This document shows positions 1 through 64,000 of a stretch of DNA of 64,000 bases, one piece after another. Position numbers and translations under genes: made by a program. The notes beneath the pieces were generated by a model, which ran no database searches, was not told where the DNA came from, and saw only the letters and a list, made by a program, of their open reading frames with translations. The DNA is from Prorocentrum cordatum (lineage: Eukaryota). The stretch's first letter is position 1. Each line of letters starts with the position of its first letter. The stretch lies in contig CAUYUJ010000003.1 of assembly GCA_963575745.1 (NCBI GenBank), forward strand, positions 620,001 through 684,000, written 5' to 3'.

Positions 1-7
1 GGTAGCG

Positions 8-43
<36 letters not shown>

Positions 44-342
44 CTAGTAGTAGTAGTAGTAGTAGTAGTACTGATAGCAGTAGTAGTAGTGGTAGTAGTA
101 GTAGTAATAAGGGTAGTAATAATAATGAACGTAATTCTAATCGTCGTCATCGTCGCACTAGTACTACTACTACTACTAATCGTAGTACGAACCGTCGCCG
201 TAGTAGTAACCGTATGACAACTCGAAAAAAGTAGCAATCGTAGTCGTAGTAGTAGTAGAAGTAACGGTATTAATCGTAGTCGTAGTCTTGGTCGTAGTAG
301 GAATAATAATCGTAGTAGAAGTAGTAGAAGGAAGAAGTAGTC

Positions 343-376
<34 letters not shown>

Positions 377-696
377 AAGTAGTAGTAGTACTAGTCGTAG
401 TCGTAGTAGCCCTAGAAGTAGCAATAATAAAACTAATAACGGTAGTATGAGTATGAATCGCAGTAGTAGTAGGAGTAATAGAAATAGTCGAAGTAATAAA
501 CATAGTAGTCGTAGTGGTAGTGGTGTAGTCGTAGTCATGATCGTAAAATTATGTACTAAGAAAATGGTAGTCGTACGACTACAACTACTACTACTACTAT
601 TACTACTACTACTACTGCTACTACTACGAGGACGACTACTACTACTACTACTACTACTGCTACTACTACTACTACTACGACTGGTACTTTTACTGG

Positions 697-733
<37 letters not shown>

Positions 734-1328
734 GAAAGTAGAAGTAGTGGTAGTAGTAGTAGTAGTCGTAGTAACCATACTAGTTCTAGTCGTAGTCGGA
801 GTAGAAATAGACGTATCACTGATACGAATAATCGTAGTAGCAAGCGTAGTGGTAGAAGTAAGACTGTACAAGTCGTAGTAGTCGTAGTAATAGGTACATC
901 ACTAGCGGTAAAATGAATAGTGGTGGTAATAGTAGTGGTAGCCGTGGTGGTGGTAACCGTAGTCGTCCCAAATAGTACTGTAACACTAATAATCGTGCAA
1001 GTCGTAATGGTCGTAGTCGTAGCCGTAGTCGTGGTAGCCGCCGTCGCAACACTGTAATAGTATGACCAAACATATAGCTCCCGTAATAGTAGTAACCATG
1101 TAGCGTCGCCATCGTCGCGGGTAGTAGAAATAAAAATACTAGCGTCCGCAGTAGCTGAAGTAGTCGTAGTAGTAGTAGTCGTCGTAGTGGTTGAGGTAGT
1201 AGTTAAAGTTGAACTAGTAGTGGTGAATATAAAGAAGCAGTAATAGTAGTAGTAGACGTAGTAACCATGGAAATAATTGTGTTAGCTGTGGTAGTGGTTG
1301 TAGTGGTAGTAGTAAGTAGTAATAGTAA

Positions 1329-1387
<59 letters not shown>

Positions 1388-1388
1388 C

Positions 1389-1432
<44 letters not shown>

Positions 1433-1440
1433 ATCGTAGC

Positions 1441-1488
<48 letters not shown>

Positions 1489-2235
1489 TGTAGTAGTTGT
1501 AGCGGTACTAGTAGTAGTCGCAGTAGTAGTAGTAGTAGTGGTAGCCATAATTGTAGGTGTAGCAGGAATAATCTCAGTAGTAATAATCCTCGTGCAGGCA
1601 GTAGTAGTACTAGTCGTACCAGTCGTAGCAATAGTAGTAGTAGTAGTAATAATAATAGTAGTAGTAGTAGTAGTACTACCAAAAATAATGGTCGTAGTAG
1701 AAGTAGTAGTCGTCGTCGTAGTGGTACTAGCAGGCGTCGCCGTAGTAGTAGTATGAAAAGTTGCAATCGTAGTCGTAGTAGTGGACATAACAATAGAAAG
1801 GGTACTGCAAAAAGCGGTAGCCGCAGTCGCAGTTGAACTTATAGCAAGTGTAGCCGTAGTCGTAGTAGAAGTAGTAGTAATGGTATTGGTAGCAGTAGCG
1901 GTATTACAAAATGGTATGAATAATGATAGGACGGCTCGCCGTGAAAGAAGTAGCGGCAAAAGTAACAGCAATGGTAGTAATAGCCGTAGACGAACAAGTA
2001 GTCGTAGTAGTAGTAGTCGTAATAGTCGCAGTCGTCGTCGTAGTGGTAGAAATAGTAGTAGTACTCGTAATAACAGTAGTAGTAGTAATCGTAGTAGTAG
2101 TAGTAGTAGTAGTAGTAGTAATAGTAGTAGTAGTAGCAGCAGTAGTAGTAGTAGTGGTGGTAGTAGTAGTAGCACTAGTGAGAGTAGTAGTGATAGCAAG
2201 GGTACTCTTAGTAATACTACTCGTAATAGTAGCAA

Positions 2236-2282
<47 letters not shown>

Positions 2283-2310
2283 ACAGTAGTAGGAGTAGTG
2301 ATAGTAGTAA

Positions 2311-2341
<31 letters not shown>

Positions 2342-2349
2342 CGTCGTCA

Positions 2350-2380
<31 letters not shown>

Positions 2381-2745
2381 TGTTGTTGTCGTAGTAGTAG
2401 TAGTAGTAGTAGTAGTAGTGAAGTAGTAGTAGTCATAGTAGTCGTAGTGGTAGTACTAGTAATCGAAATAATACTAGTAGTGCTATTACTCGTGGAAAAA
2501 TAATACTAGTACTTGTAGTGGTAGTCGTAGTAGAAGTAATAGTCGTAGTCGTAGTAGCAATAACACTAGTAGCCGTAGCAACCGTACTAGTTGTGGGAGG
2601 CGTAGCCGTAGTAGTAATAAAAACAATGAAGAGAGTACTAGTAATAGTACGAGTCGTCGTTTTACGAGTAGTGCTAGCAATAGTCGTAGTCGTCGCAGTA
2701 GTAGAAGTAGTAGTCGTAGTAATATTAATAATCGTAATATTAATC
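1..2745. repeat. Degenerate (TAG/AGT)n trinucleotide microsatellite array with short inverted (CTA)n blocks
   Basis: Continuous gtagtagta repeats with in-phase variants (tcg, taa, tgg, cag). Reverse-complement blocks at about 161-180 and 575-735. Confidence 0.97.
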
Positions 2746-3454
2746 ATATGACAAATACTTGCACTAGCGCTACAATTCGAAAAACGGTGTTTGGAAATGG
2801 ATTCCGCGCCCGGGTCGGGCCCGCTCTTTTTGCTGCGTCCTCATCAGGGTTCCAGTGGTCTTGTCTGCTTCCAGCGTCCCACATCCTGCGTGATGGCATG
2901 CGTGTTTGTTGGGAATTTGTTTTCTCGTGGTTATCTGGATTGTTCGGTGCCCTGTGGGTGGTCATCTGTGGGCGGCACCTCATGATGCATTTGTAGTTGC
3001 GACGTCCCCTTTTTTGCCCTGGTGGCCGACGGCGGCGGGGCAACAATTTGTCTGAAATTCTAAGGGGCCGCGGAATTGCCTCAAGTGCATCAGCCTCCCC
3101 TTCCCCTGTAAAAATCATTTCAAGAAGAACTTTGTCTGGCCAGTGCCAGCAGCGGGATAATTCGACCTTGGGTTTTTGGTCCTTAATAAAACTATGCTTA
3201 AGAAGATCCCGAACCGAAATTATCCCATCGGTTCTTAAGTAGAAATCAATTACCCCAGCGCGTCCCAGATCTTGGCCTCACGGATCCCATGGGCTTTCCG
3301 CATTCGAAATTCAAACAACAAAAAAACTACCCCGGGGTATTCCCGACTTCGGCTTCGGGTGATTTCGGTTCTTCGCATTTCAGACGAAACCTGTGCCCAA
3401 CCGAAGCGGAACTTCGTCGTTTCCTTGTATTTGTCGTCACGAGCGGTCGCGGTC

Positions 3455-3680
3455 GGCCGCCGTGCCGCGCCGTTTCGTGCCGTGCCGCGCTTGGTCGTCA
3501 GCACTTGAAACTTTTGACGTGCCGCAGCGTGCTTGGTCATCGGAATGCGGCAACTGCGCCGTGTCCGTGCCCGTGTGCCGCGCCATGCCGCGTTTGGTCC
3601 TTAGGGAGCGGCACATGCGCAATGCCGTGCCGTGCCGTGCCCGCGCGCCGTGCCGTGTGCGTGCCGTGCGCGTGGCCACA
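3455..3680. repeat. Degenerate (GTGCC)n pentamer repeat
   Basis: cgtgccgtgccgtgcc runs, e.g. 3623-3670. Confidence 0.8.
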
Positions 3681-4094
3681 CACGCCAAGCAGGCCCATTG
3701 TGATGGTGATTCGCCGTGGTTCTCATGCAGCGTCGCTGCTAGGGTATATTCGCACGGTTTCATGTTTTCACTGCGCAAGCGTGCTTCCTCTGAATGGCAT
3801 TCGGACCATAACTCGGTCCTCCGGCAGCAGTTCGGCGCGATTCGTCTCCCCCCGAACGCCCTCGGCGACAGGTTGATGCACCAGCAGCGGAGATTCACAA
3901 TTTGCAACATTCTGTCTCGCACAAGGCACGTCCGACAAGGAGTGTCAACAACAAGTAGATAGGGCATCCCAGTCACCGACATGTTAGAAAGCATTTTGCG
4001 ACATCCTGTCTCCCGCCAAAAAACGTTGCCGTGGTGGCGCGACGCTCGCCTTACGAGAACTGCACACTTCCATGTTCTTGTTTGTGTTTCGCAA

Positions 4095-4124
4095 GCTGTA
4101 ATAAGGGTATTGGTAGAAGCCGTG

Positions 4125-4168
<44 letters not shown>

Positions 4169-4464
4169 TGTAGTAGTAGTAGTAGTAGTAGTAGTAGTAA
4201 TAAGAATAACAGTAGTAGAAGTAGTGGTAGTGCTAGCCGTAGTGGTCTTCGAACTAGTAGTGGTAGATATACTAGTAAGAACAATAGCGGAAGTGGTAGT
4301 ATTAGCAGTAGTAGTAGTAGTAGTAGTAGTAGCGATTGTAGCGGTAGTAATGATAAAAATACCGGGGGTAGCAGCAGTAGTAGTAGTAGCAGTCGCAGTA
4401 GTAGTAGTATTAGTAGTAGCAGTAGTAGTAGTAGTACTAGTAGTAGTAGTAGTAGTAGTAGTAA

Positions 4465-4495
<31 letters not shown>

Positions 4496-4538
4496 CGTAG
4501 TCGTAGTCGTAGTCGTAGTGGTAGTGAAAGCCGTAAGG

Positions 4539-4590
<52 letters not shown>

Positions 4591-4802
4591 CACTACTGAG
4601 AGCAGTGGGATTAGTAGTAGCAGTAACCGTGGTAGTAGTATATGTAGTAGTAGTCGTAGTAGAACAGGTAATGGTATCATTCGTCGTCGTAGTAGTAGTA
4701 GTAGTAGCCGTAGTGGTGGTAGTAATAATCGTGAAAAGGAATCGTAAAAGTGGGCGTGCTAGTAGTAGTAGTAGTAGCTGTGGTAGTAGTAGTAGCAGCG
4801 GC

Positions 4803-4846
<44 letters not shown>

Positions 4847-5021
4847 CAGTAGTAGTAGTAATAGTAATAGCAGTAGAAGTAGTGTAATAGTACCACTAGT
4901 AGCGCTACTACTAACCGTGCAACTGGTAGTAGAAGTAGCAGTGGTGAAAGCAGAAGTAGTAGCACTAATAATCGTAGTAGTGGTAGTAGAAGTAGTAGAA
5001 GAAGAAGCAGTAGTAGTATTG

Positions 5022-5062
<41 letters not shown>

Positions 5063-5081
5063 TGTAGTAGTAGTAGTTGTG

Positions 5082-5136
<55 letters not shown>

Positions 5137-5144
5137 TGGTAGTG

Positions 5145-5175
<31 letters not shown>

Positions 5176-5326
5176 CAGTAGTCGTAGGCGTGGTCTTACC
5201 CGTCGGAGGTAGAACTAGTAGTCGTAGTAGTAGCAGCAGTAGTAGTGGTACAAATAGTGCTAGTAGTCGCGGTAGCAGCAACAATATTGATACTTGTAGT
5301 AGTAGTAGTAGTACTAGTAGTAGTAC

Positions 5327-5389
<63 letters not shown>

Positions 5390-5390
5390 C

Positions 5391-5433
<43 letters not shown>

Positions 5434-5495
5434 TGACTACCACCACTACGGCCACACATGCTACTGCTACCACTACTACGACTACGACTACGACG

Positions 5496-5542
<47 letters not shown>

Positions 5543-5570
5543 GGGTAATGTACCACTCGTAATAATAGTA
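4095..5570. repeat. (TAG)n array ending in an inverted (CTA)n block
   Basis: gtagtagta from about 4095 to 5432, then ctactacta from about 5433 to 5545. Confidence 0.97.
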
Positions 5571-6039
5571 GGGTTGAACGTTGCCGCCGCGCAGTGTACA
5601 CAGAACGTGTGAAGGGTAAGGGGCTCGGGCCTGGTATCGGGATGGGGTGCAGTATAATTCGAAAACTCAACTCACGAAGTGCACGACCATGTGATACCAT
5701 ACGATATCAACACATGCAATCCTACACACATGCGCTTGCCTACAAATATTGAAAATACATGCAATACAACTACAAATGCGACGCACACGCAATACAACAC
5801 AACTACCATCGGATACAATACAACTACATCCAACATGCAAGCACAACAGCCATACACACACTACACATACAGTGCCAACGCGGTATTCACAGCAAACTTC
5901 CTCCCCGCGCGCAAATGACGTTTAGAATTGTCCCGTCCCCATTCGAGCCGCTACGCCGTGGTGCGACCCTGAGCACACCCGATTCAAACGACCGCACGCA
6001 AGTAACGGTACAACCAAGGCTCCCTCGGGAACCCTCGAG

Positions 6040-6830
6040 GCTTTGGCAGTCGCAGCGCTCTCTTGGGAATCCTCGCGTATTCCAAATATCAAATCATTTC
6101 GTTTCAAAATTTAGCTGGATGCCTCAGGACTCGTCGGAACCCTGGAGGTTTACACAGATGCTCTAAAAAACCGAACGGATTCCTCAGGCTCCTTCTGGAT
6201 TCCGCAGATCCCCCCGGGATTCCAGGGGGACTGTTCGAATCCCGCGGGGTTCTCCATAATTCCTCTGGGGTTCTTCAAAGCTCGTTCGATTTTTTGATAC
6301 CTCCTCAGATTCCCTTCGGGATCTTTTCCGGTTCCCCCGGCATTGCTCAGGACTCTTCAGGACCCCTTCGGGGTTCTCTAGGACAACGGAGGACTCCTGA
6401 AAGGCTCTTCGGGACTCCCCAAAGGCTATAAAACATCCTGAGAAGCACGCGGGCCCCCGATGGATCCCAAGAAGCTTCATGTTCATGGAGGAACCATCCA
6501 GTTTCAACCGGATTCCTCCTGATTCTTTGTATCCGCGGGACTCCTTCGGGAACCCTCAGGGGTTTCACTCGCGCCCGCGTGATCCTTTCAGAAAGTTGCG
6601 GTGATATCGGAATCAGCAGACTCCCCTGGGAACCATAAGGTTCATAAAGAGGCCGGTGGATCCCCTCGTGAATCCCGTCGGTTCTCTCGGGGGCTCTGCG
6701 TGGTCTTGCGGGCAGCGGCAGGGCGCCATCGGGAATCATCGGGCCCCCCTCGGGAACATTTACAGTTTCAGGAAGAATTCGCAAGATTACTTCAGGGGCC
6801 ACGCGTCACTTACTCGCCCATGGAATCCTG
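6040..6830 (-). repeat. Degenerate GGATTCCT/GGAATCCT-type short-period satellite (left arm)
   Basis: Recurrent ggattcc, gactcct, ttcggga and ttcagga motifs, which are the reverse complement of the motifs at 7140-7503 and 9660-10040. Confidence 0.7.
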
Positions 6831-6861
6831 ATCGTCTTCTTCTTCCTCCTCCAACTACTCC

Positions 6862-6988
6862 GAATCATCATCACCATCGTCACCACCATCAGCATCATCA
6901 TCGTCATCAGCATCACCATCATCAGCACAGTCACCATCATAACTAGCAGAATCACCTCCATCATCATCATCATCATCAGCATCGCCGA

Positions 6989-7025
<37 letters not shown>

Positions 7026-7140
7026 GTCATCATCCGTCTCCTCCTCCTCCACCACCTCCTCCCCGTCCTCTCCATTATCGTCCTCATCACCCTCCTCCCC
7101 TCCTCATCCTCATCCGTCTCCTCCCAATCCCCCTCCTCCT
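6862..7140. repeat. (CAT)n followed by a (CCT)-rich microsatellite
   Basis: catcatcat runs 6862-7035, cctcct 7036-7140. Confidence 0.95.
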
Positions 7141-7503
7141 CCTGAAGAACCTTGAAGAAACCTGAGGACGTTTGGGGAACCCTGAAAGGCCAGGAGGAAT
7201 CCTGAAAAATCCGGTCGGAGGCTCAGAAACTTTTAGGAATCCAAAGGGCCCCGGAGGAGTACCGATGCACGCTGGGGGGATATGGGGAAGTCCTGCAGAA
7301 TCCCACCGAAGGGCCTTGAAACATCCAAAAAAGATCCTGAAGGACCCTGAGGAGACTTGAAGAATCCGGGTGCGAACTCAGAAATTCAAATGAATATTGA
7401 GGAGCCCCGAAGACTCCTGCAGGAACCCAAAGGAATCCCAAGAAACCCTGAGGAACCATCGTCCGGAACCTGGAGACACCGCGCGGGGTCAAAAGGAATC
7501 CTG
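7140..7503 (+). repeat. Degenerate GGAATCCT satellite (right arm, resumes at 9660-10040 after the LINE insertion)
   Basis: gaatcctga, gaaccctga and aggaatcc motifs on both sides of the LINE. Confidence 0.7.
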
Positions 7504-9659
7504 CGGCATGTTTGGGAAAATGCCATCCGGTCTTCAGCAGGGGAACATCTGCAAACGCAGACAGCGACGACCCAAAACCCCTGGAATTCTGATGTTGTCC
7601 TGCAGGCGAAAAGACGAAAAGAGACCGGGATCAGGAGAGAGACCCTTTCAGGAGGACAGCCTTGCATTGGCGCTGGAAACGGGCACTCCGGAAAGAAGTT
7701 CGGATTTGGAAGACTCGGCAGGCCGCAAGATCTTATCTGAGTTTCAAGTTTTATCCCGCTTGGACGTTGCATGTCACGTTCCGGTTGAGCGGGAAATTCC
7801 TGCCAAGCGGCCAAGCGACGGGGAGCTTGCGCGAGCTCTCGCCGTAGTGTACTCGAGGGAGACGCCGACTGAGAGACCGCTGCCGCGAAGTGTTCTTCGC
7901 GACGTTCCCCCGTTCAGCACTGCAGAACTCAGGGCGGCTTTGAGAAAGCTAGCGCGCAACGAGGCCGCAGACACCGAGGGCATTGCGTTAGAGCACATTC
8001 TGCATTTACCTCTGCGAGCAAAGAAGCTCATTCTTGACCAGTACAACAAATGTCTGAACGAAGTGGCTTTCCCGAAGGAGTGGCTGCATACGACTTTCAC
8101 AATGCTGCCCAAGCCGGGGGACGCGTCGAAGGCTTCCAATTGACGCCCAATCGCCGTGCAAAGGATATTCTACAAGATTCTGGCTGAAATGCTTCTGTCA
8201 AGGATTTCGCCGAAGTTGGAAGCAGCGCAGGGGAAAGATCAATGTGCGTACCGGCCTGGCTTCGGCGCCGACGAGGCTCTGCACTGCGTGGAACACATGA
8301 TAGGATTTGCGCACGCGTTTAACCAGGATCTTTGGATCGTCAGCCTAGACCTGAGCAAGGCGTTCGATAAAGTCTTTCACGAATCTGTTATCGAAGCAAT
8401 CTTGCAGCAAGGTGTAGATGAGGCTCACGCTTCCTTGTTGCAAGAGCTGTACTGGGGACAGACGGGCCAAGTTGGCACGAGCGACGTCTTCCAGCTCTTC
8501 CGGGGAGTTCGCCAGGGCGACGTCCTCAGTCCGTGCTTATTCAACGCAGTCATGGAGATGGTGTTCAACAGGTGGAAAGGCCGCCTCACTACGCAGGGTT
8601 GGGAACTCCCGGGACAGGCAGAACGCCTCACGAACATTCGATTTGCAGACGATGTTCTGCTTTATGCCCGCTCGCTGGAGGACGCAAAAATCATGCTCTC
8701 GCTCTTGACTGACGAGTTCCAGGCCGTAGGGCTACAACTGAACGCCGCGAAGACTAAGATCTTATCTTCCAGAGACGTGGGTGCGCCACCCGGCACTTGC
8801 AAAATCGAATGGATTGCTGGCCGCTGTTTTCAAGTGCTGTCCGCGAATGATTCCCACGCATATTTGGGGAGAGCCCTCAACTTGTCAAAGAACAGGGCAA
8901 CAAGTGCCGTCAAAAGGAGGATATCAGCGGCATGGCACCAATTCCAAAAGAAGCGCCACATTCTCATGAGCCAGCATATCGGTGCCAGTCACCGAATCAA
9001 GCTCTTCAACTCCACGGTATTGCCAGTCTTGCTGTACGGGTTGACCACCCTGGCGCTGAAGCCGCAGCACCACGCCATGCTCCGGGGAGCGCGGACAAAG
9101 ATGCTCCGAAGTATGGCTGGCTGGAGGGGAGCAAAAGGCGAAAGCTGGCAGGACACGATGCGGAGGATGCAGACGCGCGTGTCGAACATGCTGTCCACGG
9201 CAGCCTCCCCAGACGCATCGGAAAGGATGTTCTCTTTGAAATGGCGGCTGGCTCGCCGGCTCTTCAGCGCAGGAGTTGAGAAATTGGCTCCCCATCTTCG
9301 ACACCTGCAGTCTGCTCACAAGCGAGCACGAGGCAGACCACCGCTGCAATGGATAGATGACTGCAGACAGTTCTGCGCGCACGTCGGCGCAGATTCTCTG
9401 GAACAGGCGCTGCAAACGCCGGGGAGGGAGAAACAGTACATCGAGTTCTGCATGATGAAGGTGTGATGCCCCTCCCCCCCTCTCCCCTCCCTTCTCCCTC
9501 CCTCCCTGCCCCTCCTCTTCTGCATTTTTCCGAATTCCCAATTCCATTTTCTGTTCATGTCTCACAAATTTGTTGTCTGGCTGGTAGACTGATTGCACAC
9601 CCATGCCCTGCACAGGGCCGAGCAGCCGGCAGGCATGCTCGAGTGGCTCGCTCGCTCGC
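7504..9659 (+). mobile_element. 5'-truncated non-LTR retrotransposon (LINE, RTE-like)
   Basis: RT-encoding frames with LINE motifs, a pyrimidine-rich 3' UTR and a short (GCTC)n tail at about 9646-9659. No APE endonuclease domain is recognisable upstream. Boundaries are taken from where the flanking satellite stops and resumes. Confidence 0.85.
7800..9466 (+). pseudogene. LINE ORF2 reverse transcriptase, interrupted by an in-frame TGA at 8141-8143
   Basis: FPKEW..TTFTMLPKPGD..SN*RPIAV (canonical NW/YRPI), QCAYRPGFG, LDLSKAFDKV, GVRQGDVLSPCLF, IRFADD, GLQLNAAKTK, YLG and C-terminal RGRPPLQW. ORFs 7397-8143 and 8156-9466 are in the same frame. The 5' boundary is approximate. Confidence 0.92.
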
Positions 9660-10427
9660 GGGTATCCTGAAGCACCCGGAGGAACCTGCAGAAATCCAAA
9701 GGAACGTTTAAGAACCCATAAAATAAGAAACCACTTGGCTACTCATTTTTTAAAATAAAAAACTGAGAAATCTGGATGAAACCGCTGGGATCCTGAGAAA
9801 TCCCGAAGGACCCGGAGAAATCGTGAGGAATCCGGAGGAACTTTCGGAACTTCTGAAGCATCCTGAGGAGCCCAAAGGCATCCTGACAAATCTTGAACCT
9901 TTTGTAGCCTGGAGGAATCCACATGGATCCTACATGGCCCTAAGAGATTTTGAAAATCCTCGGGCGCCCTGAAGAATCCATAAGTACCCAAAGGAACCCT
10001 CAAGAGGCCTCAGGAACCCGAGCGAGTCCTGAGACATCATGAGGGACACCCCCCCCGCGACTCGACGCGACGCGTCGCGTCGCGGGGAGTCGGGAGCCCA
10101 CTGGGTCGCAGCCTGGTTCTCCTCAAGACCTCAAGCATCACCACTGAGGAATCTAAAGAAAGATACGGGAAAAAGAAAAGAACACATTCATCCATTCGAT
10201 TCACCAAGAACTCAAAAAGGTCCCATGAAAGACAAATTATGAAAGACAAATGATGCAATACAAATGATGAACGCCGCGGCTGGAGCTCTGCTCCGACCCC
10301 TACAGGAAGACCCGACTGGAAATGATTAAAACTACGCCTCCCCTTACTGCGTCCTACTATAACCAGTTGTACACACATGGCTTAGAGGTAGCGGTTGACC
10401 ACCGCCCGAAAATTATTTTTTACCCTA

Positions 10428-10951
10428 CAAGAAGTCAGGTAAATTGGTACGATTTGAAGAATCGGCCCGCGTACTCAAACCACACGAAAGTACCAGACCG
10501 TTGGTCCAGCCCGGCCAGGGGCCGTCGGCGCAGCCAACCTGGGGACAAAGGGTTTGGCGGCAGATCGCGGGCGATGGGCGCAGCGTGGGGCGCCGGAAAA
10601 CGCACGCAAGAGCCCCCGCAGACTGTGACGCGGGTCAACTCTCGGGCGTGTCAGCGTCGCCTCGGGCGTCGGATCTGGGCACGGATGCGCTACGGACCCT
10701 ATGCGGATCCGAAGCTTTTTGGACGGATCCTGTGCGAATTCATTGGGCCTCGCACGGATCCGAATGGTGGGGAAATCTGTTGCTTGGCACAGATCCTGTC
10801 TGGCCACCCGCCGCCGTCGTCGTCGCCTTCACCTTCGCCGAGCCTGGGGAAGCTCCAAAGCGAACCTGGGCGCGCCCGCGCCCGTGCACCGCCTGGAAAT
10901 TCACAACCACGCGTCCAGTCCAGGCTCTTACCAACTTTACCTGACTGTCTG
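10428..10951. mobile_element. MITE-like element copy 1 (TIR about CAGACAGTCAGGT-AAATTGGTACGA, TA-flanked)
   Basis: Left end TA|caagaagtcaggtaaattggtacga, right end taccaactttacctgactgtctg|tta. Non-coding. Homologous to the adjacent copy at offset 527. Confidence 0.75.
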
Positions 10952-10954
10952 TTA

Positions 10955-11805
10955 CAGACAATCAAATAATTTGGTACGATTTGAAGAATCGGCCCGCGTA
11001 CTCAAACCGCAAGAAGGCACCAGACTGTTGGCCCAGCCAGGCCAGGGGCCGTCGGCACAGCCAGCCTGGGGACAAAGGGTTTGGCGGCAGGTCGCGGGCG
11101 ATGGGCGCAACGTGGGGCTCTGGAAAACGCACGCAGGGGCCCCCGCAGACGGTGACGCAGGTCAATTTTCGGGCGTGTCAGCGTCGCCTCGGGCATCGGA
11201 TCCAACAACGGATACTCTACGGACCTATGCGGGTCCGAAGCTTCTTGGACGGATCCTGTGCGAATTCTTAAGGTCTGAGACGGATCCGAGTGGTGGTCAA
11301 GTCGCGCGCTTCGCACGGACCCTGTCTGAAAAATGCACCCTTGTATCATACTAACCAAGGGCAGCCATAGAATCCAGGGGCGACCTGCCCAGGGAACGGG
11401 GCTAGGCGCCATCTAGAATGTGATTGAAGCTCTCCTGCTGTCCTCAAGCGGCCAATTAAGCAAATTACTAAGCTATTCTTCTGGGTTGCGACGTTTGGGC
11501 CGTCTCGCGTTCTGATCACTGGCCCTCGCCGTTGCTGGCATCGTCGTCGTCGTCCTCGCTGCCTCAACCGCCGATGCCGTGACCGTCGCCGACGTCGCCG
11601 TCGTCGTCGTCGTCGTTGCCTTCGCCGCCGCCGCCCAACTCGTGGTCTGTCGCGGTCGCCGCTGCCTTCGACGTCGCCTTCACCTTCGCCGAGCCTGTGT
11701 GGGGGTTCCAGAGCGCACCTGGGCGCGCTCGCGCCCGTGCGCCGTCTGGAGGTTCAGCCAAGCGTCCAGCCCAGGCAACTCGTACCAATCTGACCTGACT
11801 GTCTG
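10955..11805. mobile_element. MITE-like element copy 2, with an internal unrelated segment (about 11330-11580)
   Basis: Left end TA|cagacaatcaaataatttggtacga, right end tcgtaccaatctgacctgactgtctg|TA. 10971-11330 aligns with 10444-10803, and about 11670-11805 aligns with 10820-10951. Confidence 0.75.
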
Positions 11806-12657
11806 TAGTAGTCGTACTAGTCTCAATCATGGCTGTAGTGGTAGTGCTAGGGGCGGTTGTCATAATAAACGTGATAACATAAATAGCAGTAGCAGAAGTA
11901 GTGGCAATAGTATTCGGAATAATAGTAATCATCGTATTAGTAGTAGTTGTAGTAGAGCCGGGGGTGGTAGTAGCGGTAGTAGTAGCAATGGTAACGGTGA
12001 TGGAAGTAGTAGTCGTAGCAGTAATAGTAGTAGTAGTGGTATTAATAGTGGTCGTCGTAGTAATACGAGATGTATTAATCTTGTACTAGTAGTAATCGTA
12101 AGAGTGATAGTCGTAGTAGTAATAGTAAATCGTAGTACTAGTAGGAGGAGTAACAGTAGTAGCAGTAGTATTGGTAGTCGTAGTAGTGAAAGTGCTGGTA
12201 GACATGATAACATGATGGTAGACATAATACGCATGGTCGTGGTAATACAGGCATTCGTGGCAGTAGTACTACTAGTAGTATTCATAGTAGTAGCCGTAGT
12301 AGTAGTAGTAGTAGTAGCAATACTAGTAGTCGTAGTACGAGTTAGAAAATGATGATACAAATATCAAAACGAGAAGTCGAGGTAGCAATAGTCGTAAGAC
12401 TACAGTAGTGGTAGTAGTAGTCGTCGTAGTCGTAGTCGTAAGCGTCGTCGTACTCGTAGTAGTATTAGTAGTCGTCGTGGCAGTAGTGGTAGTAGTCGTA
12501 GTAGTAGTAGTAGTAGTAGTAGCAGCAGTGGTAGTAGTAGTAGTAGTAGTAGTAATAGTAGTAGTAGTAGTAGGATTACTGGTAGTAGTACTAGTAGTAG
12601 TACGAGTAGTAGTAGTAGAAGTAGTAGTAATAGTAGTAGTAGTAGTAGTAGTAGAAA

Positions 12658-12707
<50 letters not shown>

Positions 12708-12762
12708 ACACGCGTACTAATATTACACAGTAGTAGCAGTAGTAGTAGTAGTAGTAGTAGTC

Positions 12763-12798
<36 letters not shown>

Positions 12799-12932
12799 AG
12801 AGTAGTAGTTGTAGCAGTAGTAGTAAAAAGTAATAGCAATAGACGTTGCAGCAGTGATAGTAGTCGTAGTGGTAGAAGTAGATGTAGTAGTAGTAGTAGT
12901 AGTAGCAGTAGTAGTAGTAGTAGTAGTACGAC

Positions 12933-12966
<34 letters not shown>

Positions 12967-13002
12967 CGTCGTAGTCGTAGTCGTAGTCGTAGTCGTAGTC
13001 GC

Positions 13003-13057
<55 letters not shown>

Positions 13058-13106
13058 ATCGGAGTAATAGTATTGGTAATAGTGGTCGTATTAATAACAA
13101 TCGTAC

Positions 13107-13141
<35 letters not shown>

Positions 13142-13155
13142 TAGTAGCAGCAGCT

Positions 13156-13254
<99 letters not shown>

Positions 13255-13383
13255 ATAGTAGTAGTAATAGTAGTAGTAGTAGTCGTCGTAGTAGTAGTAG
13301 TAGTAGTAGTAATAATAGTAGTGGTAGTAGTAATACTGGTAGTAGTAATAGTAATAGTAGTCATAGTGGTAGCCGTAGTCGAG

Positions 13384-13432
<49 letters not shown>

Positions 13433-13438
13433 AAGTAC

Positions 13439-13526
<88 letters not shown>

Positions 13527-13570
13527 CGTAGTAATAGTAGACGCAGTACTCGTAGTAATAACAGCCGTAG
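11806..13570. repeat. Degenerate (TAG)n array with an embedded (CAG)n run
   Basis: gtagtagta throughout, with cagcagcag at about 13147-13177. Confidence 0.96.
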
Positions 13571-13841
13571 TTCTATAAGTCGTGGGAATGAAACTGCGGA
13601 TGCGAATGGGAAGAATACCTACAATCATCGTCATACAAAAAAGTAGGATGCCGCCTACGTCGTGCGGTAAACTAGCAACGGGAAACGTCTCGCCGTTCTT
13701 GGCCCCTGGGTGGCCCTCGAGCCCTCACCCGGCCCCAGGGCCGTCAGACACGACTCGGGATTTAAAGCCGATCCCCAGGAAGGGGCGCAGACCTCTGGGG
13801 AGCCACGTTGCGAAAAACACACGACGTCGGATATCGTGGAT

Positions 13842-13857
13842 CCTCCTCGTCCTCCTC

Positions 13858-13888
<31 letters not shown>

Positions 13889-13970
13889 TCCTCCTCCTCC
13901 TCCTCCTCACCCTCAGTTTTCCGTCCTCCTCCCTCCTTTTTCCTTCCTCCTCCTCCTCCTCGTCTCCCTC
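13842..13970. repeat. (CCT)n microsatellite
   Basis: cctcctcct runs. Confidence 0.93.
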
Positions 13971-14199
13971 CATCTCGCGGGGAGCGGGGGCGCGGGCAGC
14001 AAGGGGGTCGAGGATGGCAAACATGGGGGTTGAGGGTCGAGCCGTGGGAAGGAGCCCGACATTTCCCTAGACTGGCAAAGGTCGAGGGGCAACAGGCCAG
14101 GCACCGCTCGGCCGACGCAGAATGTTGCTGCATATTTGGCCCTAGCTTCGGCCGACGACACATCGTGGCCCCAGCATAGCTGTGCCTTGCCCGCAAGCG

Positions 14200-14380
14200 C
14201 GACACACATAAACACACACGCACGCAGACAAACACACACACACACAAGCACACTCAAAAACACATACACACAAACACACACACACACACACACACGCGCC
14301 CGCACGCACTGAGCCCAAAAACGCACACACGCACACAGCACACGACTTTCAACACACACATACACCAAATACACCAAATT
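14200..14380. repeat. Degenerate (CA)n microsatellite
   Basis: acacacac runs. Confidence 0.92.
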
Positions 14381-14449
14381 CAAAAGCGGTGTCCCCGCTG
14401 GGCTCACCTCGTTCTCACCCACAACCTCCGATTACGTGTCCTCCTCCTC

Positions 14450-14862
14450 GTCATCATCACCATCATCAGTAGCATCATCATCATCACCACGACCATCATC
14501 ATCATCACCACTATAACCACCAGCATTACCAACACTAGCACGATTGTCCTCCTCCTCATCATCATCCTCATCCTCACCACCATCATCATCGTCGTCATCA
14601 TCTTCATTGTCATCATCGTCATTGTCATCATCATCACCATCATCATCAGCACCAGCACCAGCACCATCACCAGCACCATTACCATCATCATCATCAGTAG
14701 CATCATCATCATGGTCGTCAGTGTCATAATCATCATAAGCATCACCACCACCATCATAATCATCATTCTCATCATCATCACCATCATCAGCAGCACCATC
14801 ATCATCAGTATCACCATCATCAACATCATCGCCACCACTATCACCATCATCATCATCACCAC

Positions 14863-14899
<37 letters not shown>

Positions 14900-14925
14900 G
14901 TCATCATCATACCGTCGTCATCACA
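14450..14925. repeat. Degenerate (CAT)n microsatellite
   Basis: catcatcat/caccat runs. Confidence 0.95.
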
Positions 14926-15429
14926 TCGCCATGTCTCTCCAAACCCTCCAGCTGAACCACATGTTGCCGCAGGTTTGGGTGTCTCCGCGGAACGCCGAAC
15001 TCGAGAGTACTTTTCCAAGGGTCCCTCGGCCAATCGATGATCTCCCTCCCACAGCATCGACTCTCCTCCAGTGGAGGCGCTGGACAGCCCCAGTAGGTCC
15101 AATGTTGAAAGAGTCTCTTCTTCCCGGACGCTCTGCTCCGGGGTCCTCAGCGAAACCACGCGCATTCCGCGCCACGCCCGATGCTGAGCATTCTGTTTGT
15201 GAGGGGTGTTGTTCTTCACTTTTTGCACAGGTGGCCGTCTTTGCTGTTGTCTCACGTGAACATCGTTTCCGTTCCTCTGAATGCGGCGAGCGGCTCATCG
15301 TGTCGCCCGGCCAGACTTGCTTGCTTGCTTGCAATCATGGACGCCCTGCACGCGCACATCAAGCGCCGCTCCGCGTCGGCCTGGCCCCACCCGTAGCCCG
15401 ACCAACAACCTCCGACAGCCCGAACCATG

Positions 15430-15599
15430 GGGCGACGAAAACTATACAGATCCACTGCTCCCAGGCCAGGCCCATCCTGAACCCGTCAGCGGTGTGCACG
15501 CCACGCCCTCATGGCTTGGCCAGGATGGCGTATACGCAGCTCCTGGGCTCAGGATGGTCCTGGCCAGGGAGCAGTGGACATGTATAGTTTTCGTCTCCC
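15430..15599. repeat. Long foldback inverted repeat (70-bp arms, ~22-nt loop)
   Basis: 15434-15503 against the reverse complement of 15526-15595 gives about 58/70 identities with no gaps (counted by eye). Confidence 0.9.
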
Positions 15600-16245
15600 G
15601 AAAACAGGGCGCCGCCCGGGCCTGGCCGAACGAAGCGGAGCGACGCCAGGCCGCGGGCCCAAGCGTGGAGACGAGCGGAGCCAGGCGGGGCCGAGCGGGG
15701 CCACGCCGAACTGGGCGGGGCCAGGCCGAGCCGGGCCAGGACGGACCTGGGACGGAGCCGAGCGGAGCGGCGCCGAGCGGAGCTGGAGCCGAGCCGCGGC
15801 GCGCCGGGGCGGCGGCGGCGCCGCCTCCGAGGCCGCCGCGGGGTGCGCGCGGGGGCTGCCGCGCGCCGCCCCGTTCGGGCGGGCGGCGCCAGGAGGGGTC
15901 TGGGGCGGCCAGGCGCGCGGGCGGGCGGGGCAAAAGTCGTCGCCCACACGTCGCCGCCGTGCGCCGTCAACCGCCCAGGCAGCCAGCCAGCCGGCAGTCC
16001 GTGGGTGAGTGAGGGTTGTGCTCGGCCGCGCCGCCGTGCCTCTTCTTGCTCCTTCCTCTGCTCCGCCCCCCCTCTTCCTCCTCGCTTCCTCGTGCTCCTC
16101 CCTTTGCTCCGCCCCCTGTACCTCTGGTGTGTGGGTATGTGGCTCAAGAATTACCAGACTCCCGATCACACCTGCGTACCCACCACCCAGGGCCAGAGAG
16201 GGCTGCCCACGCGGACCCAGGCTTTGAGACTGCAGAAGCAGGACA

Positions 16246-17144
16246 TGGACACCAGCTGGCGACTCAAGCGAGGAGACACGGCCTTGGGGGGAGTCGAGGA
16301 TCACGGCTTGCAGAAGGTCTTCAGAGGAAAGGGACAGCCAGGCCCCAGCGCAAGCCACGAGGGAACGGGCGAGACGGGCGCAGGGTCCAGCGGCCCGCCA
16401 GACGGAGGGGGGAGGCGCGGCGAAGGAGGTCGCCCGCTCAGCCCCCTGGCAGATTTAGGCCAGTCGATGACATCGCTGCAGAGGCCCTGCCTGCGCTCGG
16501 CCATGGACGTCCGAGAGCTACTGCACATGAACACCGACTTCTGGCTGGGCCCCGCCAAACAGGTTTCTCCCTCCAGTCGCTCGACGCGGGCCGCCTGTAC
16601 AGAGAGAGGGTGCGAGACGCAGGCAGGGGCCACAACTACGGGCCCCCACATGCGCAGGTGGCTATGGCCCTAGTCGAAGGGATGGTCGAATCCTTGGAGA
16701 ACGAGAAACTCTTGGGGGCCCCAGTGGAGACGTACGAATGGGCCCAGCATATCTTGACGGAGTGGCTAGACATGGCGAAGACCTCCAAGAAGCCCCTTCC
16801 AGATCGTCACAGAGACGTTCATGGCCTGCAAGGCGGCGGAAACGTACAACAAGAAGAAAGCCGGCGGCCAGAACGGGAACGGAGCAGGAGCCGAGGACGC
16901 GAAGGGAAAGCTCACCATTGCAGTGAACATGAGCCCCCAGCTGCGCGTGGCGCTGAACGAGACGACGACCAACGAGGACACAGCGAAGCTGGACAACTAC
17001 CGCGCCGACCTCATGAAGCAGGAGATGAGCTGCACGCTTCAGAAGGCGGGGTGGATCAAGAGCGTGAGCGCGGGCCCCAAGACCGAGCTCGAGAGGGTGG
17101 TGGAGAGGCAGCTTCAGGCAGCCACTGGCAGGCGGGCACGTTGA
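16246..17144 (+). pseudogene. Frameshifted coding remnant, possibly a retroelement ORF1-like protein
   Basis: Protein-like, GC3-rich segments are spread over three frames (MDTSWRLKRG..., GPPHAQVAMALVEGMVESL..., MACKAAETYNKK...GPKTELERVVERQLQ...*). No named domain recognised. The ORF1 assignment is an inference. Confidence 0.4.
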
Positions 17145-17799
17145 GTAGGGCACTCTGCGCCTCACAGGTTTACGCAGTTCGCCCAGGCTGTTCCCAGGCC
17201 AGCTCTTGGGCCCCTCCTGCGACGGCTCCCAGGGAGGAAGCCCCCGTAGACGAGGCTAGGTGTCCAGAGACTTCTGTAGGAAAAACGAGAGAGCACAAGC
17301 TAGCCCAGCAAATCATCATGGACCCAGAAAGGCTCGACAAACTCAAACAATTGCAGAAGGAAGCTCTGGAGGCCCCACGGGACGCCTTTACACCTTAGCC
17401 AAGCACTGCAGAGAACAGAAACGAAAGACATTGGAGTTCAACTGGATTGGGAAAGGTGTACCTGCGAAACCAACCCAAAAATGGCTACGTCTGCGTGCAC
17501 TGTACGACGACACCTCTCTCTCCTTTCCTCCCTGCGGTACGATGGGGTCTTCAGTGTAGTGACGTGGCCCTCTTTGGTACGATGATATTAGACAGTACGA
17601 TGCGATACGACTGTGTGAGTTTGTGTTACTGGATCTTACAAGGTTGTGCAATGTGTTATTTGGTTATGTTCAACGGCTAATGTTTACAGTTATGAGCTGC
17701 ATTTTTGTGAGGGGTTGTGTGTTTGCTTCTTCTCCCGCTGGATGGGAAGTTTTCAATAGTTCAAAAATTGTGTTGATGATATCCGTTGTTTAACTCTTT

Positions 17800-18132
17800 T
17801 CGGCGGACACCTCGCTGAATTGCGAGTGCAGGCGCATCGTGAATTGCCGAGAGGAGCTCGCAGAGCGCATCAGCAACCCGCCCCACTTCGTCACGCAGGA
17901 CATGGCCTCTTTCAGGCAGAATCTCTTCAACGTGGTCAGCGCGCAGCAGAAGGGATTGAAGGAGGCCCTGAAGAAGATCGCAATGGCCATGGGGCAGTTC
18001 AAAGCGAGAAGTGCTTTCCCAAAGGAGCCATTCGAGATGCCGGTGCGTAGGCGCATGCGTGACACGCCATCCGCGGGAAGTTCGTCACCCGCAGCAAAGC
18101 CAGGAGAGGACGAGGAGCCCTGGGACCCGTAG
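17800..18132 (+). other. Short coding-like fragment of unknown identity
   Basis: NCREELAERISNPPHFVTQDMASFRQNLFNVVSAQQKGLKEALKKIAMAMGQFK: natural composition with GC3 bias. No clear start or splice acceptor. Confidence 0.3.
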
Positions 18133-18418
18133 CAGGAGCTAGTCACGGAGGGCGCGCCGCTGGATCTCCCCAGGGGGGGGGGGCTTGCCCCCGAAATGGA
18201 ACGAATTGCAACCGACTAGTTCCAATTCCAACCGTTCGGAGCGAATTGCAACCAGAAAAGAGACGAATTCCAACCACAAATGAGACCAATTCCAACCCAA
18301 CCAAAAATGAGACCAATTCCAACCACAGATGGGATCTTCGGAATTCTTCCGGATCCCTTCGAATTCTTCGGAATTCCTCAGGATTATTTACGACTCCTTC
18401 GGAATTCCTTGGGATTCA

Positions 18419-19350
<932 letters not shown>

Positions 19351-19906
19351 GTGCTTACGCTTCGGTGCCCTCTTGCTCATCCCAACGTAGTGCTCGTGCG
19401 CAGACCACAAACTAAGACCAATTCCAACTCGAGCACGCATGTTGGCTTCCAGATCCTCTGCGTTGACATAAGGGGTGCCACTTGGTCTTCGCAGTCGTCT
19501 TGGGCTTCTCTACAATTAAAATCCTATTGTGGGGCTATCCCAAGATGGTTGGGATTGGGCCCAGTTTGCTTGTCGCACTGGTTGGGATTGGTCCCAGTTG
19601 GTTGGGATTGGGCCCAGTGGGTTGGGATTGGGCCCACATGCGGCTTGCCCCCCCCCCTCCTTTCCCTGATCCGTCGTCGGGGACCCCGCCCTCACCCCCT
19701 TTCCCGATCCGTCGTCGGGGACCCCCCCCCCTTTCCCGATCCGTCGTCGGGGACCCCCCCCCCTCCCCCCCTTTCAAAAAGGGGGGAGGGGGGGGGTCCG
19801 ACCCTCCCCACCCCTCTCCCCCCCTCTTTCGGCCGCCAAAATCGACCCTCCCCCTCCCCCCCATTCGCCACGGCGCCCCCGAGCTCCGGAACCCGACCCC
19901 TACCAC

Positions 19907-19970
19907 CCCTAACACTAATCCTCACCCTAACCCTAAAACCTAACCCTAAACGCAAACCGTAACCCTAAAC
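19907..19970. repeat. Short interstitial telomere-like repeat (CCCTAA/CCCTAAA variants)
   Basis: ccctaacactaatcctcaccctaaccctaaaacctaaccctaaacgcaaaccgtaaccctaaac. Confidence 0.65.
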
Positions 19971-21310
19971 AGTACTCACTACTCATTACGCACTACTCAC
20001 TACCCACCACCCACTACTCGCTACTCACTACTCACTTCTCACTACTCACTACTCACGACTCACGACCCACTTCTCCATACCCACTACTCACTAACCACTA
20101 CCCCCTACTCAATACCCCCTACTCCCTACTCATTACTCACTACTGGCAACCCACTACTCACTACCCTCTGCTCAATACTCACTACTCACTAAACACAACT
20201 CACTACCCTCTACTCACTAATCACAAATCACTACTCAATAGCCACTCACCACAAACCACGACTCACTACTCACTACTCACACTTCACTACTCACTACTCA
20301 CTACTCACTGCCCACAACCCACTACCCACGATCCACTAGTCGCTACTCGCTACTCCCTCCTCCCTACACAGTACTCACTACTCACTACTCAATACTCGCT
20401 CCCTACACCCTACTCGCTACCCAATACGTACTCTTCACTACCCAGTACTCACTACTCACTATGCTCTGGCTACTCACTACTCACTACTCCCTACGCACAA
20501 CTCCCAGCAAGCTACTCACTACTCACTATCCAGTACTCAATACTCACTACTCCCTAAACACTACTCAATGCCCACTACTCACTACTCACTAAGCAGTACT
20601 CACTACCCACTAGCCACTACCAACTACTCAGTACTGCCCACAACTCACTGCTCACTACTTACAACTCACAACTCACTGCCCAGAACTCACTACTCACTAT
20701 CCGGTGCTCTCTACTCGCTACTCCCTACTCCCTACACAGTACTCACTGCTCACTACTCACTAGTCACTACTCACTACTCCCTACCCGCTACCCAATACGC
20801 AATATTCAGTACCCACGACGCACTACTCACGACTCACTACTCCCTACTCTCTACTCACTAGTCACCTAGTCACAAGTCGCTACTCAATACTCTTTATGCA
20901 GAGTTCACTCCCCACTACTCACGACATACTATTCACTACTCACAACCCACTACTCGCTACTCCCTACGCACGACCGACTATTCAATACCCACTTTCCCCT
21001 TCTCACTACTCACTACTCACTACTCACTACTCACAACTCCCTGCTCGCTACTCACTACTGACTACTCCCTCCTCACCACTCACTACTCACAATGCCCTAT
21101 TCGCTACTCACTATTCACTACTCGCTACTCCCTACTCGCTAGTCACTACTCACTACTCACTGCCCACCACCCACTATTCACTACTCACTACTCACTACTC
21201 ACGCGCACTTCTCACTCCTCTCTCTTCACTACTCGTTACTATCTATTCACTGCTCACTAGTCAGTACTCACTTCTCACGACTGACTACCCTCTACTCACT
21301 ACTCACTATC
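19971..21310. repeat. Degenerate heptamer satellite (CTACTCA)n
   Basis: cactactcactactca repeated over about 1.3 kb. Confidence 0.95.
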
Positions 21311-22200
21311 CCGAAGCCAGACCCTTCACCTTGCGGGAGAGGCCCTCTCCCCAGCACCCTGTTCGGCGCAAGGGGGGGGAAGGGGGGGGGGTTCAAACCC
21401 CTCCCACCCTTTCCAGCGCCAAGGCGGGGAGGGGGGGGGTCCGAACCCCCCCACCCCACCCTTCAAGGGGGGGAGAGGGGGGGGGGGTCGGAACCCCCCC
21501 CGCCCACTTAAGGGAGGGAGGGGGGGGTTGTCGAAAATCTCACCCCCCCTTTGAAAGGGGGGAGGGGGGGGGTTCTGCGAGCACGCACCCGCTTTTGTGT
21601 ATTCGGGGTGATCCACTGGCGCGCTTTCCTAGTCACGGAGCTGGCAACGATGGCGGCCCACGCTTTTCGGAAAGCAGCTTCGAGAGCATACCCTTTGTCA
21701 ACCTCCACCTCCGACACAGAATGAGACCGAGCATGTGAGGGAGTATGATGCTAACAAGTCGGAGACTGCTTGAGCCGCTGGGCTGGAGGTGGTACTCCTT
21801 AAAACAAAAAGCAACGAACGCAACACTCGCACGGTGCTGTCGCACTATCCGTCGGGAGAATATGTGGGACCTACGCGTTGTGACTGGAAGGGGGCGCTAG
21901 ATACACGAGTGTCTTGGATGCGGGGAGTGACGGAGCTGGGACTGCAATTGTGCAGACCTGCTTACGGCGCGTCGTAAACACTTAAAGGCCTCTAGAGAAG
22001 GGCAAAAGCCCCTTGCCCCTCGGACCTTCCAGAGCCTGGGGGTGGCCCTACCACTACCCATACGACTCGACACCTGCACCCTACTACTTCCGACTCCTGC
22101 TCCGATCGACCCCCCACTCACCAACAAACGTAAAAGGTTGGCTCGCGAGGCTAGTGTTCTACGTGTCTGTTCTGGCATCGAACTCCAGTGAGACGAGAAC

Positions 22201-22935
22201 ATGAACTCGCCTGGCAAGGATGCGATTGTTCTTGTGTGCCGCGGTAGTGCAGATGGGGGCCCAGCGGACGAAGTGGGATCTCCTGAGTACGTCTTTCAAA
22301 AATCAGAAGGTAACAGCAAGGAGACGGGCAGCGCTCTTGGGAAGGTGGCTAGAATGGTGGACAACGGACTGGTGTGCCTCAAGGGGCAAACGTACAAACT
22401 GTCGATGAGCCTCGTTCGCACCCACCTCATGAAGTGCAAGAAGAAGAAGCAGCAGGAGTTCGCAAAAGCAAAGGACCTCCAGTACCTGGGAGACTTGATG
22501 GCAACGATCAGCGAGGCGGAGATGGGGCTTCTTCGGGTGAAATGAGCCTTGACCAATCGCATCATCGGGGTCGAGTCCCTGCCGCCGTCGTAGAAGAACT
22601 GCGATATTGCCAAGGCCGGCGAGTAGTCCTCAAGCTCCTACGAGGACGAGGAGCAATACAAGATGATGTCGCTCGACCTTGGCAGCGCGGAGTCTGATCC
22701 CCAGGGGTCGAAGCGTCCTACGTCGCCTTCACCATTCCCATGGTGGGATACCAGCGATGAACAGACCTGGATTCCATACGGGTGGATCCCAAAGGGCGCC
22801 AGCAAGTGGATCGACTACAACAAGTACGACGACGACAGCTCCAAGACGGCCAACAAGCTGGAGATTGAAGCGCGGAAAACCTCGCACTGCTCGAAGAAAA
22901 CCGAAAACAGCTCGAAAATCACAAGAAACATGTAA
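22201..22935 (+). pseudogene. Disrupted coding-like sequence of unknown identity
   Basis: ORFs 22201-22545 and 22663-22935 are in the same frame, separated by in-frame stops, with protein-like composition. No domain recognised. Confidence 0.3.
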
Positions 22936-23544
22936 TACTGAAGTGTGCGCCCAGAGTCCAGAATGCATCACGACCCCAGATCACTGGTAATATAAGAAAA
23001 CATATTCATATTCGAGTGACGACTAGGGGCCTACCTACGGAAATGTTGGGGGAAGACGTGAGTTGTCTGAGGCCTCTGCCACTACACACGTTTGGAATTA
23101 GTGGACTAATGCCAGGGGTATACTAAAACCACCACGACTCCCAGGAAAAGACTTGAGGGCCCTAGGTGTATGTTTCGGTTTTTGTCTACTGTTCTGGTCT
23201 CACCTTTCCCGTGTCTTTTTCGGCCCCCTAGAGAGTATATGGGGGGACCCTGTCTCCTTTCTCTTCCCTTCGAGGTGTCGTCGTCGTTTCCTCCCTGCTC
23301 GGGCCCCCCCCCATCACCCCATCTGAGGAGTCTGGGGGGAGGCCCCTCTGTCGTGTCTCGCAGGGCTCTCTAGGTAGAGCCTCCTGCAATGGGGCCCCCC
23401 TCTCGGACTCCCCTGAAGGGCGCCCTAGGCCGGCCATAGCAGTTGGCTGGGCCCATTCTATACCCTCGCATAGGCCCAATTCTCTTGCTCACGGCAAGGA
23501 CTTGCCTCCGACGCGCTTATCCTTATCTTTATCCTTATCCGCCG

Positions 23545-24300
23545 CCTCCTCCTGCTCCTCCTCCTGCTCCTCCTCCTCATCCTCCTCCTCCTCCTCCTTC
23601 TCCTCCTCCTCCTCCTCCTCCTCCTCCTCCTCCTCCCCCAAGACGGTCCAAGATGGCCCCAACAGGGCCAAAAAAAACCCAAGAAGGCCCAAGAGGGCCT
23701 CACGAGGACCCCCCAAAGCGCCTCCACAGGCTCAAATTATTGATATTCCTTTTGTTTTTGAACGATTTTAGCGTTCTCGCCAAGTTCGACCCTCAGAGGC
23801 CCATGACGGCCCGAGCAGCCTTCAAGATGGCCCCATGACGGACCAAGAAACCCCCAAGAGGGCCTCATGACGGCCCAAAGATCCCCAAGAAGGTCCAAGA
23901 GGCCCCGAATACGGCTCAAGAGCAGTCCAAGAGGGCCCCAAGGCGGCCGCGAGAAGACCACTGGACGGCCTCCGAAATGGTGAAACGGCGCAGAAGCGAC
24001 CCAAGACGGCAAAGACGCCCCAGGAGGCTCCCAAGAGGCCTCAGGAAGCCCCTCAGAGGCCTCCTACAGGCCCCCAGAAGGCCCCCAAGAGGCCTCCAAG
24101 AGGCCCGCAAGAGGCTACCATGAGGCCAAAAGATACCACCAGAAGGCCTGCGGAATTGTATACGAATCGCACGTTGTTGCTATTTTCATCGGTGTTCGAA
24201 CTTGGCGTTGCCTTCTGCCTCTGAAGGGACCGCGCAGCGCAAGAGCGCCCCAAAATGGCCCAAGACGCGCCAAAGGAGCCCCAAGAGGCCTGTTCGACAT
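23545..24300. repeat. (CCT)n followed by a degenerate CCCCAAGA(T/G)GG-type satellite
   Basis: cctcct 23545-23638, then ccaagatggcccc/ccaagaggcc units to about 24300. A related block lies at 54500-54640. Confidence 0.8.
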
Positions 24301-26581
24301 CCAACTGTGCGAACAGAGGGGAGATCTACGCAATGGTAAAGGATGGGAGGGAGGGGTAGGAAGTCAGAAATGACGCTTGCGCACCTAGCTTGCCCCCCCA
24401 TTTTGCTGCTCCGTTTTTGGGGAGGGGGGACTGGGGGACGGCGAGGGAGGGGAGGCCGCCCAGCTAATTACCCTTGGACCTTGGACGGGGGCGGGGCCTG
24501 CCGCGAGCCTCTTTCGGCGGAGCGAGCGGGAGCACCACGCGCGCGTCGGAGGACCCTGCAACCCGACGTTGCCACAAAAAAATACAGCATCGCAAAGAAT
24601 CACCACCGGAGTCCCCTCATGGACCCCATCTTCCCGCGCCACTTTTCGAGCCGGCTCGATCTGTGACGGCCACGTGCCCCAAACCAGGGCCAAAAAGCCC
24701 GGTGTGAACAAAACTACAACTAAGACGAAGCCAGGACGAAGATACAATCGGGCGAGGTTCAATCGAGAATCTCTAAGATCTGGCGGCTCTGGAAAGATCT
24801 CGGGCGCCGCGGCCTTCTCAGAGCGTCCCGGAACTCTATGAGAGCGCTTTGGAACGCTCTGGAACGGATGTGGGCTCACCCGAACAACGCCCGGATCTCA
24901 TCTCAGATGGCAACGGGTGCTGGACATGGGGGCCTTCCCTCCAGGCAGATTCTTCATTCTGGGTTGTTTCCTGATAGTCCCGGTCCCGTGGAAGGCCCCA
25001 CGAGCCCGAACACGGCCCAAAACCTTGGGACCCGTCTCCCTCACGAGCCGCTTCCCCCATGGCGAGGATCTCGAGGGGGGGCGGGCTCGCCGCGGACGGC
25101 CCGGCCCGACGGGGCCAGCCTCTCTTGGGGGACGCGCTGACCCGGGTCGATGCCAACCCGGGTCAGTTTGGCCTGACAGGGTCCTGCAGGATGCTGCAGA
25201 GATCCCGCAGGATGGCTCGGCGGCGATCCCGGGGGAGGAGTGGAAGGGGGGGCAGGCCTTCTCAGAAGGCGGCGGGTCGGGGATCTACTGGCCCAGGTCT
25301 ATCCAAACCTGGGTCCGCCAGGCTGCAGGACCCTAGGAGATCCTGCAGGATCCTGCAGGATCCTGCACCCAAGCCCGGGTCAATGCGACCCTGGCCCTGC
25401 AGAATCCTGCAAGATCTGGCGCTCTGACTGACCCCCGCTTGCATTGACCCTCGTCTCAAGTCCCCCGAAAGGAGGGCGGGCTCGCCGCGGACGGCCCTGC
25501 CCGACGCGGCGCGAACGAAGGACCCTGAGATCCCAAACCTCGAACGCTTTGAGAAACTCAAGACAAAAGGTTTCTCGCTGTTTCCCGCCTCTGGGGGCCC
25601 TCGCCGGGGCCCGAGGACTGCCAAAAAACGACTCAGGATGATGAAGAGCCAGCTCCAAGGATAAGGTCGAGGCCTCTCGGGGGCCCCGCATTGAGAAACT
25701 CATGACGTCGGGGGTCTGGGATCCTGTCGTCTCCATTTCTTCGAGCCGGGCGTTTCTGCCCAGCTACAGATCGCTCTGGCATGCAAACCGGCGCAGGGCT
25801 GCAGTCGTGATGCTTCACGATGTTGCATGTGTATCGCGTGGTCGGATCTCCGGGTAGGCGACAGCACCATTTTCAATCAGATTTGTGGCGGGCGCCAAAG
25901 CGAGCACGGCATGCTCAACTAAGGCTGTCGCCAGCGCCTTGAGGGCAGCGTTTTCAATCAGACATGTGGCCCCAGCACAGGCCAAAGTACCATTCCGAGA
26001 CAACCGCCTCGCCAACATACAAGCGTCACACCCGCTTCGCGTGGGCTGGGATCGGTGTCGGCGTCGCCGAGGTCCGGATGACTTTAGGTGAGTAGTCCAC
26101 CAAAGGGGGGTGCACTGCGTGCCCCCTTGGGGGCCTGAGCCCTGTACGAGCTCTGGGGGACAACAGTTTTAACCTGCTAGCTAGCCGATTAGCTAGCTGG
26201 TCTTGAGTGGGGGAGGCTCGCGAACCGCACCAGACTTGCCAGTTGGCTGGGCCCGCCTCGAGCAGCGGTTCTGCATGGACTCTTGGGGGGGGAGGAGGGG
26301 AGGAGGAGGATGAGGAGAAGGAGAAGGAGGAGGAGGAGGAGGAGGAGGAGGCGGAGCAGGAGAAAGAGGAGGAGGAGGAGGAAATGGGGGAGGAGGAGGA
26401 GCAGGAGGAGCAGGCGGAGCAGGAGGAGGAGGACGTGGGCCCGGCGGTAGCAGAGACGCGGGGACCGGTTCTGGGCGGAGTCGTGCCGGGCAGTGCGGGA
26501 GAAGAGCCGCCGACGTCTCACCAGGCCGTGCTCCGATCGGCGCACGCGAGCCGAAGGCGCGGCCACGGCGGGGCGGTCGGC

Positions 26582-26692
26582 TCACAGCTCGGCCTCCTCC
26601 CACGGCGCGGTCAGCTGCACCTCGCCCTCGACGTCGTCATCGAAGGCGTAGAAGGGGGCGTCGAGGGCGACCTCCGTGGGCGGGAACACGAG
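26582..26692 (-). CDS. Isolated terminal coding segment (…LVFPPTEVALDAPFYAFDDDVEGEVQLTAPWEEAEL*): last exon or retrocopy fragment
   Basis: About 36 consecutive codons with nearly all G/C third positions, ending in TGA at 26584-26582, followed by a GC-rich UTR-like stretch. Not in the ORF track. Confidence 0.45.
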   Translation of the reverse strand, partial: LVFPPTEVALDAPFYAFDDDVEGEVQLTAPWEEAEL

Positions 26693-29600
26693 AGAGCATA
26701 AACTCCGCCCTCATGGCACGCACCCCGACAAGCGAAGCAATTCAGCAATCGCACCCAAGGAGACGGAATCGAACAAGCCTGGGCTGTTGTGTAAAAGCGC
26801 AGGACCATTCAGCAAATGCCAAGTATGATGGTCGGAGTCTTAGCTGCCCCGGTACGCAGCACGTAGCGTGTCGACACGGAGCTCAACACGTAGAGTGAAC
26901 ACGTAGATTGAAGAAGCCTTCCCCCCTTCCCCATACCTCTTCTGCGCGTGGCCGAATCAATGGGACCGTGTATCCACAAGATCGCGCCTGGGTGGCCTGA
27001 CCACAAGGGCACGGATACTCGGGGGTGGACAGAAGCCCCCTGTACCAAAACGCCCTTTCGGGAAAGCTGCTAGGGACACTCCGCGTGCGCACGGCACCGC
27101 CGCACGGCGCCCCATTCAGAGTGCACCAGGGCGGGGTAGCTCATCGACGTCCAAAAACAACTGGACGTATCCAGCGAGACGCACGTCGATTAGCGAAACC
27201 GACTGGGGACTGCACTGGCACACTCGAATGCCAATGTCGAGTGAAGCAGTGCAGATGTCCTCAGTCGACTGACGGCGAGGGCATTATAAAAGGAACCCTA
27301 TCACCGCCGCCCTCATCACACAAGGAATCCTTCAGAGTCTGAAGCCTCCTGGGTCCATTCCTTCACGAAGGCCCCCACAGTATCTGGCCCGTCCGACGTC
27401 CTCCTCCTGAAGAATCAAGAAAATACCGATACGGTCACTTCCCAGAGCTCTCCCAGGCTGCGTACTGACCAGAATTTGGAAGCGAATCCAACCGTGGCGA
27501 CAAGGGCCTCCCAGGAGGCCCGATAAGGATCTTCCTTCGTCATTGCCAAGCGCACCAACCGTGTCTCCGTGGGCTTCCTCCCTGTGCCCGAAGCCGAAGT
27601 GAGGATGCGTGCGTCGCTCGCGAGGCCTCCGGCGCCCGTTCGGCGCGCACGGAGGTCTGCGCGAAGGCCATGCCGTCGAGGCCACCGTCGAGGTGATCGT
27701 CCTGTCGGGGCGCCCTGTGATGACGATGACGATGACGCTGAAAATGATGCTATCGTCATCGTCATCGTTATCGTCATCGTGATCGCACCCGCCGCTCCAG
27801 GCACCTCCCCCCCGGGACATCCCCTTTCCCTGCGGAGAGGAAGAGAGAGGAGGAGGAGAGGTAGGAGGAGGAGGAGAAGTAGGAGGAGGAGAAGAGGAGA
27901 AGAGGAGGAGAAGAGGAGGAGAAGAGGAGGAGGCGAAGGCATCGGCGCAACCGCGCGAACCTGTCCGCAGCTTCGAGCTTCGAGCTTCGAGGAGGAGGAG
28001 GAGGAGGAGAAGGAAGAGCGCACGTCGGCTGGGGGGAGGAAGCGCGCTGGCGACGTCGTGACGGAGAGCGCGAAAATTCCAGATCGCACCGCATCGCCGA
28101 TGAATCGGCGCTGCGGCGCGATCCTCCGACCCCCCCTGAGTTGGCCTCGTTGGGAGGCCTGGGCCCTGGGCGGGCTCCGCGGGGCGGGAGGCTGGGAAAT
28201 GCTCGGGACGTGGACGCTTAGGGACCCGTAAGTGGTTAGCGTGCCGCGCCGCCGCGTGGTGGGCCAGATCCGGCAGAGCGACACGCTATCCAGAAGTCCC
28301 GTGGAGGCCCAACTACGGCGACTCCGAAAGGTGTGGTTTGCAGAAGGTGTGGTTTCCAACCTGCGCCGTGGAGGGCACCCTGCGGGGCGGGCGAAGACCT
28401 CAACGGAGCTCTCCGCCGCGTCCCGAGGAGGCCCGACGAGGGCATTGTCGTGCCCCCCAGGCCCAACGACCCCGATCGCAGACCTAGGGGACCAGACATC
28501 GACATAAGCATGAAAGACTAGGAGGCCCGCGCGGATTCCTCGGGAAGGGCACTCACTGATGCCCCCTGGCGGCGCCTGCGGCGCCGGCCCCGGCGCGCTC
28601 CGCGCACCAGGGAGGTGTTCCAGCGCGGACATCCACACCCAGGCGTAACCATACCCTCTGTAGCCGCCGACAGATATTACCTCTTTGAAGAGGCCGAGGG
28701 GACACACGAATAGATAGACACAGATCCCAGGATGCCCCAGATGTTCAATATTGTCTGGATGTTCGTCTTCCCCTCCACTTCCCATATTTTACATCTGTCG
28801 CCGCGTCGCTCGTCTTGAACGCGCACAAATGGACGACGCCGGCACCACGGCAAACAAACGGGAAACCCTGCGCCGAGCACCCCAAGCAGACGACGCCGCC
28901 GCGTGGCCGCGCCCGAGGCGGCGTGTGCCCTCGTGGCCGCGGCACCCTGTCCGAGACGGAAGGTCGCGCGTCAGAACAAACGGCGCGGCGACACGGTTTC
29001 CATATTTTCTGGGGAGGCGGGGCCTGTCTGTGTCTGTGTGTTCTGTTCCCTCACGCGGCTGAGGATGACGTGCTGGGCGCCGCGGCCTTCTCAGAGCGTT
29101 TCGGAACGCTGGGAGAGCTTCCCGGAACGCTCTGGAACGGATGTACCCTCGTCCTAGCCCTGCCCGACACTTCCCATAGTGCCACCAGCCCTCGGGGCGT
29201 CGGTGGTTTAGGGAGTTTCCTCTTCCACCCCTCCTTCTTTCCCTTCGGGGAGGGGTTTACCCCTCCCCCTACCCCCTCCCCATAGACCTGGACAAAGGGT
29301 TTCGCGAGTCGTCGGAGCGTCCAAAACGGCCTCGGCGAGGAAGCGTCAACAGTGTCCGCATTTTCCTGAGAATCGACGATTCGTGCATGTGTTCCCTCCT
29401 GGGTCCTGCTCGCCAGCAGGCTCTGCCGGGCGTGGCCCCTCCCCGCCGGGGCCCGCCGCGTGGAGCCCGGCGCTCAGGCTGTTGAGCGCGCCCGCGGGCG
29501 CCAGCAGCAGCAGGAGCAGCGCGAGGGTGGCAGTCCTGCGGGTCGGCGGCGAGATCGGGGGGGAGTTTCGGGTTCGAGGTTCGAGGTTCGAGGTTCTCGA

Positions 29601-30064
29601 AGGTCTCCGTGGGCTCCCGGCGGACTTCTAGACTCGGGGTGCCTTCCAGCGGCTGCGCCTGGCCGAGAGAGCGTTCTGGAGCTGCCCGGACCGTCCCGAG
29701 CGGCCACCAGATACTTGATTTATGGCCCGAAAATCAAGTCACCCGGAGGGGAAGTGAGAAGGAGCGGGCCTTCCCAGAAGGCTCGGAAGTCCCCGGGCCT
29801 TCTGAGAACTGCCCTGAGCCCTCCCCGTGGACACGGAACACTTGTCAGAAGGCCAGAGCGCTTGTGAGCTCTTCTGAGAAGTCCGAAGTCCCGCCGCCTT
29901 CTGAGAAAGCCTCCTCCTTCTCACTTCCCCCCCTCGCTCGCCGCCGACCAGAGGATCACGACGCGCGCTTTTGTTTCCCACATCCTAGGTGGGGTTCCTG
30001 CTTTCCCTGGACACCCCCGCGTTGGAAAGAGCACCTCCCCGTGTCTTCCTCTCTTGATTTCACA

Positions 30065-30184
30065 TTCACCATCGCAATGACACCATCATCATTATCATCA
30101 TCGCCACCACCATCATAATCACCATCACCACCCCCATCATCACCATCACCATCAACATACTCATCATCATCACCATCACCATCA

Positions 30185-30262
<78 letters not shown>

Positions 30263-30770
30263 AACCATCACCATCGCCATCAACATCATCAGCATGATCG
30301 TCATCCTTAACACCATCCATCATGATCATCGGTCATCATCATCACAACGCCTTGTTTGCACACTCGCCATCACCATCATCATCAGACCACCGTCATCATC
30401 ACCGTCATCATCACCACCACCATCACCACGATCATCAGCATCATCATCGTCATCATCATAATCACCACCAGCACCAAGAGAATCATCATCATCAACACCA
30501 TCACCATTATCATCACCACCACCACCACCATTACCACGATCATCAGCATCGTCGTCATAATCAGCATCCTGATCCTCATCCTCATCCTCATCCTCCTCCT
30601 CCTCATCATCATCATCAGCATCATCTTCGTAATCAGCATCACCATCATTATCATCATCGTCAACACCATCCCATGATGACCACAAACATCATAACCACAC
30701 CTTCTTTCCAAACTCACCATCACCATATTCATCAGACCACCGTCATCACGATCACCATCCCATTATGATC
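30065..30770. repeat. (CAT)n microsatellite
   Basis: Pure core at about 30185-30262, degenerate flanks. Confidence 0.96.
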
Positions 30771-30789
30771 ACCGGTCTTCATACTGAAT

Positions 30790-31645
30790 CCTGTGCCAGA
30801 CTCAGGCGGGATCCCCATCCCTATGGGTCCTGTACTCCATGTTACTAATCCGAACGGGCCATCCGAACATTTATTTGTCGTTACTTCTGGGCCCCCGAGG
30901 CTTGAATATTCAGGAAGTCCCCGCCTCGTCTGTGAGTGAATTGCGGGGGAGTCTCAAGCGGGAGCCCCCTCCTGAGAGGGCCCGCACTTCATACTACGAA
31001 ACCGAGCGGGGCATCCGAAACCTGTAACTGTCGTCTCTTTTGAGCTCCTGAGGCTTAGATCTCCAGGAAGTCTCGGGCGGAGGCCTTGTCTGTGAGTGAA
31101 CTGTTAGGGAGTCTCAGGCGGGAGCCCCGTCCCTATGGAGCCCGCACTTCATGGTACAAATCCGAGCGGGCCATCCGAGACCTGTAACTGTCGTGTCTTT
31201 TGAGTTCCTGAGGACTGAGTATGGAGGAAACATTGAGCGGGAGCCTTGTGTGTGAGTGACTGGTGAGGAAGTCTCGAGCGGGAGCCCCCTCGCTATGGGG
31301 CCCGCATCACTCGATGCATTTTTGATCCAATGGGGTCACACGGAACATGTACTTGTTTGTCTTCACTTTTGAACTCCTGAGGCTTGAATCTTCAGGAAGT
31401 CTCGGGCAGGCCTTGTCTGTGAGCGAATTGTGAGGGAGTCTCAGGCCGGAGCCCCCTTCCCTATGCGGCCCACATCTCATACCACCAATCCGAGCAGGTC
31501 ATCCGAAACCTGCAACAGTCATCGCGCTTGAGCTATTGAGGACTGAGGATGGAGGAAGTCTTGAGCGGGAGCCTCGTCTGTGAGTGACTTGTGAAGACGT
31601 CTCGAGCGGGAGCCCCCTCCCGGTGGGGCCCGCACCTCATGTATT
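30790..31645. repeat. ~160-bp minisatellite, about 5.3 diverged units
   Basis: Anchor tgtgag(t/c)ga at 30931, 31091, 31251, 31418 and 31579, each followed by gtctc..gcgggagcccc...ggcccgcac. Confidence 0.9.
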
Positions 31646-33719
31646 TAATCCCCGGGAGTGGACGGAAAGGAGGTGAGGATTACTCTTGTACTAACTGAGA
31701 AGAATCTTAGCTGGGGTCCGACCGTCGGAGTAATACTACTCGGCATCGAAGATCGCGCCTCCACGATCTAAATGCCCTGCCTTGTTGAACATCTTCTGGG
31801 CCTCATCGTCGCCACATCTGGTCTTGCGCCCGAATTCTGGCCAGTACGCGCTCCAGGATTGGTCCAGTGATCGACTGTGAGGCCCGAAAACGAAATTTCC
31901 TCGGACATGCGACGTCCTGCCTTTCTCCATACGGGGGTCCCCGGAAGTCCCGAACCTTTCCCAGGGCCGGTTTTTCATCTCGAGTCGTCTTTTTGACTGT
32001 CCCGAGGCCCGGAGAAGGCCCCTGGAGGCGAAAAACTGCCAAACAACCGTCCGTCGTGATGTTCTCACGACGCGAGCATTTCTGGGTCCTCTCTTCGTGA
32101 AGCAAACCGAGGAGGCGGTGTTCGACAGTCTTCTGCCATGGAGGGCCCCTTACCATACGCAGGAGGAGCCGTTCCAGGGGAAGGGTCCAGGTCTCCAGGG
32201 GTCTACGCTGCAAAGAAAAAACAAGTCGTCGGAGTTCTGTCGCAGGGGGACGGGGGCGACCTGGGCTTGGTTAGTCTAGGCCTCACAAATCGGAAGCGAG
32301 CAATAAAGGGTCGGAGGATCACGCCGCATCGATGATGCGGCTCGATGCGGAACCAGAATTTCTCCACACCAGCGGCGCCGATGCATCGCCGACGTCGCCG
32401 GTAGATCGCCGAAGTATTGGCGATGTGGCGCGATCCTCCGACCCCATCTACTCTGACCCCATCTGAGAGACCTCTACTTAAAGCCTTCCTCCAAGGGTGA
32501 AGCCCCGAACCGAACCTTGGAAGCCCCTCCTTTGCTGGTTTGGTTTGGGCCTCCTCCCCGCGAGAGTGGGAGGAGCTTTCCGCCAGGAGGGCGGGAAGTG
32601 CGCGAGTGGGAGATGGCCGCCAGACGCTGGAGAGCAGGCAACCGCACGGTCTACACCTGCTCCTTAGCTCCCGCACCATCTGGTGCAAGGCTCGGGGCGA
32701 ACGAAAGGTAGTAGCAGATGACGCTTCCAGGCGCCATACGCGCCAATGTACAAAAGAAAGCGCCTTACGGGGCGGGGCCGAAAGCAGCTGCACGCAGAAG
32801 ATGTCGTAATCCCCGCTTCCCCATTACTTCCTTTCGATCGACCTGAAAGGCTTTCCTGACCTGAAGTGGGCGACGGAAAGGAACCGGCTTAACGCGGGAT
32901 GCCAGCGATCTTACGCGGTGGCTTACGCGGGGCGCCAGCGCGGCACGCTGCGTTGGAGATGCTGGCGCTTACGCATAACTGATGATAGTAGTTATCGTGT
33001 TGGGAGCAAGGGGTTGGGAGGATGAAGGGTCTGAGCGATGGCATCCAGATGCAATGAACGATACCTTCGGCCGCCTACGGTTAATGATATCCGATATCCT
33101 CATCTCCCCCAAACCCCCACCCGATAAGTGTCTTCCTGAGCGAACTTACGTGGGCAGCTTAAGCGCCAATGTCGGCGCGGTCGAGCTGCTTCTCTTGCGT
33201 CGCTCAGATGGGTTCTCCTGGCACCTGGGGAAGGAGGGGGCGCTCTAGGCTTGGCTGGGCCGTTCCTCGATGGGGGAATCCCAAACCAACCCTCGGTTGG
33301 GCCTGAACCGCGCGTAGATACACCGAAATATATAGGCCGTGTCCCATAAGGCATCGCAGCAACGCCACAAACAAAAGTATAGTGCATAATGTTCTGGCCA
33401 GTTCTCCGGGCGACAGGTGTTGAACACAAATATACACTGCGTTTGGGCCGCCATTTGCCACTAGGTCACTAGGTTGTGGACAAGCATAACACAGCACAGT
33501 TGACATATTCCTGGCCCCGACTTTCCTCGAGCCGGGAATCCCCGACCAACCCTTGGAAGCCACCTCCTACATAGTAATCGAGGCTTCCTGCCTCCGAACC
33601 GGCACGAACAGACCCCTGGAAGCCCACGCGGATTTCCGGGATCGGCACCGATCACCCCCCTCCCCCTGGCGCGCGGAGCGCGCCAGCGGGGCATCGCCAG
33701 AGGGGCCGCCAGCACCGAC

Positions 33720-35890
33720 CCGGGAAGTCCGCGCGGACCTCCGAGAGTGTAGTTACGTGCATGCCGTCTTCGCTCCTTCCATCAAAGACCACGCTTCCCC
33801 AGCACCAGCGCTTCATCCTGAATCACGTCTTGACGGTGCTGGGTCCCAGCTAAGCATCCCCAGAGGCCAAACATAAGCAAAAACCACGCGTGGCGTTTTT
33901 TTGTTGCAACGAATAAAACATACGGTTCCTACCCCGAAAGTCCGCGCCATGTCAGCAAGCCCTGTGGTCGGTGGAGGGGCTCGCTCTTACCACCAACATG
34001 CGCCCAAGAACGCCCCCACAAGCCGGAAGGGGCCCCCAGAAAGCTCAAAAGAGGCGACCAAAGGGACATTAAGCCTAAGAGGCTTCACCCGCGAACGTCT
34101 TCCCCCTTCTGGGGGTCGGCGGAATGGAGTGAGCCTCTTGAGTCCGCCCGCCCACTGGGCTAAGGGGCGTGTGAGACTTAACTACGAGGGCTCCTTCCAG
34201 ATCTTCATCCGCCCCCTAATCCCCCCTCGGAGGCCTCCGCAATTCCGTCGCCTGGCTGCACTCAATCCCTTTTTCGGGCCCCAAGAGGGCTTCCAAACGG
34301 CGTCCAAGACGAATTGGATTTTCAGATCGCTTGCAATACGGTTTTCGGCCGCATTCCGGGTCGATTTTGACCCCGTCGGGAGCCCCTCTTGGCCTCCAAA
34401 ATCGACTCCTGGGCTCAACAACGCGAACAGACTGGAAACTTTAAAAACATAAACAAAACCAACAGTTTTTCATGATTTGGACCTCGCCAAGGGTCGCCTG
34501 GACGCCCCTTCTGGCTGACTTCTGGGCTCGCCTGGGGCATTCTTCAGCGTGTCAACTTCGACGCCGTTTTCGGACACGCTCTGGGCTCAACTTTCAACGA
34601 AAAAGGGCCCAACTTGAGCCCCAAAACGAAGCCCAAAACGGCCCAGAACCGGCCAGGCTTTTACCGGAAGACGGACGGCGCTGCAGTCCAATGCGGGGAT
34701 GCTCGCGCTTGGGTCGTCCACAAGCCCGCCTGGCCGCCTCGGGCCCGTCTTGCGCCCGTCCTTTTCCGCGCCCTTTTCGGCCCTTGTTGGCGCCTTTTGG
34801 AGCCGTTTGCGGACCGTCTTTGGCTGGTCTTGGGCAGCGTTCTGGTTATCTCTGGCCTCCTGCTGTGGATAAGGAGCGAAGGTCAAGACGGCCAGCGTCC
34901 ATATCACTGATCCGTTGGTAATGATAGCACGGCCGACGACAAATCGACAAATAGAACATCGGTCAGCCACACGGCATACCTGAGTCCTACCGACGATGGG
35001 ATGTAGGAGGAATTGAACGCATGACAAAATACAAAACACACCTGTGCGGGAGTCAATCACCATTGTCGGGATGTAATCATCCCGACAACGGCGCCATCTT
35101 CGTCTCTGGGTCTAAGCCGTCTTGGAGCCGTCTTCGCCTCGTCCGGCGAGACCTGGAATGGGCGGGCGGTGACCGCGAAGCGTCTCAGATCAAAGTGTGC
35201 GGTTCCTGCCCCCGAAAGTCCGCGCCATGTCAGCAAGCCCAGGGGAGGATCTCGCTCGTGAGATCGCACGGATCCCCTGGGGGGCAGCCGCGGCCTAGTA
35301 GGAACCGGAGAAGGGGCAGCGGAGGCCCGAAGAGGGGTGGCTCGGGGCCTGCGCTTGAGACGGAATGGCTGCGGAGCAACAAAGAACAGCATGGTCAGCG
35401 TAGCGCACATCGCTCAAGAAACCCTGCATCCGCACAAGAAAGCCGCGCTGACCTCCGCAAATTCATGTTCATGCCGAGGTGCATTCTTCGATTACTCAGG
35501 CTCTCGCCTTGCTGTTCCAGGGCCACCTGTGGGGTCAAATCCGCTCAGAATCGGTTCCCCGACCTCTCCCAGATTCGTTTCTGATTGTCCCAGAGCCCGA
35601 AAACGGCCCACAGAGGCGAAATATTACAATCAACACATTCTCAAACCTAGAACCTCGAACCTGCCCCCCCTTCCTGCTGGCCAGAAGCAGTGCTGGGCCA
35701 TCTCGGACCCCCAGCCGGCTCCAAACAGAGGACGGCCTGGCCAGCGTGGCGCAAATCGTCCAAAAAACCATGAATACATACAAGTTCCACCTCTTGGATG
35801 GCCGATCCAAAGAAGCCGCGCGGACCTCCGCAAGTTCATGATCATGCCGATCTGCATTCTTCGATTGTGCCGGCTCGCGCCCTGCCGGCC
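33720..35890 (+). repeat. Patchwork of a dispersed non-coding repeat family
   Basis: ccgcgc(g/t)gacctccg...catgccg at about 33729, 35443 and 35816. ccccgaaagtccgcgccatgtcagcaagccc at about 33932 and 35210. Confidence 0.75.
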
Positions 35891-36154
35891 CATGGGCACC
35901 CTTTGGCATTACCCGGCCTCCACCTGAGAAAGCAGCGGCGGCCTCCTCCCTCGATGTTCGAGTCGACGGTCATGTCCTCCTCGCATCGGAAGGGCGGGCG
36001 CGCGGGGCAGACGCGAGGCCATGGCGACCAAGCCTCTGCACCACTGATGCCGAAGGGACAGGTTGCGAAGACGACGCGGGTGGAGCAGTGTTCAGAATCA
36101 GTCTGCGGAGGAGGGCAAGTTCAGACATCAGCGCCCCTCCCGACTTTGAAGGCG

Positions 36155-36476
36155 AAGGAGGGAGGCAGGGAAGGAGGGAGGGGAGGAGGAGGGGAGGTGA
36201 GACGAAGGCGGAGGGAGAGAAGGAGGAGGAAGCTGAGGAGGAGGGGGCGGAGGAGGAGAAGGATGAGGGAGGAGGAGGAGGAGGAGGAGGAGGAGGAGGA
36301 GGAGGAGGAGGAGGAGGAGGAGGAGGAGGAGGAGGAGGAGGAGGAGGAGGAGGAGGAGGAGGAGGAGGAGGAGGAGGAGGAGGAGGAGGAGGAGGAGGAG
36401 GAGGAGGAGGAGGAGGAGGAGGAGGGAGGAGGAGGAAGAGGAGGAAAAGGAGGAGGAGGAGGAGGAGGAGGAGGAG
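36155..36476. repeat. (GGA)n microsatellite
   Basis: Pure ggaggagga at about 36268-36423. Confidence 0.97.
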
Positions 36477-37299
36477 AAAAAGGATTTTTCAACACCACCA
36501 CGCACGCACACCACCACAGGCCATCCTCGATACGCGCATCTGCTGGCTACGCGCAGGAGGGGCGAAAAGAGGACCTCTCCCGTGCGATGGACTACTATAG
36601 CCCACCGCCACGGGGAGGTACGTTATAAAAAAACCTTCTAGGCCCTTTATCAAGCCAAGCACCCGCGTCGAGAGTGGCAGCCATTTTCGAGCGCTTGCCT
36701 TGAACAGTACGCGACAAACGATAACGTCTGCCGTGATCGGCGGGCTCGTCATTCCTGGGCGGGGCCCACGCACTTTGTCCGAAGGTTGTGGACCCTCCCC
36801 CGCACGTGTAATACTTACAGTTCAAACAAGCTGATACAACCCGTCACCATCGCAGTAGTCTAGCACGATTGACTTATGGCAAGCATCGCGCAATAATTCA
36901 CACATTAAACATTTGATGCTAGGCGCATCGCGGCAACATCCTCCGATGGGTCTATTCACGCTACGTGACGATCACCAACAGCCGGAGCACAACCAGAACC
37001 TGCCTTCCCAATTCCACTCGCGGCGAGGACCTGGCGGTGCCTTGGCCATGGGCGGCGGCTTTAGCCGCGAGACATCGCTTAGATCGAGCCCAGGATTCAT
37101 TGGCGCGACGCCAGCACCAAGCAAACAGGCTAGCCTAGAGACGAGCTGCTGCCTGCTAAGCCTATCACGCTCGGCCTGAAAGGGCTAAGGGGTGTCGCGC
37201 GGCAGCCTGTCGGGCTGCAGCGCCAGCTCAATCATTTCCTTGCTTGTAGAACTTATGCTCATCAGTTAAACCGGGTCGGTCAAGCTGGTGCCCTTCGGC

Positions 37300-40200
37300 C
37301 TTGATGATGTCACCCGAGGCCTGACCCAGCGTTTGGAGCAGGAGCCCAGCGCACGGGCGAACATGGGAGAGCTTGGCCATAAGGGGCTCCATGAGGGGTC
37401 TGTGGAAACAAATTCAGAAGGGGTCCCGAGCTAGATGGTTACCTTGGCCATCCAAGAGAATAACCGCCCACCCCGCCCTGGAGAGCTCTGGAGAGACTTC
37501 CCTAGAACAGGATCCGTCGACGAATATATGCCCTTGGAGGCTCGTGGAGGAACTGTTGGGGTTATGGTACCAGTATATCTGCAACTTATTGTCAACGCCG
37601 TCAGCAGTAGGCCTCGGAAACAGATCTGCTGGGTGTTCAGACAGCCCACGAGAAAACAATCCATGCTCAGCATAATCGTTGGATTCAGAGAATTCTGGAG
37701 GGGGTGAATTGTGGTTATACTTACCCTGAGTGTATCCTCTCTGATCTTCGCAGGCTGGGCAGTGCCACAAGCGATGTAATATGCTATCTTCAGCACTCCC
37801 CCCCCATAGCGGGCACACAAGGAATATGCCAGCTGTTAACCATCTGCTGTAGCTATCGTTTCTGTCCACACCGCGTTGCAACAAACCGCCTTGATGTATC
37901 CTTTTACGATAAAGGGCTGACTCTCTTTTTTCTGCATCATGGCGCGCACCTAATCATGACACACGCGCGCAGGTTGCGGTATATGGCTCAGCAACTGCGC
38001 ACCTGACCTGCGCTCGCGGCAGGCTCGGGTGGCCAGGCGCAGGCGCCGCTTCAAAAGTGCCGGGGGGATCAGCGTCAGCGGATACTCAACCCCCTTGTGG
38101 TCCACAACCGTAGTGGACGAAAGCATGTACCAACCCATCTCACTGAGACTTAGCTTGAAGGCCCCTATGGGCCCCGTAACTTTCTTCCAACTGGCCCAGG
38201 GCTCCGAAACGCACGACCCCAGGCCTCCCGAATCTCGGTCCAGGAAAAAGTGAACTGGTAGCTTCTGAAACGAAGGGCCCATATTTCCTTGGCGCACCTA
38301 AGGACAGGGGCCGCGGGACCGTAGAACATGTGATCTCGATCCAGGATCAACGCCGACGTGAGGGACCTGGACACAGATTCCGGACGACTGCATCTTCCGT
38401 AGGACGCGCGGGCCCTAGACCATTCGAAATCCGAAATTCCATGAAATTCGGCCCCGTAGTAGTACCCAGGGAGTGGTCCCGTGATGAACAGTTTGCTGGC
38501 GTGGCGTCCCAAGATCTGTCGAAACATATGCGACCTTCGGGTTTTCGTTTTCAAGGTGTGAGACCGAAACTCGAAAACGCGCGAACAGGCCTTGGCCCGT
38601 CTGGGCCTGCCACTCGCGTGGTCAACCCCCAACTTGGCTGCAGAAGAAACGACCTGGCGTCCAGCCAGCGACCCGATTCGCTTGCGCAGAACACTGACGA
38701 CGTGCTTGTCGGAAGAAGCCAAGCAAGCCTTGTCCCCTGAATTTGCGCTGCCAAGGTCGTGCACAATCAGCTGCTCCAAGTCCTTGGCGGCCTTTGATAA
38801 ATCAAAAGCCACTTCCGAGGTGGGCCCTGCAGCACTGATATCGTAGCCATCGATGAAAATTCGAGCGGAACTTGTGGGGGGAGTTCGAGCTTGTCTAGAG
38901 GTCCGGCGATGAAGACGCCAAGTAGCGTAGCAGCGAACGAACACCCAGCAATAATTCCGAAGTTGGCGAAGGCCGGGCCTGATATGAGTCCCACCAGAGC
39001 CGCGATACTAGCTGATCTATAAAAAGCTATGGGAAGACCGGCAATGGCTGGAGGAAGCCCGTAGGCGCTACATTGTTCACGAAGCGTCGACAAGTTGACT
39101 AATCCGAAGCACCTGTAGAGGTCCCAGAGTAGGGTGGCTGAGGTCCGCCCTCGAATTACTTCGCCCTCGGCTCGAACCGTCTGGCGCCAGACCGCGTCTG
39201 TGCTCGACGAAAACTCCGCAGCTGCAAAAAATGGACTTGGGCTCCGCTCTTCCCGATCGACAGCGCACTTCCTTATGGTTTTCCCCCCATGCCCGATAGA
39301 TAGAACAAAACACGCCAATCGGACGGTAGCCGCCCGTGGCCTTGGCCAATAATGAAAGCATCACAGCGCTAATTTGAACAGGAGCACGCTGGAAACTTCC
39401 ATCGAGAAAAAAATCGGGCCAGCGCGCGGAGCGATCCGTCTGACCGTTGCCAGTAGTGGCGCATGTGGAAGCCGTCTATGGCCGTAGCCGCGCGTCTCGT
39501 AAACTTCCTGCGAACACCCCTGATATCACCAGGCGCAACGCGCTCCAGTGCTGTCTGTGGTTCACGCGTCTCTGGAGGGGGCGGCGCGCTGAACTCTGCG
39601 TTCCACAGTTTTTTGTTTTGTGTGAACTGGGCGTACTCCGCATTCAGCAAAGCCTGAGGGTCCGCAACGATCTTGCCCGCATCGTCGAGAGTGGTGGTAG
39701 GCGTCCATGGTGTGTAGCCGCGTGCCGCTCGGTGGGCCGGCTTTGCCCCTGGCTCGGCATGGTGCAATAGCCATGATCTCCATCCTTCAAGAGCTTGGCG
39801 CTGAGCAATAGCCTCCGCAGAAGCCAATGCAACTTCCAGCAACTCCAGAAAAACATCCTAAGGGGGACCTGATATGTCGCCGCTGCCTCAGGTGCTGCAG
39901 GGTATCAATCCTTCATCAAGGGTATCTGCATCGTGGCGCGAGGAGGCACATCGCGAAGTTCCTGACCAATTCCTGATTTCGATATACGGGCGCGGAAGCA
40001 AGGCGGGGGCGAGGAATGCGCTCCTTGGGCGCTGCCGTGAAAATTGTGGCCGGCTGAATATGCGATGATGTCGTTGGTGCCCGAGCCTGCGTCTGGGCCT
40101 CCCGTCTGCCACCGCCGAGCAGCGATGCTGCCGCATGGGCCGCCGCCAAGTGGTCCTAGGGGCTGCGCTGACCGGGCGCCATGGGCCCGCGGGGGTGGCC

Positions 40201-43200
40201 CTTGACACCGTCGACCTCGGCACCCGCAGCTCGGGCCGACATGCGACGAGATGATGCCGAACTCGCAGGGCCCCCATTCGCAGCATTGCCACGGGCAACC
40301 ACGGACGCGGCGGCCTCTGGAATTGCCGTCGATGTGGAAACCAAGGCGGGCACGTAGGGGGCGCCCTGCTCCTATGCAGGCTCAGTCCGTGCCAGTTCCG
40401 CAAAAATAATCAGCTGGTCTAAAACATAAGCGGAAGCTGGCTCGCTGACGCGCAAGATGGCTCTGCGCCGCCGTTCCAACTGCAAAATCGCTCGAGATAA
40501 AAATTCAGGGGGCCCCCGTGAAACATCTCGAAACACGTCGGCCCGATGTCCTCGGCACTCTTTCAGACATGTAAGAAGCATCTTGAACTTGACAGACACC
40601 CGTTTCAGAGCGAGACATTCGAGGTGTCTCATGGGAGGCCGACGGCCCTGATCGAGAATCAGCGCCCGGCGAAGCTGAGGCGCCATGCCACGTGCTCCTA
40701 TGCGCGGCGGAATGGAGCGCCCGGCAACCATTATTTCTTTTCAGAAAAACTGGCCCGCTTCTTATGCGCCTGGTAAATATTTCGCTGGACGAGGACGCCA
40801 TCCCCAGCGTGGGCGAGATTGTCGAGCACATGCGCCGCTTCCAAAATCTCACCCCAGTCAGGCGGTTCCGGGGCGGGCCCCACGGGGTCGAGGGGGGGGG
40901 GTCTGAACTCCAAAACGTAAAGCTGGCTGGGCCAATCGAAAGTAAAACGCGAGATTGACTGGAGAATGGGGGGGGCGATGCTGGGCGCCCGAGTGGCCTC
41001 GGCGGCATTCAGGCCCTGGGCCGAACCTTCCGAAACCAGAAAATAGTCAAGCATCTTCACCCCCCCCCCGCGGCGGCGCGCGTGCCTTCCACGTCGCTCG
41101 GATACATCGCGCGGCCTCTCGTGCAGGAGTCGAGCGCGGCATCGCCCAGATGCTGCGGCGGTAGATTGAAGCCCCCCCCCCCAGCATGTAGCCCCCCCCC
41201 CCCCCGAGCGTCGAGCGCCTGGCCCGCGCGCGAGGGGGTGGCCAAATTCGCGTCGGAGAGGCCCTGCGCGCGGCGCAGGTAGACGGAGCGCAAGTAGAAA
41301 CTATCGCCTCCTGGGATGTCGAGGACGGCCCCGGAGAGCCGACCTGGGCAGGGGACGTGGCCCCCTGGGGGCGCTCTTCATTGAACCCGGGAAGTTCCTG
41401 CTGAGGACCCCCGCCCTGCCAGGCGCGCCACCGGCGGGGGGGGGGCGTGGCAGGGGCGATGGGGGGGCTTTTCACCAATGGGCATGGGCCCAAGATGCAG
41501 CCCCGTCTAACGCGCCACCAGGCCGAAGATGGTGCTCTTGAAGCAGCATGAGATTAGCCACCGTTTGCGGTAGCCATCTCTGGAGAGACCCCCGCGGCGA
41601 GCAGTTTACTGCATCCGCAATCACAGAGAAGGGGGTCTCTCCAGGGTCGGGGGGTTTCTCCAAAAAGTTGAAAGGGGCAGTTGGGTCGGTAGAGCCAGGG
41701 AGGCTCGGGATGGCCCCCCGAAGGCCCGGCCTGGAGCCTGGGGCAGATCCCCCAGTGCTCGTGGGCAGGCGCCGGGGCCCATCGAAAAACTTGTAATAGA
41801 GGCCAGGGTCGCTAACCAGCCTGCCAAGCAGTCCCGCGGCGACACCTCGCCCTGGAGCCCGGTCCTAGATAGTCGCGCATGCTACCCCCCCCCACCCCCA
41901 CCCCCACCACGTCGCACGACGCGATAGGGGGATTCAAACATTCTCCGGCGGCGGCCCCCGTGGCCCCGATGGGCTCGCTGCCTGCAGCGCGGGGACGGCT
42001 CGGGAACATCAGGAGAAGCAGGGCTGCCAGCAACTGGTGCGCTGGATGCCCTGACGCCAGCGAAAAACACCTTCTAATCACCTGCTGGCGTTGAACCTGA
42101 AGAAAGCGACTGTGACTGAGGGGCCGTGCACCAGCTTCATCATTAGGTCCTTTTCTTTTCTTATCTTTAATACTCTGCACATGTGCAGCATGCGCTAGCA
42201 TGTTCATCCTGAGGGGCCAGTGCACGTGCTTAGCATGTTCATCCTGAATACTCTGCATGTGTTGGACAGCTCCCTCGAAAAGTCCTTATTGGCAATATGT
42301 TGAGTTTGATTATGCAGCTCCTCCTTACGTTGCGCGATGCGTTGACGATCCTCGGCTGACAGCTCAAACTCATCATCGTCCACATGGAAATCAATGTCCA
42401 CATCGATAGGGGAAGCGAGGTCCTTTGAGCCGTCCACCACGTCCTTGATGTTGATCTTCTCTGGCTTAGATACAGTCGGTCCACCAGTCTGCGCCAGCTG
42501 CGTGCCGAGTCTGATACTCGCGACCTGCAATGGCCAAGCGATCAGACATCTCCTGGAATGCTGCTTGCCGCGTACGGTACCAACTCGCAGACATGTCCAA
42601 TTCGGACAGTTCCGCCTCCAAAGAGGTCTCCAACTGTGTGACTCGCTGGTGGCAGTTTGACATTCTGGTCTGGCGAGGAGGTTCGACTTGGCATCTACGC
42701 AGCTCTTCAAATTGCTTTGATACTTGGTCGAAGCACTCGTGTCACCTGCCTTCTTGGGCAGCTCGATGAGTTGCTCCAAATCCTTCTCCGTGATGGCAGG
42801 CTTGTCCTTGTTGTCTGAGTGTAGTTGAACCTGATCAGCAACAGCCAGAGGCCTATGACCACGCCGACGACGAGCCCCTGGATCGAGAACCTGCGCCACG
42901 TCGGTGGTCGGTGCCTCTGTTCTGGCTTGCCTACAGTGTTTGCAGAAACCCCAGCTCTGAAGATTCTTCTTGCACCCGCACAAGGCACAGGCCCATTTCT
43001 TCTCCTCAAGCTGCCTCGATGGCGCGCGTCGGCTGCGCCAGAGTCGTGTGGGCTCGTCCCGATGACCTACCCAAGTTCGTTGGCATTCAACACCCGTCCG
43101 TTCTGAACCGTTCTACCATTGCAACATCGCCCACTCCAAGCGAAAACAAACGCGTGGCCAATGGTGGGGCGCCACTGGCTCGCAGTAGCAGAGCGCCGTG

Positions 43201-43240
43201 TCAAAGCTTGCTACTGCAAAACCCGACTCGGGTCTGAGAC
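37300..43240 (-). mobile_element. Decayed near-full-length LINE (ORF1 zinc finger; ORF2 APE-RT-zinc finger-RNase H)
   Basis: Motifs occur in order on the - strand across frameshifts: WACALCGCKKNLQSWGFCKHC (about 43000-42930); APE-like AVN...LLQEHH (about 41540), GGFN (about 41170), LDYFLVS (about 41045); RT GGYRPIG (about 39320), LLWDL..CF, GIIAGC (about 38950), FIDG; zinc finger CPL...DSILHRLWHCPAC (about 37780); RNase H IFVDGSC...AGWAVI (about 37520). Boundaries approximate. Confidence 0.85.
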
Positions 43241-43244
43241 GGCT

Positions 43245-43430
43245 GGGAGGAGGAGGAGGAGGAGGCGGAGGAGGAGGAGGAGGAAGAGGAGGAGGAGGAG
43301 GAGCAGGAGGAGGAGAAAAAGGAGGAGGAGGAGGATGACGACGAGAACGACAGAAGACGACGAGAAGGAGAAGGAGGAGGAGGAAAAGGAGGGGGACATC
43401 GAGGATGAGGAAAGAGGAGGAGGAGGAACG
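43245..43430. repeat. (GGA)n microsatellite abutting the 5' end of the LINE
   Basis: ggaggagga runs. Confidence 0.93.
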
Positions 43431-44009
43431 AATACATGAGACGACGCGCCGAGAAAGGTTTCGGGACAGAGGCGAGCAGCAGCCAAATGTGAAAAGGTCA
43501 TACAATCACATACGGAAAACAAGACCCGAAACAAAACTGTAGATCCAACCACTTTCTGGGAGCACCCAGGGCAAAACTAACGATTGTTAGCCTCAATAAA
43601 AAGCAAGACGAGTAACTACACGAAAACACAATGTATAGCTGCCGCCGGATCCGTCCCGCGAGCGTGGCCCGTACCTTGCCGCAAAACGGACACAACAATG
43701 ATCACAGTTTCTGACACCTCTGTTTGGACCACTGGCCGCGGCCATAGAACCCGACAAGAGCTGGCTATGAAGATGGATCAATCCCAGCCTTGGCGCAACA
43801 ATGTCCGAGACGAGGAGCCTGCGGGGCACTGGGATCGGATTGCTCTTGCCGCTCCTCGTCTGGCTACCAGAATAGAAGATCTCTCGGCGCCGTTTGCGCT
43901 GAGGGCTGTCGCGGAGGGCAGTGGTCGGCGGCGGGCGGGAAGGGTGAAGTGAGAAAGGGAAGGCCCTCTCAAAGGCGGCGGGGCTTCTCAGAAGTGGTGA
44001 GAATAAAAA

Positions 44010-46630
<2,621 letters not shown>

Positions 46631-47439
46631 GTAGGAGCGCAGTCTTATTGTTTTTTTTTTATTTTTGTTTGGGGGGGGCGGCTGTAGGGTTCAAGTGGGT
46701 AGAAGACAGGATCAAGGATCTCTCCCGCCTGGGTGAGACAGTAGCCAGAAAACTTGCCGTTACCTGCTTTTCGCAATCAAGCTGCACGACTCTTGGGCAC
46801 GTGGGTGGATTGTAAGAGTAATGGGGAGCGGGATCCTGGGCTTCGAGCGATTTGTGAAGAAGTCTTTGGCAAGAGACTTGCTGAAGATCAACCGCAAGAC
46901 ATTCCCAGAAGCCTCTCGGGAGCCTCCTATTAGCCTCTCAAGAGCTCTCTCATCCCCATGGTCCGTCTCCGTTGCTTACATAGTCATTCGCATCGCTGTT
47001 AAGGTACTTTACTGGTACATCCTGTTTCTCCACAAGCCGTGCCGCCGCGGGCGTTCTCCACAAGCAAGGCTCGCGCGCGCGCGCCGACACGCGCCGACCC
47101 GCGCCGGCCCCGCCGGCCCTGCGGCAGCGCCCGCGGCCGGCCGAAGGCCCAAGTGCTGTCCTCCTCGCTGCTCCTCCCCAGCGCGCCTCTCGGCCGCGGC
47201 GGGGATCCGCAAGGGAGCAGCTCGGCTGCGCACGCGACCTCTCGAGATGCCGTCTGAGGCATCTGCCGTTCACCGCGCGGGCACGGCAGCTCCGCTGCGC
47301 ACGGGCAGGCTAAGCCCAGAAGGGGTATAGAGGACAAGGGGGCGAGGCCCGATGAGGAGAGACGCACTGACTCTACAGGGCAAGACGGGGACCGGGCGCG
47401 GGCTGCCTGGCGCGAGAGCGCGCTCCACCTCTCAGAATC

Positions 47440-48306
47440 TCAGAAGGGCAGCTGCAGCGGGTGCAGCATGGAGCCGCAGTGAGGGATCGGCCCGTCAGGC
47501 CCAAGGGTGATGGCCTTCAGAAGGCTGAGCCCGATAATCAGCGCGGTGGCATTCTTGGCCGACGTCTTGGCCTTGCCGTACCACTCCGGCCTGTGCTCCT
47601 CCTGCATGTCGGCGAGCATGATGGCCAGGAGGAAGCCAGCGAGCGCGCCCCCAAAGTGCCCCATGAAGTCGACGCTCGGCGATATGGCCGACATCATGAC
47701 GCAGCTGCCCAGCATGAACGCGAACCACAGGAACACGCGACCCTGGCTCTCGCCGAGCAGCTCCCAGGTGAGCATCACCTCGGCGGCCCACACCCCGAGC
47801 AGGCCGAAGCCGCTGGTGGACGCGCCGACGGCGAGCTTCATGGGGTCCGCGACCACGGAGAGGAGGTTGCCCATGAAGCCACAGAAGAGGTACAGCAGAC
47901 AGAACTTCCGTCTCCCGAACTGCTTCTCCATGTTGCAACCGATCCGCAGCTGGAAGAAGATGTTGAAGAAGATGTGCAGCGGGTTCGCGTGGAGCATCAT
48001 CGGCAGGAACAGGCGCCACACGGCGCCGCCGGCGATGGCTGGCCCCCACGAGGCGCCCAGGAGGTAGAGGGAGCACAGCTTCGGAACGCCGTAGCTGTTG
48101 CCCAGCAGGACGGAGCCCGCGTACTCCACGAGCTGCAGCACCGAGATCCGCCAGATGAACGTGTCCGCGCTGAAGCCTGGGAACAGCGTGTCCATGAAGC
48201 CGCCCTCCCGCCTGGCCACCGCAGTGTCCTGGGCGTTCTCCTCTCCACTCCGCGAAGCGGGCTGCGTGGCCATCGGCGGCGGCACCATCATGGCCACCTT
48301 GACCAT
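47440..48306 (-). CDS. ROM1: Rhomboid intramembrane serine protease, alveolate ROM1-like, copy 1 (about 288 aa, intronless)
   Basis: LFPGF N-terminal motif, WRLFLPMMLHANPLHIFFN (WR and HxxxxHxxxN motifs), catalytic Ser in VGASTSGFG, catalytic His in GHFGG, multiple hydrophobic helices, strong GC3. Start placed at MVKVAMM; the frame stays open to 48669, so the start is uncertain. The symbol reflects recalled similarity to apicomplexan ROM1, not a search. Confidence 0.9.
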   Translation of the reverse strand: MVKVAMMVPPPMATQPASRSGEENAQDTAVARREGGFMDTLFPGFSADTFIWRISVLQLVEYAGSVLLGNSYGVPKLCSLYLLGASWGPAIAGGAVWRLFLPMMLHANPLHIFFNIFFQLRIGCNMEKQFGRRKFCLLYLFCGFMGNLLSVVADPMKLAVGASTSGFGLLGVWAAEVMLTWELLGESQGRVFLWFAFMLGSCVMMSAISPSVDFMGHFGGALAGFLLAIMLADMQEEHRPEWYGKAKTSAKNATALIIGLSLLKAITLGPDGPIPHCGSMLHPLQLPF

Positions 48307-49016
48307 CGAGGCGGCGGCGGCCGCGCCCGGGAGGCTTCCCGCCAGCGTCGCCGCGCCCGCCGCCCACACAGCCCCGCCGGCCACCGCGGCGCCCAGGGAC
48401 CTCGCCGAAGGCGCGGCCCCGGCGGCGGCGGCAGCCGGGGCGGCGGCGCGGACGGGCGCCAGCGCAGAGGGCTGCAAGCAGGCCTCGAGGAAGGCCCTGT
48501 GCCTCACACCGCGCGCCACGCGCCGCGGCGGCGCGCACGGGACGAAGATGAAGTGCTCCCGCGCCTCCTTGGAGCGGCACATCGCGTCCCGCCCCCGCGC
48601 CGCGCGGCGCTGGGGCCCGCGATAGACTGCGGCGAGCGCGGTGAGCTGCCAGCGTGCCCCTTTGGACAAGGGGGCTGGGGCCCAAACAGCGCCGGCATGG
48701 ATAGGGATGGAACGTGAGTGTGGCGCGCACGTCTGAGGTTCGACACTCTACCCTGCTCCGCCTCCTTCTGGTCCTCCTCCTGCCCCATCTGCCGATGAGG
48801 CTCCTCGTCCTTCCCCATCCGTGCTCGTTCTGGCTAGTCGTAGTATTCATGATGGTGGCAGTAGTAATGGTAATTAGTGGTAACGGTAGTGGTGCCATTG
48901 GGTACCGCGACAAGCGGTCGTTTGACACGTAAAGGCGCGCAAGGAAGAGAGCGGAGGTATCGGGATGGATCTGGGGATGTGAACACCTCACGTTGGGTCT
49001 CTCTTCCTCCCTCCTG

Positions 49017-49049
<33 letters not shown>

Positions 49050-49968
49050 TCTACTGCAGAAAAAATCCTGCTGCAGCTGAACCTTATCCTCCATTCCCCC
49101 CTCTGGAACTATTTGAGCCGCAGAGGCAATAATAGCTGTAGTTGTGTTAATGGTAGCGTTGAGATTCGTAGCAGCGGGGAAGTCGAACAAACAGGCAAAT
49201 ACAGGTTCTTATAGTGCAGCTACTACAACTGCCACTGCCACTACTGGTGGCTGCTGCGACAGGTGGAGACTGAGGAAGGGGAACGAGTTTCCCGAATAGC
49301 GTCTCGCTGCTAGTTTCTAGCCAAGTTACAACACATGATTCAACATGTTCGTGCGTGTGTGACTTGTCGAAGTTTCGAGCCGAAGGTTGGGTTTTGGGTG
49401 ACACTTCAACGAACATCAATCGTGAGCCTTGTTTTCGTGGGGTCAACCGCAGGACCCAGGAGCCTCCCATCAGTTAGACTTTTCAGAGCTGCAGCATCCC
49501 CGTGATTCATCTCAAATGCGTCGCATCGCTCTCAGAGTTCTTCGCTGAGATTACATGTTTTCTCCACAAGCCGCCGTCGCGCCGCCGCGGGCGTTCTCCA
49601 CAAGCAAGGCTCGCGCGCGCGCCGAGACGCGCCGACCCGCGCCGGCCCTGCGGCAGCGCCCGCGGCCGGCCGAAGGCCCAAGTGCTGTCCTCCTCGCTGC
49701 TCCTCCCCAGCGCGCCTCTCGGCCGCGGCGGGGATCCGCAAGGGAGCAGCTCGGCTGCGCACGCGACCTCTCGAGATGCCGTCTGAGGCATCTGCCGTTC
49801 ACCGCGCGGGCACGGCAGCTCCGCTGCGCACGGGCAGGCTAAGCCCAGAAGGGGTATAGAGGACAAGGGGGCGAGGCCCGATGAGGAGAGACGCACTGAC
49901 TCTACAGGGCAAGACGGGGACCGGGCGCGGGCTGCCTGGCGCGAGAGCGCGCTCCACCTCTCAGAATC

Positions 49969-50835
49969 TCAGAAGGGCAGCTGCAGCGGGTGCAGCATGG
50001 AGCCGCAGTGAGGGATCGGCCCGTCAGGCCCAAGGGTGATGGCCTTCAGAAGGCTGAGCCCGATAATCAGCGCGGTGGCATTCTTGGCCGACGTCTTGGC
50101 CTTGCCGTACCACTCCGGCCTGTGCTCCTCCTGCATGTCGGCGAGCATGATGGCCAGGAGGAAGCCAGCGAGCGCGCCCCCAAAGTGCCCCATGAAGTCG
50201 ACGCTCGGCGATATGGCCGACATCATGACGCAGCTGCCCAGCATGAACGCGAACCACAGGAACACGCGACCCTGGCTCTCGCCGAGCAGCTCCCAGGTGA
50301 GCATCACCTCGGCGGCCCACACCCCGAGCAGGCCGAAGCCGCTGGTGGACGCGCCGACGGCGAGCTTCATGGGGTCCGCGACCACGGAGAGGAGGTTGCC
50401 CATGAAGCCACAGAAGAGGTACAGCAGACAGAACTTCCGTCTCCCGAACTGCTTCTCCATGTTGCAACCGATCCGCAGCTGGAAGAAGATGTTGAAGAAG
50501 ATGTGCAGCGGGTTCGCGTGGAGCATCATCGGCAGGAACAGGCGCCACACGGCGCCGCCGGCGATGGCTGGCCCCCACGAGGCGCCCAGGAGGTAGAGGG
50601 AGCACAGCTTCGGAACGCCGTAGCTGTTGCCCAGCAGGACGGAGCCCGCGTACTCCACGAGCTGCAGCACCGAGATCCGCCAGATGAACGTGTCCGCGCT
50701 GAAGCCTGGGAACAGCGTGTCCATGAAGCCGCCCTCCCGCCTGGCCACCGCAGTGTCCTGGGCGTTCTCCTCTCCACTCCGCGAAGCGGGCTGCGTGGCC
50801 ATCGGCGGCGGCACCATCATGGCCACCTTGACCAT
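49969..50835 (-). CDS. ROM1: Rhomboid protease, ROM1-like, copy 2 (same protein as copy 1)
   Basis: Translation from MVKVAMM to the stop is identical to copy 1. Offset 2529 bp. Confidence 0.9.
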   Translation of the reverse strand: MVKVAMMVPPPMATQPASRSGEENAQDTAVARREGGFMDTLFPGFSADTFIWRISVLQLVEYAGSVLLGNSYGVPKLCSLYLLGASWGPAIAGGAVWRLFLPMMLHANPLHIFFNIFFQLRIGCNMEKQFGRRKFCLLYLFCGFMGNLLSVVADPMKLAVGASTSGFGLLGVWAAEVMLTWELLGESQGRVFLWFAFMLGSCVMMSAISPSVDFMGHFGGALAGFLLAIMLADMQEEHRPEWYGKAKTSAKNATALIIGLSLLKAITLGPDGPIPHCGSMLHPLQLPF

Positions 50836-52534
50836 CGAGGCGGCGGCGGCCGCGCCCGGGAGGCTTCCCGCCAGCGTCGCCGCGCCCGCCGCCCACACAG
50901 CCCCGCCGGCCACCGCGGCGCCCAGGGACCTCGCCGAAGGCGCGGCCCCGGCGGCGGCGGCAGCCGGGGCGGCGGCGCGGACGGGCGCCAGCGCAGAGGG
51001 CTGCAAGCAGGCCTCGAGGAAGGCCCTGTGCCTCACACCGCGCGCCACGCGCCGCGGCGGCGCGCACGGGACGAAGATGAAGTGCTCCCGCGCCTCCTTG
51101 GAGCGGCACATCGCGTCCCGCCCCCGCGCCGCGCGGCGCTGGGGCCCGCGATTGACTGCGACGAGCGCGGTGAGCTGCCAGCGTGCCCCTTTGGACAAGG
51201 GGGCTGGGGCCCAAACAGCGACGGCATGGATAGGGATGGAACGTGAGTGTGGCGCGCACGTCTGAGGTTCGACACTCTACCCTGCTCCGCCTCCTTCTGG
51301 TCCTCCTCCTGCCCCATCTGCCGATGAGGCTCCTCGTCCTTCCCCATCCGTGCTCGTTCTGGCTAGTCGTAGCAGTAATAGTGGTAGTGGTGGCAACGTT
51401 CCTGATCGGGACCGAGACTGACGGTCGTATGACAGATAAGAGCACGCGAGGATGAAAAGGGATGGAAGGGAACTGACAGGTGGGATGCACGCACCTCACG
51501 TTCGGCCTCTATTCGTGTCTCTTTTTTTTCCTACAACTTATAATACTCATACTGTACCTTCCCCTCCTCCTCTTTCTTTTATCATCTGAGCCGCAATGAC
51601 AATCTTAATTGTAATTGCTCATGGTCGGTCGCAGTAGGCTGGCAACAGGATAATACCGGTTCTTATGCCGCAGCTACAAATTTGACTGCCACTGCCACTA
51701 CCAACGCCACTACCGCTACAGCAAAAGCAACTGTCCTTACAGGACACAAGCATTGGGAGGATGAGCAGGAGACGGGGACGGAGGAGTGCCAGCAATAACA
51801 TTAACAACATCAGCATAAGCAGCAGCAGAGCGGGTCCGGACGATCGTCATGCTTGGGAGAGGGCGAACTTGGGATACGCGCGAACCCCCACACCCACCAC
51901 ACCCCACACGTCCCCGCTCTGTCTCTTCTCTGCCCATCCACACTGGCGACACACTGCTACGTGTTGCTATATATATATATATATAACGCTGCGACGTCTA
52001 AACCGACGGCTGTTGCTACAATTGCTGCTGACGCCTTCGTGACCGTCGCATCCATCACTGCGATTTGTGTTGCTAATACTTGTGCTACCAAAACTATTGC
52101 CAACAATCAATAAAATAACGGAGGGAAGAGTGGCACACACATCACCCGTATGAGGGGACGAACGTGAGCTGTGCGCGCGCCCCTTCAACATCCACCCCCT
52201 CATCGCTCCAAGTCCCCCTGCCTTGCAACCAACCGTTGCTCCTAAAATTCCAGCGACTGCTGATACCATTACTCCTGCTTTCGAAAACCAGTCCAATAAA
52301 TTATTGTCGGGCGAGGACAAGGAAGAGAGGAAGCAGCATCGCCAGGATGAGCAGGACGAGAACGATGGGCCGAAACTTGTCTCCTGACTACGTATGCTTC
52401 CACATCTCGTGGGCTCCGCGTGATGCCTGGGTGTGCGAGGCATGATCCTGGTAAGGGCCCGTTGGCGAAACGCGGGCGCCACGTGTTGGCTGGAGGGTCA
52501 GGTTCCGCCTGGTGGGCGCCGCGTGGGCGCTCCC

Positions 52535-53055
52535 AGCGCTGGCTGCACCACATAGCTTCCACCATTCGGTTTGCACCACATAGCTCACACCACACAGCTT
52601 CCAACACATGGCTTACTACACGTAGCTTGCATCACATAACTTGCACGGCATAGCTTACTCCGCGTAGGTTGCACCACATCGATTGCATCACACAGCTGAC
52701 ACAGCATCACTTGCACCTCATTGCTTGCACCACACAGTTTGCTCACACTAACTTGCACCATAAGTCTCCGACGCATGGCTTGCACTACATAGCATGCACC
52801 AACTAGACTCGTGCACCACAGAGCTTGCACTACATGGCTCCCACCACCTAGCATCCACCACATAGGCTGCACCACAATGGTTGCACCACACTACTGACAC
52901 CACCTAGCTTCCACCGCATAGCTTGCACCACACAATTTGCACCACATAGCTGACACCACATGACGTGCACTACATCGCTTACTCCACATCGCGTGCACTA
53001 TTTGGTCAACGCCGCATGCCTTGCACCACGTATCTTGCGCCGCATAACGTGCACT
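52535..53055 (+). repeat. Degenerate (TTGCACCACATAGC)n ~14-bp satellite
   Basis: gcttgcaccacata units. The same family recurs at 54740-54900 (+) and inverted at 55140-55295. Confidence 0.88.
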
Positions 53056-53328
53056 GTATATATGTATGTATATCCGCCGGCCCTCTTGCGGGGCCATGAG
53101 GCTCCGTGGCTTAGGCTTGCTGCTCCCTGCTCCAGTTCCAGTTTCCAGTCTCCAATGTTACATTTCTGTGCTCTGCTTCCGACTGTAAACTGTTGACGTC
53201 CGCGCGAGGGAGGGGAGCCGAAAACCGCTCTGGTTACCTTCACATCGGGGGGGGGTTCAGGGACTGGTGAAAATTACCCCAGTGCGACCCTACCTAGAAG
53301 TTGGAGCCCCTAGGAAGCCAGCATGAGT

Positions 53329-54073
53329 TGCTATACTATGCTATACCATGCTATGCTGCGCTATGCTATGCTATGCTATGCTGCGCTATGCTATGCTATG
53401 CTATGCTATGCTGTGTGATGTTATGTTAAGCTATGCTATGTCATGCTGGGCTGTGCTGTGCTATGCTATGCTATGATATGCTATGCTAAGCTGCGCTGTG
53501 CTATGTTATGCTATGGTATGCTATGATATGCTATGATATGCTGCGCTATGCTATGCTATGGTATGAGTTGCTATGTTATGCTATGATTTGCTATGCTAAT
53601 GCAGCGCTGCGCTATGCTAAGCTAAGCTAAGCTAAGCTCGGCATCTGCCGCACATTGCGTTTGCGTTGCCTTTCCTTTGCTTTGTTGTTGCTTTTGCTTT
53701 GCTTGTGTTGCTTGGGCTTTGCTTTGCTGCCGCTGCTGATGCTTTGCCTTTGCTTTGCTGCTATGCTATGTTCTGCTCTGCTATGCTTTGCTATGCTATG
53801 CTATGCTGCGCTGTGCTATGTTGTGCTGTGCTGTGCTGCGCTATGCTATGCTATGCTATGCTATGCTATGCTGCGCTATGCTATGCTATGCTGGGCTGTG
53901 CTATGATATGCTGTGCTGCGCTATGCTATGCTATGCTGTGATCTGCTATGCTAAAGCTCAGCGAAGCTAAGATGAAGGTAAGCTAAGCTAAGATAAACCT
54001 GAGCTAAGATGGAGCTAAGCTAAGCTAAGATGAAAGAAGCTAAGCTAAGATGATATAAGCAACGCTAAGCTAA
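53329..54073. repeat. Compound pentamer microsatellite (CTATG)n/(CTAAG)n/(CTTTG)n
   Basis: Blocks: ctatg 53331-53617, ctaag 53618-53637, ctttg 53655-53760, ctatg 53761-53950, ctaag 53951-54073. Confidence 0.95.
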
Positions 54074-56199
54074 GGGGGCGTAACTGGGGGAACCGCGGGG
54101 CGGATGCCGGGGGAACCGCCCAGGGCGCGTTCCACTGCCCGGCCCCTTTAAGCAAAGAAAGTAAGAACCCTTCTAGGCAGAGCCTAGGAAGGGAATGCAT
54201 TAGATCGCCCCCGAAGCCATAATCTATCGAACGTGAATTACACCGTAATCGTGCCCCCGGGGTCAGAACCCCTTGTCAATTATACAACGTTCGCGTCCCC
54301 GAGGTCATACACCCTTGCACATTGCACTATGTTCGTGCTCCCGAGACCATAGTTCGTTGGAAAATGGAAGAGATGTCGCATCTCACGCGTTCGTAAAGCA
54401 AGCAACATTAGCATCCCCGAAACCAGGACCCCTCGTAACTTCTTAGCTCTTCGCGTCACCGAAATCATAAAACCCATATGCAATATGTGCGCTCTCGAGG
54501 CCACAATCCGTCAAAAAAGCCTCCAAGCCGCCCAAGAGTGCTCCAAGACGCCCAAGATGGTTCCAAGACGGACTGAAAGGCGCTCCAAGAGGCCCCCAAG
54601 AGCGCTCCAAGAGCCGAAGCTGATTCAGGGCGGCGTCCAGGCCTCACGATATAGCTCTTGCATACATACCTCACGATCCGAAAGAAGGGGCCGGCGACAG
54701 GGGGCGAAGCCCTTGCGGACATATTTCACCGAATCGCCTACTCCACATAGCTTGCATCACAGAGATTGAACCACGGAAATTGTAGCACATTGCTTCTACC
54801 CACTAGCTTCAACCACAGACAACAACTTGCAACGCATTGGTTGCACCACACGGCCTCCACCCCGAGGGTTGCAGCACCTCGTTTCCGAGCGCAGCTTGCA
54901 CGTTTGGAGTGCACAAACTAACTTTGTGAGTCCACGATGGCAAGCACCTTCTTATGTTCAAAAGTACATATACATATGTGTGGCTATGCGTGGGCGTTCT
55001 GTCGTATATGTACCAGTTATAACTTGCGTATACCAAAGAGTATATGCATATATACATGTAGTATGCTTGCCGACATCAGCCCCGCACGATAAGCGATTGC
55101 ACTGTGTTGTGAGAGTGCGGTGCGTGAGCCCCACACCATTAGCCATGTGGTGCAAGCTCGTCGGTGCAATCCATGCGGTGTAAGCTATGTGGTGGGAGTG
55201 AGCGGTGTCAACTAAGTGGTGCAAGCTAAGTGGTGCAAGTTGTGTGGTGTAAGTTATGCGGCTTCATGCTCTGTGGTGCAAGCTATGCGGTGCAGTGGGG
55301 GGAAGAAGGGAGGAAAACATCGACGAAGACGACGAGAGACACCCCGACACGACGCGGAAAAGCGAGTCACACATTACGGCAAAATGTCGCCGCGCCGTTT
55401 GCCCTCGACGCGCGTGACGCGCCCAAGTGGACGACGCCGACACCACGACAGACCCACGACAAGCTCTGCGCCCGCGCCCACATGGACGCGGCCGGCACGG
55501 CGGAAAACCCACGGCAAACCCACCGCGCCTGAAGCGGCGTTTGCCCTGGTGGCCGAGGCGCCCTCCCCAAGATGGAAGGCCGCGCGTCGGAGCACACGGC
55601 GCGGCGACAGATCAAGGCGAATGACAAAAGGTTGGGGTCTTCATCATCGCGACTCAAAGAATGAAATCCCGCGTCAATGCTCCAGCCGGGTGTCTGGGCA
55701 GCTCCACAGAAGGCACCAACGACAAAATGGTCAGAAACGATACATACACTGCCGAGGTGGCCCTAAAAGTATCCCCGTTCAGCTGGGCAAAACGAAACAC
55801 AGAAAGATGAAGGGAAGGAGATAACAGACCCCAGAAGGCAAGGGTAAACGGACTAATGCGTGGTAATCCCCGATGGTCCGACCGACCACAAATACAATCA
55901 TGCCTCACACCATGATGCAGAGAGGAGGGTATCGCAATACACAACACAGCTCGAATCATGCGCTGCTTAAAAAGATATGTCATCCCACCAGCCCTTTGGC
56001 CGTAGGTGGTCTAACGAGTTATTTCTTTCCTCTTCCCAAACCATCTGCCTTTCGGGGGAGGGTACCCTCCAGTCCTCCCCCTCGCCCATTTGTCCCAGCC
56101 ATCCTGTGGTGTTTGGTCTTCGTTTTGAAGAGACGGTGCCCCGTGTCCCCCTCTCCTCTCCTCCCTCCTCCCATCACCCCCCTCACTTTGGCACACCCC

Positions 56200-56545
56200 T
56201 CACACGTTTCGTGGGCCTATTGGGGGCTCTACCGAAGGCCCCAGCAGCTGCGTTCACATGCCGCCACCCCTCCACGTTTCACATGTTTCGTGGCCGCATG
56301 AAGGGGGCTCCACGAAAGGCCCCAGCGGCTGCGTTTACATGCAGCTACCCCTCTTCTACGGCGCACCCCTCACACGTTCCGTGGCCACATAGGGAGCTCC
56401 ACCGACGACTCCACTGGCATGGTTCGCATGCGTTTCCCCCACCTAGTACAGCGCTTCGTGGCCCCATAAGGGGGGACCGCCGAAGGCCCCAGCGGCGGTG
56501 TTCGTATGCGTTCCCCCCTGCCAACTCGGCGTTTCGTGGCCCCCG
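56200..56545. repeat. Diverged ~75-90-bp tandem repeat
   Basis: ttcgtggcc..at.ggg.gctc.acc.aaggccccag units at about 56207, 56286, 56377, 56455 and 56532. Confidence 0.8.
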
Positions 56546-59097
56546 CCTGGCGCAAACGTCCAGAACAGCGCGGAGCTAGAAGATGAGGAAGAGAAACAAT
56601 CCTTTGCCCAGATATGCAGATTTCCACTGGGAAAGGGCACATATGTCCCTCTGCCCTTGGTCGAGGGGGTAGTGAAGGTAGCGAAATAAGGTGAAAGGTG
56701 TCTCAAGGGAAATACCCCTCGAACAAATACCCCAGCATGGGCCCCCCTACCACACATGCCGCACGGAACAATGTTGGCAAGGCCAAAAAAGCAAAGGACG
56801 TCCTGCAGCATCGCCTCACAGGTGCCATAGAGGAGCATGTCCAGCCACTCGCAAAGCAAGAAAGGGAGTAGGACAGAGAGAAGAAACGGGAACGGCTCCA
56901 ACGCAGAAACTTGTGTTGCTGGGGATCCGCGCATGTAAGCCCATGACATGAACACACAGAAAACATAACAGTATGCATGCTCCGACCTTCTGACACATAT
57001 CAAATAAACACTGCGATGCCTAATGCTTGACGCCTGCGGACAACAATACGTGGGTCAATGTACATGGCCAGTTCTTTCAAGCAGCAACACATGAGCACAC
57101 AATTGGAACCAACGCGTTCCGACACTGTATAACAAGACCAAGCAACAACCTCCCTGGCAAGAACACCAGCCTGTTGGGCCAGGTCCGCCTAGCCCATTCA
57201 AACATCCGGACAAAACAACCCCGAGGTCGGCCTATGAGCAGACCAAACACAAGGAACACATGGTGCGACGATTTACATGCGCACAGGAGACATCACGGTA
57301 GCAGAATCGTGCGAGCACCAGAAGTACCTGCGCTCAGCCATAGCACGTCGTCAGAGCGTGCCGTCCCGTAAAAGACATAGGCACAGCGCGACAAGAAAAC
57401 CTGCTCGTATGGCACAAGCAAATCGAGTCTCGCGAATTTCAATGCTGAGAAGATTCGTAGTTGCTTCTCGCGTTTGGAAAAACTCTGAGACTTGTTGTGT
57501 AGTGAGGATGCGTGCGGATCCAGATAACTTGCTGCCTCGCCAATGAGCTATGAAGATCGTCAGGAAACACTGCGACCCACCTCTCGAACTTCGACTAAGT
57601 ATGTTTAGCACCAGCTGCACGGTGGCAGATACAACGTTCAGGATGCGAACGGCGAGCAACTTCGTTGAGTCACGTTGTCCTGTTACCTCTGTCTGTGGCT
57701 CAATCATGCGCCCCTCAACCCAATCAGGACGAGAAATGTTTGGACATGTTGGGCGGGTCCTCTCAATCATCTAATGATGCTGAACAGCCTCTGGTGGCAA
57801 GAACGCGTTGAGCATACTGAACTAACCGTGCGTGGATGACCAGGGACGTTGCGCGGACACCGACATTTACAAGCACGCGCGCAAGAGCAACACACCCGCA
57901 CACACACATACGCGAAGTGATAGCACATTTCTCTCCCGAAACCAAGAGTGGCCCGCCTTCGTGCCTTCGTGGCCGGCATCCCAGGCCGCCAAAGGCTCCA
58001 AAAGCGCGTACAAAAAACTTAACTGCGGGCATAGGCGCAACAGTTGCTGGCAAAGCGCGCAACTGAGAGAGGCAGGTGCTTCCCCGTCGGGCGTTGACCC
58101 AGACTTGCACGGGAGCTGAATGCATAACGTCGAGGTCCTCTTGCATTATCTACGCCGCGCTGGTAGCACGAGACGACGCGCAACCCTTCCCTGTGAAGCT
58201 TGATTGCGCCCAGAGTGCCGTAACTACGTCGCAGATGTTGGGTTCTGTCGCGAGGCCCGAGCCGAGAGGCGCCCGGGGCGCGGCCTCTTGCTCCCACGAG
58301 CTGGCGGCGCGCATCCCCCCGCTCTCCTCTGCGCGTGGCCGACGCTCTCACGAGGGCCGCCCGCGCAGCGGGCATCGAGGTGAGGCGCTTCTGTCCCCCC
58401 TTGGCGCTAGGAGGGCGGCTCGCGGCTCGCGGCGCGGGCGCCTGCTGAGTTGGATGGCCTATGCAGGCGTGCGCGCATGACTGCCGAAGGTTCGGCGACT
58501 CCAGATCCCAGCGCACTTCTTTAATAGGAAGAGTTCTGGAGCGAAGAGTGCGGGCGCACAAGGCGCACAAAAGGTCTTGTACCGAGCAGCGCTTGGTCAG
58601 CCATAGTCCGAGCCCAAGAGCAAACATAAGAGCCCCGCACAAGGCGCACAAGGCCCCCTGCACAAGGCCTCCGCACAAGACTCGCGCGAGTACTCTGTCT
58701 TGGGGGTACTGTGACCTCCCCTGTCGCCACTGGAGGGTTGCCAGCTGGATTATGGTTTCTGTCGCCAAGCGCCGCATGTCTTGCAACACTACATGTTCTG
58801 TAGCAGCATGGCCCTGTAATTGGCAGCACGTTTGCGTCAAACCGAACGGCTCGTTGCAGGCAACATTGCAAGTCGTGCAACATTAAGCGCTGGTGAGAAC
58901 AACTTGCAGCTTGTGACAAGTTGCAGCTCTGCTGGCCCTCGGAAGTGGCAGCTTGCGGCCTCTGGCAATAGCAACTTGCGGCTTGTGGCAAGTTGTACAG
59001 CGGTGGCCCTTGTGGCCCTTTCCAACTCCCTCTCGTCGTTCTCACAAAAATGACATGCTCACGATCATTGTTCATCTCCGGCTTCGCTTTCTAGCGC

Positions 59098-60408
59098 TCA
59101 CGCGTCGAAGAACAGCTCTTCGAGGTTGCGGGTGCCGAAGCTCGGGAGGCTCTGGGCGGAGTGGACTGTGAACGCCGTCGAGAGCGAGGCCGCGGACTCG
59201 TAGGATCTCTTGCGGAACAACTGCTGGGGCTGCTGGTCGCGGACGTGCCGGTTGCCTTCCTCGTCGCCGGATTCCTCCTGCGCCTCGTCGACCAAGTTCG
59301 AGTCGGAGAATGACCGGGAGCCCTGCAGGCCGCGCCAGAAGCCCTGCCGCTGCAGCCGCTGCAGCAGCTCGTCCAGGCTGCGGTCCACGGTGCACTTGGC
59401 CGCCTGGGCCTCGAAATGCCGCGTCGTCATGCGGGCGCGGTGGATCACTGGCACCAGGGAGGGCTCCCTGCTCGTGGCGGCCGGCGTGGCCGGCCTTGGC
59501 TGCAGGAAGGGGTGCGACAGGGCCTCCGCCACGGACGGCCGGCCGCTCGCCCTGCGCGCCAGGAGGCTGCCGACGAAGCCCGCGGCGGCCGCCGACGGGC
59601 CCCCCACCTCTGAGTTCCTCCGCTGGTACAGCGGACGGGGGTAGCCGGTGCTGATGACCGCCATCATCTCGCAAGTACTCAGAATGGCAGGCTGGTACGG
59701 GAAGTCCCCGTACAGCAGGACGTACGCCGTCGCCCCGAGCGACCACATGTCTGTGCTCAGGGAGTGACCCTCGTTGCGCACCATCTCCGGCGACATGTAA
59801 GGCGCCGTGCCATAGCACCCGTAGAGGAGCCGCCCGCTCCAGGGCAGCTGGGCGGCGAAGCCGAAGTCGCAGAGCTTCACGGTGCCTCCGGTCGCAAACA
59901 GGTAGTTGTCGCTCTTGATATCGCGGTGCACGATCCGTAGACTGTGTAGGTGCTGCACGGCGAGTGCCATCTCCAGGAAGACGCGGGCGATCTCGCACTC
60001 GCCCATGTATTGCATGTGGGTGAGCCTGTGCACGAGGGCCGCCTCGCAGCATTCCATGACCATGTATACCAGCCTGTAGTCCGCATAGACCTCGTAGAGT
60101 TCGACACAGTGTGGATGCCTTCCAATCCGCGCCCAGATGCGCACCTCGTCTTGGATCTGCCTCCTCGCCTTTTGCTGGTAGCTCTCCAGGCACAGGGGGA
60201 TGATCTTCACCGCGGTGCGCCGGTGGTTGCCGCTGCGGGCGGCCAGCACCTGTCCCCAGGAGCCCCTCCCGAGGGTCTGGCCGAGGCTGTACCTCTGGTG
60301 GAAGTCCCCGGCCGTGCCCCAGCGCCAGGGGGGCAGCCTGCCCCGGCGGGGCTGGTGGCCGCAGGCCGCGCGCGGGGTGGCCTCCAGCGCCGGGCGGAAG
60401 CACCCCAT
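59098..60408 (-). CDS. Ser/Thr protein kinase, CAMK/CDPK-related without EF hands (436 aa, intronless, N-terminal MGC)
   Basis: GRGSWGQV (Gly loop), AVK, E in helix C, HPHCV, HRDIKSDNYL, LCDFG, GTAPYMSPE, DMWSLG, R..ALSHPFL. The first ATG after the SL relic gives MGCFR, a potential myristoylation/palmitoylation signal. Confidence 0.93.
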   Translation of the reverse strand: MGCFRPALEATPRAACGHQPRRGRLPPWRWGTAGDFHQRYSLGQTLGRGSWGQVLAARSGNHRRTAVKIIPLCLESYQQKARRQIQDEVRIWARIGRHPHCVELYEVYADYRLVYMVMECCEAALVHRLTHMQYMGECEIARVFLEMALAVQHLHSLRIVHRDIKSDNYLFATGGTVKLCDFGFAAQLPWSGRLLYGCYGTAPYMSPEMVRNEGHSLSTDMWSLGATAYVLLYGDFPYQPAILSTCEMMAVISTGYPRPLYQRRNSEVGGPSAAAAGFVGSLLARRASGRPSVAEALSHPFLQPRPATPAATSREPSLVPVIHRARMTTRHFEAQAAKCTVDRSLDELLQRLQRQGFWRGLQGSRSFSDSNLVDEAQEESGDEEGNRHVRDQQPQQLFRKRSYESAASLSTAFTVHSAQSLPSFGTRNLEELFFDA

Positions 60409-60484
60409 GTGTGTCTGGCGGGCGCGGCGACCCCCGCGTGGCGCGTGCGCGCCGCGGGCACCCTCCGCTGAGCACAGGGCCACT

Positions 60485-60506
60485 CGTGAGCCAAAATGGC
60501 TACGGA
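60485..60506 (-). other. Genomic relic of the dinoflagellate spliced leader (DinoSL)
   Basis: The - strand reads TCCGTAGCCATTTTGGCTCACG against canonical DCCGTAGCCATTTTGGCTCAAG (21/22), 76 nt upstream of the kinase ATG and on the same strand. Confidence 0.95.
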
Positions 60507-61303
60507 ACTATGTCGCAGGTGCCTGGTCGTTAGTGACACCTTGTGTTCGGAGTATTCTGGATGTGTTCTGTGCACCCACTGGATGCTCCAACATGGCCTT
60601 AATACCTTCGAAGGGTCGCTCACACGCCCCTTCCAGATGTCTCCCTGACGCCCCCAAAGCATCCTCCAGAGGGCGCCCAACGGCCTCCAATAAGTCTTCC
60701 AGAAGCCTTCAAGAAGCTCTCGTCCTGCGAAGTTCCCAACCGTGTTACACATAATTAGCACTCCAGTGGCCTTCTGGGACCATGGCTGGAAATGCGGCGT
60801 GACTATTTCAATCGCTGCACGCCTCCTTGTTCGCACGTGCCATAGGCACACCATCACGGCAGACCAGACCAGCACGCTCAGAACATGTGAACATGTTAAG
60901 ATCAACGACCTTGAATTCCACCAGGCACTTTTGGACCTGGACAAGACGCTGCTCGTGGAGCGAAAGCGAAGTGGAGAGGCAGGCGCGCGGGTGCGCCTTT
61001 TGCACCGTGCCGCCCCTACCGCGCACCATGGCGCCGCGACGGCACGTGCGCTGCACCGAGGTGTTTCTGGCCCTCAAGGTGCCTGCAGCTTCTAGCACTA
61101 GTTCGAAGCCCTTGGAGCTGTCTTCGACTACACGCAAGAGCGACCCTGGGTAAGAGTAACCTTTGTTGCGCGGCTTTCATCACGTTCGGCGATCGGGGCT
61201 CCATTGGGCCCGCACCACAGGTCACTCCGGCGACAGGTTAATCTTACGCCTAGTCGAGTTCTCTGGGCCTCTTGAGGGGCGCTCTCTCGGAACTCGAATG
61301 TTC

Positions 61304-62095
61304 GAGGATGTCGCAGGCGAAACGGGCCAGACTACCCTTCGCGCGGCAGATCGGGACCCAGAATTAGGAGGATGTCTCAGGCGAAACGAGCCAGACCAAC
61401 TCGCGCGTAGCATCTCAGGTGAATGTGCTGAATCACTTCTCGCGCGGCAGCTCGGAGCACCGAGTTGCGAGGATGTTTCAGGCGAAACGGGCCGTACACC
61501 TCTCGCGCGGCAGCTCTGAGTCCCGACAGCTCTGAGTCCCGAGTTGCGTGGATGTTTCAGGCGAAACAGACCAGACCACCTCGCGCGCGGCATCTCGGAG
61601 CCCCGAGTTGCGAGGTTGTCTCAGGCGAAACGGGCCGGACCACCTCTCGCGCGGCAGCTCTGAGCCCCGAATTGCGAGGATGCCAGGATGCCTCAGGCGA
61701 AACAGGCTGGACCACCTCGCGCGGGCCATCTCGGAGCCCCGAGTGGCGAGGATGCCTCAAGCGAAGCGGGCAGGACCACCTCTCGCACGGCATATTTGAG
61801 CCCTGAGTTACGAGGATGTCTCGGGCGAAACGGGCTGGACCTCCTCGCGCGGGGCATCTCGGAGCCCCGAGTGGAGAGGATGTCTCAAGCGAAACGGGCA
61901 GGACCAACTCTCGCGCGGCATATTTGAGCTCTGAGTTGCGAGGATGTCTTAGGCGACACGGGCTGCACCACCTGGCGAGCGGCATTTCGGAGCCCCGAAT
62001 TGCGATGATGTCTCAGGCGAAACAGGCCGGACCACCTCTCGCGCGACATCTCGGAGCTTAGAAATTTGGTGGTGCCTCAAGCGAAACGGGCCGGC
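61304..62095. repeat. 64-bp minisatellite, about 12 diverged units
   Basis: gaggatgtctcaggcgaaacgggccggaccacctctcgcgcggcatctcggagccccgagttgc-type units, e.g. at about 61748, 61812, 61876 and 61940. Confidence 0.93.
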
Positions 62096-62977
62096 CGCGC
62101 CGATCTCTTGGATCTGCGCTTGACCCCCTCCCTGGCGCGCGGAGCGCACCACGGGCGGCGCCGGAGGCGCCAAGCGCAGATCCAAGAAATCCGCGCGGAC
62201 CGTCGAAAGGTCATATTTATCCAGGGTTTCTTCTTCGAGAAAAACTTGGGCCACATCGGCCCATGACACCCCTGGCAACACCCGACAAGCGGCTGTGAGC
62301 TCGCCAGCCGGCCAGGAAGGGCCGCTGCCCGCAGACTCTGCGGGCGAGCCCCCCGTCGCCTGTTCAAAGAGGGGGCCCTAAAGATGAGAACCTCAACCCA
62401 TGGAGTTTCAACCTGTGATGGGGTAACCCAAACCAGCATAAACACAAACTTTTGAGGGGTCTGCGCGGATTTCTGAAATCCATGTTGGACCCCCTCCCTG
62501 GCACGCAGAGCGGCGGCGTCGGAGGCGCCGCTGTGGGCAGAGATCCGCGCAGGCCGTCGAGAGTTTACGTTGCGGGTTCTGGAGACCCTGAACCCAAAAA
62601 TGTGGTCATCTCTTGGGAGGGAGACTTTTGCTTCCGCCGGCTTCCGCCGGCATTTCGCCGGCGGAGGCGGCCTAGTCTTACTTCCGCCGCCTTCCGCCGC
62701 CCGTCCGCCGAGACGAGATGGCAACTCCGTCGATCCTCGAAGGCAAGGCCCTGTTTGGAACGCCCCATGAATCTGATGCAGCTTTTACTTCTTTGAGATC
62801 CGCTTCCTGTCCTCAGGGGCCAATCCCTCAGCCCTCAGGGCCCCGTCCGCGAGCCGCTGGCCCACCACGCCTTGGCAGCCTGCGCAACTGCTCCGCTGCG
62901 CGGGCAGCGCCTTCTGCCAGCGGCAGCTCGCGCTCACGCCTCCTCAACACAGCTCTCCTTGTGCAAACCGAGCGGTA

Positions 62978-63326
62978 CCGATACCGTTACTCCCCGTTCG
63001 GAGGCAACTACTGGGAGGTCTTCGTCGGAAAAATTAGGAAGGATTGCGCCCCTCTGGGGGGGCCGCTACGCTGGATTGGGCCGCGGATCAAGCGGGATTT
63101 CGCGGGATTGAGCCGGATTGCGTGGGATCAAGGTGGGTTAAGCCGGATTCAAATGGATTTCGGACCAGGGCAAACTCAGAATTTGACCTCCCAGAGCTGC
63201 ATCCGAATCCACGAACTTCTCCCGGGGTGCGTTCTAACAATGAGTTCGAGGCGAATCGCGCCGTGGCGACGAGGGTCTCCAAGGAGGCCCGGAAAGGCAA
63301 AGCCCAGGGAAGAGTAGCGGTATCGG
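62978..63326. mobile_element. MITE-like element, TA|CCGATACCGTTACTC ... GAGTAGCGGTATCGG|TA
   Basis: 14/15 terminal inverted repeat flanked by TA at 62976-62977 and 63327-63328, with a non-coding interior of ggatt/aatcc motifs. Confidence 0.6.
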
Positions 63327-64000
63327 TACCTCATTCTCCTCTGACTCCTCGACCAGCGGCGCGGAGACCTCTGGGGACTTCGGCGGCGCCCGTACCAGCT
63401 CATACGGCGCGCGCTGGCGCACCGCGCGCGCCGCGACGCGCAGGTGCGCGGCGCGTCGCGGCGCGGTCAACATTCACACTCAATATTTTCGGTGCCCGTC
63501 CAGTGCAGCAGCCTAACGAAACCAAAGCGGAGTTGGTCCAGTCGGATCTACACAGGTGGTTCAAGGTTGCCACTATATTCTTCTACCATGTCCCAATATT
63601 ACTATTTCTATATTGTTATCATGACGATTCGCATTCTTATCATTGGTAACCAAAAGTAGACTACAACTGTGAGTATGATTGATATTGTCTTCATTGCTGC
63701 TAAAGACTAGTGCGTACTATGATTTTTACCATTAGAACGAATATGGCTGCTATCACAATGCTACTACGACCACTGCTATCATGTATTACGTCTCCTCCCG
63801 CTCCTACTGCTCCTGCGTGTGACGGTACCCCCCGATCCCAAACAACTCGAGCTCCTGTGGGACAGGCCGAGCGGGCAGGATGAGAACACCTGATTTGGAG
63901 GATATGTGGAGCATCGCAGGCCTCTGGATCGAAAGGGGGCTGGGTGTGGGAGGATCGCAGGGGGGACAGAGAGAGCTGCGAGCGGCCCTGCCCGCGCGCT

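What the first reader, a model, noticed from the sequence alone, without database searches (positions are those of the whole stretch)
59098..60506. Kinase retrogene carrying a full-length genomic spliced leader
Seen in sequence: a 21/22 DinoSL copy, including its 5'-most bases, lies 76 nt upstream of an intact, intronless kinase ORF. Established: DinoSL is added to mRNAs by trans-splicing, and genomic SL relics mark mRNAs that were reverse-transcribed and reintegrated. Inference: this is a complete cDNA integration, recent enough that the leader is nearly intact and the ORF still open. The internal AG of the relic (CCGTAG|CCATTTT) or the AG just after it (CACGAG) could be the new trans-splice acceptor. 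A second, much more decayed relic may follow (GGCCCTGTGCTCAG); that is speculative. No poly(A) tract or target-site duplication was found by eye.
Basis: partly seen in the sequence, partly recalled or inferred. Interest (0 to 1): 0.75.

Follow-up and report, generated by a model that had tools for sequence, protein, structure and literature searches.

The report
Dinoflagellate kinase gene with leader relic
An intact, expressed, intron-free protein kinase gene of a Prorocentrum-like dinoflagellate carries an almost perfect copy of the spliced leader just upstream, the well-known mark of a gene copied back into the genome from its mRNA, so it is an ordinary example of a described phenomenon.

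Summary
A 21/22 match to the dinoflagellate spliced leader (DinoSL) lies at 60485-60506 (-). It is the only match in 64 kb, and 0 of 100 shuffles gave one. It sits 76 nt upstream of an uninterrupted 436-aa ORF (59098-60408, -) with a full-length Pkinase domain (E 1e-52).

Public contigs, including poly(A) metatranscriptomes, match the ORF and about 0.8-1.2 kb of 3' UTR exactly and collinearly, with no intron-like joints. A second copy about 3-8% diverged appears in the same runs. It matches a Prorocentrum cordatum protein, P0003.

Not found:
- No poly(A) remnant or target-site duplication.
- No significant second relic (467 of 2000 shuffles score as well).
- No SL-RNA-gene features: AG rather than GT/GC follows the leader, and the copy is single.

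No whole genome is held. So the parent copy, its introns, and DNA-read support for the junction could not be tested, and the mRNA 5' end was not seen.

Genomic DinoSL relics mark over 20% of Symbiodinium genes and are best kept at -50 to -100 (PMC5585692). Kinases are the most enriched retrogene class (PMC12014239).

Verdict: a real but ordinary new member of a known kind. "Recent, complete cDNA insertion at this locus" is not shown.

The parts
60485..60506 (-). DinoSL relic, 21/22 (A21>C), first base included
   Evidence: It is the only hit with up to 3 mismatches in 64 kb, and 0 of 100 shuffles gave a hit.
60409..60484 (-). 76-nt GC-rich leader between the relic and the ATG. It has no ATG. 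It holds AG dinucleotides at 60484/3, 60469/8, 60464/3 and 60416/5. Further candidate acceptor AGs lie at 60501/0 (inside the relic) and 60509/8 (1 nt upstream of it).
   Evidence: direct reading. The 'second relic' is not significant (467 of 2000 shuffles).
59098..60408 (-). Single-exon ORF of 436 aa plus stop: a CAMK/Aurora-like Ser/Thr protein kinase. All catalytic motifs are present: GRGSWG, K68, E88, HRD 161-163, DFG 181-183, SPE 206-208.
   Evidence: ORF. (PF00069, E 1.1e-52, 1-263/263). (these residues are invariant among 4 homologues). (closest solved structures: CaM-dependent kinases at E 2e-35, Aurora A at about 1e-32). (exact collinear contigs, no intron-like joint).
57930..59097 (-). 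3' UTR. 58300-59097 is covered by exact contigs of 1213-1286 nt in 4 of 4 runs, including a poly(A) RNA library. Those records run a further 337-374 nt beyond 58300, so the 3' end lies near 57926-57963 by inference. There is no genomic poly(A) there.
   Evidence: records 1, 9, 17, 25. (no A-run).

Best explanation
This is an expressed, single-exon Ser/Thr protein kinase gene of a Prorocentrum cordatum-like dinoflagellate. Its lineage went through retroposition. A mature kinase mRNA carrying the trans-spliced 22-nt DinoSL at its 5' end was reverse-transcribed and integrated, which left the leader encoded in the DNA.

Shown: the relic, the intact collinear ORF, transcription into poly(A) RNA, and a close expressed paralogue.

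Inferred:
- The reverse-transcription step itself.
- That the copy is now transcribed as part of a same-strand gene run. The two rhomboid genes downstream are also on the minus strand.
- That it receives a new leader at an AG inside or next to the relic. Published transcript relics start at CCA, which implies use of the internal CCGTAG|CC site.

It stays open whether this locus is the original insertion or a later DNA-level duplicate of an older retrogene.
For: - The relic is 21/22, includes the first base, is on the same strand at -98 to -77 from the ATG, and is unique in 64 kb; 0 of 100 shuffles gave a hit.
- No ATG lies between the relic and the ORF start.
- The ORF holds one uninterrupted full-length Pkinase domain.
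- Exact contigs tile 58300-59195, 59514-59799, 59855-60218 and 60193-60421 with no intron-like joint, and a poly(A) metatranscriptome (X15) holds them.
- 20 of the 24 listed runs, from 10 studies, hold part of the stretch.
- Among the 40 listed of 71 differences to the second copy, 17 are synonymous and 23 nonsynonymous. With 317.7 synonymous and 990.3 nonsynonymous sites, the per-site ratio is about 0.43. The catalytic core is almost unchanged.
- A reverse-transcriptase ORF (RVT_1, E 2.4e-31) lies in the same window at 8144-9463 (+), so RT-encoding elements live in this genome.
- Literature (passages read): relics within 500 bp upstream mark 23% of S. kawagutii genes and are best kept at -50 to -100 (PMC5585692). 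Genomic relics keep CCGTAG (PMC6616646). Ser/Thr kinases are the most enriched retrogene class, and P. minimum has 477 transcript-detected retrogenes (PMC12014239).
Against: - There is no poly(A) remnant. The 1.8 kb after the stop holds no A-run of 5 or more and no 20-mer with 11 or more A.
- There is no target-site duplication. The best word shared with the 30-nt 5' flank is 8 nt, and 38% of shuffled flanks do as well. A 13-nt near-match is reached by 29 of 200 shuffles.
- No intron-bearing, relic-free parent was identified. No genome is held, and the only close relative with a named organism, P0003, is known as a protein only.
- The relic itself was not shown to be in, or cut out of, the mRNA.
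- No run on record as DNA was available to confirm the junction between the relic and its 5' flank.
Confidence: 0.8

Rival explanations
1. The locus is a secondary copy. The leader relic came from an older retroposition, and this locus arose later by ordinary DNA-level (dispersed or segmental) duplication of an existing retrogene. It is therefore neither a recent nor a primary cDNA insertion. This reading is compatible with the retrogene lineage and disputes only 'complete, recent insertion here'.
For: No poly(A) remnant or target-site duplication bounds the unit. A paralogue about 3-8% diverged shares both the coding sequence and 3' UTR sequence: P0003's model reads on into 58860-59360, and variant contigs and joints lie in 58859-59195. 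64.8% of P. cordatum genes are dispersed duplicates (PMC10666404, passage). Relics at -50 to -100 are reported to be kept by selection, so a 21/22 relic need not be young (PMC5585692).
Against: Shared coding and 3' UTR sequence is equally expected for two retrocopies of one mRNA. Nothing shows homology between the two loci upstream of the relic. P0003's first 69 residues find no counterpart in the window, but that gene model is doubtful.
Confidence: 0.4
2. The 22-mer belongs to an SL RNA gene or pseudo-SL gene that happens to lie next to a kinase gene.
For: The leader is full length, including its first base, as in SL RNA genes.
Against: The leader is followed by AG, not by the GU/GC that starts every SL-gene intron described (PMC6616646, passage). 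Position 21 is mutated, which destroys the CAAG end. There is a single copy in 64 kb, no tandem array, and no 5S or other Rfam hit in the window. Only 76 nt with no ATG separate it from an expressed ORF on the same strand.
Confidence: 0.03
3. Assembly artefact: cDNA-derived sequence was joined to genomic sequence.
For: In the four runs laid, no contig covered the junction between the relic and its 5' flank, and none of the 24 listed runs is on record as DNA.
Against: The unit lies inside a contig given as 1,518,389 bases, with 3.5 kb of non-genic sequence upstream and 59 kb downstream in the window. There is no poly(A) at the 3' end, which a cDNA clone would carry. Genomic relics of this kind are common in independent dinoflagellate assemblies (PMC5585692).
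Confidence: 0.03
4. The match to the leader arose by chance.
For: None.
Against: 0 of 100 shuffles gave any hit with up to 3 mismatches, and the observed hit has only 1 mismatch. Its orientation and distance from the ORF are as expected for a relic.
Confidence: 0.005

Closest known systems
Symbiodiniaceae retrogenes tagged by genomic DinoSL relicts (Song et al. 2017, PMC5585692; review PMC6050394)
   Same: A DinoSL or its relic lies within 500 bp upstream of an ORF on the same strand. The relic is in the -50 to -100 zone, where relics are best preserved. The gene is intact and expressed.
   Different: The genome is a different order (Prorocentrales-like). The gene here is single-exon, whereas the Symbiodinium retrogenes averaged several introns (Table 2 of that paper). 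The parent was not identified here.
Recycled processed cDNAs seen in dinoflagellate ESTs, including Prorocentrum (Slamovits and Keeling 2008; seen here only as cited in PMC5585692 and PMC6050394)
   Same: The same mechanism is inferred: an SL-capped mRNA is reverse-transcribed, integrated, then re-expressed and trans-spliced again.
   Different: Those relics were seen in transcripts and start at CCA, truncated at the internal AG. Here the genomic copy keeps all 22 positions, as reported for genomic relics (PMC6616646). The transcript 5' end was not seen here.
Ser/Thr kinase retrogenes in dinoflagellate transcriptomes (PMC12014239)
   Same: Protein kinase activity is the most enriched function among retrogenes. 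P. minimum had 477 retrogenes.
   Different: That survey used DinoSL plus relic tandems in transcripts. Whether this particular gene is in its lists was not checked (supplements not read).
LINE-mediated processed retrogenes of mammals
   Same: An intronless copy of an mRNA that has stayed functional.
   Different: Mammalian copies typically carry a poly(A) tail and target-site duplications and lack a 5' tag. Here the 5' tag is present, and the poly(A) and target-site duplication are absent.

Membership tests
DinoSL-relic retrogene (dinoflagellate recycled cDNA) | DinoSL or a relic of 9 or more exact bases within 500 bp upstream of the ORF, on the same strand (criterion of PMC5585692) | tested here: met
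   21/22 at -98 to -77, with 20 consecutive exact bases.
DinoSL-relic retrogene (dinoflagellate recycled cDNA) | Coding region collinear with the mRNA (parental introns lost) | tested here: inconclusive
   The ORF and Pkinase domain are uninterrupted, and contigs are collinear with no intron-like joint. No parental gene structure could be read, because no genome is held.
DinoSL-relic retrogene (dinoflagellate recycled cDNA) | Identifiable parent over 60% identical with fewer relics (PMC5585692) | not testable with these tools
   The candidate is P0003, 91% identical over 69% of the query.
DinoSL-relic retrogene (dinoflagellate recycled cDNA) | Re-expression with a new leader spliced in or near the relic (SL plus relic tandem at the mRNA 5' end) | tested here: inconclusive
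   Expression of the ORF and 3' UTR was seen. The listed exact contigs stop at 60421, and the 5' end was not displayed: 140 pieces and 80 loose ends were not shown.
Classical processed retrocopy (LINE-type) | 3' poly(A) remnant and flanking target-site duplication | tested here: not met
   No A-run of 5 or more. The best flank repeat is 8 nt, which is within chance.
SL RNA gene | Leader followed directly by a GU/GC donor and a short intron | tested here: not met
   AG follows the leader, and position 21 is mutated (criterion from PMC6616646).
SL RNA gene | Tandem arrays, often with 5S rRNA | tested here: not met
   One copy in 64 kb. No Rfam family at gathering score.
Protein kinase superfamily (Pkinase PF00069), CAMK/Aurora-like | Pfam score above the gathering cut-off over the whole domain | tested here: met
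   179.5 bits against a cut-off of 31.7, matched 1-263/263.
Protein kinase superfamily (Pkinase PF00069), CAMK/Aurora-like | Catalytic motifs intact (Gly loop, VAIK Lys, HRD, DFG, APE) | tested here: met
   GRGSWG, K68, H161-R162-D163, D181-F182-G183 and S206-P207-E208 were read and are invariant. Motif names are recalled.

The most novel reading that the evidence does not exclude
The nearly intact leader at -98 to -77 is not just a fossil but the working 5' control element of the gene. On this reading its TTTT/TTTG box acts as the basal promoter or start site (the hypothesis of PMC5585692), so this retrocopy brought its own promoter and may even be expressed with a DNA-encoded leader without fresh trans-splicing. 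The absence of any RNA cover in 60522-60825 in the four runs laid does not contradict this, but it is no evidence for it either.
Probability: 0.1. Interest if true: 0.5.

Novelty: new member of a known kind. Interest (0 to 1): 0.13.

Why it matters
The locus is a clean single example of how dinoflagellates enlarge gene families by copying mRNAs back into the genome. It has a full 22-nt genomic leader, an intact expressed kinase, and a close expressed paralogue. It could serve as a test locus for two questions: where a retrocopy is re-spliced, and whether the relic acts as a promoter. It opens no new question. Genomic DinoSL relics are described for thousands of genes, and kinases are the class most often found among them.

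Tried and rejected
- Whole-genome search for a parental copy: no genome is held for this window.
- Earlier notes of this scan: none for this genome and none by sequence.
- Metagenome and metatranscriptome loci: 12 relatives at 33-51% identity. None holds the leader core or its last 10 bases, so they say nothing on relics in orthologues. The two closest JGI proteins (P0002 at 82%, P0004 at 60%) were not among the loci returned.
- Second relic: rejected.
- Target-site duplication and poly(A): none.
- The 13-nt near-repeat across the flank-relic junction (60518-60506 against 58234-58222) is within chance: 29 of 200 shuffles reach it.
- P0003's first 69 residues: no significant match in 60250-61500 or elsewhere in the window (best E 0.014, at an unrelated site).
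- Rfam: 0 families in the window.
- Read laying: there was no cover at all in 60522-60825 in 4 of 4 runs. Cover in the 60421-60521 bin was uneven (depths 2.5, 140, 89, 0), and at least part of it belongs to short pieces with loose ends on both sides (X13 at 60417 and 60453). A part without cover proves nothing, and the true mRNA 5' end and acceptor site were not seen.
- Only X15 of the four runs is on record as RNA. That the other three are transcriptomes is my guess, from their small size and from cover limited to genic parts.
- The 60974-61039 match with loose ends on both sides in 4 of 4 runs was not resolved.

Full report
**1. Observation**

On the minus strand, 60506-60485 reads TCCGTAGCCATTTTGGCTCACG.
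- This is 21 of 22 positions of the dinoflagellate spliced leader DCCGTAGCCATTTTGGCTCAAG. The consensus is as printed in PMC5585692 and PMC7245778.
- The only change is A>C at position 21, and the variable first base is present.
- A search allowing 3 mismatches finds this site alone in 64 kb, and none of 100 dinucleotide shuffles gives any hit.
- Searches for the 15-mer core and a 10-mer core find nothing else above chance.
- The next 76 nt (60484-60409) are GC-rich and hold no ATG.
- The ATG at 60408 opens a 436-codon frame that ends with TGA at 59100-59098.

**2. The gene**

The protein matches Pfam Pkinase over the whole model in one stretch (residues 40-302, positions 1-263 of 263, E 1.1e-52, 179.5 bits).
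- The Gly loop (GRGSWG), K68, E88, HRD 161-163, DFG 181-183 and SPE 206-208 are all present. They are invariant in an alignment with its three closest relatives.
- The nearest solved structures are calcium/calmodulin-dependent kinases (E about 2e-35) and Aurora A.
- It is best called a CAMK/Aurora-like Ser/Thr kinase. No further domain was found.
- The coding GC3 is 0.91.

**3. Whose genome**

No whole genome is held for the window.
- The protein database holds the window's own protein on a contig of 1,518,389 bases.
- Its closest relative with a named organism is P0003, an 'unnamed protein product' of Prorocentrum cordatum. It is 91% identical over 69% of the query and lies on a different contig of 676,897 bases.
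- Two unnamed JGI proteins follow, at 82% and 60% identity. Everything after those two is at most 51% identical.
- In public runs that hold the window's sequence exactly, a second variant is present at similar depth.
- Of the 23 listed nonsynonymous differences of that variant, 20 reproduce P0003's residues. Two lie outside P0003's aligned part, and one differs.

So one organism carries both genes. The window is from P. cordatum or something very close to it; this is an inference.

**4. Expression and structure**

Of 24 listed runs, 20 hold part of 58600-61000, and they come from 10 studies. Six of those 20 are on record as RNA.

Four runs were laid on 58300-61300 at 85% or more likeness: X1, X2, X13 and the poly(A) metatranscriptome X15.
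- Contigs with 0 differences tile 58300-59149/59195, 59514-59719, 59631-59799, 59855-60009, 59980-60103, 60076-60218 and 60193-60421.
- No joint that would mark an intron lies in the ORF. The joints listed belong to the diverged variant (58924>58994, 59195>59161) or are short skips of unknown content.
- The 3' contigs are 1213-1286 nt long and run 337-374 nt beyond 58300. The 3' UTR is therefore about 1.15 kb and ends near 57926-57963. This assumes those parts are collinear, which was not displayed.
- The segment 59250-59543 was seen only in a form with 7-9 differences.
- Only 32 of 172 pieces and 24 of 104 loose ends were printed, so the mRNA 5' end was not seen.
- The listed exact contigs stop at 60421, which is 13 nt into the leader.
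- The four runs gave no cover in 60522-60825. That proves nothing on its own.

**5. Hallmarks of retroposition**

Present:
- The 5' leader.
- A single-exon coding region collinear with RNA.

Absent:
- A poly(A) remnant. No A-run of 5 or more and no 20-mer with 11 or more A lies in 57300-59097 on the gene strand.
- A target-site duplication. The best word shared between the 30-nt 5' flank and the 1.8 kb after the stop is 8 nt, and 38% of shuffled flanks do as well. A 12-of-13 match across the flank-relic junction is reached by 29 of 200 shuffles.

The proposed second, decayed relic aligns with score 12, which 467 of 2000 shuffles of the 76-nt leader reach. It is rejected.

**6. Rivals**

- SL RNA gene. 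The 18 types of sequence found after the SL in the Fugacium SL genes all start with GU or GC, whereas pseudo-SL genes have lost these donor sites. SL genes sit in clusters, some with 5S rRNA (PMC6616646, passages). Here AG follows the leader, the CAAG end is mutated, the copy is single, and Rfam finds nothing in the window. This rival is rejected.
- Chance. Excluded.
- Assembly artefact. This could not be tested with DNA reads, because no listed run is on record as DNA. It is unlikely: the unit lies deep inside a 1.5-Mb contig and lacks the poly(A) that a cDNA would bring.
- Secondary DNA duplication. This rival is open. The locus may be a later DNA-level duplicate of an older retrogene rather than the primary insertion.
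  - The paralogue shares coding and 3' UTR sequence, which fits either origin.
  - Dispersed duplicates make up 64.8% of P. cordatum genes (PMC10666404, passage).
  - P0003's first 69 residues have no counterpart in the window. However, its gene model is doubtful. RNA of the variant is collinear with the window's N-terminal coding region (60193-60421, 16 differences, 0 gaps). It also shows no indel where P0003's model changes frame, after residue 368 (59250-59543, 0 gaps).

**7. Constraint**

Of the 71 differences reported, 40 were listed and fall in the ORF. Seventeen are synonymous and 23 nonsynonymous. With 317.7 synonymous and 990.3 nonsynonymous sites, the per-site ratio is about 0.43.
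- The changes cluster in the N-terminal 62 residues and after residue 220.
- Residues 63-220 carry only two synonymous changes and one M>V change.
- Both copies thus look functional, with moderate constraint.
- The figure is partial. It may also mix strains and copies.

**8. How it most likely works**

Established knowledge:
- Dinoflagellate mRNAs receive the 22-nt DinoSL by trans-splicing.
- Integrated cDNAs of such mRNAs keep the leader in the DNA.
- These copies are transcribed again and receive a new leader, often at the AG inside the old one. Transcript relics therefore start at CCA, while genomic relics keep CCGTAG (PMC7245778, PMC6616646, PMC5585692; passages).

Shown here:
- The genomic leader.
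- The intact, collinear, poly(A)-expressed kinase gene.
- A close expressed paralogue.
- A reverse-transcriptase ORF in the same window (RVT_1, 8144-9463 +, E 2.4e-31).

Inferred:
- Reverse transcription and integration in this gene's ancestry.
- Re-splicing at one of the AGs at 60509/8, 60501/0 or 60484/3.
- Transcription as part of a same-strand run, together with the two rhomboid genes at 47440-48582 and 49969-51111 (-).

The position of the relic at -98 to -77 falls in the -50 to -100 zone, where Song et al. found relics best preserved and proposed a promoter role. A 21/22 relic is therefore not proof of youth.

**9. Comparison and novelty**

- Song et al. (PMC5585692) found relics upstream of 23.2% of S. 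kawagutii genes; the review PMC6050394 gives 22.3% for S. minutum.
- The transcript survey (PMC12014239) found protein phosphorylation and Ser/Thr kinase activity to be the most enriched retrogene functions. It counted 477 retrogenes in P. minimum.
- The main text of the P. cordatum genome paper (PMC10666404) reports DinoSL on transcripts of 20.1% of gene models. A search of that text for 'relic' found nothing. Its supplements were not read.

This locus is therefore one more member of a well-described kind. It is not filed as a classical LINE-type processed retrocopy, because poly(A) and target-site duplication were tested and not found.

**10. Verdict**

- The retrogene reading is supported for the gene's lineage (confidence about 0.8).
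- 'Recent, complete cDNA insertion at this locus', the second relic and the choice of acceptor are not shown.
- Interest is low.

Noticed in passing
window 8144-9463 (+), with 7394-8143 (+) directly before it in the same frame: An ORF with a reverse-transcriptase domain (RVT_1, E 2.4e-31). The preceding stop-to-stop ORF abuts it in frame, so a single in-frame stop may interrupt a longer retroelement ORF. It is a possible source of RT activity for retroposition in this genome.
   Followed up: partly
window 47440-48582 (-) and 49969-51111 (-): Two identical 380-aa single-exon rhomboid-domain ORFs (PF01694, E 1.7e-31) in a tandem duplication with a 2529-bp period. The 300-nt flank blocks are 100% identical. 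They lie on the same strand as the kinase. No DinoSL relic was found upstream.
   Followed up: partly
protein P0003 (Prorocentrum cordatum) against window 58860-60291: The public gene model of the paralogue changes reading frame after residue 368 and reads on through the 3' UTR. Its first 69 residues match nothing in the window. Variant RNA contigs are collinear and gap-free in both places. Either the model is mis-predicted or it is a third, damaged copy.
   Followed up: partly
window 60974-61039: A 66-nt stretch is matched by contigs in 4 of 4 runs, with the same unlike sequence on both sides (loose ends at 60974 and 61039). It could be an exon of another transcript or a dispersed repeat. One exact low-depth contig covers 60853-61049 in X1.
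   Followed up: no
window 61257-62138; 52535-53056; 53285-54003; 56190-56519: Tandem repeat arrays: a 64-bp unit (about 12 copies) 750 bp upstream of the relic, a 14-bp satellite (CACCACATAGCTTGCA-like), a 10/15-bp array, and an array with about an 81-89-bp unit. Similar AAGTTGC/GCAAGC motifs recur in the kinase 3' UTR at 58880-59000.
   Followed up: no
window 44000-46600, also about 1200-2500, 12700-13600 and 18400-19400: Long low-GC stretches with strong GC skew and repeat periods of 9, 12 and 15 bases. They translate to Ser-rich runs in several frames. This is simple-sequence DNA, and no Pfam family was found.
   Followed up: no
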